DNA of 64,000 nt from Octopus vulgaris (taxonomy: Eukaryota). Below are positions 1 through 64,000 of this stretch, piece by piece; the first letter of the stretch is position 1, and each line of letters opens with the position of its first letter. The notes under the pieces were generated by a model that saw only the letters and a list, made by a program, of their open reading frames with translations, was not told the DNA's origin and made no database searches. The DNA is taken from NCBI GenBank assembly GCA_951406725.2, contig OX597815.1, positions 145,700,001 to 145,764,000 on the forward strand, given 5' to 3'. Position numbers and translations under genes: made by a program.

Positions 1-32
<32 letters not shown>

Positions 33-124
33 GAAATATATCGGATAATGTAGTACCGAGGAAACTAAAAGACAGGATTGTCATGGCTGTAACGTCTCTG
101 AACATAGGTCTATTCGATTCCGAA

Positions 125-360
125 GGCGCGTACCTTAAGAGTTAGAGTTTTTCGCTCACAACCAGAAGATGGTGGTTTCGAATCCCAGATCGGGCGTTGC
201 ATTGTGTTCTTGAGCAAAATACTTCATTTCACTTCTGCCCCAGTCCATTCAGCTGCAAATGGGTTCCAAAAATATCTGGGAAGTCAACCCTACGGCGGAC
301 CGGCGTCGCACCCCGGGGCGGTGGAATATAAGCTCACGCCTCTAAAACGTCTTGAAAACA
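125..360 (+). mobile_element. Degenerate tRNA-derived SINE (family D-type head)
   Basis: ggcgcgt..cttaag.gttag, B-box-like ggtttcgaatccc, then gtgttcttgagcaaaatactt, as in the 22848 copy. Confidence 0.65.
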
Positions 361-394
361 TAGTTAAGTTCCACATTTGAAGATAAAAAAGGGT

Positions 395-700
395 GGCTTA
401 CATATTACATTATACAATAAAATCTGTTCACTTTCACCTATATTTTGACTCATATATAACAATTAAAGTTTGACTCACGCATTGCATTATACGATTTTTG
501 ACACGCATATTTAAGGTTCTGTTTACTGACACGTCATATTATAAGGTAAAAATATGTTGACTCAATATTACATAACAAAATAAACACTTTTGACTTACAC
601 CTTACATTTACGATTCCATTGGCGCACCTTAACATTACCAGGTAAACCAGTTGACTCACTCATTACAAGGTAATGTAAAACCAATTCATTAACTCATTAG
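395..700 (+). repeat. Diverged ~25-33 bp tandem repeat containing TGACTCA
   Basis: Recurring ttTGAC(T/A)C(A/G)...catta(t/c)a units. Exact TGACTCA at 446, 471, 558 and 652. Confidence 0.6.
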
Positions 701-1973
701 CACGAAACGTTTTGTCTCTCTGGTGTCAAAGTTCAAATGTGTGCTGACCAGCGCTGTTAGGCGTCATGTTGTATTTTGTTGGCCCAGGAGCAATATCTCG
801 CGATTAGGGGCCTCAAGGATTGAAATAAAGTCCTGTCAGCGGATGAACAGGAAGTTCAGTTATACATTAGTCTACATCTAAATTACTTCTAACAGACCCA
901 ATTTAAAGCTAATTAGGAAAAAAAATCAATGAAAGTAAAGAGTTTGTCAAAAGGAGTAGAGCAGAGCAAACTCGATACTGCCATGAGAACACGACCTCTA
1001 AAAGATTTGTTCATAGGATTATGACATGTAGTAATTAACTCGTTATGTAAATTTAGATAGCTTTCTAATAATTTTTAAACTTTTACCGATGACTGAAATA
1101 CCTGAAGGATGAATGTTTGCCAGAACATATTTTCAAAATGACTAGTTGTAAAACGTCAGCGAACGAAATGTGTATCACTGCAAATTCAAATGGTGCTCTT
1201 TCTTGTCAAGCATTGTTACTTTAAAGATATGAAAAATAAACAAATATAATAAATCTTATTAGATAAAATTTGATAGTCTGGTTCTAGTTTCTCTTGTGAT
1301 AGGAAGCCATAAAGTATATAGAGGCTAAGTTGCTATAATTCTTTGAAAGTAGATGAAATACAACAAAAAATGTAGTGATTTCACACAAAAAGGTAGAATA
1401 TTTGAACAAAGTAACAAAAAGATAAAACGAAATAAAACAGAAAGAATATAGTTAAGATATTATCTGTAGATTCTAATCTAATCAACAATATAATTTAATA
1501 TAAAAATCAACAAAAATAATTTAATACCACATCTACAATTGAATAGTATCTAGCTTTTAAATAGATTTGACATTATAGAATAAATATTTTCGTTGTAAAT
1601 ATTTACAATAGATCTAGTTATTGTCGTTACAAGTTTTTCCTCAGTAAATTTACAGTTTATTGGATTTAGGACTATCGCTAAATAAATATAGCGAGTCGAA
1701 GTTGTCGTAACTCTTCGGCACTAACTTACAATAATGCTTTTATATCTAAACCGCTTTCATTTCTAATTTCGCCATATTTATAAAAGTTTTTCTTCTTCCT
1801 CATTCTCTTCTTCACTTCGTCGTACGATTTAATACAGTAATGGATGATATTAGAAAGGAGGATCAAGAACGCAAGAATGCAATCGCTAGAAATAACTACT
1901 AAATATTCCTCAAATTACGCTTAAATAAATGTAACATTGAATAATATATTACGGGATATGTTTTATATTATAT

Positions 1974-2024
<51 letters not shown>

Positions 2025-2639
2025 TAAATATTTGTTGTGCAAGATTTTTTTATGTGAAGTCGTGTGTTGAAACAGATATTGTTATATTTCGGAATGGTCA
2101 TATTGCCAGTTTAGCCAATTAAAACACACGCACTATATATTTGGTGTTATTTTGCTTCAGTGTTATTTATTTTTTACATTAATCTTAATCTTATTGCAGC
2201 CAGAGTTCTTTCGTCACATTCCTGTGACTGCATCAGTGGTCCTTTGTTTTCTTCTCTCTTATTTGTGTCTCTCCTTACTAACCGTCAGCCATTTTGTATT
2301 TCTATTGTATGTCTTCATTTGCGCATGCTTATATCTCTATGTGCGTTTATGTTTATTTAGTGTGTATATGTGGGGGGATGCCTGTAATATTTGTATCTTC
2401 TGTTTATATATGTTCATGTAATTTGTATTTTGTTTTTGTTGTTTTTGTTTATTCTTATTTTGTTCATGTGTTTACATCCACTTATTATTATCATTACATA
2501 TGCTTGTATGTATCACAACAATACTAGTAATAATAATAATAATAAATCGAATCGAAAAAATATAAAAAAAAAAAATTATAAATAAAAAAAAATATATGTG
2601 CATATATATGTATATATATACGTATATGTACACACACAC

Positions 2640-2695
<56 letters not shown>

Positions 2696-2697
<2 letters not shown>

Positions 2698-3055
2698 AAA
2701 GCTTCACTGAATGCATGGAGACAAAGATGTGATCGAGTGGCGAATATAAAAAGTTTCGTCTTACCTCTGGGAAGAACGCCAGAGAAATGGACAACTGACC
2801 TCGGTTCTGCTTATTGTTGGGGCTACTGGCTGAGCACACAGGCATTGATGTAGCGGATATTTTAAAGTTAGTCTGTTCCGTAGACCTAACCATCGAGGAT
2901 CAATCAGTTTTACAATAACAAACATATTCTGAAAAGTTCGAAACTCTTGTACGAGGTTTCCATTTCTCTGTCCTTCTTCCTAGAGGTAAGACGAAAATTT
3001 TTTATATTCGCCTCCCGCACACATCTTTGTATCTATACATTCAGTGAAGCTTTAC
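2696..3055. mobile_element. Foldback/MITE-like element with ~100-bp imperfect inverted arms
   Basis: gtaaagcttcactgaatg...cgaatataaaaagtttcgtcttacctctgggaagaa is mirrored by ttcttcctagaggtaagacgaaaattttttatattcg...cattcagtgaagctttac. Confidence 0.8.
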
Positions 3056-3144
3056 CGAGCGTCGAACGGTTATCGACTGCTATTTCCAGCAAATATTGGC
3101 ACCTTGTTGTGCCACTATTTCCTATATATATATGCCTCTCTCTC

Positions 3145-3254
<110 letters not shown>

Positions 3255-5186
3255 AAACAGACGAATGGGTGTTCAGATACTTGTATAACTGCTTCATTAA
3301 GATTCCTTATTGTTACGTAAGCATAGTGTGTCAGGTATGTGGAATACACAGCATCCATACGATTATGTCATACATTATGCAGCTCTCAACTCAAATAACC
3401 AAGCGAGTAGTGACGTTGACTAATCAGCAGATCATCAGCAAGTGAAATTTCTAATCAGATTTACCAGCATTAAAGAAATGTAGAGTGGGTGGGACTACAG
3501 TCGCTCAAACACGAAGGTGGATAGCAGAAAGAGATGGTATATTGAAGAATAGTTAAAAGGATTTTCTATTCTAAAGATGACATTAAACTAAGCAACCTCG
3601 CTGATAAAGGCTAGTATGAGCAAAACAGGTTTGTATCGCAGCAGAAAATATGCGCCAAGCATGACTTTTGACCCTATCAAAGCATATTTGAAGACAGTTG
3701 CTGACGTTATTCTAAAAATCCATTTCTTGTGTGATATTCGTTAGGACATTAAATAGTGATTTAGTTAATAAATTCCGGCGTTATTTATGCATTTACTTAA
3801 TTCATCTTCGTTAAAGTGTCCCGATTAGTCATCAAAGAACTAATAGAATATCAGCTTTAATTAATGGAGATTCCAGCAAATAATAACTTAAGAAAAAAAC
3901 GCAAATAGCGAAGGTCTCTGTCAAGTTACAGTGGAGAGAGAGGGAAAAGAAGGAAAGGAAAAGAAAATTATACATAGAGATAGCGAAAGCCAGCAATCAC
4001 AGCCTATAAATACTTAAGTAGAAGCAGAATAGGACAAATCTAAGAGCGTCAGTTGTCAACACATTGACGAGAAGACTGCATTAACATAAACAGATAAATA
4101 TGTGTACTAGACTAATGAAAGAAGTTTAGGCAATAATCAGAAATAACGAAGATATGAATGAATAAATATATAAACTTATGTTAGTTAAAGATCGAAAATA
4201 TAAATTTTAAAATATTACAGTCATTGGTACTCGCCGTTAGAACCAAGGGTAGGAAAAAGTAGCTTAAATGTGGTCAATTATATGTATTAACTGAAATTAA
4301 GACTACCTAAACATAATTCATGGATATTGTTAATAGTGACTAAAGTTTATGTGGGTGTGTAGGGTTATCGATACTATCTAGCACATGGAAAAGATTTTGT
4401 AGAACCTGTTTAAAGTACAAGTAAGTTCATCCGATTTAGTAATAACGTAACTCGTACATTTTAAGATCTCCAACAAATCCAAACAGCACCAATTACGACC
4501 ATATCTATCACTAACATAAGGCTTAGTGTGTCTAGCGTTAAATCAAAATCGATATTTTTGTCTTTTAACTCCTAGACATTCACGGAGAGTTATATTGCGC
4601 GTTATCTCTCCTTCTAAATGTATGAAGATGATTATGTATTCTTGATTTAAAAGTGAAAGTGAAAGTAGGAACGTTAGTTTTGACAGTATATAATATACAC
4701 CGTTTAGTACAAAACTGACCCCAATATCAGAAATAACAACAATAATAGCATCTCCTCCTTTACCACCGACAAATCCTTTAATTAATGGACATATTTAATC
4801 ATTTAGTTTGAGGATGGTGAAGCAGATACGAGTAAAGTTTAAACTTTGCTTGATTCCAGCAACTACTTCCACGCTTCCCAAACCGATGTTTCTTCATAGA
4901 TATTATTTTAGTATAATGTTTTCAGAAATGAGACATCTATTCATTTTTAATACGTTAACGTAGATTAGAACATATTAAGAATGATCCGATACGTTGTTTG
5001 GATTTACGCTGTTCTACATGCATTATGAATTATTTTCATCACTGATTATCATTCTATCAACACTATCATTTTAAAGATATTCTTTCGCCATAAAAATGGA
5101 AGCCTGTATCCATGACCTTTATTAGGGCAACTTACAAAGAAGAATAAGGAAGCTATTACGATGAATGTTTAGTTTAAATTGTTTAA

Positions 5187-5406
5187 CTCTTTAGCCTTTA
5201 AATCGGCCATGTCCAGCCCCAAAATTCTACTGGTTTTATGTTCAAACTGGCTAGGTCCAACCTCTCACACCTACCCTACAATGTCATTCTAAAAATAACC
5301 ACTCAGATCATCAGAATCTCAAATCTACAAAATAATGCCTGATTTATTCAAAATAATGTAAACAAATAATTATTACATTTGCCAGAGTAATCTGAATGTT
5401 GAAGGG
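5187..5406. mobile_element. piggyBac-like MITE
   Basis: TTAA|ctctttagc ... gttgaaggg|TTAA. Degenerate CCCTTT/AAAGGG termini with TTAA target sites. Confidence 0.65.
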
Positions 5407-7294
5407 TTAAAGATGAATATTTAAATAAGAACAAGCGGTGAATGATGAAGGAGTTTTGCGGAAAGCAGTTCTTAGTAAAATGTATGGAGTATTGATTATG
5501 GCGTTCAAGTCAGAAGTGAACCAGTAGAAGCCATCTCGTTTCTTGTCTCTGAGACTGGTTATTGCACTTTGGATATTGCAGATAGTTATATGTAAAGTTG
5601 TTCGGCTTTAAAATCTGATGCGATTTCACCATAACTAATTGGGTTGTGAAAAGCTGAGTTTGGCCAGGAAGCTTTCTTTCTTTCTTTCTTTCTTTCTCGC
5701 TCTCTCTCTTTCTAAACTATAAAAGCGGTAGAACTGGGTACTGTGAGCTGACACAACACTTGTAATTTCTCAGGATCCCCACTTCTTATAATGAATAATT
5801 GTACCGCTTTCTGTTTCCCTGTTACCGTTAAATGAACTGAGATATGAAAAGTACTACCGTATCGACAGTGATAGGATGACACATCACCCCAATTCAGGAG
5901 TATTAAGATGTGAGCATCTGTTTCTTCGGCCAGACCAACTATAATAATACCCGACAAAAACTAAAATTCATTAAGTATAATAAAAAAAAAAAGAAAAAAA
6001 CTATATAGAAAATATAATTTGTGTTCTGCAGAAAAAAGACAGTGTTACCAGAAACACAGTCAGATAACTTTGTTCTCACTCGTATTCATGAATACATTAT
6101 AACTGCTGAGGTTTCAGGGATGAAGAACAGGAAGGAAAGCATGTACCTGGTTAACGTTTAGCAGAAACAAACGTCACTGCGAATCATTTCAATTTGCATA
6201 CTAGCGTAGGGGATATATTCAAACTTCGTAAACGGTTAGTAAATCTTTGGAGCTGAAAGTACTTATTCCGAAATAAAGTCCACATCGCTGGAAATAATTC
6301 TTTGCTAGAAAATGTATTACAATACAATAAAATAGATAAAAGAAATAAAACAACAAAAGGAATACCCGTTTTCTTATCACATCCTTGTCTTAATGTCGTT
6401 ACGAAGCACTTATGCATCAAGTATTAATATAAAGCAAAATGTTCTGGATATATACGCTTGTTGTTAACACTTGTTAGCCCACCACTAAATAATGTGCCGT
6501 TAACACAACATAAATGATCAATTTAAGTGCAAATGAGATTTTCTAGAGTGTTCGAGAAATTGTTATTATTTCGTAGTTGATTTGTCCCGTGATCGAGAGA
6601 AACGGCAGTATTTCTATAGCTGTCACATGGTGTAGAGAAGAGGCACTACGCATCTATTATGGTGATTAGTTGTTGTTAAAATATTCTTTAATGTTATGAA
6701 CTGTACTGCTTCGACACTGAGGAGATTATTCTGTGTAGCTTAGATTTAATACGACCGACAACAAACAGCGAAAGGGAAAAATGGAGAATATGGCGTCGCC
6801 GTTTACCACATATACTGAAATACACATAAAAATAATCTCCGTGTGTAATTTCACAAATTCGTTTTGGTGCTATGATTGGTGAAACTCATAGTTTCATACT
6901 GTGAATGTATGTGAGAAAGGAAGTGGTGGGAGGAAGGGCGGGGTGTAGTAAAAGGTTGTCAGTCGACTACTGCTGACCGCAGTGATTCTATTAACGCTGC
7001 ACAACCATTCTTACATTATGGTTTCCATTCAATCAAAGAATTGCTTAATCTCACCATAAGCTTGACAAGGAATTTAATACAACTCGTCCTCCAGATATTG
7101 AAAATGATAATAGATTTCAGCAGAATAAAATCTGATTGTCCATGTTTATTCATTACACGTTGCTGATTTCATAGGTTCGAACGCACGTACAAGCACAGAG
7201 ACACACGCGAACAGACATACGCACACAGTAGGGGAAACGGATACAAATATAGATATGCAAAAAGACGAACACATTTAGCACACGCACACATACA

Positions 7295-7340
7295 CACACA
7301 CGTGGTACTGACATGTAAGTGAGCGCGTGAGTGTTTTGTG

Positions 7341-7400
<60 letters not shown>

Positions 7401-7800
7401 CGTATATATATATATATACGTATATATATGTGTTTGTGTGTGTGTATGTGTGTATCTAAGAATGTATCATTCATACATAGTTATACACACACACATACAC
7501 GTGGTACTGGCACATATCCATAAGTATGCGCGTGAGTGTTTTGTATATGAATATATATCTATATTTTTATGTATATACATTTATATATATATAAGTGTGT
7601 GTGTGTATATCTAAGAATGTATATTTCATAGTTACAGACACACACACACGTACTGCTGGGATGTATGTATAAAGTGTGCGCTGTGTGTTTTGCGTATGTA
7701 TGTAGACGTATATATATATATATGCATATGTGTGTGTATGTGTGTATATGTGTATATCTAATAATGTATCACTCATACATATTTATACACACACACGCAC
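7295..7800 (+). repeat. Three diverged 150-200 bp tandem units built around microsatellites
   Basis: cacgtggtactg..gcgcgtgagtgttttg..tatctaagaatgtat occurs three times with variation. Confidence 0.7.
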
Positions 7801-8273
7801 ACACATATATATGTATATTTATATTTATGCGTGTATATTTATATATACACATATATACATGTGTGTATGTATGTGTATATGTGCGTGTGTGAATATGTGT
7901 GTTTGTGTGTGATACTCCCAAGAAACAGCAGCATCTGTTTCAACAGACAATTATGTATTAAAAAACTTGAAACACAAATAAAAAATAATTGGTATATAAA
8001 TATATTCATATGTCTATTGTACTTGTACGTAGGTATACACACGCACACATATTTATATACGTGCATACTCACACTTTCATGTATACATATGTATCATGCA
8101 AGCATATATGCATGCGCGTTGCCCGAAACAGTAATGACTTCTGGTAATTTGACAGAAAAAAGTAGGCTACGAATGACCCGTCTTTTTTTGTCTGTCCGAA
8201 TTGTTGTTTCTCCTTTCCGCCTTTGTATCATCTATCTGTCCGAATGTTTTATTGCCCTCTATTGCGCTTTTGT

Positions 8274-8359
<86 letters not shown>

Positions 8360-8442
8360 TTCGAGACAAAACCACTATTTTAAAACCAAACAAGGAAAGA
8401 CTTAATCAATACATAAAATTTTAATATAAATTAAATAAACCG

Positions 8443-8485
8443 CCACTACAAATGTTTCATGTCTGCTCCGACAATCTTCAGGTGG
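8443..8485 (-). ncRNA. Minimal type I hammerhead ribozyme motif (mirror copy)
   Basis: Exact reverse complement of 8554-8596. Confidence 0.75.
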
Positions 8486-8553
8486 ATTTTGGATCTTCTA
8501 ATCAGTATCAAATTTTGACTTCAAAATTTGATACTGATTAGAAGATCGAAAAT

Positions 8554-8596
8554 CCACCTGAAGATTGTCGGAGCAGACATGAAACATTTGTAGTGG
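8554..8596 (+). ncRNA. Minimal type I hammerhead ribozyme motif
   Basis: ccac CTGAAGA t tgtc ggagca gaca t GAAAC attt GTA gtgg. Stem I ccac/gtgg, stem II tgtc/gaca, GUA triplet. Confidence 0.75.
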
Positions 8597-8772
8597 CGGT
8601 TTATTTAATTTATATTAAAATTTTATGTATTGATTAAGTCTTTCCTTGTTTGGTTTTAAAATAGTGGTTTTTGTCTCGAATTATATTATATAATATTTTA
8701 CTATAAAATTGGATTTAACCCTAAATCTGATTTTTCCCTGTAATTTCGGATTCATTCTCTAATATTTATTAT

Positions 8773-8811
<39 letters not shown>

Positions 8812-8974
8812 TATACGTGTGTGTGTGTCTGTGTGTACTACATCTATGTCGGAATCTATGTACACATTATTTCTTCTCTTCAAAGGTGCTTCCAAGTTCC
8901 AAAGCACCTAACAGTATACGTTTTATTCGATATATTTCTAAGACACATCAGAATATATACATACAGACATCGTG

Positions 8975-9356
8975 ACACTCCGTTGGTTGCGACGACGAGG
9001 GTTCCAGTTGATCCGATCAACGGAACAGCCTGCTCGTGAAATTAACGTGCAAGTGGCTGAGCACTCCACAAACACGTGTACCCTTAACGTAGTTCTCGGG
9101 GGAGATTCAGCGTGACACAGAATGTGACAAGTCTGGCATTTTGAAATACAGATGCAACAGAAACAGGAAGAAAGAGTGAGAGAAAGTTGTGGTGAAAGAA
9201 TACAGCAGAGTTCACCCCCGCCCCACCTGCCGGAGCCTCGTGGGGCTTTAGGTGTTTTCGCTCAATAAACACTCACAACTCCCGGTCTGGGAATCGAAAC
9301 CGCGATCCTATGACCGCGAGTCTGCTGCCCTAACCAGTGGGCCATTGCACCTCCAC
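8975..9356 (-). mobile_element. tRNA-derived SINE, family C
   Basis: Minus strand starts gtggaggtgcaatggcccactggttagggcagcagactcgcggtc..ggtttcgattccc (A/B boxes). 3' half shared with family D copies. Confidence 0.88.
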
Positions 9357-9521
9357 TACATACAGGCATAAAGAAACGAGTAGGAACACTGATACAAGGG
9401 AAATGACTGAAATAAACCCATGGTGCAATTTAAGTTAAACCAATTATATACTTTTTTACGGAAATGTACTTGCATAGAAAATGACCTGATCTGAGATCGT
9501 GTGTTGAAATAAAAGTAATTT

Positions 9522-9822
9522 CAGCGTGGAAGATGTTTATAAGCTATTTAAAAACACATAAAAACCGTTAGATTTACTTCTAACATTAAAATTTTTTTGT
9601 GCCAAAATCTTTTCTTCGATTTGAAACCGCGACCTGTTCACTGACAAAATTTCGTGCTGATTCACGAAATTTTCAGTGCCACAACGCAAAATATTGTCAG
9701 TTAATAGGTTGCGGTTTCAAAGAGACGAAAATATTTTGACACAAATTAAATTTAACTGTTGAAGTGGATTTAACGATTTTCGCGTGTTTTTTCAAATGGC
9801 TTATGAACACCTTCCACACTGT
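9522..9822. mobile_element. Foldback MITE with ~130-bp diverged inverted arms
   Basis: cagcgtggaagatgtttataagc...tttgaaaccgcgacctgttcactgacaa is mirrored by ttgtcagttaataggttgcggtttcaaa...gcttatgaacaccttccacactg. Confidence 0.78.
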
Positions 9823-9964
9823 GATTATTTATTGATACACTAAAACAATATTCATAGTGAAACACAATTTTCCACCTAATTCCTGAAAGACGACCAGAAA
9901 ACTAACGAGATGTGTGAGCTAGTCACAAGAAAAAGCGGAGATAATTTCAAAAGATTAAGAAATA

Positions 9965-10343
<379 letters not shown>

Positions 10344-10675
10344 TAATTCAGAGAAACTGAAATATTTGCTTGCTGCGACGGCGGATTCAACGGATATGCT
10401 TCAGTATAAGTGTATCTCGTCAGTGGAACTCACAACACGTACGTTATTTGATTGTCTTAAGGAAAAAAACATTCATTTGCAGCATGAAGCATGTAAAAGA
10501 CATCCAAATAATTTGGGCCACTAAATTAGCACATTGAATACAAACAAAATTGGGTTGGCATACACATTGCTGTCTCTGTCTACGTTAGCAATGATCTAAA
10601 TTTTTATCAAGAATGTCAATTACTTTTCTTCGATTCATACCATTGGCTTATTTAAATTATTTCCTTTGCAATTTG

Positions 10676-10729
<54 letters not shown>

Positions 10730-13462
10730 ATACAAATTACTGCTGTTCAAGCTGACAAAGAGCAGATCTTCCATTAAGTATCAGAATAATTTGATTTTAT
10801 AAAAATTCATGACATTAGTTTATTTGAATTATTTCCCTTAGCTCGAGTTTTTTAATATGCAAATTACCTGTAACGCTTTTTACGTATGTAAAACTCTCAA
10901 GTTTATTGTTCAAGCCGAGACGTTTCACGTGTTGCGTGTGCTTTGTTGGCGACGACTAAGAAAGCTAAAGTATATTCATTACTGAGAGTCTCCCCACTAA
11001 CAAAGATCTTATTCTCCTTTGTGAAAATTTTAATATTTTATTCAATACATATATTTGTTATTTTTTTTATCAACAAGTAATTCTTTATTTATTGAAAATT
11101 TTTTCCCCTATTTTTGTTTGTGAGCCGCTAACGAAATCACTAGGCTTTTGTTGTCTTTCTCCAACTAAGAGAATTCATTAAAATTTTTGTCTACGTAATT
11201 CACTACATCAATACAAATCTGATCGATACATACATATATATATTCATTCATACATTCATCTACGCGTTCATACATGCATTCATACATAAATATATTCTTG
11301 TAGGAATAAAGGCAAAAACCTGCTTTCGTACATATATTCTTATACTCATTGATACATGTAGACTTATTTTCATATATTCATTTGCATTGAAATACACATA
11401 CATAAATACATATATGTATGTACCTACACGCTTCACTCGTACGTATATATATACATGCATATATTCATACATTCATACATATATTTATATATTCATTGAT
11501 GCATATATAAATACAGAGACACAAGCATGCAAAAACGCATACATGCATATATACGCACATACAAACATAAAACATACATACATACATACATACATACACA
11601 CACACACGCCCACACATATGCATACGTACGCACATACTTACAGTCGTATTTACATATACATACATATATATTCCTTCATACATACACACACACACACACA
11701 TATATATATATACGTACATACATAAATTGCGGCATGTATAAATGCATGCACACATAAATTTCTCCATACTTACAGTCGTACATAAATACGTATATCCGTG
11801 TATACGTATATCCGTGTATACGTATATACATTCATTCGTACATACATAAATGTATATATACGTACATACATATATTTACAACCGTACATACATATACATA
11901 TATACATATTTATACACACATCTCACACAGACAAACAAACATGTGTATCACTGGTAGAAACCAGTTAATTAACTAGCAATAAATCACACTGAAAGAATAT
12001 CAAAACATAAAACTCTTTGAAGATTGTTTCTCAAGCCTAGTATTATTGCAACGAAGGAAAGAAGTCATCGGAATTTTGAGGATAATGGTAAGGTAATCGA
12101 GTAGAATTGCATTTGACTATTGCTATGTTTTTTTTCACTATTTTCCCTTTATTTATTTATTTTTTTGTTGCTCAACTAATAAAACTTGGCAAACCTGACC
12201 TCGTTTTTTATGACTATTTTACCATTCTATTAGTATAATCAATGAAATGAAATTTCCTGGAAATCAAAGAATTCTTATTTAGCGTTGTGTTCTTAGCACC
12301 TAACAAGAATCGGTATCGTAAGTTGGATGATCAAAGGCTCTCTGCCAGAACGGAATGTTCTTCTTTCTATTCCCCTTTCCCCCACCGCACGTATTCTAAC
12401 CGCACCCATTATTCAAATGGAAAGAAAGAACGAAAAAAAAAATCACAAAAACAAAGTTTTCTATTCACGTATTCATAAACCATTGATATTAAACTTTGTA
12501 TTTTTCACCAGTTTGAAGAAATCATTAACTTTGATTTTTCTTCAGCAAAATAGCAAAAAAAAAAAAAAAATACACACACGAAAATTAACGTAAGTTTTAA
12601 ACTGTCTTTGTCATCTTCCTCGACGTCGTCGTCGTCGTCCCAAAATCCACTACCCTTGCCTCCTTCACTCACCCGCCACCATCATCGTCGACGTCGCCTT
12701 CACATCGCCGTCATCATTTTACATTTCATTTATTTTTCACAATTTTCATATTCATGGTACTCCGTATGTTTAATAAGCGACAAACCCCAAACCACACCCC
12801 CACGCCATATCCCTGTCGGTGCTTCTTTAATTTATTTATTTCCACCACTCATTCTATTTTTTATTACTGTTTTCCGACAGGAAATAAAGATGCTATCCTC
12901 CCACCCCCAACACCTTCACCATCACCACCCCCACCGCCACTACCGCTTCCATCAACACAAGTCTTATCTACCACCACATCAACCCGTTCCCCTTCAACTC
13001 ATTCCGCCTCTTTATATTCCACATCATTATCATTATCATTATTCACAATACTGTTAGAATCATCGTTAGACACGTCTGTTACTATTTATGAGTAGTTAAA
13101 ACAGAAAACAAAAAAAAAAAGGATTTCCGTCGGTTTCTACGATGAGTGTTTAATTGTTTTCCTTTCATGCAAACTGTCAAATTTAGACCGGACACCCTGT
13201 ATTTTAGGGTTATAAAACTTTGTTATTAATCATTGACTCAATGGGTCTACATCTCGAAATATCTCGTCACCCCGTCCCTCCCCCATAATCTAGTGTGTCA
13301 TTTAGCCCAAAGACTATCCTAAATAAGCCGTGACATTGCTTCCTAGACACGATCATCACGTTTAATCTTCAGAGAAATACGTTTTGGCTTACGGGATGTA
13401 TGTCCACACAAAAATAAAAGGCGTTAGCGCGGGAATGGCTGTGTGGTAAGTTGCTTCCTTAC

Positions 13463-14891
13463 TGCGCATGCGTTGGTTAGTTGCTTCCACACTGAATGCT
13501 GTCAAGACGTGCTTCGTAGCCGTCTTGAAGTGAAGAACGTTTGAATGCGCGACTGTAAGGTAGGCATCTGTTATTTGGGGGGATTTAGTGGGGTTTGTTG
13601 TTTGATATTGTTTTTCTTGTTTCAAATACGAAATCCTCACTGGGTCCTGGATATTTGTCTGCCTGCAGTCGCGCTAAGTGACTCACTTAGTTGTGAGAAT
13701 TGTTGTTTGGGGGCATGTCTTGCTTTCGAAAAATTGTGAAATTTTGAAAAATTCTACCAAATTTGTGGAGAATTTTTTGTGTTCCTACTGCTGTGACCCT
13801 GGAGTACCTGTTTGGAGTACCTTTTTTTGGAATACTCTTTGGCCAGGATTACCGGGTGGCTGGAATTATGCTGCCGTGACTTGAACTGTATTCTTTTTTT
13901 CTCTACTCTGTCTTTCTGTTCTTTTTTGTGTTTTTGAACTTTATTTTGACTTTTTGTTTTGAACTGTTATTGGACTTTTTTCTGCAAGCATGGCAAAGGT
14001 CAACACTGTGTTGGAGTGGGAGATCGTACCCCACAAGCAGTGGTTGAAAGACTTAAACGAGAGAACGGTGATGTTGAGGACTTATTTTAAGTCACTCGAC
14101 ACATCACGGTGTTCCCTCAAATTGAAATTGAAAAATAATTGGGCCGGAGAGAGGAGACCATGTCATGGACTGAAGACCCAGATTGGCCTCCGCAGGTGAC
14201 TACGGAGGTCATCTCGAACGTCGATATGTTCAGGGTGATGGATTCCTTTCCGAAGGACCAGTTTAGGGTCGCCTTCTGGGGCCCCGACCTGGAGCTGGAG
14301 CATTGCCTGCATGCAGCCTGGTCGGGGAGGAAGGATAAAAAGGCTTTCAGTGCCTAAATGTTTATTGTTTGTAAGAGAATTGTGCCACCGACGGTAGAAG
14401 TGACTATCTCACCCCCTAATGGAGAAGAATTACTTGTCTTCTACAGGGGTGGGGAGGTGGAGAAGTACCGAGAGGGAATAGTTCTGGCCTGCACACGGGA
14501 TCCCGAATGGCTTCTGCAGATAGCTGTGGAGGTCATAAAGGTGCCCGTAGTGCAAAGGCTGAAGGAACTCAGAGAGAAGTATCGGTTATGGCCGGGTGGA
14601 ACCGGCATGACACACGCTTTATGCATGAGTGAGGCATGGGAAATGGCGGGATACGGGGTCAGAAGAGATACTGAATTTGAAAAAGATGTTGAAGAAGAGG
14701 ACTACGGGTAAGAGGTAGGAAAGCCTCGTCATTGTAATATTCTAAAAAGATCATTGTTTTCGGAAGACGGCGGTCGGCAGGCGCTGTTCGCTTCCCTCAT
14801 TCATATTTTTATATTCATTTCATCCTATTAATGTAATTGTCCAGCCCGCAGTTACTCTATGTTATGCCCCTGTGGCAAATTGTATGAAATA
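13463..14891 (+). mobile_element. TSD-flanked non-LTR-type insertion with a disrupted ORF and no recognisable RT
   Basis: 15-bp duplication aagttgcttccttac (13448-13462) / aagtagcttgcttac (14892-14906). Terminal AATAAA. GC-richer interior with chained ORFs at 13990-14711. Confidence 0.8.
13990..14711 (+). pseudogene. Broken ~240-codon ORF (one frameshift near 14140, one in-frame TAA at 14355-14357), possibly LINE ORF1-like
   Basis: ORFs 13990-14199, 14139-14357 and 14358-14711 give complex, non-repetitive peptides. The last two share a frame. Confidence 0.6.
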
Positions 14892-15031
14892 AAGTAGCTT
14901 GCTTACTAACCACATGGTTCTCAGTTCAGTCCCACTGCGTGGAACCTTGGGAAAGTGTCTTCAACTATAGCCTCTAGCTGACCAAAGCCTTTTGAGTGGA
15001 TTTGGTAGCTGGAAACTGAAAGAAGCCCGTC

Positions 15032-15143
<112 letters not shown>

Positions 15144-15894
15144 TTGTGTGTCTGTGTTTGTCTCCCACCATCGCTCGACAACCGATACTGGTGTCTTTAC
15201 CTCCCCGTAACTTAGCGGTTCGGCAAAAGAGAACCGATAGAATAAGTACTAGGCTTACAAAGAATAAAGTCCTGTGGTTGATTCGTTCGAATCAACCACA
15301 TGGCTGCTGTCACATGACTGAAACAAATAGAAGTGAGTGTAATTTGAGTTAGATATAGTTGTGATCTCTGGCAGGGCGATGAACGATTCTTAATTCTACG
15401 TTGAGGAGTCAGGTGTAGTTTCTTGATTGCGAGAGGCTCTCCGAATATCTGGTAAACAATGTGGAACCCTTCTCCAGGCTTTCTATTGTGTTGATAGTTA
15501 ATCAAGTGGAAATGTAGAAATGCATAGCTTCAATGATTTTAAAAGGAATTCCCACTCCCATTCCCCCGCCTCTTCTTCTTCTTCTTCTTCTTCTTCTTCT
15601 TCTTTTTCTTCTTCTTCTTTTTCTTCTTCTTCTTCTTCTTCTTCTTTTCATATTTCTCTGTAATTTGCCTTCTCCTCCTGTCCCTCTACTTCATTTTCTC
15701 CTCTTGTTTTTTCCTCTTATCCCCTCCACATTGTCATATACACTTATATATTCTTTTACAGCAAAGCATTTGAGAGGGGCTTCAAAGTCTCGCCTTCCCC
15801 AAACTACACACTACACGCACATATGCACACACATTCACATACACACACACATAAATATCTGACACTAAATGTTGTTTAAGACATCTGTGGTATT

Positions 15895-16085
15895 ACAGCT
15901 CAATATTTAAGAGATGAAGAATTATGTACATTATTTACATTATTTACATTACTTACATTTGACGGATATTTGTCTTCATCTTGTTTGTTGTTAACACAAC
16001 GTTTCGGCTGATATATCCTCCAGCCTTCATCAGGTGTCTTGGGGAAATTTCGAACCTGGGTTCTCATTCCCAAGGTATTTTTTGA
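15895..16085 (-). mobile_element. Short Penelope-like terminal-repeat fragment
   Basis: Contains a hammerhead core and an (aatgtaaat)-type tail. Abuts (TAA)n. Confidence 0.6.
15993..16038 (-). ncRNA. Minimal hammerhead ribozyme motif, canonical core
   Basis: gacac CTGATGA a ggctg gaggatatat cagcc GAAAC GTT gtgtt. Stem II ggctg/cagcc, stem I gacac/gtgtt. Confidence 0.75.
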
Positions 16086-16149
<64 letters not shown>

Positions 16150-16696
16150 GAGTGAGAGAGCAGTGCATGCCGTCAAAGTGACACTGGGGTAAAATATACG
16201 AAGCCCAGTATACCCATCATGACTAGCCGTCTGATAAGGGTACACCAGGCACATGCATCACAACCATATGTGCGCGACATGGTGATCTCATATCAAGATA
16301 AACAGTGCATGACCTTACAGGTGGGGCCCAGTTAGAATTTTCTTCTGGTCGAGTAGCCCATCCCACTCAAAACGTCCCTGAATTGTTTAAGGATGTTGAC
16401 CGAATCACTCATGTTTCCAAAGGTAAATTATCCAAAATCCGAGAATACCTTTCAACACATGGCTATGATGCTCCCCCACTACTTCTGTTCGTGGTCAGAG
16501 ATGCATATATCGTCAGTCACTAAGGGACATGGTCAACAGGTTAAGGTCAAACAACCGACAAGCAAATCTGTGGTATTGAGCAGAATATTTGCTGTAGTCC
16601 ATCTTTTATACCGAGACAAAGCAATGTATATGATAATACTTCCAATCAGTTAAGATCAGAAGTCATGAGAGCCACTGTCTGGTACTGCATCAGAAC

Positions 16697-16700
<4 letters not shown>
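16150..16700 (-). mobile_element. ~550-bp non-coding retroposon (family T) flanked by (TAA)n on both sides
   Basis: Homologous to 19005-19400, 27828-28320 and 35625-36032. Strand assigned by inference from the ...ctctctcactc(AAT)n end. Confidence 0.85.
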
Positions 16701-16763
<63 letters not shown>

Positions 16764-16879
16764 TTATTATTATTCAGATCACTGCTGGAATCGAACTCAG
16801 AATCTTGGGGTTAGTTGCCAGTGCTCTTAACCACTACACCATATGCCCACGGGTATATGGCGTAGTGGTATTATTTCCA

Positions 16880-17111
16880 TTTAGAACTATTCTTAATTTC
16901 CTTTTGACTCTGGTGATACGTGTGCAAATGAGTCGGCGATGCGTTCCTTCAAATGATTTATGTCTTTTATCTTTCTTCGATACACCATGCCTTTCAAATG
17001 TCCCCCAAAGATAGAAATCAAGAGGGGTCAGATCAGGGAATTTAGGGGATCTTATAAACTGTCTCTTATAAAAATATATATATCTTTCCTATGTATGGAG
17101 ACTTTTGAATC

Positions 17112-17117
<6 letters not shown>
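16880..17117 (-). mobile_element. Tc1/mariner (rosa/Tc3-like) transposase relic with one TIR
   Basis: Minus strand encodes PDLTPLDFYLWG(fs)HLKGMVYRRKIKDINHLKERI. TIR-like gacttttgaatcaccctaTA at ~17100-17117. Confidence 0.75.
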
Positions 17118-17161
<44 letters not shown>

Positions 17162-18177
17162 TACAACATCCACTGCAAAGGCTATGTTCAGCTCGAGGGA
17201 AACTTTAGCATGATACCACTCAGTGAGACTGAACCCTGAACCGTGTGGTTGGAAAGTAAACTTCTGAACACACAGCCTCGCTTCACCTTTTGTATTTAAA
17301 AAATGGTGCCACAGTTATTTAAAAAGGCGATGAATGAACTTGTGGGCTTCTACAAACTAAGCTTGTGGATGTCGAAAATTTAGTGTGTTAATGCCCCAAG
17401 AAGCAAAACATTCATGATATATCAATGAGGATGGAAATATTCAACTGGTTGCATGTTTCAGGACAGTTTCCTGTTGTTCGATATTCTATCACTTTGATAT
17501 CTATAAAGGGAAATATTTTTCAGTCTTTACCAAATTGCATTCGAATAATCTATGTACAGGAAACAGTGTCCAGAATCTTCTCAGGTTTACCATAACGTTT
17601 ATGGTGATCCACGGATATTAAGTGGATCATCTTGTCGTTAATTTTCGCGGGTTAGTTGCAGGGTCTGCTGTTTTATAATATATGAGACAGGGGAATCGAA
17701 GCATTAAGAAATACAAATGGGAATAATGAATCACCTTTTAATTTCAACATTTACCAGCTTGTCTTGGTCACATGTCGGCTTGACCTGCGAAACTATCATC
17801 TTGAGAAAGGATGCTAAATTATTAATATTATTGTTGTTGTTGCTGTTGTTTTTGATATTGCCCTTTTGTATCGCTTTTTGTGTTGCGTCCGCGTACACGT
17901 CCCTACGTCTTGAATATTGCAACCAATAAAACATAGTATCATTATAATAACCTCCACCATCTCTTCCTTAATTAACTAATTGATTAATTACTGCTCACCG
18001 ATAATTTTATTGATTATTATTAAATTTTTTTTTTCCTTTTACAAAATTTATATAAACACTTACTGTGTTGTGCCCTATTGTTTTGTATAAATGCCTTTGA
18101 CATTTAGCCTTTATAGTTGATAAAAAATTGTCATTACTATTATTATTGGTAGTAGTAGTCGCAGCAACATCAGTAGT

Positions 18178-18208
<31 letters not shown>

Positions 18209-18214
18209 TTAGTG

Positions 18215-18261
<47 letters not shown>

Positions 18262-18290
18262 TGTTGTTGTTGTTGATGTAGTAGTAGTAA

Positions 18291-18722
18291 GGCGGCGAGC
18301 TGGCAGAAACGTTAGTACGCCGGGCTAAATGCATAGCCGTATTTCGTCTCTGTACTTAGCCCCTTATGGGTAATAAAGAAATAGATATTTCGTCTGCCGC
18401 TACGTTCTGAGTTCAAATTCCGCCTAGGTCGACTTTGCCTTTCATCCTCGATTAAATAAGTACCAGTTACGCACTGGGGTCGATATAATCGACTTAATCC
18501 GTTTGTCTGTCATTGTTTGTCCTCTCTGTGTTTAGCCCCTTGTGGGTAGTAAAGAAATAGGTATTTCGCCCGTTGCTTCGCGTTGAGTTCAAATTCCGCC
18601 GAGGTTGACCTTGCCTTTCATCGGTTCGAGGTCGATAAACTAAGTGCCAGTTCAATACTGGGGTCAATGTAATCGGCTGTCCCCATCCCCTAAATTTCGG
18701 GCCTTGCGTCTATAGTAGAAAG
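18291..18722 (+). mobile_element. SINE family B, internally reiterated composite
   Basis: ggcggcgagctggcagaaacgttag..gagttcaaattccgcc..gtcgactttgcctttcatcc. The gagttcaaattccgcc block and the tagcccctt..aaagaaatag block each occur twice. Confidence 0.85.
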
Positions 18723-18723
18723 G

Positions 18724-18774
<51 letters not shown>

Positions 18775-18844
18775 AGTTTTGCCACAAGAAGAGCAAGTCC
18801 AACGGGAGGGAATAAGTCGATTACATCGATCTCATCAAGCATCA

Positions 18845-19550
18845 TCATCGTCTTCAACCTCTGTCTCGTCCTTCTCTTCACTGACCCAATAATATTGCAG
18901 CTTTGAATTTCTTTTCCTGCGCATGAGCAAATGCTGTTTTCGAAATTTGTCGTTTTAACATTTTGTTTGTTATTTTCATTTTATCTCTATTTTTAGTTTA
19001 AAACCTGACCTTGAGGGTGGGACCTAGCTTGAATATTTTTCTGGTCGAGTTGCTTAACTCGCTTAAAAGGTCCCTGAATAAGGATTGTTTAAGGTGGCTG
19101 AACGAAACACCCATGTTTCCAGTGGTGAATTATCCAAACCCCAAAGAATTCATCTCAACACAGGGCTATGGTGCTCCCCCACGATTTTTGCTCGTGATAA
19201 GAGATGCACATATCTTCAGCCACTCAGTGACATGCTCAACTGGTTATGGTCAAACAGCTAACAAGCAAATCCGTCGCACTGAGCAGATATTTGCTGTATC
19301 CCATCTTTTATACCAAGACAAAACAATGTACATGATAACACTTCCAATCAGTTAAGATGAGAAACCACAAGAGTCACTGCCCGGTACTGCGTCAAGGTTA
19401 TAATTATTATTATTACTATTCGCCAAGGTCGACTTTGCTTTTCATCTTTCGGAATCGATAAATTAAGTACCAGTTGAGTACTGAGGGTAGGGGTCGATGT
19501 AATTGATTTACCCCTCCTCTCAAATTTCTGGCCTTGGTCCTATAGTAGAA

Positions 19551-19600
<50 letters not shown>

Positions 19601-19609
19601 TATTATTAC

Positions 19610-19684
<75 letters not shown>

Positions 19685-19728
19685 CATTATTATTATTATT
19701 ATTATTAATATTATTATTATTATTACTA

Positions 19729-19786
<58 letters not shown>

Positions 19787-19992
19787 GATTATGACAATGC
19801 TGATGCTAATGCTGCTACTGCTGATGATGATGATGATCATCGTCTTTGACCTCTGTCTCGTCCTTCTCTTCACTGACCCAATAGTATTGCAGCTTCGAAT
19901 TTCTTTTCCTGCGCATGAGCAAATGCAATTTTCGAAATTTGTCGTTTTAACATTTTGTTTGTTATTTTCATTTTATCTCTATTTTTAGTTTA
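18845..19992 (+). repeat. Direct duplication of a ~155-bp unique segment (18845-19000 and 19837-19992)
   Basis: atcatcgtctt..acctctgtctcgtccttctcttcactgacccaata...ttatctctatttttagttta occurs twice with few mismatches. Confidence 0.9.
19005..19400 (-). mobile_element. Family T retroposon, truncated copy
   Basis: Colinear with 16310-16700. Confidence 0.8.
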
Positions 19993-20061
19993 TAATACTG
20001 AACACATTTTGAAATTGAATATAACTAAATCGGAAAAGAAAACACATACAGAGACACCTCC

Positions 20062-20361
<300 letters not shown>

Positions 20362-21048
20362 AATGACAGAATCAAAATGATAACAAGAATAGAAAGCAAA
20401 ACTGCCGCGGCAGCAGCGGCAGGAAAAGCAGCACCAGCAACAACAACAACAACAACAGCAAGAATTATAACAACACAAAGAGCAAAAAGAATATCATATT
20501 AATAAGAAGACAGTTACGAAAAAAAACAAAACAAACTACATAGTGTGAGTGCTACATGTCTAAGCAATAGAATATACGATATATAAATCCTAAGTTGGCT
20601 GACTTATTCGGTGAAAACAGCTCAGTTTGAAGATCTGAATAAATCACACGAAATAAAGAAGGAAAACAATTTTCCAAAAACAGTTACTGTAGAAAACGAA
20701 AATAAAATTAAAGCGAAAAAATGAAAGAAGAAAAAAAAAACAAAACAAAACAAAGACGACAACAGCATTGACAGAAACAACTAGAACGACAACGATGACG
20801 ACGACAACATCAATGACAAGAAGAAAATTAGAAACACTATATGAAACTGCTTAAAACTTGACATGAAATTGACTAGCAAAATATATGCTAATCTCGTTGT
20901 CATTTTCATGTGATGAATGATTGAGAAGCAATGGTGGAAAGCAATCTTAATATGTAATCTACGCTAGTTTTAGATAGACAGATAGATACAGGATTAAAGA
21001 TAGAGAGAGCTACGCACGCGCACACACACACAAATATATATATACGTA

Positions 21049-21125
<77 letters not shown>

Positions 21126-21268
21126 GTACGTATTGTACGTATGTATATATATATATATATGGATATATATATATATATATATATGTATGTATTTATGTGT
21201 GTGTATATATATATATATATATATACGCCCACACAGACACACGTACAGACACACGCACAGACACACAT

Positions 21269-21299
<31 letters not shown>

Positions 21300-21377
21300 C
21301 GCATGTGTTTGTATATATATATATGTACATACATATATATATATGTATATATATACATATATATATATGTATGGATA

Positions 21378-21411
<34 letters not shown>

Positions 21412-21550
21412 CGCATGCATATATACATACACACACACACACATATATATATATATACACACACATGCATGTATACGTGTATGTGCAGATAGATAATTAG
21501 ATAAATAGAGCGAAAGAGAGAGGCAGAGATATGTAAGTGGATGACATAGA

Positions 21551-21628
<78 letters not shown>

Positions 21629-22424
21629 AAAGAGAATGATAGGGACTGAGCGAATGAGTGAGACTGAAAAACATGGAGTGTGAGAGAGATATAAACATAG
21701 AAAGTGAAAGAGAAGGAAAGTCTGAATGATTGCATATTAAAAAGCAGAACTACGTGAACGGTTAATACTGTCAATGATCTGATTAGTGAATTCACATAGA
21801 TTTCATTGATATTTTTGCAGGAGTAAAAATACAACAAAGAATGGTAAAAGCACCAATAAGAATGGGGAAAATTGAATAAATATAAATAAAAATAGAGAAG
21901 TTTCTAGAAACGATCGACCAAAAGCAGCTAAATGTGTAATTTGCTTTATATTTGTTATGTTTTTTAAACGATGCATTTTACCTATGAATCACTAAGTTAT
22001 ATTCCTAAATTTTCGATTGATTTATCGTTGAAAATAATAAACATGATACGTTTTCGGACCTAATAAATTCATCTTGTTTCGAATCCAATCGTCAAATATG
22101 GTAGGGTGGATAGATCCACACTTAGGCTTATCACGAGTCCTAAGGCCTATAAAGCAGGAATTATCCCAATTTAAGCGGCGTTTAAATGATTGGAAGAATT
22201 ACAACATTACACACCTCCTGAACAAGTCATCGGTCCACTACAAGTTGTAGTTCCCAGCTACTGCCGAACTGCAGCAACGTGAAATAAAGTGACTTGCTTA
22301 AGAACACTATGCATCGCCTGATCCTGGAATCGACCCCTCAAACTTATGATCTTGAGTTCATAAAAATATTAGAAAGATCCTCAGATTTGTTTAATAAATA
22401 TCAGTGGAAGAAGTTGGAGTCTAG

Positions 22425-22661
22425 CAGTGATTCTCAACCATTTCCTGCCTACGGGGCCGTTTAGTTCGTATTTTCCTCTACTGGACCCTCATAAATATTC
22501 GATGTTTTAAAAAATCGTATTATATTTTTCTCATTAAATATTATCAGGAATTCTATTAAAAAAATTGTTAAAATAATTTGTGTATTTTAGCAGTGTAAGT
22601 AATTTATTGCATATAAACTTTAACATCTAGATCCTGTATGGACGCCGGTTGAGAAACGCTG
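22425..22661. mobile_element. hAT (Charlie-like) MITE
   Basis: TIRs cagtgattctcaacc ... ggttgagaaacgctg. TSD not cleanly preserved. Confidence 0.7.
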
Positions 22662-22778
22662 CGGTAGACGAAGGTTCTGGATTATGGAATATAATGCTGA
22701 GTAGCAGACATTGTGACTGTTTAATTGAATTATTACTTGTGTGAGGACGCATATATTTGTATACACATGCGTAAGTGG

Positions 22779-22809
<31 letters not shown>

Positions 22810-22847
22810 GTGTGTGTGTGTGTCTGTGTGCGCACGCGTGTGTATGA

Positions 22848-23170
22848 AGGTGTGTGGCTTAGTGCTTAGGGCCTTTGGCTCGCGATCGTAAGGTCGTGAG
22901 TTCAATCCCCGGCGACGCTTTGTGTCCTTGAGCAAGACAGTTTATTTCACGTTGAACCAGTCCACTCAGCTGGCAAAAATGAGTAGTACTTATATTTCAA
23001 AAAAGAGCCAGCCTTGTCACACTCTGTTTTACGCTGAATCTCCATGAGAACTACGTTAAGGGTACATGTGTCTGTGGATTGCTCAGCCACTTGCACGTTT
23101 ATTTCACGATCAAGCTGTTCCGTTGATCGTATCATCTGGAATCCTCGTCGTCGTAATTGACGGAGTGTTC
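22848..23170 (+). mobile_element. tRNA-derived SINE family D
   Basis: ggtgtgtggcttagtgcttaggg..gagttcaatccc..gtgtccttgagcaagaca. 3' half (gccagccttgtcacac..ctacgttaagggtac..) is shared with family C. Confidence 0.88.
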
Positions 23171-23377
23171 CTTATATATATATATATATATATATGTGCG
23201 TGTATGTGTGTGTGTGTGTGTGTATAAACACCTATGTGTGTGTTTATGTGTATAAATATACACAAGCATTTCAATGTGTAATTTTGAATTACTCTCTATA
23301 AAAATAATGTGTGTTGTATAACCAGCCGTTAACTACATACGGGCATTTATCGATGATTCAAAATTTACCTCAGTTAC

Positions 23378-23503
23378 CTCGGATAGGGGTTTTTCCTTGA
23401 TGCAGTCCAAATGGACTAAGCCATTCGAAAATGAAAATGGACGCTCCTGTCGCATGAACGCTGAATACGAGGATCAAACACCAAGCTGGGTAGTCATAGG
23501 GCT
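23378..23503 (-). CDS. Nmdar2: NMDA receptor GluN2-type subunit, coding exon (M1 helix)
   Basis: tttcAG|AG CCC TAT...ATC CGA G|GTaac. 126 nt, phase 1/1, translating (E)PYDYPAWCLILVFSVHATGASIFIFEWLSPFGLHQGKTPIR. Completes SPTAFLEP and contains the FEWLSP motif of protostome GluN2. Not in the ORF track. Confidence 0.94.
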
Positions 23504-23778
23504 CTGAAAGTAAAAAAAGTACAAAAAGCTTTAGTGTATTTCAAACATATATACCTATACACGCACGCTCACATTTATTTAACGGCGTGACTTTATGATT
23601 TTATATATATATATATATCATGTATATAATGTCATCGAACATATTTTCTGGACTTCCAATTACGTGGACACTCTACAAGACGCTTCTTTGTAATTGTTTA
23701 CTATGTGGACTGTTAACTGAGTCCTTAAGAAGAGCTTTACGTGATTGTTGCACAATTCTCTGATCTTATGCTACCCTT

Positions 23779-23809
<31 letters not shown>

Positions 23810-23844
23810 CATACATACATACATACATACATACATACATACAC

Positions 23845-23896
<52 letters not shown>

Positions 23897-26716
23897 GTTT
23901 GGGAGGGTCATACTCCCAATGACATACGCACTGATTGAGCTCCACTTCTCTTTTTGTTATATTGTCAGGAGGAAACATTTATTGCTATAAAGGTTTCCTG
24001 ATAATCTTGACTTTTCCTATGATTTAAAATTTTCCAGCTGAATTTGTTGTTTCATCACTGTTTTGTTTACACTGTCCCTGTTTATTTTCACTTTCATGCT
24101 TTTGTTTATATTGGTGCTATATATGAACTTGTGCGTGTCTGCGTGCGTACGTGCATATAATATGCACATGTGTGCGGTTGTTGTTTGAATTTATATCTGT
24201 GCATGATGGCTGTCATTAGTTGAGTTATGTTACGCTCATTCCTGTGTTGATGTTGTGGACGTGGGTGAAGTTGTTATTCTACTCATTCTCTCAGTTTTGT
24301 ACGTGTGATCAAAATCTACTGCATGTATGTACAATGCCGCTGTAACCTTTCATAGTGTCGGATCATTTGAATCCGTGGAACGAATTTTTGATTTCCATAT
24401 TGCTGGTTGATCCATTGTACTCGATCCGTAGTCTATCCACATACTATATTGACGGTGCATGCGTTTATGGAGAGTATGACCATCCTAAAGTGAAGTAACA
24501 GTTTCAACTCAAGGTTTCAGATTAAACTATTACAAAATTATTTCAAAAAAGCTATAAGCGTGCGCCGGTGTTGTTTAGACGTGTGTTTAAGAGAAGCCTC
24601 GCAGAAAACATTTTCCTCTGTAAATATATATATGCATCATACCAATGTACATACATACATCACACACACAAATACAGATACACACACGCATATATATTTA
24701 CCTCTCTGTATAAACACGCATATGTGTTTATATAAATACATCTGTCTGTACGCGCGTGTATATGTATGTATATGCGTATGTTCTCAACGTACATCTAGTC
24801 TCAAGTAAACCATCTCTTACCGCCTTACGGCGCTTAAGCTGATGGCTTCGAACTTTTCACGTGGCCCATAAGAAACATCTACTCATGTATCTTGACTTAT
24901 CTTCCTATGCAAGTGATTTTGTGAAGCACAGACACTAAATATTCTCAATTCTAAGATCCTCAAGTAGTTTACTCATAAGTACAGAGCAAAATTGTCGGTG
25001 AAAGCATAGCTTATAGGGCTCGAAGACAATCACTACAGCCACAAGGTAGACAACCCTTAGTCAGTACTGCAAACAACCAGTCAAAACACGAAGGGTTCTT
25101 TACTGAGCCAAGAACTACTGCTGTCGCCCGAAATGAATGCGAAACAGTTGGTGCCTTGTAATCAGAGCCTCTAACAGCTTTGCAGAATCTTGGTTTCCTA
25201 ATCTTCCCAACCATGTTGGTTTTGGGAGAAGTACTAACAAGTTGAAAGCCATCATAATCACTGTCCATTTCGCATTTAACTATATACTGCACACACTATG
25301 TAAATCTACTCGAAACCTATTCCAGGATCACAACAATGAACACATACAAACCAAGGGCTAAAACATTTTCGGCTGCCTCGAACTTGTCAACGTTATTTTC
25401 GTTACTCTTGAGCGACGCAGTCTAGACCCTAGATCCTACCTTTATCTAACGCTCTCTCTGTCTGTCTCTGCCTGTCTGTCTGTCTTTGTCTCTCTCTCTG
25501 TCTCTCTCTGTCTCTCTCTCTCGCCCACTCTCTCTTTTCTCTGTAAGGAGGCATGTCAGTACTTGGAAACACGCTAGTACGATTCATACTCTGTTAAGCC
25601 AATCTCTCTGGCCCTAACAACCATCATTTCATCTCAGCTCCAAAACCTTGTAGTTATTTAAAAACGGTTGAATTTAAGCTGTTGAAACTTTCCATCTCTT
25701 TCATAAATCCACATACTCTGTGCCACTAATTTCCTATTGACTTATTCGTGACTTTATTTTGTACCTTTGCTCATCTTTTTTTTTCCCCCACACATTATAA
25801 TTATACTATATATTTTACTTGTAACCAGTTTCCCTTTATTCTGCACCAGCTATTTTTGTAATAATGCGCAATGTATTATATAACAGTCTTCACATTGTAG
25901 AAGACATCTTAAATATTGTATTTGTGGTAAATGCAATAATTCAATCTTAGTTTCAGATTTTTTTTTAATGTTTCTTTCCTATCTAGTTTTACTAATCCAG
26001 TTTGCTTCCAGTTCACAATGTAACCGCTACTTAACTTATTAAAACGAATTCATACGCAGCTAGTGTATGGATACCTATTATCTTATAGTTAACATCCACT
26101 TTAGTTTTATATATTATTATAATACGTGTAAATTATATATTTCTAACGCCTACTTTCATTTGTACTATGTATTTGTTTTTAGCTATTATTATATCTAAGC
26201 ATAATTATATCTAAATAGTTGTTTTATCTTTTAAATGACAAGTTTGCCTCTTATCTAATACATTAGTTCTTTTAATTAACATCTTCGTTTTTTTTTTGTT
26301 TTTGCTTTTTAAGGTTGTCTCGGTACACTTTTCTGAACTTAAACTTCAGTGTATCTTTGTTCTTATTTATTAGTCGTGTAATTTTGATTCGCTCTTTCAT
26401 TTGTGGCACATGTTCCAGTTCTTTATGCTCTGAGTTCGAATCCTGCAGAGGTCACCTTTATATGTTCCAGAATCTATAAAACAAAAGACCAACTGACTAA
26501 TTACATCAATCTAATCAACTTGTCTATTCTCTGAAGAATTTCTAGCATCCGGATCTTTGTTGTCCTGGTTTCGAATTCTCACCAAGATCAGCGTTGCTTT
26601 TTATCATTTCATGGTCGTTAAAATATAGAGTACCAATCAAATAATGGGGGTTGATGTTATGGACTCCCTCCCACCAACACAACAACTGATAGCTCTGTTT
26701 CAAAATTTGAAAGGAT

Positions 26717-27660
26717 TATTATTATCATTATGGGCTCGAAGTAATGAATCAAGTCCACTTCCTTTCGAAGTTGCTGGCTTTGTGTCCAATTCAAAATTCT
26801 TCTCAGTACATGAGTCGTTCCAGTTAACACGATTTTTTGCACTTCATGTAGGGATGGTAAGCCTGGTATGATTTTCAAATAGGTTTCAGTACCTTTTTTA
26901 TCATTCCTAGAGATCCTACAATTACTGTTACTGTAGTCGCATTGAGATGCCACATTTTTTCAATTTCTATTAGCAAGTCTTTATATTTACTGATCTTGTA
27001 AAATTCTTTTGCCGCTATATTGTGATCGCAAGGAATACTCATGTCAATTAATAAACACACCTTTTTTGTCTGATCTTTTATAATAATATCCGGTTTATTA
27101 GCTTTTATAGTTTTGTCGGTATGTACGGGGAATTTCCGGAGCATCGACACATTTTCTCCCTCAGTCACAGCTTGAGGATGGTGTTTATACCATTATGTCA
27201 GCGGTTTTGATTTTATAATGCCGACATATTGTCCAGTGTAAATACTGTCATGTCTTGCTTTATATTCTACAGGTGCTAAGACTCTACACCCTGAGATTAG
27301 GTGGTCTATTGTTTCAATCTCATCGTTACAGAATCGGCATTTTGGGTCAGCTCCATTTTTTATCACATTGGCTTGGTAGTTCCTGGTTAGTAAGCTTTGG
27401 TTTTGAGCAGCTAATATGCAACCTCCACTCTCTGATTTTAGCCCTGAGCTTCGTAATCATTGATGCATGTGTTTCTGGTCGATATCAGCTTGTTTGCTAC
27501 GGGCCACATACTTGCCATGCAGAGGTTTCTGTTCCCATCAGCTAGCTAATTATTCATGTGCTTTTGTCTTTGCAATTAATTTTATTTTCTTTGCAGTAGC
27601 AGATGGCGCATTATTCTTCAACCTGATCAATCTGGTAGGTATCTAAGAGGACAGTAGCGA
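26717..27660 (-). mobile_element. R4/Dong-clade LINE, 5'-truncated, degenerate
   Basis: Zinc-knuckle-like CRFCNDEIETIDHLISGC, then restriction-like endonuclease motifs NKPDIIIKD...LIDMSIP...KYKDL...IVGSLG...LHEVQKIVLTGTTHVLRRIL. TAA-like 3' tail. Confidence 0.9.
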
Positions 27661-27661
27661 A

Positions 27662-27822
27662 TTCTTCTTCTTCTTCTTCTTCTTCTTCTTCTTCTTCTTC
27701 TTCTTCTTCTTCTTCTTCTTCTTCTTCTTCTTCTTCTTCTTCTTCTTCTTCTTCTTCTTCTTCTTCTTCTTCTTCTTCTTCTTCTTCTTCTCATAATCAT
27801 CATCATCATCATCATCATCATT
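27662..27822. repeat. (TTC)n followed by (ATC)n microsatellite
   Basis: About 43 TTC units seen directly. Confidence 0.97.
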
Positions 27823-27827
27823 AATAT

Positions 27828-28320
27828 TGAGTGAGAGAGCAGTGCATGCACTCAAAGTGACACTGGGGTAAAATATACGAAGCCCAGTATACCCATCATG
27901 ACTAGCCGTCAGATAAGGGTACACTAGGCACATGCATCACAACCATATGTGCGCGATATGGTGATCTCATATCAAGAAAAAAAGCACATGACCTTGCAGG
28001 TCCCTGAATAAGGGTTGTTTAAGGATGTTGAACGAAACACCTATGTTTCCAGAGATGAATTGTTCAAACCCACAAAATCCCTCTCAACACACGGCTATGA
28101 TGCTCCCCAACTACTTCTGCTCGTGATCAGAGATGCACACATCGTCAGCCACTAAGGGACATGCTCAATTGGTTAAGGTCAAACAACTGACAAGCAAATC
28201 TGTGGTATTGAGCAGAATATCTGCTGTAGCCCAAGACAAAACAATGTACATGATAACACTTCCAAACAGTTAAGATCAGAAGCCACGAGAGCCACTGCCT
28301 GGTACTGCATTGGGGCATTA
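27828..28320 (-). mobile_element. Family T retroposon
   Basis: Colinear with 16150-16700, with small deletions. Trinucleotide-repeat flanks. Confidence 0.85.
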
Positions 28321-28356
28321 TTATTATCATTATCATCATCATCATCATCATCATCA

Positions 28357-28398
<42 letters not shown>

Positions 28399-28399
<1 letters not shown>

Positions 28400-28610
28400 G
28401 GTGGTGAGGTAGCAGAGAACGTTAGCACGCCGGGCAAAATGCTTAGCGGTATTTCGTCTGTCTTTACGTTCTGAGGTCAAATCTCGACGAGGTCGACTTT
28501 GCTTTATATCCTTTCGGGGTCCATAAATTAAGTACAAGTTGAGTACTGGAGTCGACCTAATCGACTGGCCCCCTCCTCCAAAATTTCGGGCCTTCTTCCT
28601 AGTATAGAAA
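28399..28610 (+). mobile_element. SINE family B
   Basis: ggtggtgaggtagcagagaacgttagcacgccgggc..cctttcggggtc..aaattaagtac, embedded in (TTA)n. Confidence 0.85.
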
Positions 28611-28629
28611 ATATTATTATTACTGTTAC

Positions 28630-28681
<52 letters not shown>

Positions 28682-29047
28682 TTGTTACTATCATCATGGA
28701 TTTTAGAGGAATTACATTAAGACAAACGTGTTTGAGAAGGGGAGGCGCAACCTACAGTTTTATCATCTTCCTATATTATAAACAGCTGCATTAATGTTGA
28801 AATACTTAAAGCAATCTTCCTGCAGAAGCAGTATGATGAATAGCTTTAACATAGAGAAGGAAACTTCATCTGCGCAACAGGTGAAGTTTTAACTACTTCG
28901 TACACAGCGATAAAAGTTGAAATACAAGGGAGAATACTGTGTATGTTAGAGTGAGGTCAGTTAATACTATGTAGCAATAATATGGATGGTTATGATAGCA
29001 ATGACGAAGGTGTCGATGTTTTATCTGTCTGTCTGTCTGTTTGTCTG

Positions 29048-29128
<81 letters not shown>

Positions 29129-29316
29129 TTTTCTTTCTTTCTTACATACATACATACACACACACACACACATATATATATATATGTATACATATATATA
29201 TATATATATATATACACATAATATATATATATACAATATAAATAATATATATATATATATGTACACAATATAAATAATATATATATGTGTGTGTGTGTGT
29301 GTATGTGTGTGTGTTG

Positions 29317-29520
29317 TAAATCCCCACAAGAAGAACAAACACAAAAAACAACGCGAGGACGTGGTAGATGTAAAGTATTAGCATACGCTCAGGGAGGGAA
29401 AGAAAGATGGTTTTAACGTTTCGAGCAGACGCTCCTCTTCGGAAACAGAGGAAAGTCCAGTAGAAGGGAAGACGGGGGAAGAAAATCACCAACGATTTCC
29501 CATGTGGTTACATTTTGATA
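29317..29520 (-). mobile_element. ~200-bp hammerhead-bearing element (same family as 50095-50285)
   Basis: Shares caacgcgagga.gtgg, acgctcagg, tttaacgtttcgagc and cggaaaca blocks with the 50.1-kb copy. Inserted in a TA/TG microsatellite. Confidence 0.75.
29410..29446 (-). ncRNA. Minimal hammerhead-like motif, CCGAAGA core variant
   Basis: gttt CCGAAGA g gagc gtct gctc GAAAC GTT a aaac. Confidence 0.62.
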
Positions 29521-29540
29521 TATATATATATATATATATA

Positions 29541-29629
<89 letters not shown>

Positions 29630-30078
29630 ATATGTGTTTTTTTCGTTGTCCGAAAAAAAGTTCGTTTCTATGTTTTTGTTTTTCTGCTTTCGTTTCTCAT
29701 TGTGTTCAATGTTTTTTGATGTCCTGTACCCATATATGCATGTATATATACATATATATGTAGGTATGTGGATATATGTATATATATATGCATATATTTA
29801 TATATTATCTATATTATATATATATATATGGGTACAGGACGCCACCGACTGTCTTAAAAACATGAAATACGAAAACAAACGAGTTAAATATGCAAGCAAC
29901 GAGAGCAAAATTGACAACAGGAAAAGTAAACACAGAAAACGACCCTTAATCAGTTGTCTATCTACTCCTCATTTCGAGCATTCAACTACCATTCTAGAGT
30001 TCAAAGACAGTTGCTCCCATAAATTACTAAATCTTTCTTATGACATAACGATTCGGTCAGCATCCATTTCCAAGTAAG

Positions 30079-30122
<44 letters not shown>

Positions 30123-30123
<1 letters not shown>

Positions 30124-31317
30124 TGGGACCCTGGAAGGTCTTATACCCAGGCAATCTAGACACCCCACACATTCATTTAACACTAAGTCAAAAACGAAAG
30201 CTAATATCAAGAGGCCTCGCCACCCCATACCTTCTCCAAAAATATGGATACCACTCCTTTATCTAAAACCTTAGATAGCACTGCTCCCAGACCACCTTAA
30301 AAAGCGGCAGACGCTCTATTCTCTGGTACACCCTTCCATTCTAACTTAACGTCAAAAACTTAGCTAAATTTTTCTTTAAAATACTAGACTCTAACTTCCC
30401 TCGGCAACATAAATATCATTCTATCTTTAATCGATCCACCCAGAAACTATCTTATTCTACCTCATCCAACATCGAATCTGTTGTAGCAGCCTCTAATAAG
30501 CAAAAGCTTTCTCTTTACTATCAAAACTCACATAACTACAACTCTAATCATACGAACACTCAACACACACACACGGCTCCAGCACAGAGACCCTTACATT
30601 AGACCACAACCACAATCCAACCAATCCTACTGACACTACCCGGAACACCAACACAATCTCTACCACCCTTACAAATAGTACAATTAATAACAACAATATT
30701 ATTAATAGCAATGATGGTAATGATAACGTTAATAATACGAATAATATAGAATCTTCTACCCGCTTCTCTAACTTCTCCTCCGACGATATTACCTCCTGCA
30801 TTCCTGAACACTGTCCCCAAAATTCACCTAATTGTAATTGCCGTCCTGGAACCATCTGACCGTTACAACCCCATTGCAGAAGATATAATGTAGTTTGCAA
30901 ATGCACTGTCCTTAATCTATTACACAATTCTACAGCCTTATACATAAGATAAACCAAAAATTTTAAGCAACGATATGCCGCTCACCTCCATTCTTTTAGA
31001 AACAATAAACAGTAATTCTACAACACTCGCCAACCACATACATCATCTCAAAAATGCAAATATACCCTATATTCTATCATGGTCTATACTGGATTCAGGG
31101 CTTCCCTACCGAGGTCAACGCTCAACCTGCAAACCTTGCTTGAAGGATGCAATTCACATATTAAAGTACAACTCTCCAGCATTGTTAAATAAACATAATG
31201 AGGCACTAAGCACATGCAACCACCGCTTTTTCACACATTCAAATTCTACCATAAATCTAAATGCCTAAACGACCATACAGTATATTTCCACGATACCACT
31301 TAGGTAAAACCCAATAA

Positions 31318-31367
<50 letters not shown>

Positions 31368-32450
31368 CTGCATTTTAACGCATTTTATCTCTAATTCCTC
31401 ACTCATACTCGAATATCACAACCATCTAATTATATTCGTGTATATACGCGTGCGTGCATATGTGCGTGTATATGTATGTGCTTGTGTATGCGTGTATGTA
31501 TGTGTGTATGTGTGAATGTATGCATGTATGCAAGGTATTCATACCTACGTGTACATGGGCGATAACACATACAGATACACGTATATATGGGTGTGCATGT
31601 GTACATGTACATACGAGTATGAGTTGTATATGTAGATATTGATATGTATAAACATCTGTAAAATATATATATAGAATGTCTAATATATACATATGTATAC
31701 ATCTTCACATATATATTTTCTACTACTACTAAGCAGTGACCTGTCCAAACACTTAATCTATATTCCTAAATGTTTCATTCCATACTACTACCCCTCTCTC
31801 TGTCCCATCACTTAGACTCTATCACTACATAACTGACACTCCTTTACGTTTTACATTTTTATACCTCTCTCTATCACCCCCATTCCTTCTATCTTTTTAT
31901 ACTCTAATACCTTTCTCTCTCTATCACGCTCTTCTCCCCATTTCTACTTTCAAATTATCTTGACTGACCAATAACTGGTACACTTTCCCTTATTATCTCT
32001 CTCCTTGTTTTTCTATTTTCTTTTTTCTTTATTCCTCTCTTCCTCTTTTTTCTTCTTTTTCCTTCTTTTTTCTTTCCTTTTTTCTCTTTTCTTCTCTTTT
32101 CAATATTCCTATCTTCCTGTTTTCGATTTGACCTTACAAATACATTCCCTACTTTTAGGTCACTTTAAATAAAACCCTTTACTCACAAGGTATTGGAATC
32201 TTATATGTATACAATTCTGCCTAAATAATGGATCTACATATGCAATATCCCTGCATATCTCACGTCTATTTCATTCCTCCACTTCACTCTCTATTTCGTA
32301 TCTTATCTAAATTAACTATTGCTGAACCATTTTCTCACACCATCTCCGATGAAGGGGTAAAATAAATATCCTGGAAACAGCTGTAAGATCTTCTATTAAT
32401 AACTGTTCTAAAATCTTCACAGCCTTGGTTTCTTTATCGCATTCTGAAAA
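30123..32450 (+). mobile_element. Penelope-like element relic (Hydra-type C-terminus with GIY-YIG endonuclease) plus long 3' region
   Basis: Broken frame RRSILWYTLPF..FFFKILDSNFPRQHKYHSIFNRSTQKLSYS...CNCRPGTI*PLQPHC...NFKQRYAAHLHSFRN(fs)STTLANHIHHLK..WSILD..CKPCLKDAIHIL..LLNKHNE..CNHR. Hammerhead at 32342. Confidence 0.85.
32342..32389 (+). ncRNA. Minimal type I hammerhead motif with palindromic stem-III loop, CCGATGA core variant
   Basis: atct CCGATGA agggg taaaataaata tcctg GAAAC agct GTA agat. Stem I atct/agat, AGCT palindromic loop, GUA triplet. Confidence 0.72.
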
Positions 32451-33213
32451 GATATATATATATATCATATTTGCGCATAGACATTAAATAACTAATTGCA
32501 CATATATATTATAATGATATGCGCAAGCATTATCTGTCTCCATATATTTGTGCACATAGACACACACACGCGCACACACATATGCACGTGCTCTTGCGCA
32601 TCCGCGCATATACGCGCATACATACGTGTATACAATCACACAAATATAAACCATTGAATTATGTTTATATGTATGTGTATGTGTGCGTGTGTATATATAT
32701 GTGTGTGTGTATATATATATGCATATATATATATATATATATATACATATATGCATATATATACATGTATGTATATATATATATGTGTGTGTGTGTGTGC
32801 ATATGAATATTCATATATATATATATATGTATATACATACGCACATGCACACACATATTTATATATACCGACATACACAAATACATACGCGTTAATATAT
32901 TTATTATATCAAAAGTTGACAGTTTACTCCAAGTTTCGCCCGTGGCTGTTCATGACAATAAATTCTAATTGAGTCACTCTATTTTTATTTAGGATCTACA
33001 ATGACATTTAAAGCACTACCCACATGCATCTTCTGTCCACGTAGAGAATTAGCCAAGGGTGAAACATAGAGTAGGTTGTCAGGCATCTGATACAATAATT
33101 ATATCTCTCCACTGGATCCATTATATTGAGTTCTATGTCAGTTAATGATTGTACTGTGCAAAATATTTTATATAAAATTTGCAAATCTTACATTGGCGAT
33201 ACTTTTATATCCG

Positions 33214-33304
<91 letters not shown>

Positions 33305-33368
33305 GCCTCTTTTTGTCTCTCTGCCTGTCTCTGTCTGTCTGTCTGCTATCTGTCTGTCTCTCTCTCTC

Positions 33369-33411
<43 letters not shown>

Positions 33412-33545
33412 TTATAAATCTATATACGCAATAATAGATACATACATACACACTTGTACTCATAATTATATGCACTACACCAGTTCACACTCACATACAC
33501 ACACGCATACACGCACACACATACATACATACATACATACATACA

Positions 33546-33581
<36 letters not shown>

Positions 33582-34881
33582 TATATAGATATAGATAGAT
33601 AGATAGATAGATAGATATATATAGATATATGCATATACGCTTACATAAACGCGTACTAGCAAAGCTAAACACGTACACAGTCGTTTCATTTATGTGTATA
33701 AAAGTATATCATCACATACATTTGCACACATAATTACACTCTTCCTTACACACATACACACATGCACATATACGCACACATGCACATACACACACGCACA
33801 TATAGGCACGCACACGCACTTGCACACACATATACACAAACGCACATGCACACAAATATACACAAGCACACGCACATACACACATATTCACCCGCACATA
33901 CGCATACAAACGCAGATATACACACACAAGCTCACATGCGCATACACATACCCACGCACTTGCCTTTGCCGATATGCCTAAACACGTATAAGCTACATTT
34001 AACTATTTACACGCAACCAGACGTGTATACGCTAAAGTAAAAAGCATAGAAAAACGTCAAATAACACATAAAAATTTACATATAAAAATATTTTTAAAAA
34101 TCTGAAACAATTTATTAAAAACTATAAATAATATAAAAAATATAGACTTCATGAGAAGCAGGTGAAAAGAAAAAATCATTAGAAGCAAAAAAACCGGAAG
34201 AAAAAAATATGATGAAGAAATGTGGGGGGAAATAAACTGGTGTAGTAAAAGGGAAAGGGAGAGGCAGTCGAGAGTAAGAAGAGAATGAGTATGTGGGAGA
34301 GAGGGGGAGTTGAGTGTATTTCTTAATCTTGAGGGCACTGATAGTGAGCAACTGTGTGACGTGGGAAAGATACAGTGGGTGGAGAGAGAGCGAGAGAGAG
34401 AGAAGTGTTAATGTAGAGGAATTGAGAGGAGTTAGAGGGAGAGGTGAAGAGTAGTTAGAAGCAGAGGTAAGAGGAGTGTGAGAAGGCTGTGAGGTGGACG
34501 AGGTTGATTAGTCTATGTGTGTGTGTGTATGTGGATGCATTGAGTATTTCAGAAGTTTCGAAAAATATTTGGTTGTATCGTTGGGGGAAGGTATTATAAT
34601 TGTGATATGTTAGAAAGTATAAGATTGGACAGGTGAGGGGGAAGGAGGACAAGAAATGACAGAGGTTAAAGAAAAGCAGAAAACAAAAAAAAAAAAAACT
34701 GAAGCTGAAAAATAGCAGAAAAATGCTAATAAGATGGGAGGAAATTAAAGCAGGATAGCGACATCCATGGTACATGATGAGAGATCAGAAACGTGATTAA
34801 GGAACGTTATGTATGATAACATATATGAAATAAAAATAATTTGTATTACTTCAATATTACAAGCATGTAAATACATGCTTC

Positions 34882-35018
<137 letters not shown>

Positions 35019-35169
35019 TGTATATATATACATATATACATATATGTATATATGCATATACATCTAAACATTCATTATCTATCTATATACTTATGCGCAT
35101 ACATACATACACACATACACACATATATATATATATGCATATATATGTATGTATAAATACTTTCTTTGA

Positions 35170-35554
35170 CTTTCTATTACTTGTTTCAGTCATTTGACTG
35201 CGGCCATGCTGGAGTAACACCTTTTAGTCGAGCAAATCGACCCCAGGACTTGTTTTTTGTAAGCCTAGTACTTATTCTATCGGTTTCTTTTTGCCGAAAC
35301 GCTAAGTTACGGGGACGTAAACACACCACCATTGATTGTAAAGTGATGTTGTGGGACAAACACACAAACGCAAACACACAGGCACACACATGCATATATA
35401 TACGACGGGCTTCTTTTAGTTTCCGTCTACCGAACACACTCACAAGGCTTTGATCGACCTGACGCTATAGTAGAATACACTTGCCCAAGGTACCACGCAG
35501 TGGGACTGAACCCGGAAGCATGTGGTTGGTGAGCAAGCTACTAGCCCCGCCTGC
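35170..35554 (-). mobile_element. SINE family A
   Basis: Full-length reverse copy of the family A sequence. Confidence 0.9.
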
Positions 35555-35564
35555 GAACATATAC

Positions 35565-35624
<60 letters not shown>

Positions 35625-35625
<1 letters not shown>

Positions 35626-36032
35626 GTGAGAGAGCAGTACATGCCATCAAAATGACTCTGGGGTAAAATATACGAAGCCCAGTATACCCATCATGACTAC
35701 ACGTCTGATATGGGTACACTAGGCACATGCATCACAACCATATGTGCGTGACATGGTGATCTCATATCAAAATAAACATAAACAGCACATGACCTTGCAG
35801 GTGGGGATCACTTAGAATTTTCTTCTGGTCGAGTAACCCATCCCGCTCAAAAGGTCTCTGAATAAGGATTGTTTAATGATGTTGAACGAAACACCCATGT
35901 TTCCAGAGGTGAATTATTAAAACCCCAAAGAATCCCTCTCAACACATGGCTATGATGCTCCCCCAATACTTCTGCTCGTGATCAGAGATGCACATATCGC
36001 CAGCCTCTCTCAACTGGTTAAGGTCAAACAAT
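35625..36032 (-). mobile_element. Family T retroposon, partial
   Basis: Colinear with 16150-16550 and adjacent to (TTA)n. Confidence 0.85.
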
Positions 36033-36244
36033 TGGGTAGCCGTTTGAATTACAGGTACAGCTCTTTTTTGCTAGCTGAGTGAACTGGACCGACGCGACGG
36101 GAAAAATGTGTCTTGGTCAGGGACACAACGTACCTCTGGGAATGGAACACACGCCCTTTCTACCGTGAACCGAATATTCTAACCACTGAGCCACGTTCTG
36201 TTGCACTTTATGAGTCAAATATTTACAAAAAGTAGGCGCATATT

Positions 36245-36483
36245 CTTTTACTTGTTCCAGTCATCTGATTGCAGCCATGCTTGAGCACCACCTTAAAGGT
36301 TGGTGTTAGTCGAAGAAATCAACTCCAAGACTTATTCTTTGTAAGCCTAGTACTTATTCTATCGGTTTCTCTTGCCGAAACGCTAAATTACGGCGACATA
36401 AACACACAGGCATCAGTTGTCAAGCGATGGTAGAGGTACAAACACACATACACACATACATACACACGCACACACGCATGCAC

Positions 36484-36520
<37 letters not shown>

Positions 36521-36621
36521 CACACACATACACACACACATTCATCAATATATAGAAGCTGCCACGCAGTGGGACTGAACCCTGAAATATGTGGTTGGGA
36601 AGCAAGCTTCTTACCACACAG

Positions 36622-36622
<1 letters not shown>
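36245..36622 (-). mobile_element. SINE family A with internal deletion
   Basis: Tail and head blocks present, central block missing. Confidence 0.8.
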
Positions 36623-36719
<97 letters not shown>

Positions 36720-36964
36720 GCCTGTCTGCCTGCCTGCCTGCCTGTCTGTCTGTCTTGTGTATATAAAGTGAAAACTAAAAAGGACAACGTAGGAGAGACA
36801 AGATTTAAAAATAGAAGACTAACGCTTTAATCGAAAGAAAAGGTCTCAAAGTTTTGCTCGTCATTCTTTCATCCGAAGAAAGAAGAGTTGACAGTAAGAG
36901 AACACGTCAAGAAAGACTAAGAAACGAAGTGGGAATGCTGTTCTATTAGGATATTCTTTTCTTC

Positions 36965-37346
36965 TTTTATTTGTTTTAGTCATTTGACTGCAGCATGCCG
37001 GAGCACAGCTTTTAGTCGAGAAAATCGATCTAGGACTTATTCGTTGTAAGCCTAGTAGTTATTCTATCGACCTCTCTCGCCGAACCACTAAGTTACGGGG
37101 ACGTAAATACACCAGTGTCGGTTGTCAAGCGATGTTGGGCGGACAAATGCAGACAAACAAACATACACACACACACATATATATATACGAAGGGCTTCTT
37201 TCAGTTTCCGCCTGCCAAATCTACTCAGAAGGCTGGGGTCGACTCGAGGCTATAGTAGAAGACACTTGCCCAAGGTGCCACGCAGTGGGACTGAACCCGG
37301 AACTATGCTTTTGGTACGCAGGCTTCTTCCCACACAGCCACTCCTG
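36965..37346 (-). mobile_element. SINE family A
   Basis: Full-length reverse copy. Confidence 0.9.
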
Positions 37347-37521
37347 TATGTATTTGTGAATGTGTGGGCATTCACTCACACCACAAAAAGTAAATATAAC
37401 AATATTTTAAAAGTTTTAATGATTTTATATTGATGCGGGTATAGCAGATGAAGACTTAAGTATCATTGATTTCTTTTATGCTATCCAAATGCATAAACCA
37501 TTGTATTACTTCAAAAAGTAT

Positions 37522-38450
37522 ATTTTTAATGTTGTTAATATAACAAGCAATCTAGGGACGTTACGCACTCATACACAGGCACAAGCACAAACATAAACAC
37601 ATGCAGGTACATACACATACCTGTAAATACATACTTTCGTTGATGAAAGATGCTTGTCCGAAATGCTAGCCTTTTAATGTTGTTAATATAACACGCCATC
37701 TAGTGACGTTACGCAATCACACACACACGCAGGTACATACAAATACCTGTAAATATATCCACTCGTTGATGAAAGATGTTTGTGCGAAACGTCGGCTTTT
37801 TAATGTTGTTAATATAACACGCCATCTAGTGACGTTACGCACTCATACACACACACAATCACACATATACACGCACGCAGGTACATTCATATACCTGTAA
37901 ATACATACTCTCGTTGATGAAAGTTGGTTGTCCGAAACATAAGCTTTTTAATGGTGTTAATATAACACGCAAACCATATACACACAAGCACACACATAAC
38001 ACGCATCCATATACACACAAGCACACACATACACACACGCAGGTACATATACACAATGGTGGACTGGCCAGCTTGCCAACTTGCTCGATGGCAAGTGGGC
38101 CACTGCGGCATTGGAATCCATATATGGGGCCCATGTTAGTATGTAAGGGCCCCATTCCCTCAAGTTTGAGAATTTTTTATTCACTCCCGGAAGACTGCAT
38201 TATTTCAGCATGTCCATATTTATAGACAGTCGAAAAGAATACTTTTAACAAAAAAAAATTAAATTAAATGATAGCATTGTTGGTACGGGTGGGCCCCATT
38301 GTGGTTGCCGATGGCCCCCCTTGTAGTTGCGGGGGCTCCCTAAGTTTCCTGGCAACCAATATTTTTAGACCAAGTCCGCCACTGCATACACATACTTATA
38401 AATACATACTCGTGTTGATGAAAGATTATTATCCGAAACGTAAGCTTACT
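37522..38450 (+). repeat. Tandem array of four ~125-150 bp units, each ending in a hammerhead-like core
   Basis: Unit: ttttaatgttgttaatataacacgccatctagtgacgttacgca-(CA)n-gcaggta..tacctgt-aaatacatact-cgTTGATGA-13nt-GAAA. Cores at 37640, 37766, 37914 and 38415. Confidence 0.85.
38054..38384. mobile_element. hAT-type MITE inserted in the fourth tandem unit
   Basis: TIRs caatggtggact / agtccgccactg. 8-bp TSD catataca / catacaca. Internal gggccc motifs. Confidence 0.8.
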
Positions 38451-39180
38451 TCATAGAACTCTTGTATTGACTCGTATGTATTAATGTCTTCAAACGCAAT
38501 CACCAGTATATACACACACTGCCTATTTCACCGTTTCATCATATTAGTAAATTCGATATTTCTGATAGTGACCTATATATATATATATATATATATCACA
38601 TACTATTCTCTTCTGAAAACAATCTCGCGTAGAATCTTATATAATTATACGGAGAATCAAATCATGTTATAAAAACTACATATCACCCAAAATTGTTTAA
38701 AACCTTGCAATGTCTATAAAGAGATTCTAGTGATTCGGAGAAGCAGCATTTACTTATATCGCTTTCTACGTGCTTCGCTGCACGTTTCTTACTTCTTGTT
38801 CCGGTATTTCACGTTGTCTTGCTGTTTGAAATTTCCTGTCTTTGTCACACCTGTTAAGAAAGTCCATAACAACAACGCTTGGTGGATGTGTTTCTTTAAT
38901 TACTTTGTAATGTTTATTTTAATATATTTCTTTCTTTTTACCTTTTCTAATGCTCTGGACAGTTTATATACCACATTCTTCCGTTGTTGATTTTTGTGTC
39001 CGGCTTGTCTGATTTTTCTCTCTCTCACTCTGTCTCTGTCTCTGTCTCTGTCTCTGTTCTTTTTCCTGTCTCTTAGCATCTCTCTCTCTCTTTCTCTCTA
39101 CATCCTCATTCTCTCATCAGACTGTACGTGTTCGACATTTGAATTTGATAAACGGAATTGTAAAATGGATCTGGTTTATG

Positions 39181-39203
39181 TACTACTAGCTCTACTACTA
39201 CTA

Positions 39204-39294
<91 letters not shown>

Positions 39295-39353
39295 TACTAC
39301 TACTACTGCTGCTGCTGCTACTACTACTACTACTACTAGCACCACCACCACCA

Positions 39354-39404
<51 letters not shown>

Positions 39405-39405
39405 A
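39181..39405. repeat. (CTA)n/(CTG)n compound microsatellite
   Basis: Seen directly. Confidence 0.95.
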
Positions 39406-39852
39406 ACACGAGCAGACACTGATATTCAAAAAGTCATACAGGGAAGTTACATAGGTTTGGTTTTCATATTCAACATAATATTAATGACACAATATTAAGA
39501 GATTAAACCAGAAACATATGTTTCATTCCTTCTATCGACAAGCAATATTTAAACAGTAAACTATTCCGTTGCCTTAATTTTACATATAATTTACTTAATT
39601 TATAATTATCGTTATATTTCGGGATGATATTTTTTTCCTGTCTGGCAAATAAACACATGCACTGTACACTCGCTCATCACCCGATTATTATTGTTCTTAT
39701 TTTATCGAATGTCCATTGTCTGGAAATCTTTCGCCACACATCTGTGATCTTTTCATCGACCTTTTGCATCCACCCGTATCCTCCTGCCCCGCCTAGTTCT
39801 ATCTGTCCTTCAATGATGTGATTTATAATTAGTAATTATTTTATTGCTTGTA

Positions 39853-40060
39853 AAGTGGCGAGCAGGCAGAATCGTTAACGCGGGGGACAAAGAGTGCTTC
39901 ACCATATTTTTTCCTGTTCTTTTTATGTTGTAAGTTCAGAAACCATCGAAGCCGAATTTGCTTTCCAACGTTTTGGGATCGATAAATTAAGCACCAGTTA
40001 AGTTCTCTGAGGTCAATGTAATGGACTTAACTCTCTCACCAGAATTACAGGCCTTGTAAA
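39853..40060 (+). mobile_element. SINE family B, degenerate
   Basis: gtggcgagcaggcagaatcgtta..gatcgataaattaagcaccagtt. Confidence 0.7.
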
Positions 40061-40255
40061 CAAAAACGATGTATCAAATTTAGATTGATTTGTGATTCCA
40101 TAATTGTAATTTCACAGTGCTTTGATTGTATATTTATGGCTTCATCAAGGGACAAAGAAGATTACTCATAGCTTTTCATTCTTTTCTACTCTAGGCACAA
40201 GGCCCTGGAAATTTGGGGAAGGGGGCCAGTCGATTAGACTGACCTCAGTACGCAA

Positions 40256-40355
40256 NNNNNNNNNNNNNNNNNNNNNNNNNNNNNNNNNNNNNNNNNNNNN
40301 NNNNNNNNNNNNNNNNNNNNNNNNNNNNNNNNNNNNNNNNNNNNNNNNNNNNNNN
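40256..40355. other. Assembly gap (100 N)
   Basis: Run of N. True size unknown. Confidence 0.99.
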
Positions 40356-40574
40356 CATTTCATAATTATAATAACCTACATTTGAATTATTGTTATTTAT
40401 TCCGATACAAAACGATTTTTCCTATCAGATAGTTTGTAGTTATAATCCCCTTAAAATCGGTGAACATTGAAGCAAAGAAGGTGACACCCTTCGGTAATAA
40501 ATTACCGTAAAATTGCGCCTAGAAAGTTTCCCTTTAAAGCACAAGTCCGGGAAAAGATTTTATGGAAATTCGAA

Positions 40575-40806
40575 AGTCGTCCATGCATGCCAACCTCCCC
40601 TCTTCACTCTACCGATGTTGTACAAGGGAAAGGCTGATACAGCTTGGCACCAGTGACATCGAAATTCATTTCTCCAGCTGAGTGAACTGGAGCAACGTGA
40701 AATAAAGTGTCTTGCTCAAGAACAAAACATACACCCCTGTCCAGGAATCGAACTCACTACCTCATGATTGTGAACCCGACGCACTAAACACTGAACCATG
40801 CGCCTT
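40575..40806 (-). mobile_element. SINE with family D head and a different tail
   Basis: Minus strand ggcgcatggttcagtgtttag..gagttcgattcc..ttcttgagcaagacactttatttcacgttgctccagttcactcagctg, then gtcactggtgccaagctgtatc in place of the C/D tail. Confidence 0.8.
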
Positions 40807-41112
40807 CTCGAAGCAAATAAAGTTATAAATAATGGCGAATACATATCGTGTTAAAAATTCTTTTGATAGAAAATGCCGAGGAGTGCTGGCGGAACTCGAA
40901 ACCCCATTCCCTGTAAATATGACAGGTGTTCTACCATTGGACCAAAGAAACCATCGAATTTTTTGTCCATATTAGAAGCTATTTTCTTACCAGCGAGAAT
41001 TGTATGTTAGTGACGTTATAAGAATGTTCGAGAACGTGAAATAATTAGTTTTTGGAATGGAGTATCGCGCTATATTTGCACGCTACTATTTATAACATTA
41101 TTTTCTTATTTA

Positions 41113-41210
<98 letters not shown>

Positions 41211-41539
41211 TCCAGGTGGCTAATTTACTTGAATTACCTGCTCTTGAACTAACGTGTAAGTCGTTGAGCATGCTACATACTCGCACGCGCACACACACAT
41301 GCATACACGTGCGCACGTACACACAAAAGTACACATACACGAGCACGTATTCATATATAGACACGCATCTATCTATCTATCTACCTATCTATCTATCTCT
41401 AACTACATATATATATATATAAATTTAGGCTATATAAACGACTTTACTGCTGAAAACTATATATACTCGTAGTAGCACCTAGCCACTCCTCATCTCACGT
41501 ATTATAAGGAAGGACCACGGGAAATTTTGTCGTCACTGT

Positions 41540-42100
41540 AAATCGAGCAGATAGGCGGTTGTATTACCGCCTAACACATTCAATTATAACACTTAAATTG
41601 TTTTGGAAAGGAACTGTAGCTCTTCTTGCTGATGGAATTAACAATATGCCTTTCGGAAAACACTTTCTAATTAAGGAAAGATTCTGGCTTCTTGCAGAGG
41701 CCGTAACAATGGGATTGGAATATTTGGTTGTACCAGATGTTTCTCTTTTAGTTATTCGACAGCGATTCTATGCGGAGAAGTATTTTCAGTTCTCTGTCTA
41801 GATATATTGGAGAAGTTTAGATTCCCGCAGTTCTGCTTCACCCGAAAATTGTGGTAATTATTTGAATAATCTTTCCTCCGGGTATGTATTTGATGACATT
41901 CATTAGGTTGTGTAATTTCAAATATATGTACACAGAGTCAATGGCCTCGTCAAGCATATGGTTGGACAGTTAAACGTTCAGCTGACAAACCGAACAGTTT
42001 TCACGTGTTAAGATTTCTTTTATAGTTGGTCTTAAACCGAACTTAATGAATGCTATTACAATTTATCTTTGAAAAGTGAATGGCTGTATAGCCCCTTGGC
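41540..42100 (-). mobile_element. Highly degenerate Penelope-like RT/thumb relic
   Basis: Fragmentary peptides AFIKFGLRPTI, VYIYLKLHNLMNVIKYIP, RNIWYN and LIRKCFPK, in the order expected for Hydra-type PLE proteins. Many frameshifts. Confidence 0.5.
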
Positions 42101-42668
42101 AACTTCAGAATCTTTGAGCACGTCGATCCTTTAAAAGGCTGTTTATAAAATTATGATTAGCGGTAAATTATTGATTCAAAGAAGTAATTTGATTCTCAGC
42201 AAGGTGCTTTATTTACAAGACGGCCGAAGAAAATGGCGAGAGATTTTATGGCCGTACTATACAGACGAAAAGGTGTTTGTCAAAGTATTTATTCAATTAA
42301 AGATAATGTATGTTGGTAAGTTGTGCCTTTCTTTCTCAAGTATGTCTCGTCTCAAAGGAAGAAACTTTAGTGATTACGCATGATTAATATTTATTTGTAT
42401 ATCTATGTACACATCTGTATTTCGTTGTGCCAAGATCTCTGTCTGTCTGTCTGTCTGTCTCTCTATTATTATTTCTAGTCTTCGTCTAACAGTATGGACA
42501 CTTAGTTCTACATACATTCTAAAGAATGTGATGTTTAGATTTGTAATTTTCGAAAGACAAACACATCAAAATTACTGAATACATCTAAGAAAGCCATACG
42601 AGAAAATTTGAAATTATTTGTACATAAAATCTGAAATTATTTCTCTATTTACTATCCTCAGAAATTGT

Positions 42669-42684
42669 ATTTCCTTCAATCATA

Positions 42685-42755
<71 letters not shown>

Positions 42756-42805
42756 GCAGCAGCAGCAGCAACAACAACAACAACAGCAACAGCAGCAGCA
42801 GCTAC
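42669..42805. repeat. (CAA)n/(CAG)n microsatellite
   Basis: Seen directly. Confidence 0.95.
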
Positions 42806-43761
42806 AATACTGGTTTCAAATTTTGGCACATGATCGATTAAATTGACCCCAGTACAAGAAGTACTCTACTTTATTTTATTTACCCCGATGAGGACAGAGT
42901 TTGACTCCGGCGTCAATTGAACTAAGAACGTAAATAGTCAGAAGATGAAAGCATGGTATTTTGTTCGACGCTCCAACCATTCTGCTAGCCCGCTGTGCCT
43001 ATTGTCTCTTATGCTTTGGAATGAGTAACAGCTGAGCATTGTGGTCCATGTAATCGAGTAGTCGCCTGCCACCAAAATTTATTGGCAGAAAGAATTATTA
43101 TTATTATTATTATTATTATTTAATCTGCATGTTTGTTACAGTCACTCGCCGGAAACAGCGTTTTACAGTTCATATCAAACGAATTGAACAACGCTGCAGT
43201 TAAAAAAAAACTATAAAAAAAACACAGTTCCCGTTTATATGCTTGTTGTTTAGTCTCAAGTCAGTTCTGGATCAGGAAGCATATGGCAAAAAAGCATTCC
43301 AAGAATGACCACCCAATTTATCTGTTCAAACAGGACTAAACTGAATTTGCAATTATGGTTGTCTTCTGAAGGATATGGGTGTACCTTCTCACTGATCAAA
43401 ATATTTGAAATATAATGTGATAGCGTGTGATTTGAAATAGATGCGGCTGCTGTTTATTGTAGATCAAGAGATCTCTTGTACCTTCACCCGTTGATTCGCC
43501 TTTCAGCCATTATTCTGCAACGATAAGTGGCACTCCGTTGGTTACAATGACGAGTGTTCCGCCAAAAATCGAACTTACGATCGTGAACCAAATACCCTAA
43601 CATTAAGACATGCACCTATGCAGCTCTGCTACCATACGTATATATGAGTGGTTGAGTAAACCATCTACTGGTCTGCATCATCACTTGGTCCTTGGCGCGT
43701 TTGATAGGGGCCAACCTGTTGAGACTTTGTTTTCTTATAAAATGACATATATTTTTATATT

Positions 43762-43954
43762 CTTTCATTTGTTTCAGTCATTTCACGCCTTTTGTCGAAC
43801 AAATCGACTCCAGGACTTATTCTTTGTACGCCTATTACTTATTCTGTCGGTCTCAGTCGCCGAACTGCTAAGTCACGGGGATGTAAACACACCGGCATCT
43901 GTTGTCAAGCGATAGTGGGGGGGGGAGACACAGAGACACAAACATATACATACA

Positions 43955-44011
<57 letters not shown>

Positions 44012-44174
44012 GACGGGCTTCTTTCAATTTCCGTCTACCAAATCCACTCACAAGGCTTTGGTCGCCACGAGGCTATAGCAGAATACACTTGCCCAAGGTG
44101 CCATGTAGCGGACCTGAACCCAGAATCATGTGGTTAGGAAGCAGGCTTCTTACCACGCAGCCACGCCTGCGCCT
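43762..44174 (-). mobile_element. SINE family A
   Basis: Near full-length reverse copy with internal (TA)n. Confidence 0.9.
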
Positions 44175-44814
44175 TATAATGGGAACAACTTATAAACAAT
44201 GGAATATTTAATTGGCTGATTGCCACTCTGTTCAACCAATAAACTGTTATGACCACACATATATGCACATACAGACACGCACACTTTCACACACAAATCC
44301 AAAGTCATACACACACACACACACAGAGGCAATAAGTTCAGTATTAACATACATAAATAGATAAATAACTAAAGTTATTCTGCACTGCAGTAGCCCATGC
44401 AATTTTCCTCCCCTTGAATCTAAAGGCACGGACACCCTCTAAATAATTCCACGGGTTCTGCCCTTCATTCTTGTATTCAGTCAAAACAGAGATATAGATA
44501 ACTAGACGGGTTAATGGAAAGAAATATGTCTGAGAAAATATTCATAATACAATATGTATAACTAACTATGCAATGACTGATGGCCGCAACTTTTACTTTG
44601 TGACAAGCACACAAAAACATAAACACACACATACACACACACACGCAAACACACACACACAACCACACACAACGTCTGTTACTGATACGCTCAAATATGT
44701 ACGCGTGTGAATATATACACACACGTAGTAGGAAATATATTCATTGTTCCTACACACGGAAATATAATCTTAAACATACTTAAAAACAAAGACATGTAAG
44801 TATATATGTGCATA

Positions 44815-44891
<77 letters not shown>

Positions 44892-44934
44892 TTGTGTGTG
44901 TGTGTGTGTGTTTGTGTGTTTGGTTGTGTGTATT

Positions 44935-45007
<73 letters not shown>

Positions 45008-48000
45008 TGTATATATATATATATATATATAACAAAAGACAAATTTATAGTAACAACTATGAATTAATAACGTAGACATCAATAACAACAGAGACATTCG
45101 ACCAAGGAAAGATCTACCCTACCCCTACACACCACCACACACACCACACACATCACACACATCGCATAACCACACTTGCATATCAGAGTATAAAGATTAT
45201 AATGTAATCATATCCGCACTCTTTTCATTTGTGTCTTGGTTTAATGTTATTCCTGCGAAACCTTTGTAATAACTACACACGGCAAACCTTTCCTTAATTC
45301 TGTTAATTATTAAGCTTGACCACATCCTCATTATAACGATCATTATCTCTACAGCAGCACTTTGTAGTGGAATATTTTAGTGCCTAGGTTCCTTAGTTTA
45401 AATACCAATGTCGTTCTTTGATTTTTGTGTTATCACAGAAGAGTTCACTGGAATTTGATGTTCTCTTGATTGTGACATGGACAAACTAGCACGCAGCTAT
45501 GTGCGCGTTGAAGACATAATTATTAAAAAAAAAAGATTTATCTCAATCCAAAGACATATTTTACTTCACATCAATAATGACTGAGATCAAATACTCAGAC
45601 ATACCACCCGCAGGAAATATTACAGTCAAATCTATCATCGTTGATTTAGCGGAACAATGATGAAGTTAATTTCACTTCGTAAGCAGAAACGGATTTCTGA
45701 CTGGGAATATTTCTTAGTAATTTTCCAACATTGTAGACCAGGGTTGGAAAATCGTTTCATATTTGAAGTCCACATTGAATTAGATGTATTCTAATATGGC
45801 AGCAATAAAGAAAATTATATTACAGAGCAATACAATTATGTTTTAAAAAAATACAAAATATAGAACTACTATAAATTTAAAAATAAGAATTAAAAATTGG
45901 ATCTGACCTGTAAACGACTTTTTAAAGAATTTAGAAATATTGAATGTATTTATTATCTAGAAGTGCATGAAGCAGCCTCTTAGCTAATCAATATAGACAT
46001 ATAGATGCGAACAGTTGTAATTAAGACATTTTTGGGGATTCGGACACTGAAAGACATTCGCTGCCGAAATTGTCACCGGAGAAAAGAAGCTCCTTACAAA
46101 TATTATTTTATGTAGTATTATGTACTGTTCTGTTAAGGTAAGATCAACAAAAATATATTCAATCCAGTGAGAGATAATGTTCCCAGTATAGAGATAAGAA
46201 CTACTAATAGCTTCTTGCTGTTAAGACACGTAGACGTACAGGATTTTACAGACTACCTTGTGTATCCAAGAAATCTCTGAGCTCCAGTCGTTAGACTCTA
46301 GCAAGGCTGGATCACAGCCCTGAATGACTTTGTTGATTACATACATCAACGCCAGTACTTATTTTAAACCTGAGATTTATACTATAACTACTTATGATTA
46401 ACCACTATGTTATGGGGGATGTAAACTATCCATCAACGCTTGCAAGCTTAAAGCCGCAGTTTGGAGAAATCTCTGAAATAAATAATATTCTTTGTAATCG
46501 TATGTACGAAATGTCGCAGGAAAAAAGAAAAAAACAACAACAAAAACAAACTCTTTTAGTAATTGAAATTTCTTTGTTTCTTGTCGGAAGCAAGTAAAGT
46601 CTTTGACGGCAATTGTTATCATGTCTTAAAGAGAAATGCAAAGGTAATTTCAAGACATTAGGAATAAATTTCACAAACTTATTTAGCTTTTAGGTAAAGT
46701 ATTCTTCATCGTTATTTATGAGCAAGGAGGACAGTTATGAGCATGTTTCAATCTATTAGATCGAATCAGATTATCTAACCGACGCATTCGACCAGTGGAT
46801 AGACTTTTAAAATAAATGCCGGCTACAAACGCAGGCATGGCTGTGTATCTTCTTGTTTTTGTAAATGAATTTGATAGACGGACATTGTAGGGAAGGCAAT
46901 CGTTTTAATTACTCAGTGTAAGCAGCTGGTGACCTTCATGTAGTAAAACACACACACACAAAATAAGGGAAGCACAGTCGCACGACTGAGTTGAAGGTAG
47001 ATTTACTTCTGCCTTTAGAGCACATAAAGAAAACGTTGTTGTAGAAATGTACGCAGCACATATACTACAGCAGTACTATGCATAGCTTAAATACTGAGAT
47101 TGAAAATCAGAGGTGAATTATGCCTACCTAATCTACAAAAAAAAATATATATTTTGCATTTTATGCATAGTGATCAGAGTAACTTTCATAATTTTATTGA
47201 ATTTAGTGCATAATTTGCCATATAAGGAATGTTGCTATCGATCTATTTTATTCAAGGCGTCCCTGATATATACATACACATACACACACATACGTGTTTG
47301 TGTGTATGCACGCACGCACACACACACACGCACACACACACACACACACACATATATGTATGTGTGTGTGTGTATTTTCGTTTAACGCCAAGAAGTACTG
47401 TCTCAAAGAAGATTGAATGCCTTGTCAACCGTACCAAATCGTCAGCGTCCAAACAGCAGCGCCGAATGGCCTCATTGCAATAAATCTTTATGATTATCGA
47501 AATTTTCATAGCTTACAACACTTATAAACACTTGTAAAAAATGGCCTAGCTTTATTTCAAGAGTATCTGACTTGTCTTAGACTCAAGGAAATTCAAAAGT
47601 TCCGTTAAATTCCGTGCAGAGCTGGGCACAGCAAGCGATTTACTGACTACCAGTGCATTATCATTGCTGTTGTCATTCTCGTTTAGTCCCAGGGTTATTC
47701 TTGATCATTCAGATGTATACCCAAATGTAGTCTAACCCGAACATTCGCACCAGCTAGGGTAATAAAAAAATGCATTATTCAATATGCCATCGCTTTCTTT
47801 TTTAATATGGTTATCTTAGGGTTTTATATGAACGACATTTGACTGCTATTTCCAGCTGGTCAAGTGACCGCGTAGAACTTCCTTGGTTGACTTCGCTCTC
47901 GCACTCTTTTTTCTTAGCTATATGTTCTCTCGCTGAATGCAGAGGTTGAATAATTCAACACTGTCGCTGTTATAAAAGAAGAAAAATGAATGCTAATAGA

Positions 48001-49114
48001 GATTCCATTGATCCTTAAAAGCCTTCAGATTTATAGCAGAAAGGAAATAAAATACCATGAAAGTGTTGCCTTTATGAAAAGAATTAATGGCACAGGGAGA
48101 TGTGAATTTAATTCAAAGTAAAAAAAAAAAAAAGCCCGAAAATAAAGTGAGGACTTGTATTCTGTGTTGGCAAAAATTAGTTTAAAAAATATCAAATATA
48201 GGATAAAGTTAATAACGAGTGCTGTTAGACGAGAATTCTAGATTATTTAGGCAGAAAGTTTCCCGATTCCCCGGAGAATAGTTTTGTCCAATACGTTAGT
48301 ATTCTCTTATTTTCACAACACATTAGAATTATTCGTTCAAACAAAATAACTTAACATAAAAAAAAACGAAAGTAAAATAAATGAATTTACAATGACCTCA
48401 ACGAGAATCGCCATCGATTAAAAACCGAGATTCGTCAAAAGCTACCGGTGTTTTACTGCAGTTGGTTATAAAAAAGTACCGTTACATGAGAGCTAACATA
48501 ATTAATGAAGCGATAAAAAATGTTTAATCAGTTCAAATTAGACTTGTAGCAAATAGAAAAATCAGTGAATTTAATGATAATTCTTGTCCAGATAGTCAGT
48601 GGGGACAACTATGTAATGGAAAATATAATGACTTGCAAGATAGGAATATGGAGTTTTCACTAGCAATAAAGTTAATGATTTATAAAGACAAGAAAACAGA
48701 GTGTTGCAATGGGCATGTTTTTGCTTTAACATGCATGGTGTTGGTGAAAGGAATTGCTTTTGTTGAGTGGCAGAATGGGTTCAATTTAGCTTTGACATCA
48801 TCGACACAGAGAAAGTGACAAATGAACAAATCTATAATGACCTTCCTCGACTGATCAATAGGATAGTAGGGAAGCTGTCTGTATGTTGACGGTCAATATC
48901 TGTGATACGCAGAGCTGTCGACTAATCAAATTATCCTCTGGGAACCGGGCCAGTGACGATGAATCATGGTGAAGAGGCTAGTGGAGGATAACGGTGCTAG
49001 ATATAGGCCCCTGATGATAGGATATAATATGTGAAGAGCCCGTCATATTGTCCGACATAAGTGTAAGTTGTAGTCCACACCTGAAGAGTAATATTACTGT
49101 CAATACAACAAAGC

Positions 49115-49312
49115 AGCGAGATGGCAGAATCGTTACTGCACTGAGCAAAATGTTTAGCGGCATTTCACCCGTACTTACGTCCTAAGTTCAAATTCCACCG
49201 AGGTCGACTTTGCCTTTGGTAGTGGGGTCGATAAAATAAGTACCAGTTGCGCACTGAAGATCGACTTAACTACCTCAACCACCGAAATTGCTGGCTTTGT
49301 GCAGAATTAGAA
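49115..49312 (+). mobile_element. SINE family B
   Basis: gcgagatggcagaatcgtta..aagttcaaattccaccgaggtcgactttgcc..ggggtcgataaaataagtaccagtt. Confidence 0.8.
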
Positions 49313-49896
49313 ATCAATATTGTTATCAATGTAAGGCATCTGCTTCAACAGGAAAACGTACCCTTAATCATATACCCTTCAAATTCACAAAAATTCAAAT
49401 ATTCAGTGTTTATACCAGATTTCAAAGTGTTTAATGTAACGGTTTCCAACCTATAAGTTTCCACCCAAATCGAGTCACAAAATATTCTGAAAGCGTAGCG
49501 AAATATTTGAAAAAGTTTTGCAAGGCATTTATGGATTTATGGATTTTGGTAAAAGTAGGGAAACTTGGTATATTGAATCAAATATAGATGTACCTCACTA
49601 TAAAGTATGTGTGCGTGGCCAAGACGTAGCAAAAGATCTATAACCTAAGTATGTTTCGCATTTGAAATATTTGCATTGGGGAAATAACAAATAGAAAATT
49701 TATAAACAAGCATAAACTCTGGTGGATGCACATTGCGACGGACCGGCGTCCCGTCAAGGTGGGGAACCTATACACCAAGGAATCCGGAAAACCGGCCCTT
49801 ATGAGCTGAATATTTGAATTGTTGTGAATTTGAAGAGTATGTGATTAAGGGTAAGTTTTCCTGTAGAGGTAGATGCCTTACATTGATAGTAATATA

Positions 49897-50059
49897 AGCG
49901 CAGTAGTAACTGTGTGGTAAGTATCTTGCTTACCAGCTACATGGTTCCGCGTTCAGTCCCACTGCTTGGCACCGTGGATAAATGTCTTCTACTATAGCCT
50001 AGGGCCGACAAAATCATTGTGAATGAATTTGGCAGATGAAAACTGAATGAAGCCCGTCG

Positions 50060-50091
<32 letters not shown>

Positions 50092-50462
50092 GTTAAAGTT
50101 AATCCAAACAAGAAAGCACAAAAAAACACAACAACGCGAGGATGTGGAACAAATATAGTATTATTGGACGCTCAGGAAAGAAGGGGGGGGTTTAACGTTT
50201 CGAGCGGAGCTCTTCGTCGGAAACATAGGAAAGGAAGACAGAGGAAAAAAATCGCCAACGGTACACACGAGGTCAAATTTTGAAAAGCATATATATGTAT
50301 ATGTTTCTTGTCTGTGTTTGTCCCCATAACTTAGCGGTTCGGCAAAAGAGACCGATAGAATAAGTACTAGGCTTACAAAAAATAAGTCCTGGGATCGATT
50401 TGTTCGACTAAAGCCGGTGCTCTAGCATGGCCGCAGTCAAATGACTGAAACGAATAAAAGAA
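49897..50462 (+). mobile_element. SINE family A carrying a nested hammerhead element in its (TA)n
   Basis: Head at 49897-50060, tail at 50305-50462, insert at 50095-50285. Confidence 0.85.
50190..50224 (-). ncRNA. Minimal hammerhead-like motif, CCGACGA core variant
   Basis: gttt CCGACGA a gagc tcc gctc GAAAC GTT aaac. Confidence 0.62.
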
Positions 50463-50602
50463 AAAAAAGACTGTCATAGGAAACGCTTACAAGGCATGTG
50501 TCACAAGACAACATTTAGTGTAAACAAAATCTGAGAAGTATTTCTCAGAGGAAAGAATTAATTGTTAAGTGGATCTCAGTATTAGAATAAAACGATCACA
50601 CT

Positions 50603-50905
50603 AGCTCTCCGTCGGTTACGACAACAAGGGATCCAGTTGACCCGATCAATGAAACAACCTGCTTCTGAAATTCACGTGCAAGTGGTTAAGCACTGCACAA
50701 ACACGCGTAAAATTAAGGTAGTTCTCGCAGAGGTTCAGTGTGACACAGAATGTAACAAGGTCGACCTTTCGAAAATAGATGCTATTTATTTTTGTTAGCC
50801 TGGTGGACTGTAACAACGAGAAATAAAGTGTCTAGCTGAAGGACACAATGAACTCATGACCGTACGATTGTGAGCCGACCGCCCTAACCACTAAGCCACG
50901 CGCCT
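50603..50905 (-). mobile_element. SINE family D
   Basis: Reverse copy of 22848-23170 (ggcgcgtggcttagtggttaggg...). Confidence 0.82.
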
Positions 50906-51107
50906 TTTACAAAAAAAACAAAAAAAAAATATTTAAAAGAGGGTCACTGAGTTAGTAAAAGTTGAAGACCCACTTGCTCGAAGTATCACATATATAGACA
51001 CAACTGAATTATAAAACGTGTGTACAGATAGTAATCGTAAGTTTAATAGAAAAATAATGCAAACAAGTGTTATTATAAGCAAAAGAGACATAATAAGTTT
51101 GATTTAC

Positions 51108-51297
51108 CTAGAAAGGCAGTTGGTGAGACAGCTCCTTCTCGAATGGCCACAATAATGGTGATGCCTGTTTCCAAAAATGGTACGGTGAAGTCGACGGCTT
51201 TGCTACGTTCTGGAGTAATTTTCATTGAAGTCATGATAAAATCTGCTTTATCGTCCAGTATGGATCGCACCAAACCGTTCCATTCTCCGTTAGTTTG
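51108..51297 (-). CDS. Nmdar2: NMDA receptor GluN2-type subunit, coding exon (S1 to pre-M1)
   Basis: tctgtAG|CAA ACT...TTT CTA G|GTaaat. 190 nt, translating QTNGEWNGLVRSILDDKADFIMTSMKITPERSKAVDFTVPFLETGITIIVAIREGAVSPTAFL. WNG, ER..VDF..PF.ETGI and SPTAFL are GluN2 hallmarks. Confidence 0.96.
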
Positions 51298-51514
51298 CTA
51301 CAGATATAAATAAAAATCATTTATTATACGAATAATATCAATACTGCCCTAAAAATAATCAACGCTATATGGAGAGTAAAAGCCGTTAATATTATATTAA
51401 ACATTGGAAGTATAGCAGAGCTTCCTGAAATACGTTACGTTTGCGGGACAAGATCCAATGTCCAATATTATTGGAGAGGAAGTGTAATGATTATAATTCT
51501 TGTATTTTTTTTCT

Positions 51515-51980
51515 TGTATATGATATGAAAATCTAATCTTTCGCGCAAAACTAAAATAGACTTGTTCAGAGCTGCAGTTAGAACAGTTTTATTTTATGGT
51601 TCAATAACATGGACACATGCAGTTCCCATGAAGAAATCTCTACATGGCACGTACGCGAGAATGCATCGAGCTGTTCTAAATATCTCGTTGCATCACCACT
51701 TGAATAATAAAGTTATAGCAAGTCATTCCATATATCACAGAGACAATACGAAAGTACAGGCTGAGATTTATTGGTCACTGCTGACATAACAAGGAGATAG
51801 AAACTGGAGATCTCTGGCGTTCTTTTCATGATAAACGGGGAAGGGTAGAACAGCAAAAAACATCAATCAGTTGCTAGAAGACACTCGAATTCATTATCGA
51901 AGAGCTTAAAACGTCATCGATGACACACAGAAATGGAAAATACGAATCAGGAATGCTGAGAAACAGTCGATCCACTAACA
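51515..51980 (+). mobile_element. RTE-X-type LINE 3' relic
   Basis: I*KSNLSRKTKIDLFRAAVRTVLFYGSITWT..SLHGTYARMHRAVLNIS..RLRFIGHC, matching the RTE-clade post-RT motifs. Confidence 0.8.
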
Positions 51981-52959
51981 CGTTATCTTGCAGAAATCAG
52001 TCTTAATGGAAGGTTTCCTGTATACTCCTGTGACCGCCCATATCGAGCGGAACTTCGTTGAAAGGCATTCCATATGTGAGAATCCCTTATTTCGTTTCAG
52101 ATATAGTATAAGCTGGAATACATTATCCAAAATGCGATTTATTATTGAAAGAATAAGGGAGGTTTCACATCTGCTTCTAACAGGATGAGTTATGGCGTAG
52201 AGGCTTTTGTCGTGCTTTCGTTGATAATTTACTTAAAATAGACGTACGAGTCAATGAGAGATTTGTTATTTAAAATAAACAACACAACTAGAAAGAAGGG
52301 TAGGCGAGTGAAATTAAAGCCTCATTATCAAGAGTTCTATCCATGACCTTCCCAATTTTTAGTCAAGCATATTGTATTTAGGACTGAATTATCTTATAAT
52401 TCCAATCTCTCAAAGTCATGGACACAACTTCTTCCAGACTAAATAATTCAGATATACGATAACAACAGACTGGTGTAAGGAGATTTAGCTGCTATTTTTT
52501 GAAAGTCGATGGAATTGTTGGAAGCTCCTTCTTTAGATCGCCATTTATATAATCATTCTTCTACGATAACGTCAATAATCATAACAGAAGTAAACTATCT
52601 TAACCAGGAGTGATAGCTACGTCGATCGTTGGGAGTTTAGGTTTACTAAACAGTCAACGAGAGAATATTTACGCGAATATCTAAAATATATTTGAGTTTC
52701 AATGTGTATCTTCTCCACCATAATCCGGGATATTGATGCTGCGTTATCAATAATATAGCTGGTGATTTTATAATCTATTTAAATTCTTACAAATACTCAC
52801 AAAACGTTCTTATAATTATATTGTGGCAATAAAGTTTAGAGAAATTGTGGATACATCTAAAGTGTAAAGGGGTTAGGCAATATAGCTTTCTCTTGTAAAT
52901 GCATTAGCTTAACATACACGCGCACACACAGAACCAAACATACTCCCGCACACATACAT

Positions 52960-53027
<68 letters not shown>

Positions 53028-53058
53028 CCAAACATATTCCCGCGCGCTCACACACACG

Positions 53059-53112
<54 letters not shown>

Positions 53113-53157
53113 GATATATATTCATGTATATATATATATATTTATACACATACATAC

Positions 53158-53208
<51 letters not shown>

Positions 53209-53213
53209 CATAC

Positions 53214-53250
<37 letters not shown>

Positions 53251-53675
53251 CATACATACATACATACATACATACATACATACATACATACGTGTACATA
53301 GATATATTTATGCCTTGATAGATATACACACACGTTTATATATTTACTTGGTATCTTTCCAACTATTCGATGATGATTCCTACATAATAAAGTTGCTAAC
53401 GCGTTTGCTAACATGATTGCTAACATAACATCGTATAGAGAAACTATAAAAGAGAAAATGAAAAAAAATAAAACTCTTAAAATTAATGTGCGAATATACT
53501 AACTCTTCAAAAGTTAGTTTTGATGTACTGCCGGTATTGAATTAAGTTTAGTTTTATGCAGTCTTACATAAGACATGATAAGTCCAAAAGGCACGACTTC
53601 TAGCTCCAAGCTTCTGACCTCATTATGGAAATTCTAAAGTTCTCCATTGCAACAACCAGTACCTAATTTCAAAAA

Positions 53676-55148
<1,473 letters not shown>

Positions 55149-55153
55149 ACATA

Positions 55154-55663
55154 TACGAGGGTGAGTAAAAAAAGTAATGCCATTTCGTTTAGGACAGGTA
55201 TAATTACCAACACAGGAACATGTATCATATATCAAAATGACGCTGGACCTCTGTGGATCACATCCCTACTTCTCAACATAGTCACCGTTTCTCTCAATAG
55301 CAGTGTTCCACCTTCGAATGAGAGCATGTATCCCTGCCCCGTAAAATTCTGTTGACTGTTCTTTGAGCCACTTCCTCAATACAATTTTCACTTCCTCGTC
55401 ACTGGAATAATGTTTGCCTCTCAAACCCTCATTCGTGGCTCCGAAGAGATGATAGTCTGAAGGCGTTAAATCTGGTGAGTGTGGAGGTAGTGAAGAAACG
55501 GCTCAAAGAACAGTCAACAGAATTTTACGGGGCAGCGATACACTCTCTCATTCCAAGGTGGAACATTGCTATTGAGAGAGACGGTGACTATGTTGAGAAG
55601 TAGGGATGGGGTAATTATATCTGTCCTAAACAAAATGGCGTTACTTTTTGACTCACCCTTGTA
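55154..55663. mobile_element. mariner-derived MITE built from two inverted transposase 3' ends
   Basis: ~55-bp TIRs tacgagggtgagtaaaaaaagtaatgccatt / aatggcgttactttttgactcacccttgta in TA context. LKEQSTEFYGA..RWN.AIER.GDYVEK* is encoded on + (55490-55603) and on - (55266-55375). Confidence 0.9.
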
Positions 55664-56111
55664 TATAGCTTTGGAGACTATGATGATACATTGATATAGG
55701 AGGAACTTTGGGAAATGGCCTGTGACTAATGATTTTTCCAGAGATAACCTAGAAGTGATGTAATATGTTGCCGGTATTCCTTTGGCATTGTGCGTGAATG
55801 TGTGCGGAGTGCGTTCGCATGTGTGTATGTATGGTTGTTTGTATGTATGGTTGTGTGTATATGTGGTTGTATGTATGAATGGTTGTATTTATACCTTCAT
55901 TATTTGTCTTTTGATTGGCATTATTCCAAAGAAGCAAGGTGCTAGTTTCTTACAAACAAATAAAAAGTATTCCATGAGCAGAACTAGAATTTGGATAACA
56001 ACAGCCATTATTGAACTTTAGAAGCGTCTTGCAAGCTTTTAGAAGACTTTTACATGGTTTCTTACTTCCAGATTGTATTTTTAATGTGTGTGTGTATTTA
56101 CACTTTTTTTA

Positions 56112-56375
56112 TTTTACTTGTTTCAGTCATTAGACGGCGACCATGCTGGGGCACTGGCTTGAAGAATTTTAGTCGAATGCAATGACCCCAGTACAAATTT
56201 TTTGTTAAGCCTGGTTCTTATTCTATCACTGTCTTTTGCCGAACTGTTAAGTTGCGGGGACGTAACACACCGCACCAGATGTAAAGCAGTGGCGAGGGAC
56301 ATACACAGGTATAAAGACGCACAAACACAAACACACAAACACACACACACAACAGACAGACACACAGACACACAG

Positions 56376-56406
<31 letters not shown>

Positions 56407-56410
56407 GACG
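56112..56410 (-). mobile_element. SINE family A, 3' half
   Basis: Tail blocks only. Confidence 0.78.
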
Positions 56411-56725
56411 TAGTTCTAAGCAAGATGTTTGGATCACATTTACTACTACATATATCATAATGCTTACCTTATGACATGGGTATTTGTGTATATATGCGTG
56501 TATATATTTAGGGAGGGCAAATCAGTAAATATCTGAATGTAGAAAGAATAATAGGTGGAGTGAGTACCCAGCTGTCATACTCTTTATTTCGGATATGTTT
56601 CTTTTTCAAACCATCAAGCAATAAGCAGTGACTAATTCATTGTTTGAAGACTGACAGATAGTGACTCGCAGAAGAGGTGACTGACGATTAGGCTCTGTGA
56701 ATATGATTCTCTCTCTCTCTCTCTC

Positions 56726-56876
56726 GCTGACTGTGTGGTGAGAAGCTTACTACCCAATCAAATGGTTCCGGGTTCAATCCACTGCGTGGTACCTTGGGCA
56801 AGTGTCTTCTACTACAGCCTCAGGCCGACCAAAGCCTTGTGAGTGGATTTAGTAGCTGGACACTGAAAGAAGCTCG

Positions 56877-56954
<78 letters not shown>

Positions 56955-56976
56955 ATATATATACATATATATATAC

Positions 56977-57028
<52 letters not shown>

Positions 57029-57265
57029 TATATATATCTAATATATATATCTAATATAGATATACATATATCTAATATAGGATAAAAGTTTTCCCCAAAA
57101 ATTTTATCAATGGCCAGCATATTAAAAATACCTTTAAAGGTTAAATGTTTAAACAACTTATAAACAAGGGCAAAAGAAATAAAATTCTAATGCCAAATAT
57201 GCCGAAACTAGACACATTGTCCATAACCATATAAGTTGTATATATATATATATATATATACATAT

Positions 57266-57318
<53 letters not shown>

Positions 57319-57518
57319 AACAAACAAATATGTAGTTGTATGTCTGTGTTTGTCCCCCACTATTGCTTGACAACCGATGCTGGTGTGTTTACGTCGCTGT
57401 AACCTACCGATAGAATAAGTACTAGATTTGCTAAGAATATGTCCTGGAGTCGATTTGTTGGACTAAAAGAGGTACTCCAGCATTGCCACAGTCAAATGAG
57501 TAAAACAAACAAAAGAAT
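56726..57518 (+). mobile_element. SINE family A with greatly expanded centre
   Basis: Head at 56726-56880, TA-rich expansion and insert, tail at 57340-57518. Confidence 0.85.
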
Positions 57519-57613
57519 ATGTATATATATACACACACAAACACACACACATACATACATACATACATACATACATACATACATACATACATAGGTACAT
57601 ACATACATATCTC

Positions 57614-58012
57614 TTTTTACTCATTTATTTGTTTCAGTCATTTGACTGTGGCCATGCTGGAGCACCGCCTTTAGTCGAGCAAATCGACCCCAGAACTTAT
57701 TCTTTGTAGGCCTAGTACTTATTCTATCGGTCTCTTTTGCCGAACGGCTAGGTTACTGGGACGTAAACACAGCAGCATCGGTTGTCAAGCGATGTTTGGA
57801 GGGGGGCGGGCAAACACAGACACACACACACATATATACATATACATATGTGCGACGGGCTTCTTTCAGTTTCCGTCTACCAAATCCACTCACAAGGCTT
57901 TGGTCGGCTCGAGGCTATAGAAGACACTTGCCCAAGGTGCCAAGCAGTGGGACTGAACCCGGAACCATGTGGTTGGTAAGCAAGCTACTTACCACACAAT
58001 CACTCCTGCGCC
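57614..58012 (-). mobile_element. SINE family A
   Basis: Well-preserved full-length reverse copy. Confidence 0.92.
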
Positions 58013-58020
58013 TACGCACT

Positions 58021-58057
<37 letters not shown>

Positions 58058-58061
<4 letters not shown>

Positions 58062-58288
58062 CTTTACTGCCCACAAGGGGCTAAACATTGAGGGGACAAA
58101 CAAGGACAGACGAAGGGATTAAATCGATTACATCGACCCCAGTGCGTAACTGGTACTTTATTTATCGACCCCGAAAGGATGAAAGGCAAAGTTGACCTCG
58201 GCGGAATTTGAACTCAGAACATAAGTGCAGACGAAATACGGCTACGCATTTCGCCCGGCGTGCTAACGTTTCTGCCAGCTCACCGCCT
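58058..58288 (-). mobile_element. SINE family B
   Basis: Well-preserved reverse copy (ggcggtgagctggcagaaacgttagcacgccgggcg...gggcagtaaagaaa). Confidence 0.9.
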
Positions 58289-58809
58289 CCTGCCAGCTCA
58301 CTGCTATATATATAGCGTTAAGCAGTGATGTATCGCTGTCAAATATTTGAGCTGTTAACAAGTCTGTATATATACACATCACTGCTTAAGGCTGTCACCT
58401 CGTACTTTATTTACGGCGAGTAGTTGAACAATGCAACCAGCCATTGAACGATATTGACGGGAATATCATAAGAGGGACCTGTGCCCCGTGTAAGTCCGCA
58501 GCGTATACATTTCTGGTCTCTGCTACTGATGAGTAGATAACTACTCCGAAAAGCATGCATCCCACGGTCTGGTTAGTGGCGTCTGTGAGCTGATTCGGTG
58601 TATTTACACCTATTCGCCTATATGGAGGTACTTTCTCCATGGCAAGATACACTTCATGTCTTTCTTACGGTTGCGTATGTGCCTCAAACATATTTGAACT
58701 GGTGACAAGTTTGTATATATATGTGTACGTATTTACTTGTCCATCCATCCATCCAGCCAGCCATCCATCAGTCCGTCTGTCTGTTTATGTATGTGTATCC
58801 ATTTGTCTG

Positions 58810-58892
<83 letters not shown>

Positions 58893-59089
58893 GTCTGTCT
58901 CTGTGTCTGTCTGTCTGTCTGTCTGTCTGTGTGTCTGTGTGTCTGTCTGTCTGTTTATCTATCTACCTATCTATCTGTTTATCTGCTCGTTAGTCAGTCC
59001 ATCCGCTTGTCCGGCTGTCAGTTCATGCCTGCGTATGTATGTATGTATGTATGTATGTATGTATGTATGTATGTATGTATGTACGTATG

Positions 59090-59631
59090 TCAGGTCACTT
59101 TCGAGTGCTACTAGTAACATGTAACCCAGTACAACCTTTTGCATGGTCAGGTCGTCGGCAACTAAACCGGCAACCCCACCAAGCTTGCTTGGTGAGGAGG
59201 GTGTTTACTGGATACCCTGCGGGATGAAAAAGAAAATCCGTCAAAGGGCGGGGGAACTCTTGAGAGTCAACGGCCATCCAATAAATGCCTTAAGGCTATA
59301 TCATGCGCGGGGAAATAATCGGACTGAATACCCGATCGTGCGGGTAAACCATTGGGAGTGAAGGACTCCTAGCTTTTGTTAGGGCATCCTTCTAGGAGAA
59401 GGTAACTCAGGTAACTGGGATAACTCAGATATAAAACCTGCGGCTCAGTGCTTATCGATGATGTTGAATTGTTCTTCTTTTCGGATTATGGCTGCTGTTT
59501 CTTAGTGAGTGGGATTGACTCAGTGCACAGCCTTTTCTCACTTTAAAAAATCTTCTTGCACAGGCATTGCACGATAACAACATTGATTAAGCTTCGTGCA
59601 ATGGACATAATATAACGAGGAGGCAGCCACC
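59090..59631 (+). mobile_element. RTE-type 5'-UTR-like element embedded in (TATG)n
   Basis: gcaaccccacc.., gggcatccttctaggagaaggtaactc and cactttaaaaaatc..gcacaggc resemble RTE 5' UTR motifs (from memory). (TATG)n on both sides. Confidence 0.5.
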
Positions 59632-59740
59632 GTGTATGTATGTATGTATGTATGTATGTATGTATGTATGTATGTATGTATGTATGTATGTATGTATGTA
59701 TGTATGTATGTATGAACCAATCAATCTATGTATTTATGTA

Positions 59741-59824
<84 letters not shown>

Positions 59825-60226
59825 GCCTCTATCTGTTGCTGTCAGCTAAAGAAATTACCTTTGTCGACAAACATTTACTAATATACATGCATGTCACCTT
59901 ATCAAAGTACCTGATGTCATTACACACACGGGCTGACCAATGACTTCTACGGATAATTTACTAAACGGAAACTGTGCGGACGTTTGTAGGATGTACGTGT
60001 AAATGTGTGAATGCTTATACGTATATGTCATAGTGTATGCGTGTGCGTGCGTGTGCATATGCGTGTGTAATTATATATATGTGTTTGGGTGCGTTATTTT
60101 ATTAGTGCGTATGTGTGTGGTTGATCTTTCAAACGAACGGAAAATCTCAATATATCAGCTAATACGTACGTGTTCACGCCCACATACATACTCTCACACA
60201 CACACACACACACACTCACACACACG

Positions 60227-60272
<46 letters not shown>

Positions 60273-60593
60273 CATATGTATGTCCACACACACACATATA
60301 CGTATACTACATGCATATATATACATTTATGTGTGTGCTTGTGTGTATATAAACGTAGATGTGTATATGCATACATATAGATATTTATATATAATATGTA
60401 TCATAATTTGATATACACGAAAACTTGTACGTTTGTATGTGTTTATATGTGTATGTATGTGCGTGTGTTTGTTTATATGTGTGCGTGTGTTTTGTGAGGC
60501 CTTTGATCTGATAGAAGCAGAAGGTAAAGTCAAGGTATGTGAGTCTATAAAACCCACGATAAATATAAACATGAAAGAAATGAGAATTATAAC

Positions 60594-60669
<76 letters not shown>

Positions 60670-61255
60670 GCATGTATGTATATATATTCATATATGTATA
60701 TATGTATGTATATATATATGTATATGTATATGTATATGCTTGTATGAATGTCTGTATATGTGTAAGTATTTATGCGTATATCTATGTGTATGAATGTATA
60801 TGTACGCATATGTACACATATATATATATAAGCATATATTAGATATGCTCATACATTCATACATACATAACTTCATACATGCATACGTACATGCATAAAC
60901 ACGCGCACAAATACATATATATTTATATATACATATGTGTGTTTATGTATGTATATATGCATACCATCACAAATGAGTGTTATATGAGATATCACATCAT
61001 AGCAATGATATCAGATTTTATTCATATATTTATTTATTTGTTTTTTTTTCTATGACAGGCATGATTCAATATTTCATTGATCCGTAATATAAGGTACGGC
61101 GTATACATCAGCGGTGAGTTCATAGAAAGAGAAGATATTACTGAAATATAATTGAAATTCAATCATATAGTCATACAGCCATTCTACTGAGTTATGTTGA
61201 TCGATATCACTATAATCTTACCCTTGTATATAGATCGATATCAGTGTAATCTTAC

Positions 61256-61394
61256 CCTTGATCCCCATATGTGGTCTTCTACTTCGAAGAGCTCAAAATC
61301 AAATCCTATGCGTTCACTGAGGATTCTAAGAAGATCGATGCTAAGACCAACACAGCAACGGGGTATTGTCTCATTTGTGAATTGTCGTTTCCCA
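61256..61394 (-). CDS. Nmdar2: NMDA receptor GluN2-type subunit, coding exon (start of S1 ligand-binding segment)
   Basis: Minus strand reads ttgcAG|T GGG AAA...GGA TCA AGG|GTaag. 139 nt, translating GKRQFTNETIPRCCVGLSIDLLRILSERIGFDFELFEVEDHIWGSR, which matches the iGluR CCxGxxIDLL...GFxxxL motif. Ends in phase 0 and joins the next exon in frame. Not in the ORF track. Confidence 0.93.
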
Positions 61395-61478
61395 CTGCAA
61401 TGACAAAGAAGAGCAATATAATTAGTATTTGATCATATGTACGCACACAGATTGTAGCAGTTAACATCTATAATATAC

Positions 61479-61518
<40 letters not shown>

Positions 61519-61803
61519 TTGTGTGTTTGTATATGTATATATTTGTGTGTGTGCATTTGCGTATGTCTTTATATATGTATGCATATATATACATATTCAT
61601 ACATACATACATACATACATACATACATACATACATACATAATACATACATACATACATACATACATACATACATACATACATACACACATACATATATA
61701 TACATACACATATATGAATGAAAGAAGTAGAAAGTCCTCGGTACAGTATTATATATTTGAAAAAATGAACAGAAATGTTTTTTTCTGGCAATATTTTCCC
61801 TTT

Positions 61804-61868
61804 AATAATTAGATATTTATAAGTTATTAGGTGTTTAACACCTAATAACTTATAAACATCTAATTATT
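61804..61868. repeat. 65-bp palindrome (32-bp arms, 1-nt centre, one mismatch)
   Basis: aataattagatatttataagttattaggtgtt-t-aacacctaataacttataaacatctaattatt. Confidence 0.92.
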
Positions 61869-62082
61869 GAAATGGAAAAATGATAAAATAAGAAGCCATA
61901 GTCTATTCGCTTTCTCATATCAGCAAAGCCATTTCGATTAATTTTTGTCATATATATATACGTGTGTATATGTATCTATCCTGGGGCTATAAACTACAGT
62001 AGCATCGTGCGATATATATCAGCCACATTTAGGTGGCAAATATACTTCACGATATGTGTGTGGGTGTGTGTGTGTGTGTGTA

Positions 62083-62713
62083 TACCGAGTGCGGTGAATA
62101 AACTGTCGTCGAAATTATGCAAAAATGAAAATAACACAGACATCTCATTTTAAAAGCTATCTTGAAATACTAAAGGGAAATTTATTCAATTAAATCGCCA
62201 TTGGCTTCAGACACGGCCTCCAGACGTCTTCGGAATTTCCTGCAACTCTTCTGGACGTGCAGAGTCCTGTTGCCAGACATAGGGTCTTCCAGCAGACCCC
62301 CTCTTGAACCAAGGCAGAACTACCTCATCGAGGCACTTGATGTAGGCCTCTTCGTTGAGTCTGAGGCTGTATGAGAAGATGAATGGAGGCTCAACGTCGC
62401 CGTCACTAGTGTATATAGCAAACATCTTGATGTCGACTGGATGTTTATTAATCTTGGTACATGTCCTCAGATTGCACTGTTCTCAGATTGACACCCAAAC
62501 ACTCTGAAATGTTTGTATTGGAGTTTCCAGCGTGAATGCTAAGCAGTACAGCACGTCGTTTTCAAATTTCTGGCAGAATTGCGTCATGGTACTGTTTTTC
62601 TCTCAGACGGTGCCCCCTACTAAACTGTGTAGTTCACAAAATCAAAAACAAACAACGCACATGCGCGAAATTAAAAATATAAAATGGCTGCAATTTACCT
62701 ATCGCTCCCTGTA
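62083..62713 (-). mobile_element. Internally deleted Tc1/mariner (maT/DD37D-like) element
   Basis: SDGDVEPPFIF..LRLNEEAYIKCLDEVVLPW..GRPYVWQQDSA. Degenerate TIRs taccgagtgcggtgaataaactg / caatttacctatcgctccctgta. Confidence 0.8.
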
Positions 62714-62724
62714 TATATTGTAAA

Positions 62725-63600
62725 AGGTGGCTGATGGAAATTTGAAATAGTGTCTCTTTTCATGGAGTATGAATTGTCATGAGATTTCAATAACAGCCAC
62801 ATCATCATCATCATCTTCATCTTCAACAACCAAACAACAACAACAACAACAATGACAACTACAAGAAGCGATTAAATCCTAAGGATACTTGCAGTAGAAA
62901 TATTTATAGTCCGTTCAAATAGTTTATGTACAAAGACAGCTTTGGAGGGAGTTTCAGGTAGAATTCCGTGCACGACTTAATCTTAGTCAAATTGGAGACA
63001 AACTTGAAGCGGGTGGAATAGTTCAGAATGTCCACAACAAACATTCCGGAGAATACGGACATCAATAAACTCCTCAAAGCAATAAAGTGTTTTAGAAACG
63101 TATTACCGAGGTGAACAAAATGTGTACGGCAGTTTGTACAGCGAGTTATACGGCAATTTGTACGGCATGTTTGTAATTTAAAAAGCTAGGGTCCATTTCA
63201 AAAGCAAGCGTGCATTTTTAAGTTCTAGTATGATAGGGCACCCCAACCTACCATAGTGATGGAACTGGTAATTTTAATGAAATTCTCTTGCAAACAGGTG
63301 GATTCGACGAAGAGATTCAGTAAAATATCCTATGCGTTCACCGGACCTCACAACACAAGGGATTGTCTTTTTTACAGGGATACTTAAAATAGAAATTTGC
63401 GGTTCAAAACTAACAACTCAACGACTGGAGGGAGGTATTGAACAAGACTGCACCCAAATAGAGAAGGAAATATTTATTGATATTTCCAATTGCATTGTTC
63501 TGCATTTTAATGTGTGATTGAACCAGAAGAGCAGTGGGTTTGAAACAGGCTTCGATAAAAACAGTTAATTCTATTAGTAGATTCTAAATTCATCTGTACA
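62725..63600 (+). mobile_element. Tc1/mariner (rosa/Tc3-like) relic
   Basis: N-terminal HTH-like VQRQLWREFQ...DKLEAGGIVQNVHNKHSG and C-terminal RWIRRRDSVKYPMRSPDLT..GYLK fragments. Confidence 0.7.
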
Positions 63601-63621
63601 ATATATATATATATATATACT

Positions 63622-64000
63622 CTTTTACTTTTTTACTTGTTTCAGTCATTTGACTGCGGCCATGCTGGAGCAGCGCCTTTAATCGAGCAACTTGACCGCG
63701 GGACTTATTCTTTTGTAAGCAAGCCCAGTACTTATTCTATCGGTCTCTTTTGCCGAACCGCTAAGTAACGGGGACATAAACACACCAGCACCTGTTGTCA
63801 AGCAATGCTAGAGGGACAAACACAGATACACAAACACACACACGCATATACGACGGGCTTCTTTCAGTTTCCGTCTACCAAATCCACACACAAGGCTTTG
63901 GTCGGCCCGAGGCTGTAGTAGAAGACTCTTGCCCAAGGTGTCACGCAGTGGGACTGAACCCGGAACCATGTGGCTGGTAAACAGGCTACTTACCACACAG
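63622..64000 (-). mobile_element. SINE family A (head cut by window end)
   Basis: Reverse copy of the family A sequence. Confidence 0.92.

Follow-up and report, generated by a model that had tools for sequence, protein, structure and literature searches.

A chimeric insert in an Octopus vulgaris SINE and its probable origin from ORF1-only retroposons sharing a target site with a LINE

The stretch of DNA analysed here (the window) comprises 64 kb of Octopus vulgaris sequence (contig OX597815.1, 145,700,001-145,764,000) and contains a SINE interrupted by an insert of 1429 bp (13463-14891), whose first letters are TGCGCATGCG. At least eight further copies of the split SINE were found within the window. 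The insert was flanked by a duplication, aagttgcttccttac (13448-13462) and aagtagcttgcttac (14892-14906), the two copies being identical at 13 of the 15 positions, with two substitutions. Its leader measured 527 bp and was followed by an ATG at 13990, a final stop at 14709-14711 and an AATAAA at 14888-14893, the final two bases of which belong to the duplication; no poly(A) tail was seen after the insert. A Pfam scan of three window pieces gave no match, and Rfam, applied at gathering score to five loci, revealed no ribozyme or other family. A preliminary description of this DNA had reported the split SINE with its 1429-bp insert, the 15-bp duplication with 13/15 identity, a leader of ~525 bp, the ATG, last stop and terminal AATAAA, and the lack of a recognisable RT, endonuclease or zinc knuckle; the coordinates, the free SINE copies and the blank Pfam scan bear this out. 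The features of the locus are listed in Table 1.

Table 1. Features of the split SINE and its insert (positions in the window)
Feature	Position	Strand	Basis or remark
SINE head (A-box-like part), 5' of target site	13426..13447	+	resembles heads of free SINEs and, in most family copies, the 5' flank; start approximate
5' copy of 15-bp target duplication	13448..13462	+	in 53 inserts measured, duplication of the same site
Subfamily A 5' UTR	13463..13989	+	75-87% to insert 1-680 in many loci; 5-6% off closest-relative majority
Subfamily A ORF1, first 51 codons (start of RRM1)	13990..14142	+	frameshift near 14101, stop 14136-14138
Junction 1: in-frame deletion of ~830-880 bp, GG microhomology	14142..14143	+	extra stretch of relatives; unique in genome; bridged by contigs
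Subfamily A ORF1, C-terminal part, and native stop 14336-14338 (out of frame here)	14143..14338	+	relatives
Subfamily A 3' UTR, first 39 nt, including TAA 14355-14357	14339..14377	+	relatives
Junction 2	14377/14378	+	1-3 nt microhomology; unique in genome
Subfamily B ORF1, C-terminal ~110 codons	14378..14711	+	joined to A at junction 2
Subfamily B 3' UTR	14712..14891	+	ends in ~40 nt common to the autonomous LINE, comprising the TGCC-N5-GGCA hairpin sequence followed by GAAATA
3' copy of target duplication	14892..14906	+	sequence match with 5' copy and free SINEs
Remaining SINE: B-box-like part, body, internal (TA)n(TG)n, tail	14907..15290	+	80-89% to other window SINEs

A search of the 2.8-Gb genome with the insert returned 1741 candidates, 40 of which were scored; in these, insert positions 1-680, 679-915 and 915-1433 were matched by relatives as separate blocks. 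At insert position 680/681 (14142/14143), the nine subfamily A copies that were measured carried an extra 790-883 bp. The zinc knuckle of the relatives sits in this stretch, and its deletion removes most of both RRMs, the CCHC knuckle and the basic linker. At 14377/14378, the insert jumps from the 3' UTR of subfamily A to the middle of the subfamily B ORF: subfamily A copies run beyond insert position 915 into their own 3' UTR, and positions 916-1429 correspond to the 3' third of subfamily B. The junctions lie at fixed family positions. Each cross-junction pattern was found genome-wide, at up to two mismatches, only at the window locus (controls, 0). Judged by a 31-letter rule, junction 1 was bridged by contigs in two of four public runs (X4 and X6); at junction 2, contigs of all four runs extended 69 letters to one side and 29 to the other, the shorter being just below the rule. 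The presence of the junctions in contigs of public runs therefore makes an assembly error unlikely. An intron spliced out at the deletions was also considered and rejected, as the missing stretch begins with CA and ends with GG, rather than GT-AG, and is coding in the relatives.

Read against its relatives, the frame of the window copy is disrupted by a frameshift near 14101, followed by a stop at 14136-14138; the contigs of runs X4 and X6 that span the locus contain one extra base near 14101. The native stop of subfamily A is the TAA at 14336-14338 in 17 of the 18 relatives that were translated (a nineteenth was left untranslated), and a 7-bp deletion makes the window frame run through this codon. 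At 14355-14357 lies a second stop, within the A 3' UTR, and the peptide MFIVCKR is translated UTR. A chain of 240 codons can be read because both junctions happen to preserve the frame. The three pieces were each 4-7% off the majority of their own closest relatives. On its sequence, the insert is thus a single-copy, doubly deleted chimera, made of three pieces from two ORF1-only retroposon subfamilies. The ORF of ~240 codons that had been attributed to it is a patchwork frame, with a deletion at 14142/14143, the jump from A to B at 14377/14378 and translated UTR; similarly, what was taken for a complete UTR-ORF-UTR unit is this chimera. As for the frameshift and the stop that had been noted, the frameshift was found near 14101, whereas the stop lies in the A 3' UTR and a further stop precedes it.

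The SINE site proved to be a recurrent target. The exact junction between element tail and target occurred 265 times in the genome (control, 0), and the tail-only pattern gave 712 matches genome-wide. Among the first 30 of these tail loci, 25 passed the duplication test, two entered a decayed SINE, one was doubtful and two were without an upstream element; overall, 27 of the 30 ends sampled mapped to a single base in the head of the SINE. Copies truncated at the 5' end (~50-350 bp) abutted the SINE head directly. With patterns of equal length, 292 filled and 30,896 empty targets were counted, corresponding to an occupancy of ~1%. In the target SINE, A- and B-box-like motifs were discerned by eye; ARAGORN predicted no gene in the window and Rfam gave no tRNA match for the one free copy searched. 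That this site is the sequence-specific target of hundreds of copies and of an autonomous partner had been overlooked in the first reading.

To compare the surroundings of the copies, we used the SINE bodies at 68 element ends, the pairs of which are not independent. Bodies around element pairs at least 95% alike showed a mean identity of 87% (25 pairs; 73-97%), versus 85% around unrelated elements (841 pairs) and 83% among 28 free SINEs; those around near-identical elements were thus slightly more alike than the others. A T/A marker of the SINE subfamilies was concordant between the 5' and 3' copies of the duplication in 50 of the 53 inserts measured (two loci being counted twice as stacks), and at one locus (L127) a private SINE variant was present in both copies. 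The diversity of the SINE bodies, the concordant markers and the private variant therefore argue that the copies entered pre-existing SINEs individually. The three remaining inserts had CTAAC at the 5' copy and CTTAC at the 3' copy, and duplications around truncated copies were often 8-11 bp long (family range, 8-17 bp); because of these mismatches and short duplications, the element itself may bring some of the 15-bp "duplication" with it, on its 5' end.

Most copies that had the SINE head on one side and the SINE body on the other were 2.0-2.3 kb long, and two of the copies so bounded contained an intact single open frame, of 414 and 397 aa. A tblastn search with the ORF2 of the partner LINE described below matched only at loci carrying the long element. 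Pfam detected zf-CCHC above cut-off in two of four pieces from subfamilies A and B; the intact proteins gave a weak match (E 0.008) or none. AlphaFold, run on a 12-sequence alignment, returned a model with a pLDDT of 77 and two beta-alpha-beta-beta-alpha-beta domains. In a Foldseek search of this model, tandem-RRM proteins ranked at the top (hnRNP A1, E 2.5e-5, with a low whole-chain TM), and VIA-align superposed it on U2AF65 RRM1 with an rmsd of 2.4 over 72 residues and a Z of 8.3, a Z near 8 being only modest. The ~400-aa ORF1 protein of the family accordingly has a CCHC knuckle and two predicted RRMs. Such a protein fits the Type I ORF1 layout (RRM, CCHC) as defined in PMC5203782, which ties Type I ORF1s to Tx1 in non-mammalian animals. 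It departs from the Type II (Transposase_22) ORF1p of mammalian L1, since Pfam returned zf-CCHC only and the model was RRM-RRM-knuckle.

Over the first ~205 codons (11 copies, 55 pairs, with one near-identical pair undefined), dN/dS ranged from 0.10 to 0.31 between subfamilies and from 0.16 to 0.45 within them, while dS between subfamilies reached 2 or more. These low ratios indicate that the ORF was kept by selection during subfamily divergence. A profile search yielded 456 unnamed relatives, with 5 of the 14 that were scanned matching zf-CCHC (PF00098). The closest named protein matches of the family came from Octopus sinensis and Argonauta. In the Atlas, CCHC and ZCCHC3-like clusters were found at 0.88-0.92, which we regard as a lead only.

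Seven of 30 junction loci exhibited a different 3' UTR. On extension, three of them (L081, L082 and L084) proved to be elements of 5.45-5.5 kb at the identical SINE base; L151 likewise had SINE head and body at the target base of this partner. Its ORF1 matched zf-CCHC (E 2e-5) and its ORF2 matched Exo_endo_phos (APE), RVT_1 and zf-RVT in Pfam. In the PDB, L1 ORF2p was the best match (3e-48), ranking above R2 (1e-13), and no named Tx1 was present among the matches of the protein searches. We infer that the partner is an L1/Tx1-type LINE, the name Tx1 being taken from its architecture and targeting. The L081 and L082 copies were 99.5% alike over the last kb, with frameshifts in both; the first 128 bases of their SINEs were 97% alike, and the SINE tails differed.

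The partner ORF1 shared 24% identity over 156 aa (E 3e-14) with the ORF of the small elements, and its RRM region was homologous to the modelled protein. At the DNA level, the partner and the ORF1-only elements resembled each other over the last ~40 nt only; no match was found outside this tail, including at the 5' end. The TGCC-N5-GGCA hairpin sequence of the tail was conserved in 64 of 67 ends. Covariation gave it weak support: a compensatory change was clear in a single case (C-G for T-A), and the 12 outer pairs of G-C type, which may reflect a pattern read out of register, were not counted as proof of structure. Because target site and ~40-nt tail are the same, the partner is the likely helper, and its ORF2p would mobilise the ORF1-only RNAs in trans. 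Because the ORF1s are only 24% identical and DNA likeness is confined to the tail, a family outside the sample could instead be the true parent or helper. The preliminary description had proposed a HAL1-like, ORF1-only retroposon mobilised in trans by target-primed reverse transcription. For the parent elements, which are RT-less and flanked by duplications, this is the most likely course; the window copy itself is broken and is not a complete unit. The refuting case named in that description, an internally deleted copy of a LINE, applies in part, since the insert is internally deleted; its parent, though, encodes ORF1 alone and is thus no ordinary LINE.

We consider it probable that the insert, present once in the genome, is a dead chimera, A followed by B, of a family that enters the SINE at a fixed base, and that it most likely represents a head-to-tail stack minus two internal stretches. 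In the proposed mechanism, the ORF1 protein (~400 aa) would coat its own RNA, as purifying selection on it suggests, and the common ~40-nt 3' tail would be bound by the ORF2 protein of the partner, whose APE would nick the SINE at GGT/AAGTAGCTTGCTTAC and so prime reverse transcription there. Insertion leaves a duplication of 8-17 bp, which recreates the target, so that a second element can land behind the first. At the window locus, such an A-B stack would subsequently have lost two internal stretches. Stacks were indeed observed: at L031 and L038, A is followed by B; at L185, B comes after a different subfamily; and L095 and L152 hold others. Large internal deletions occurred in L031 and L038 and were common among old copies. 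Of the 13 B copies closest to the insert, 2 were located directly behind another element, as was L038, which is well above the ~1% of targets occupied; in an unbiased sample, however, none of 28 ends was followed by a second element. The middle duplication, which would prove a stack, is missing from the window copy. As targets are recreated, stacks exist and B copies are enriched behind elements, a collapsed A-B stack is the simplest reading.

A single insertion by the same family at the same target could have produced a similar arrangement if reverse transcription had started on a B RNA, switched to the 3' UTR of an A RNA and skipped ~850 nt. We regard this as unlikely, and still give it some weight because the three pieces are about equally old (4-7%); the microhomology of only 1-3 nt at both junctions and the single duplication around the whole insert also agree with it. 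However, a stack likewise has one outer duplication, genuine A-then-B stacks with internal deletions of their own are known, and such deletions are frequent in old copies. Dating the three pieces, as a means of separating a stack from a template switch, was tried and gave equal ages. It is very improbable, by comparison, that a single entry into a SINE took place and that head, insert and body then spread as a unit by the SINE machinery. Nearly all copies do have the same SINE flanks, and the SINE variants of some young pairs are 94-97% alike; on the other hand, SINEs around the elements vary as much as free copies do, 5'-truncated copies still abut the SINE head, several SINE subfamilies were targeted with concordant 5' and 3' markers, and the unrelated 5.45-kb LINE is found at the same base.

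The reading to which we give the least credence regards the 1.43 kb as a complete unit bearing a 240-codon gene of its own, or as the retrocopy of a host gene. It is true that the frame happens to survive both junctions and that the family is matched by an Octopus sinensis protein annotated as "uncharacterized" (P0001), but both junctions are single-copy, the frame contains stops, frameshifts and translated UTR, and the protein is homologous to LINE ORF1. A processed host-gene retrocopy was rejected, there being neither spliced junctions nor poly(A); the retrocopy of a lineage-specific gene once suggested for this insert also fails on the ends of the missing stretch, which are not GT-AG. A bolder reading, which we consider doubtful, is that an old, independent ORF1-only lineage moved to its helper by way of the 40-nt tail hairpin alone and now outnumbers it; that B prefers recreated targets; that the system preys, by sequence, on the main SINE of this genome, parting the A box from the B box; and that the ORF1 of the rider aids targeting, as in HeT-A/TART.

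Non-autonomous LINEs that retain ORF1 have been described in several clades, such as HAL1 (L1 clade), HeT-A (Jockey) and Ag-Sponge (CR1); the passages on their source clades do not name Tx1 (PMC5786205, PMC5753468). The octopus family resembles HAL1, HeT-A and Ag-Sponge in encoding ORF1p only, in relying on an autonomous LINE and in having an ORF1 under selection. It differs from HAL1 in its Type I ORF1 (RRM-RRM-CCHC), the absence of poly(A) and a strict target inside a SINE, and from HAL1-like elements in that only the ~40-nt tail and 24% ORF1 identity are common with the partner. Among repeat-targeting elements, PMC4494074 describes Tx1-Mar and SINEU-3 in crocodilians, Tx1 inserted into Tx1D in Xenopus, and Keno, Kibi and Koshi. 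The Tx1-Mar/SINEU-3 system, as presented there, is similar to ours in its Tx1-type LINE targeting a repeat, a non-autonomous rider at the same target, duplications of ~15 bp and tandem insertions sandwiching a duplication. However, the targets of the Tx1 systems described there are a DNA transposon, an LTR element, an snRNA gene or a microsatellite, whereas the octopus target is the head of a SINE; and the crocodilian rider is an snRNA-derived SINE, whereas the octopus rider is a protein-coding half-LINE (PMC4494074). Transposons are listed among non-LTR targets in PMC5035012.

In our family, an ORF1-only element lies beside an RT-bearing one at the same site and can be arranged head-to-tail with others. 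The HeT-A/TART/TAHRE arrays of telomeres likewise combine an ORF1-only element with RT-bearing partners at one target, head-to-tail; those elements belong to the Jockey clade, occupy chromosome ends and have a host function, whereas the octopus elements face ~31,000 or more dispersed SINE targets. A recent repeat annotation of O. vulgaris counts L1-Tx1 families (PMC13282606); its main text contains no mention of "target", "nested", "ORF1" or "non-autonomous", and one of its supplements none of "HAL1" or "target". No description of a SINE-targeting Tx1 with ORF1-only riders was found in the literature searched, and Repbase Reports, subscription papers or the supplements of PMC4494074 may contain one. 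ORF1-only LINEs and transposon-targeting Tx1 elements are thus each known, and their combination on a SINE is apparently undescribed.

These results call for some caution: chained ORFs in inserts of this type may be accidents of deletion, and gene predictors annotate such ORF1s as host genes, as with P0001. The window copy is debris. The family to which it belongs forms a three-level system of parasites, with a SINE, a LINE that targets the SINE, and protein-coding half-LINEs that ride the LINE. It offers a test of whether elements of the L1 group can be recognised by their tail rather than by poly(A), and of a new APE target sequence, some copies at which were active recently (99.5% identity over 1 kb). 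As selection on the ORF is visible, it also allows a direct test of why non-autonomous LINEs retain ORF1.

The 5' ends of the ORF1-only elements varied among subfamilies, as exemplified by the window insert and by three other loci of the same genome (L098, L148 and L152). At the 5' ends of several subfamilies, GCGCATGCG, CTTCCGG or GGAAGTCACGT was frequently observed; these sequences presumably resemble NRF1, ETS and ETS-CRE promoter motifs, respectively. The subfamily 5' ends hint at putative internal Pol II promoters that are replaceable.

Internal deletion derivatives were present at both the ORF1-only and the autonomous level: an element of 106 bp, in which the family 5' start was fused to the family tail (locus L109), and an autonomous-type copy of 3.7 kb, which was missing much of ORF2 (L151). 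At locus L041, a subfamily A copy was followed by the target sequence and, further downstream on the same strand, by an autonomous-family ORF2, forming a mixed stack of an ORF1-only rider and its putative helper. At locus L046, another subfamily A copy lacked its first 24 nt, and the place of the SINE head immediately upstream was occupied by a decayed 18S rRNA fragment, which matched SSU_rRNA_eukarya (Rfam, E 1e-37). This arrangement is possibly an rRNA-retroposon chimera produced by template switching.

The window also contained a near-perfect, AT-rich palindrome, with arms of 151 bp (99% complementary) separated by a 2-nt spacer, and a similar foldback was found at locus L006. As a guess, the palindrome may be a MITE or Helitron-type foldback element.

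Coordinates of the features described
Feature	Location	Position
5' end of the window insert	window	13463-13472
Palindrome	window	8368-8671
Palindrome arms	window	8368-8518, 8521-8671
Similar foldback	L006	1006-1263
Mixed stack (L041)	G000:C11	47050000-47057800
Fusion of 18S rRNA fragment and subfamily A copy	L046 (G000:C25, ~39.946 Mb)	1685-2460

Finally, the retroposon ORF1 of this family was present in Octopus sinensis gene models, namely LOC115225585 and a 'K02A2.6-like' protein (P0001, P0002), which are likely retroposon ORF1 sequences mis-annotated as host genes.
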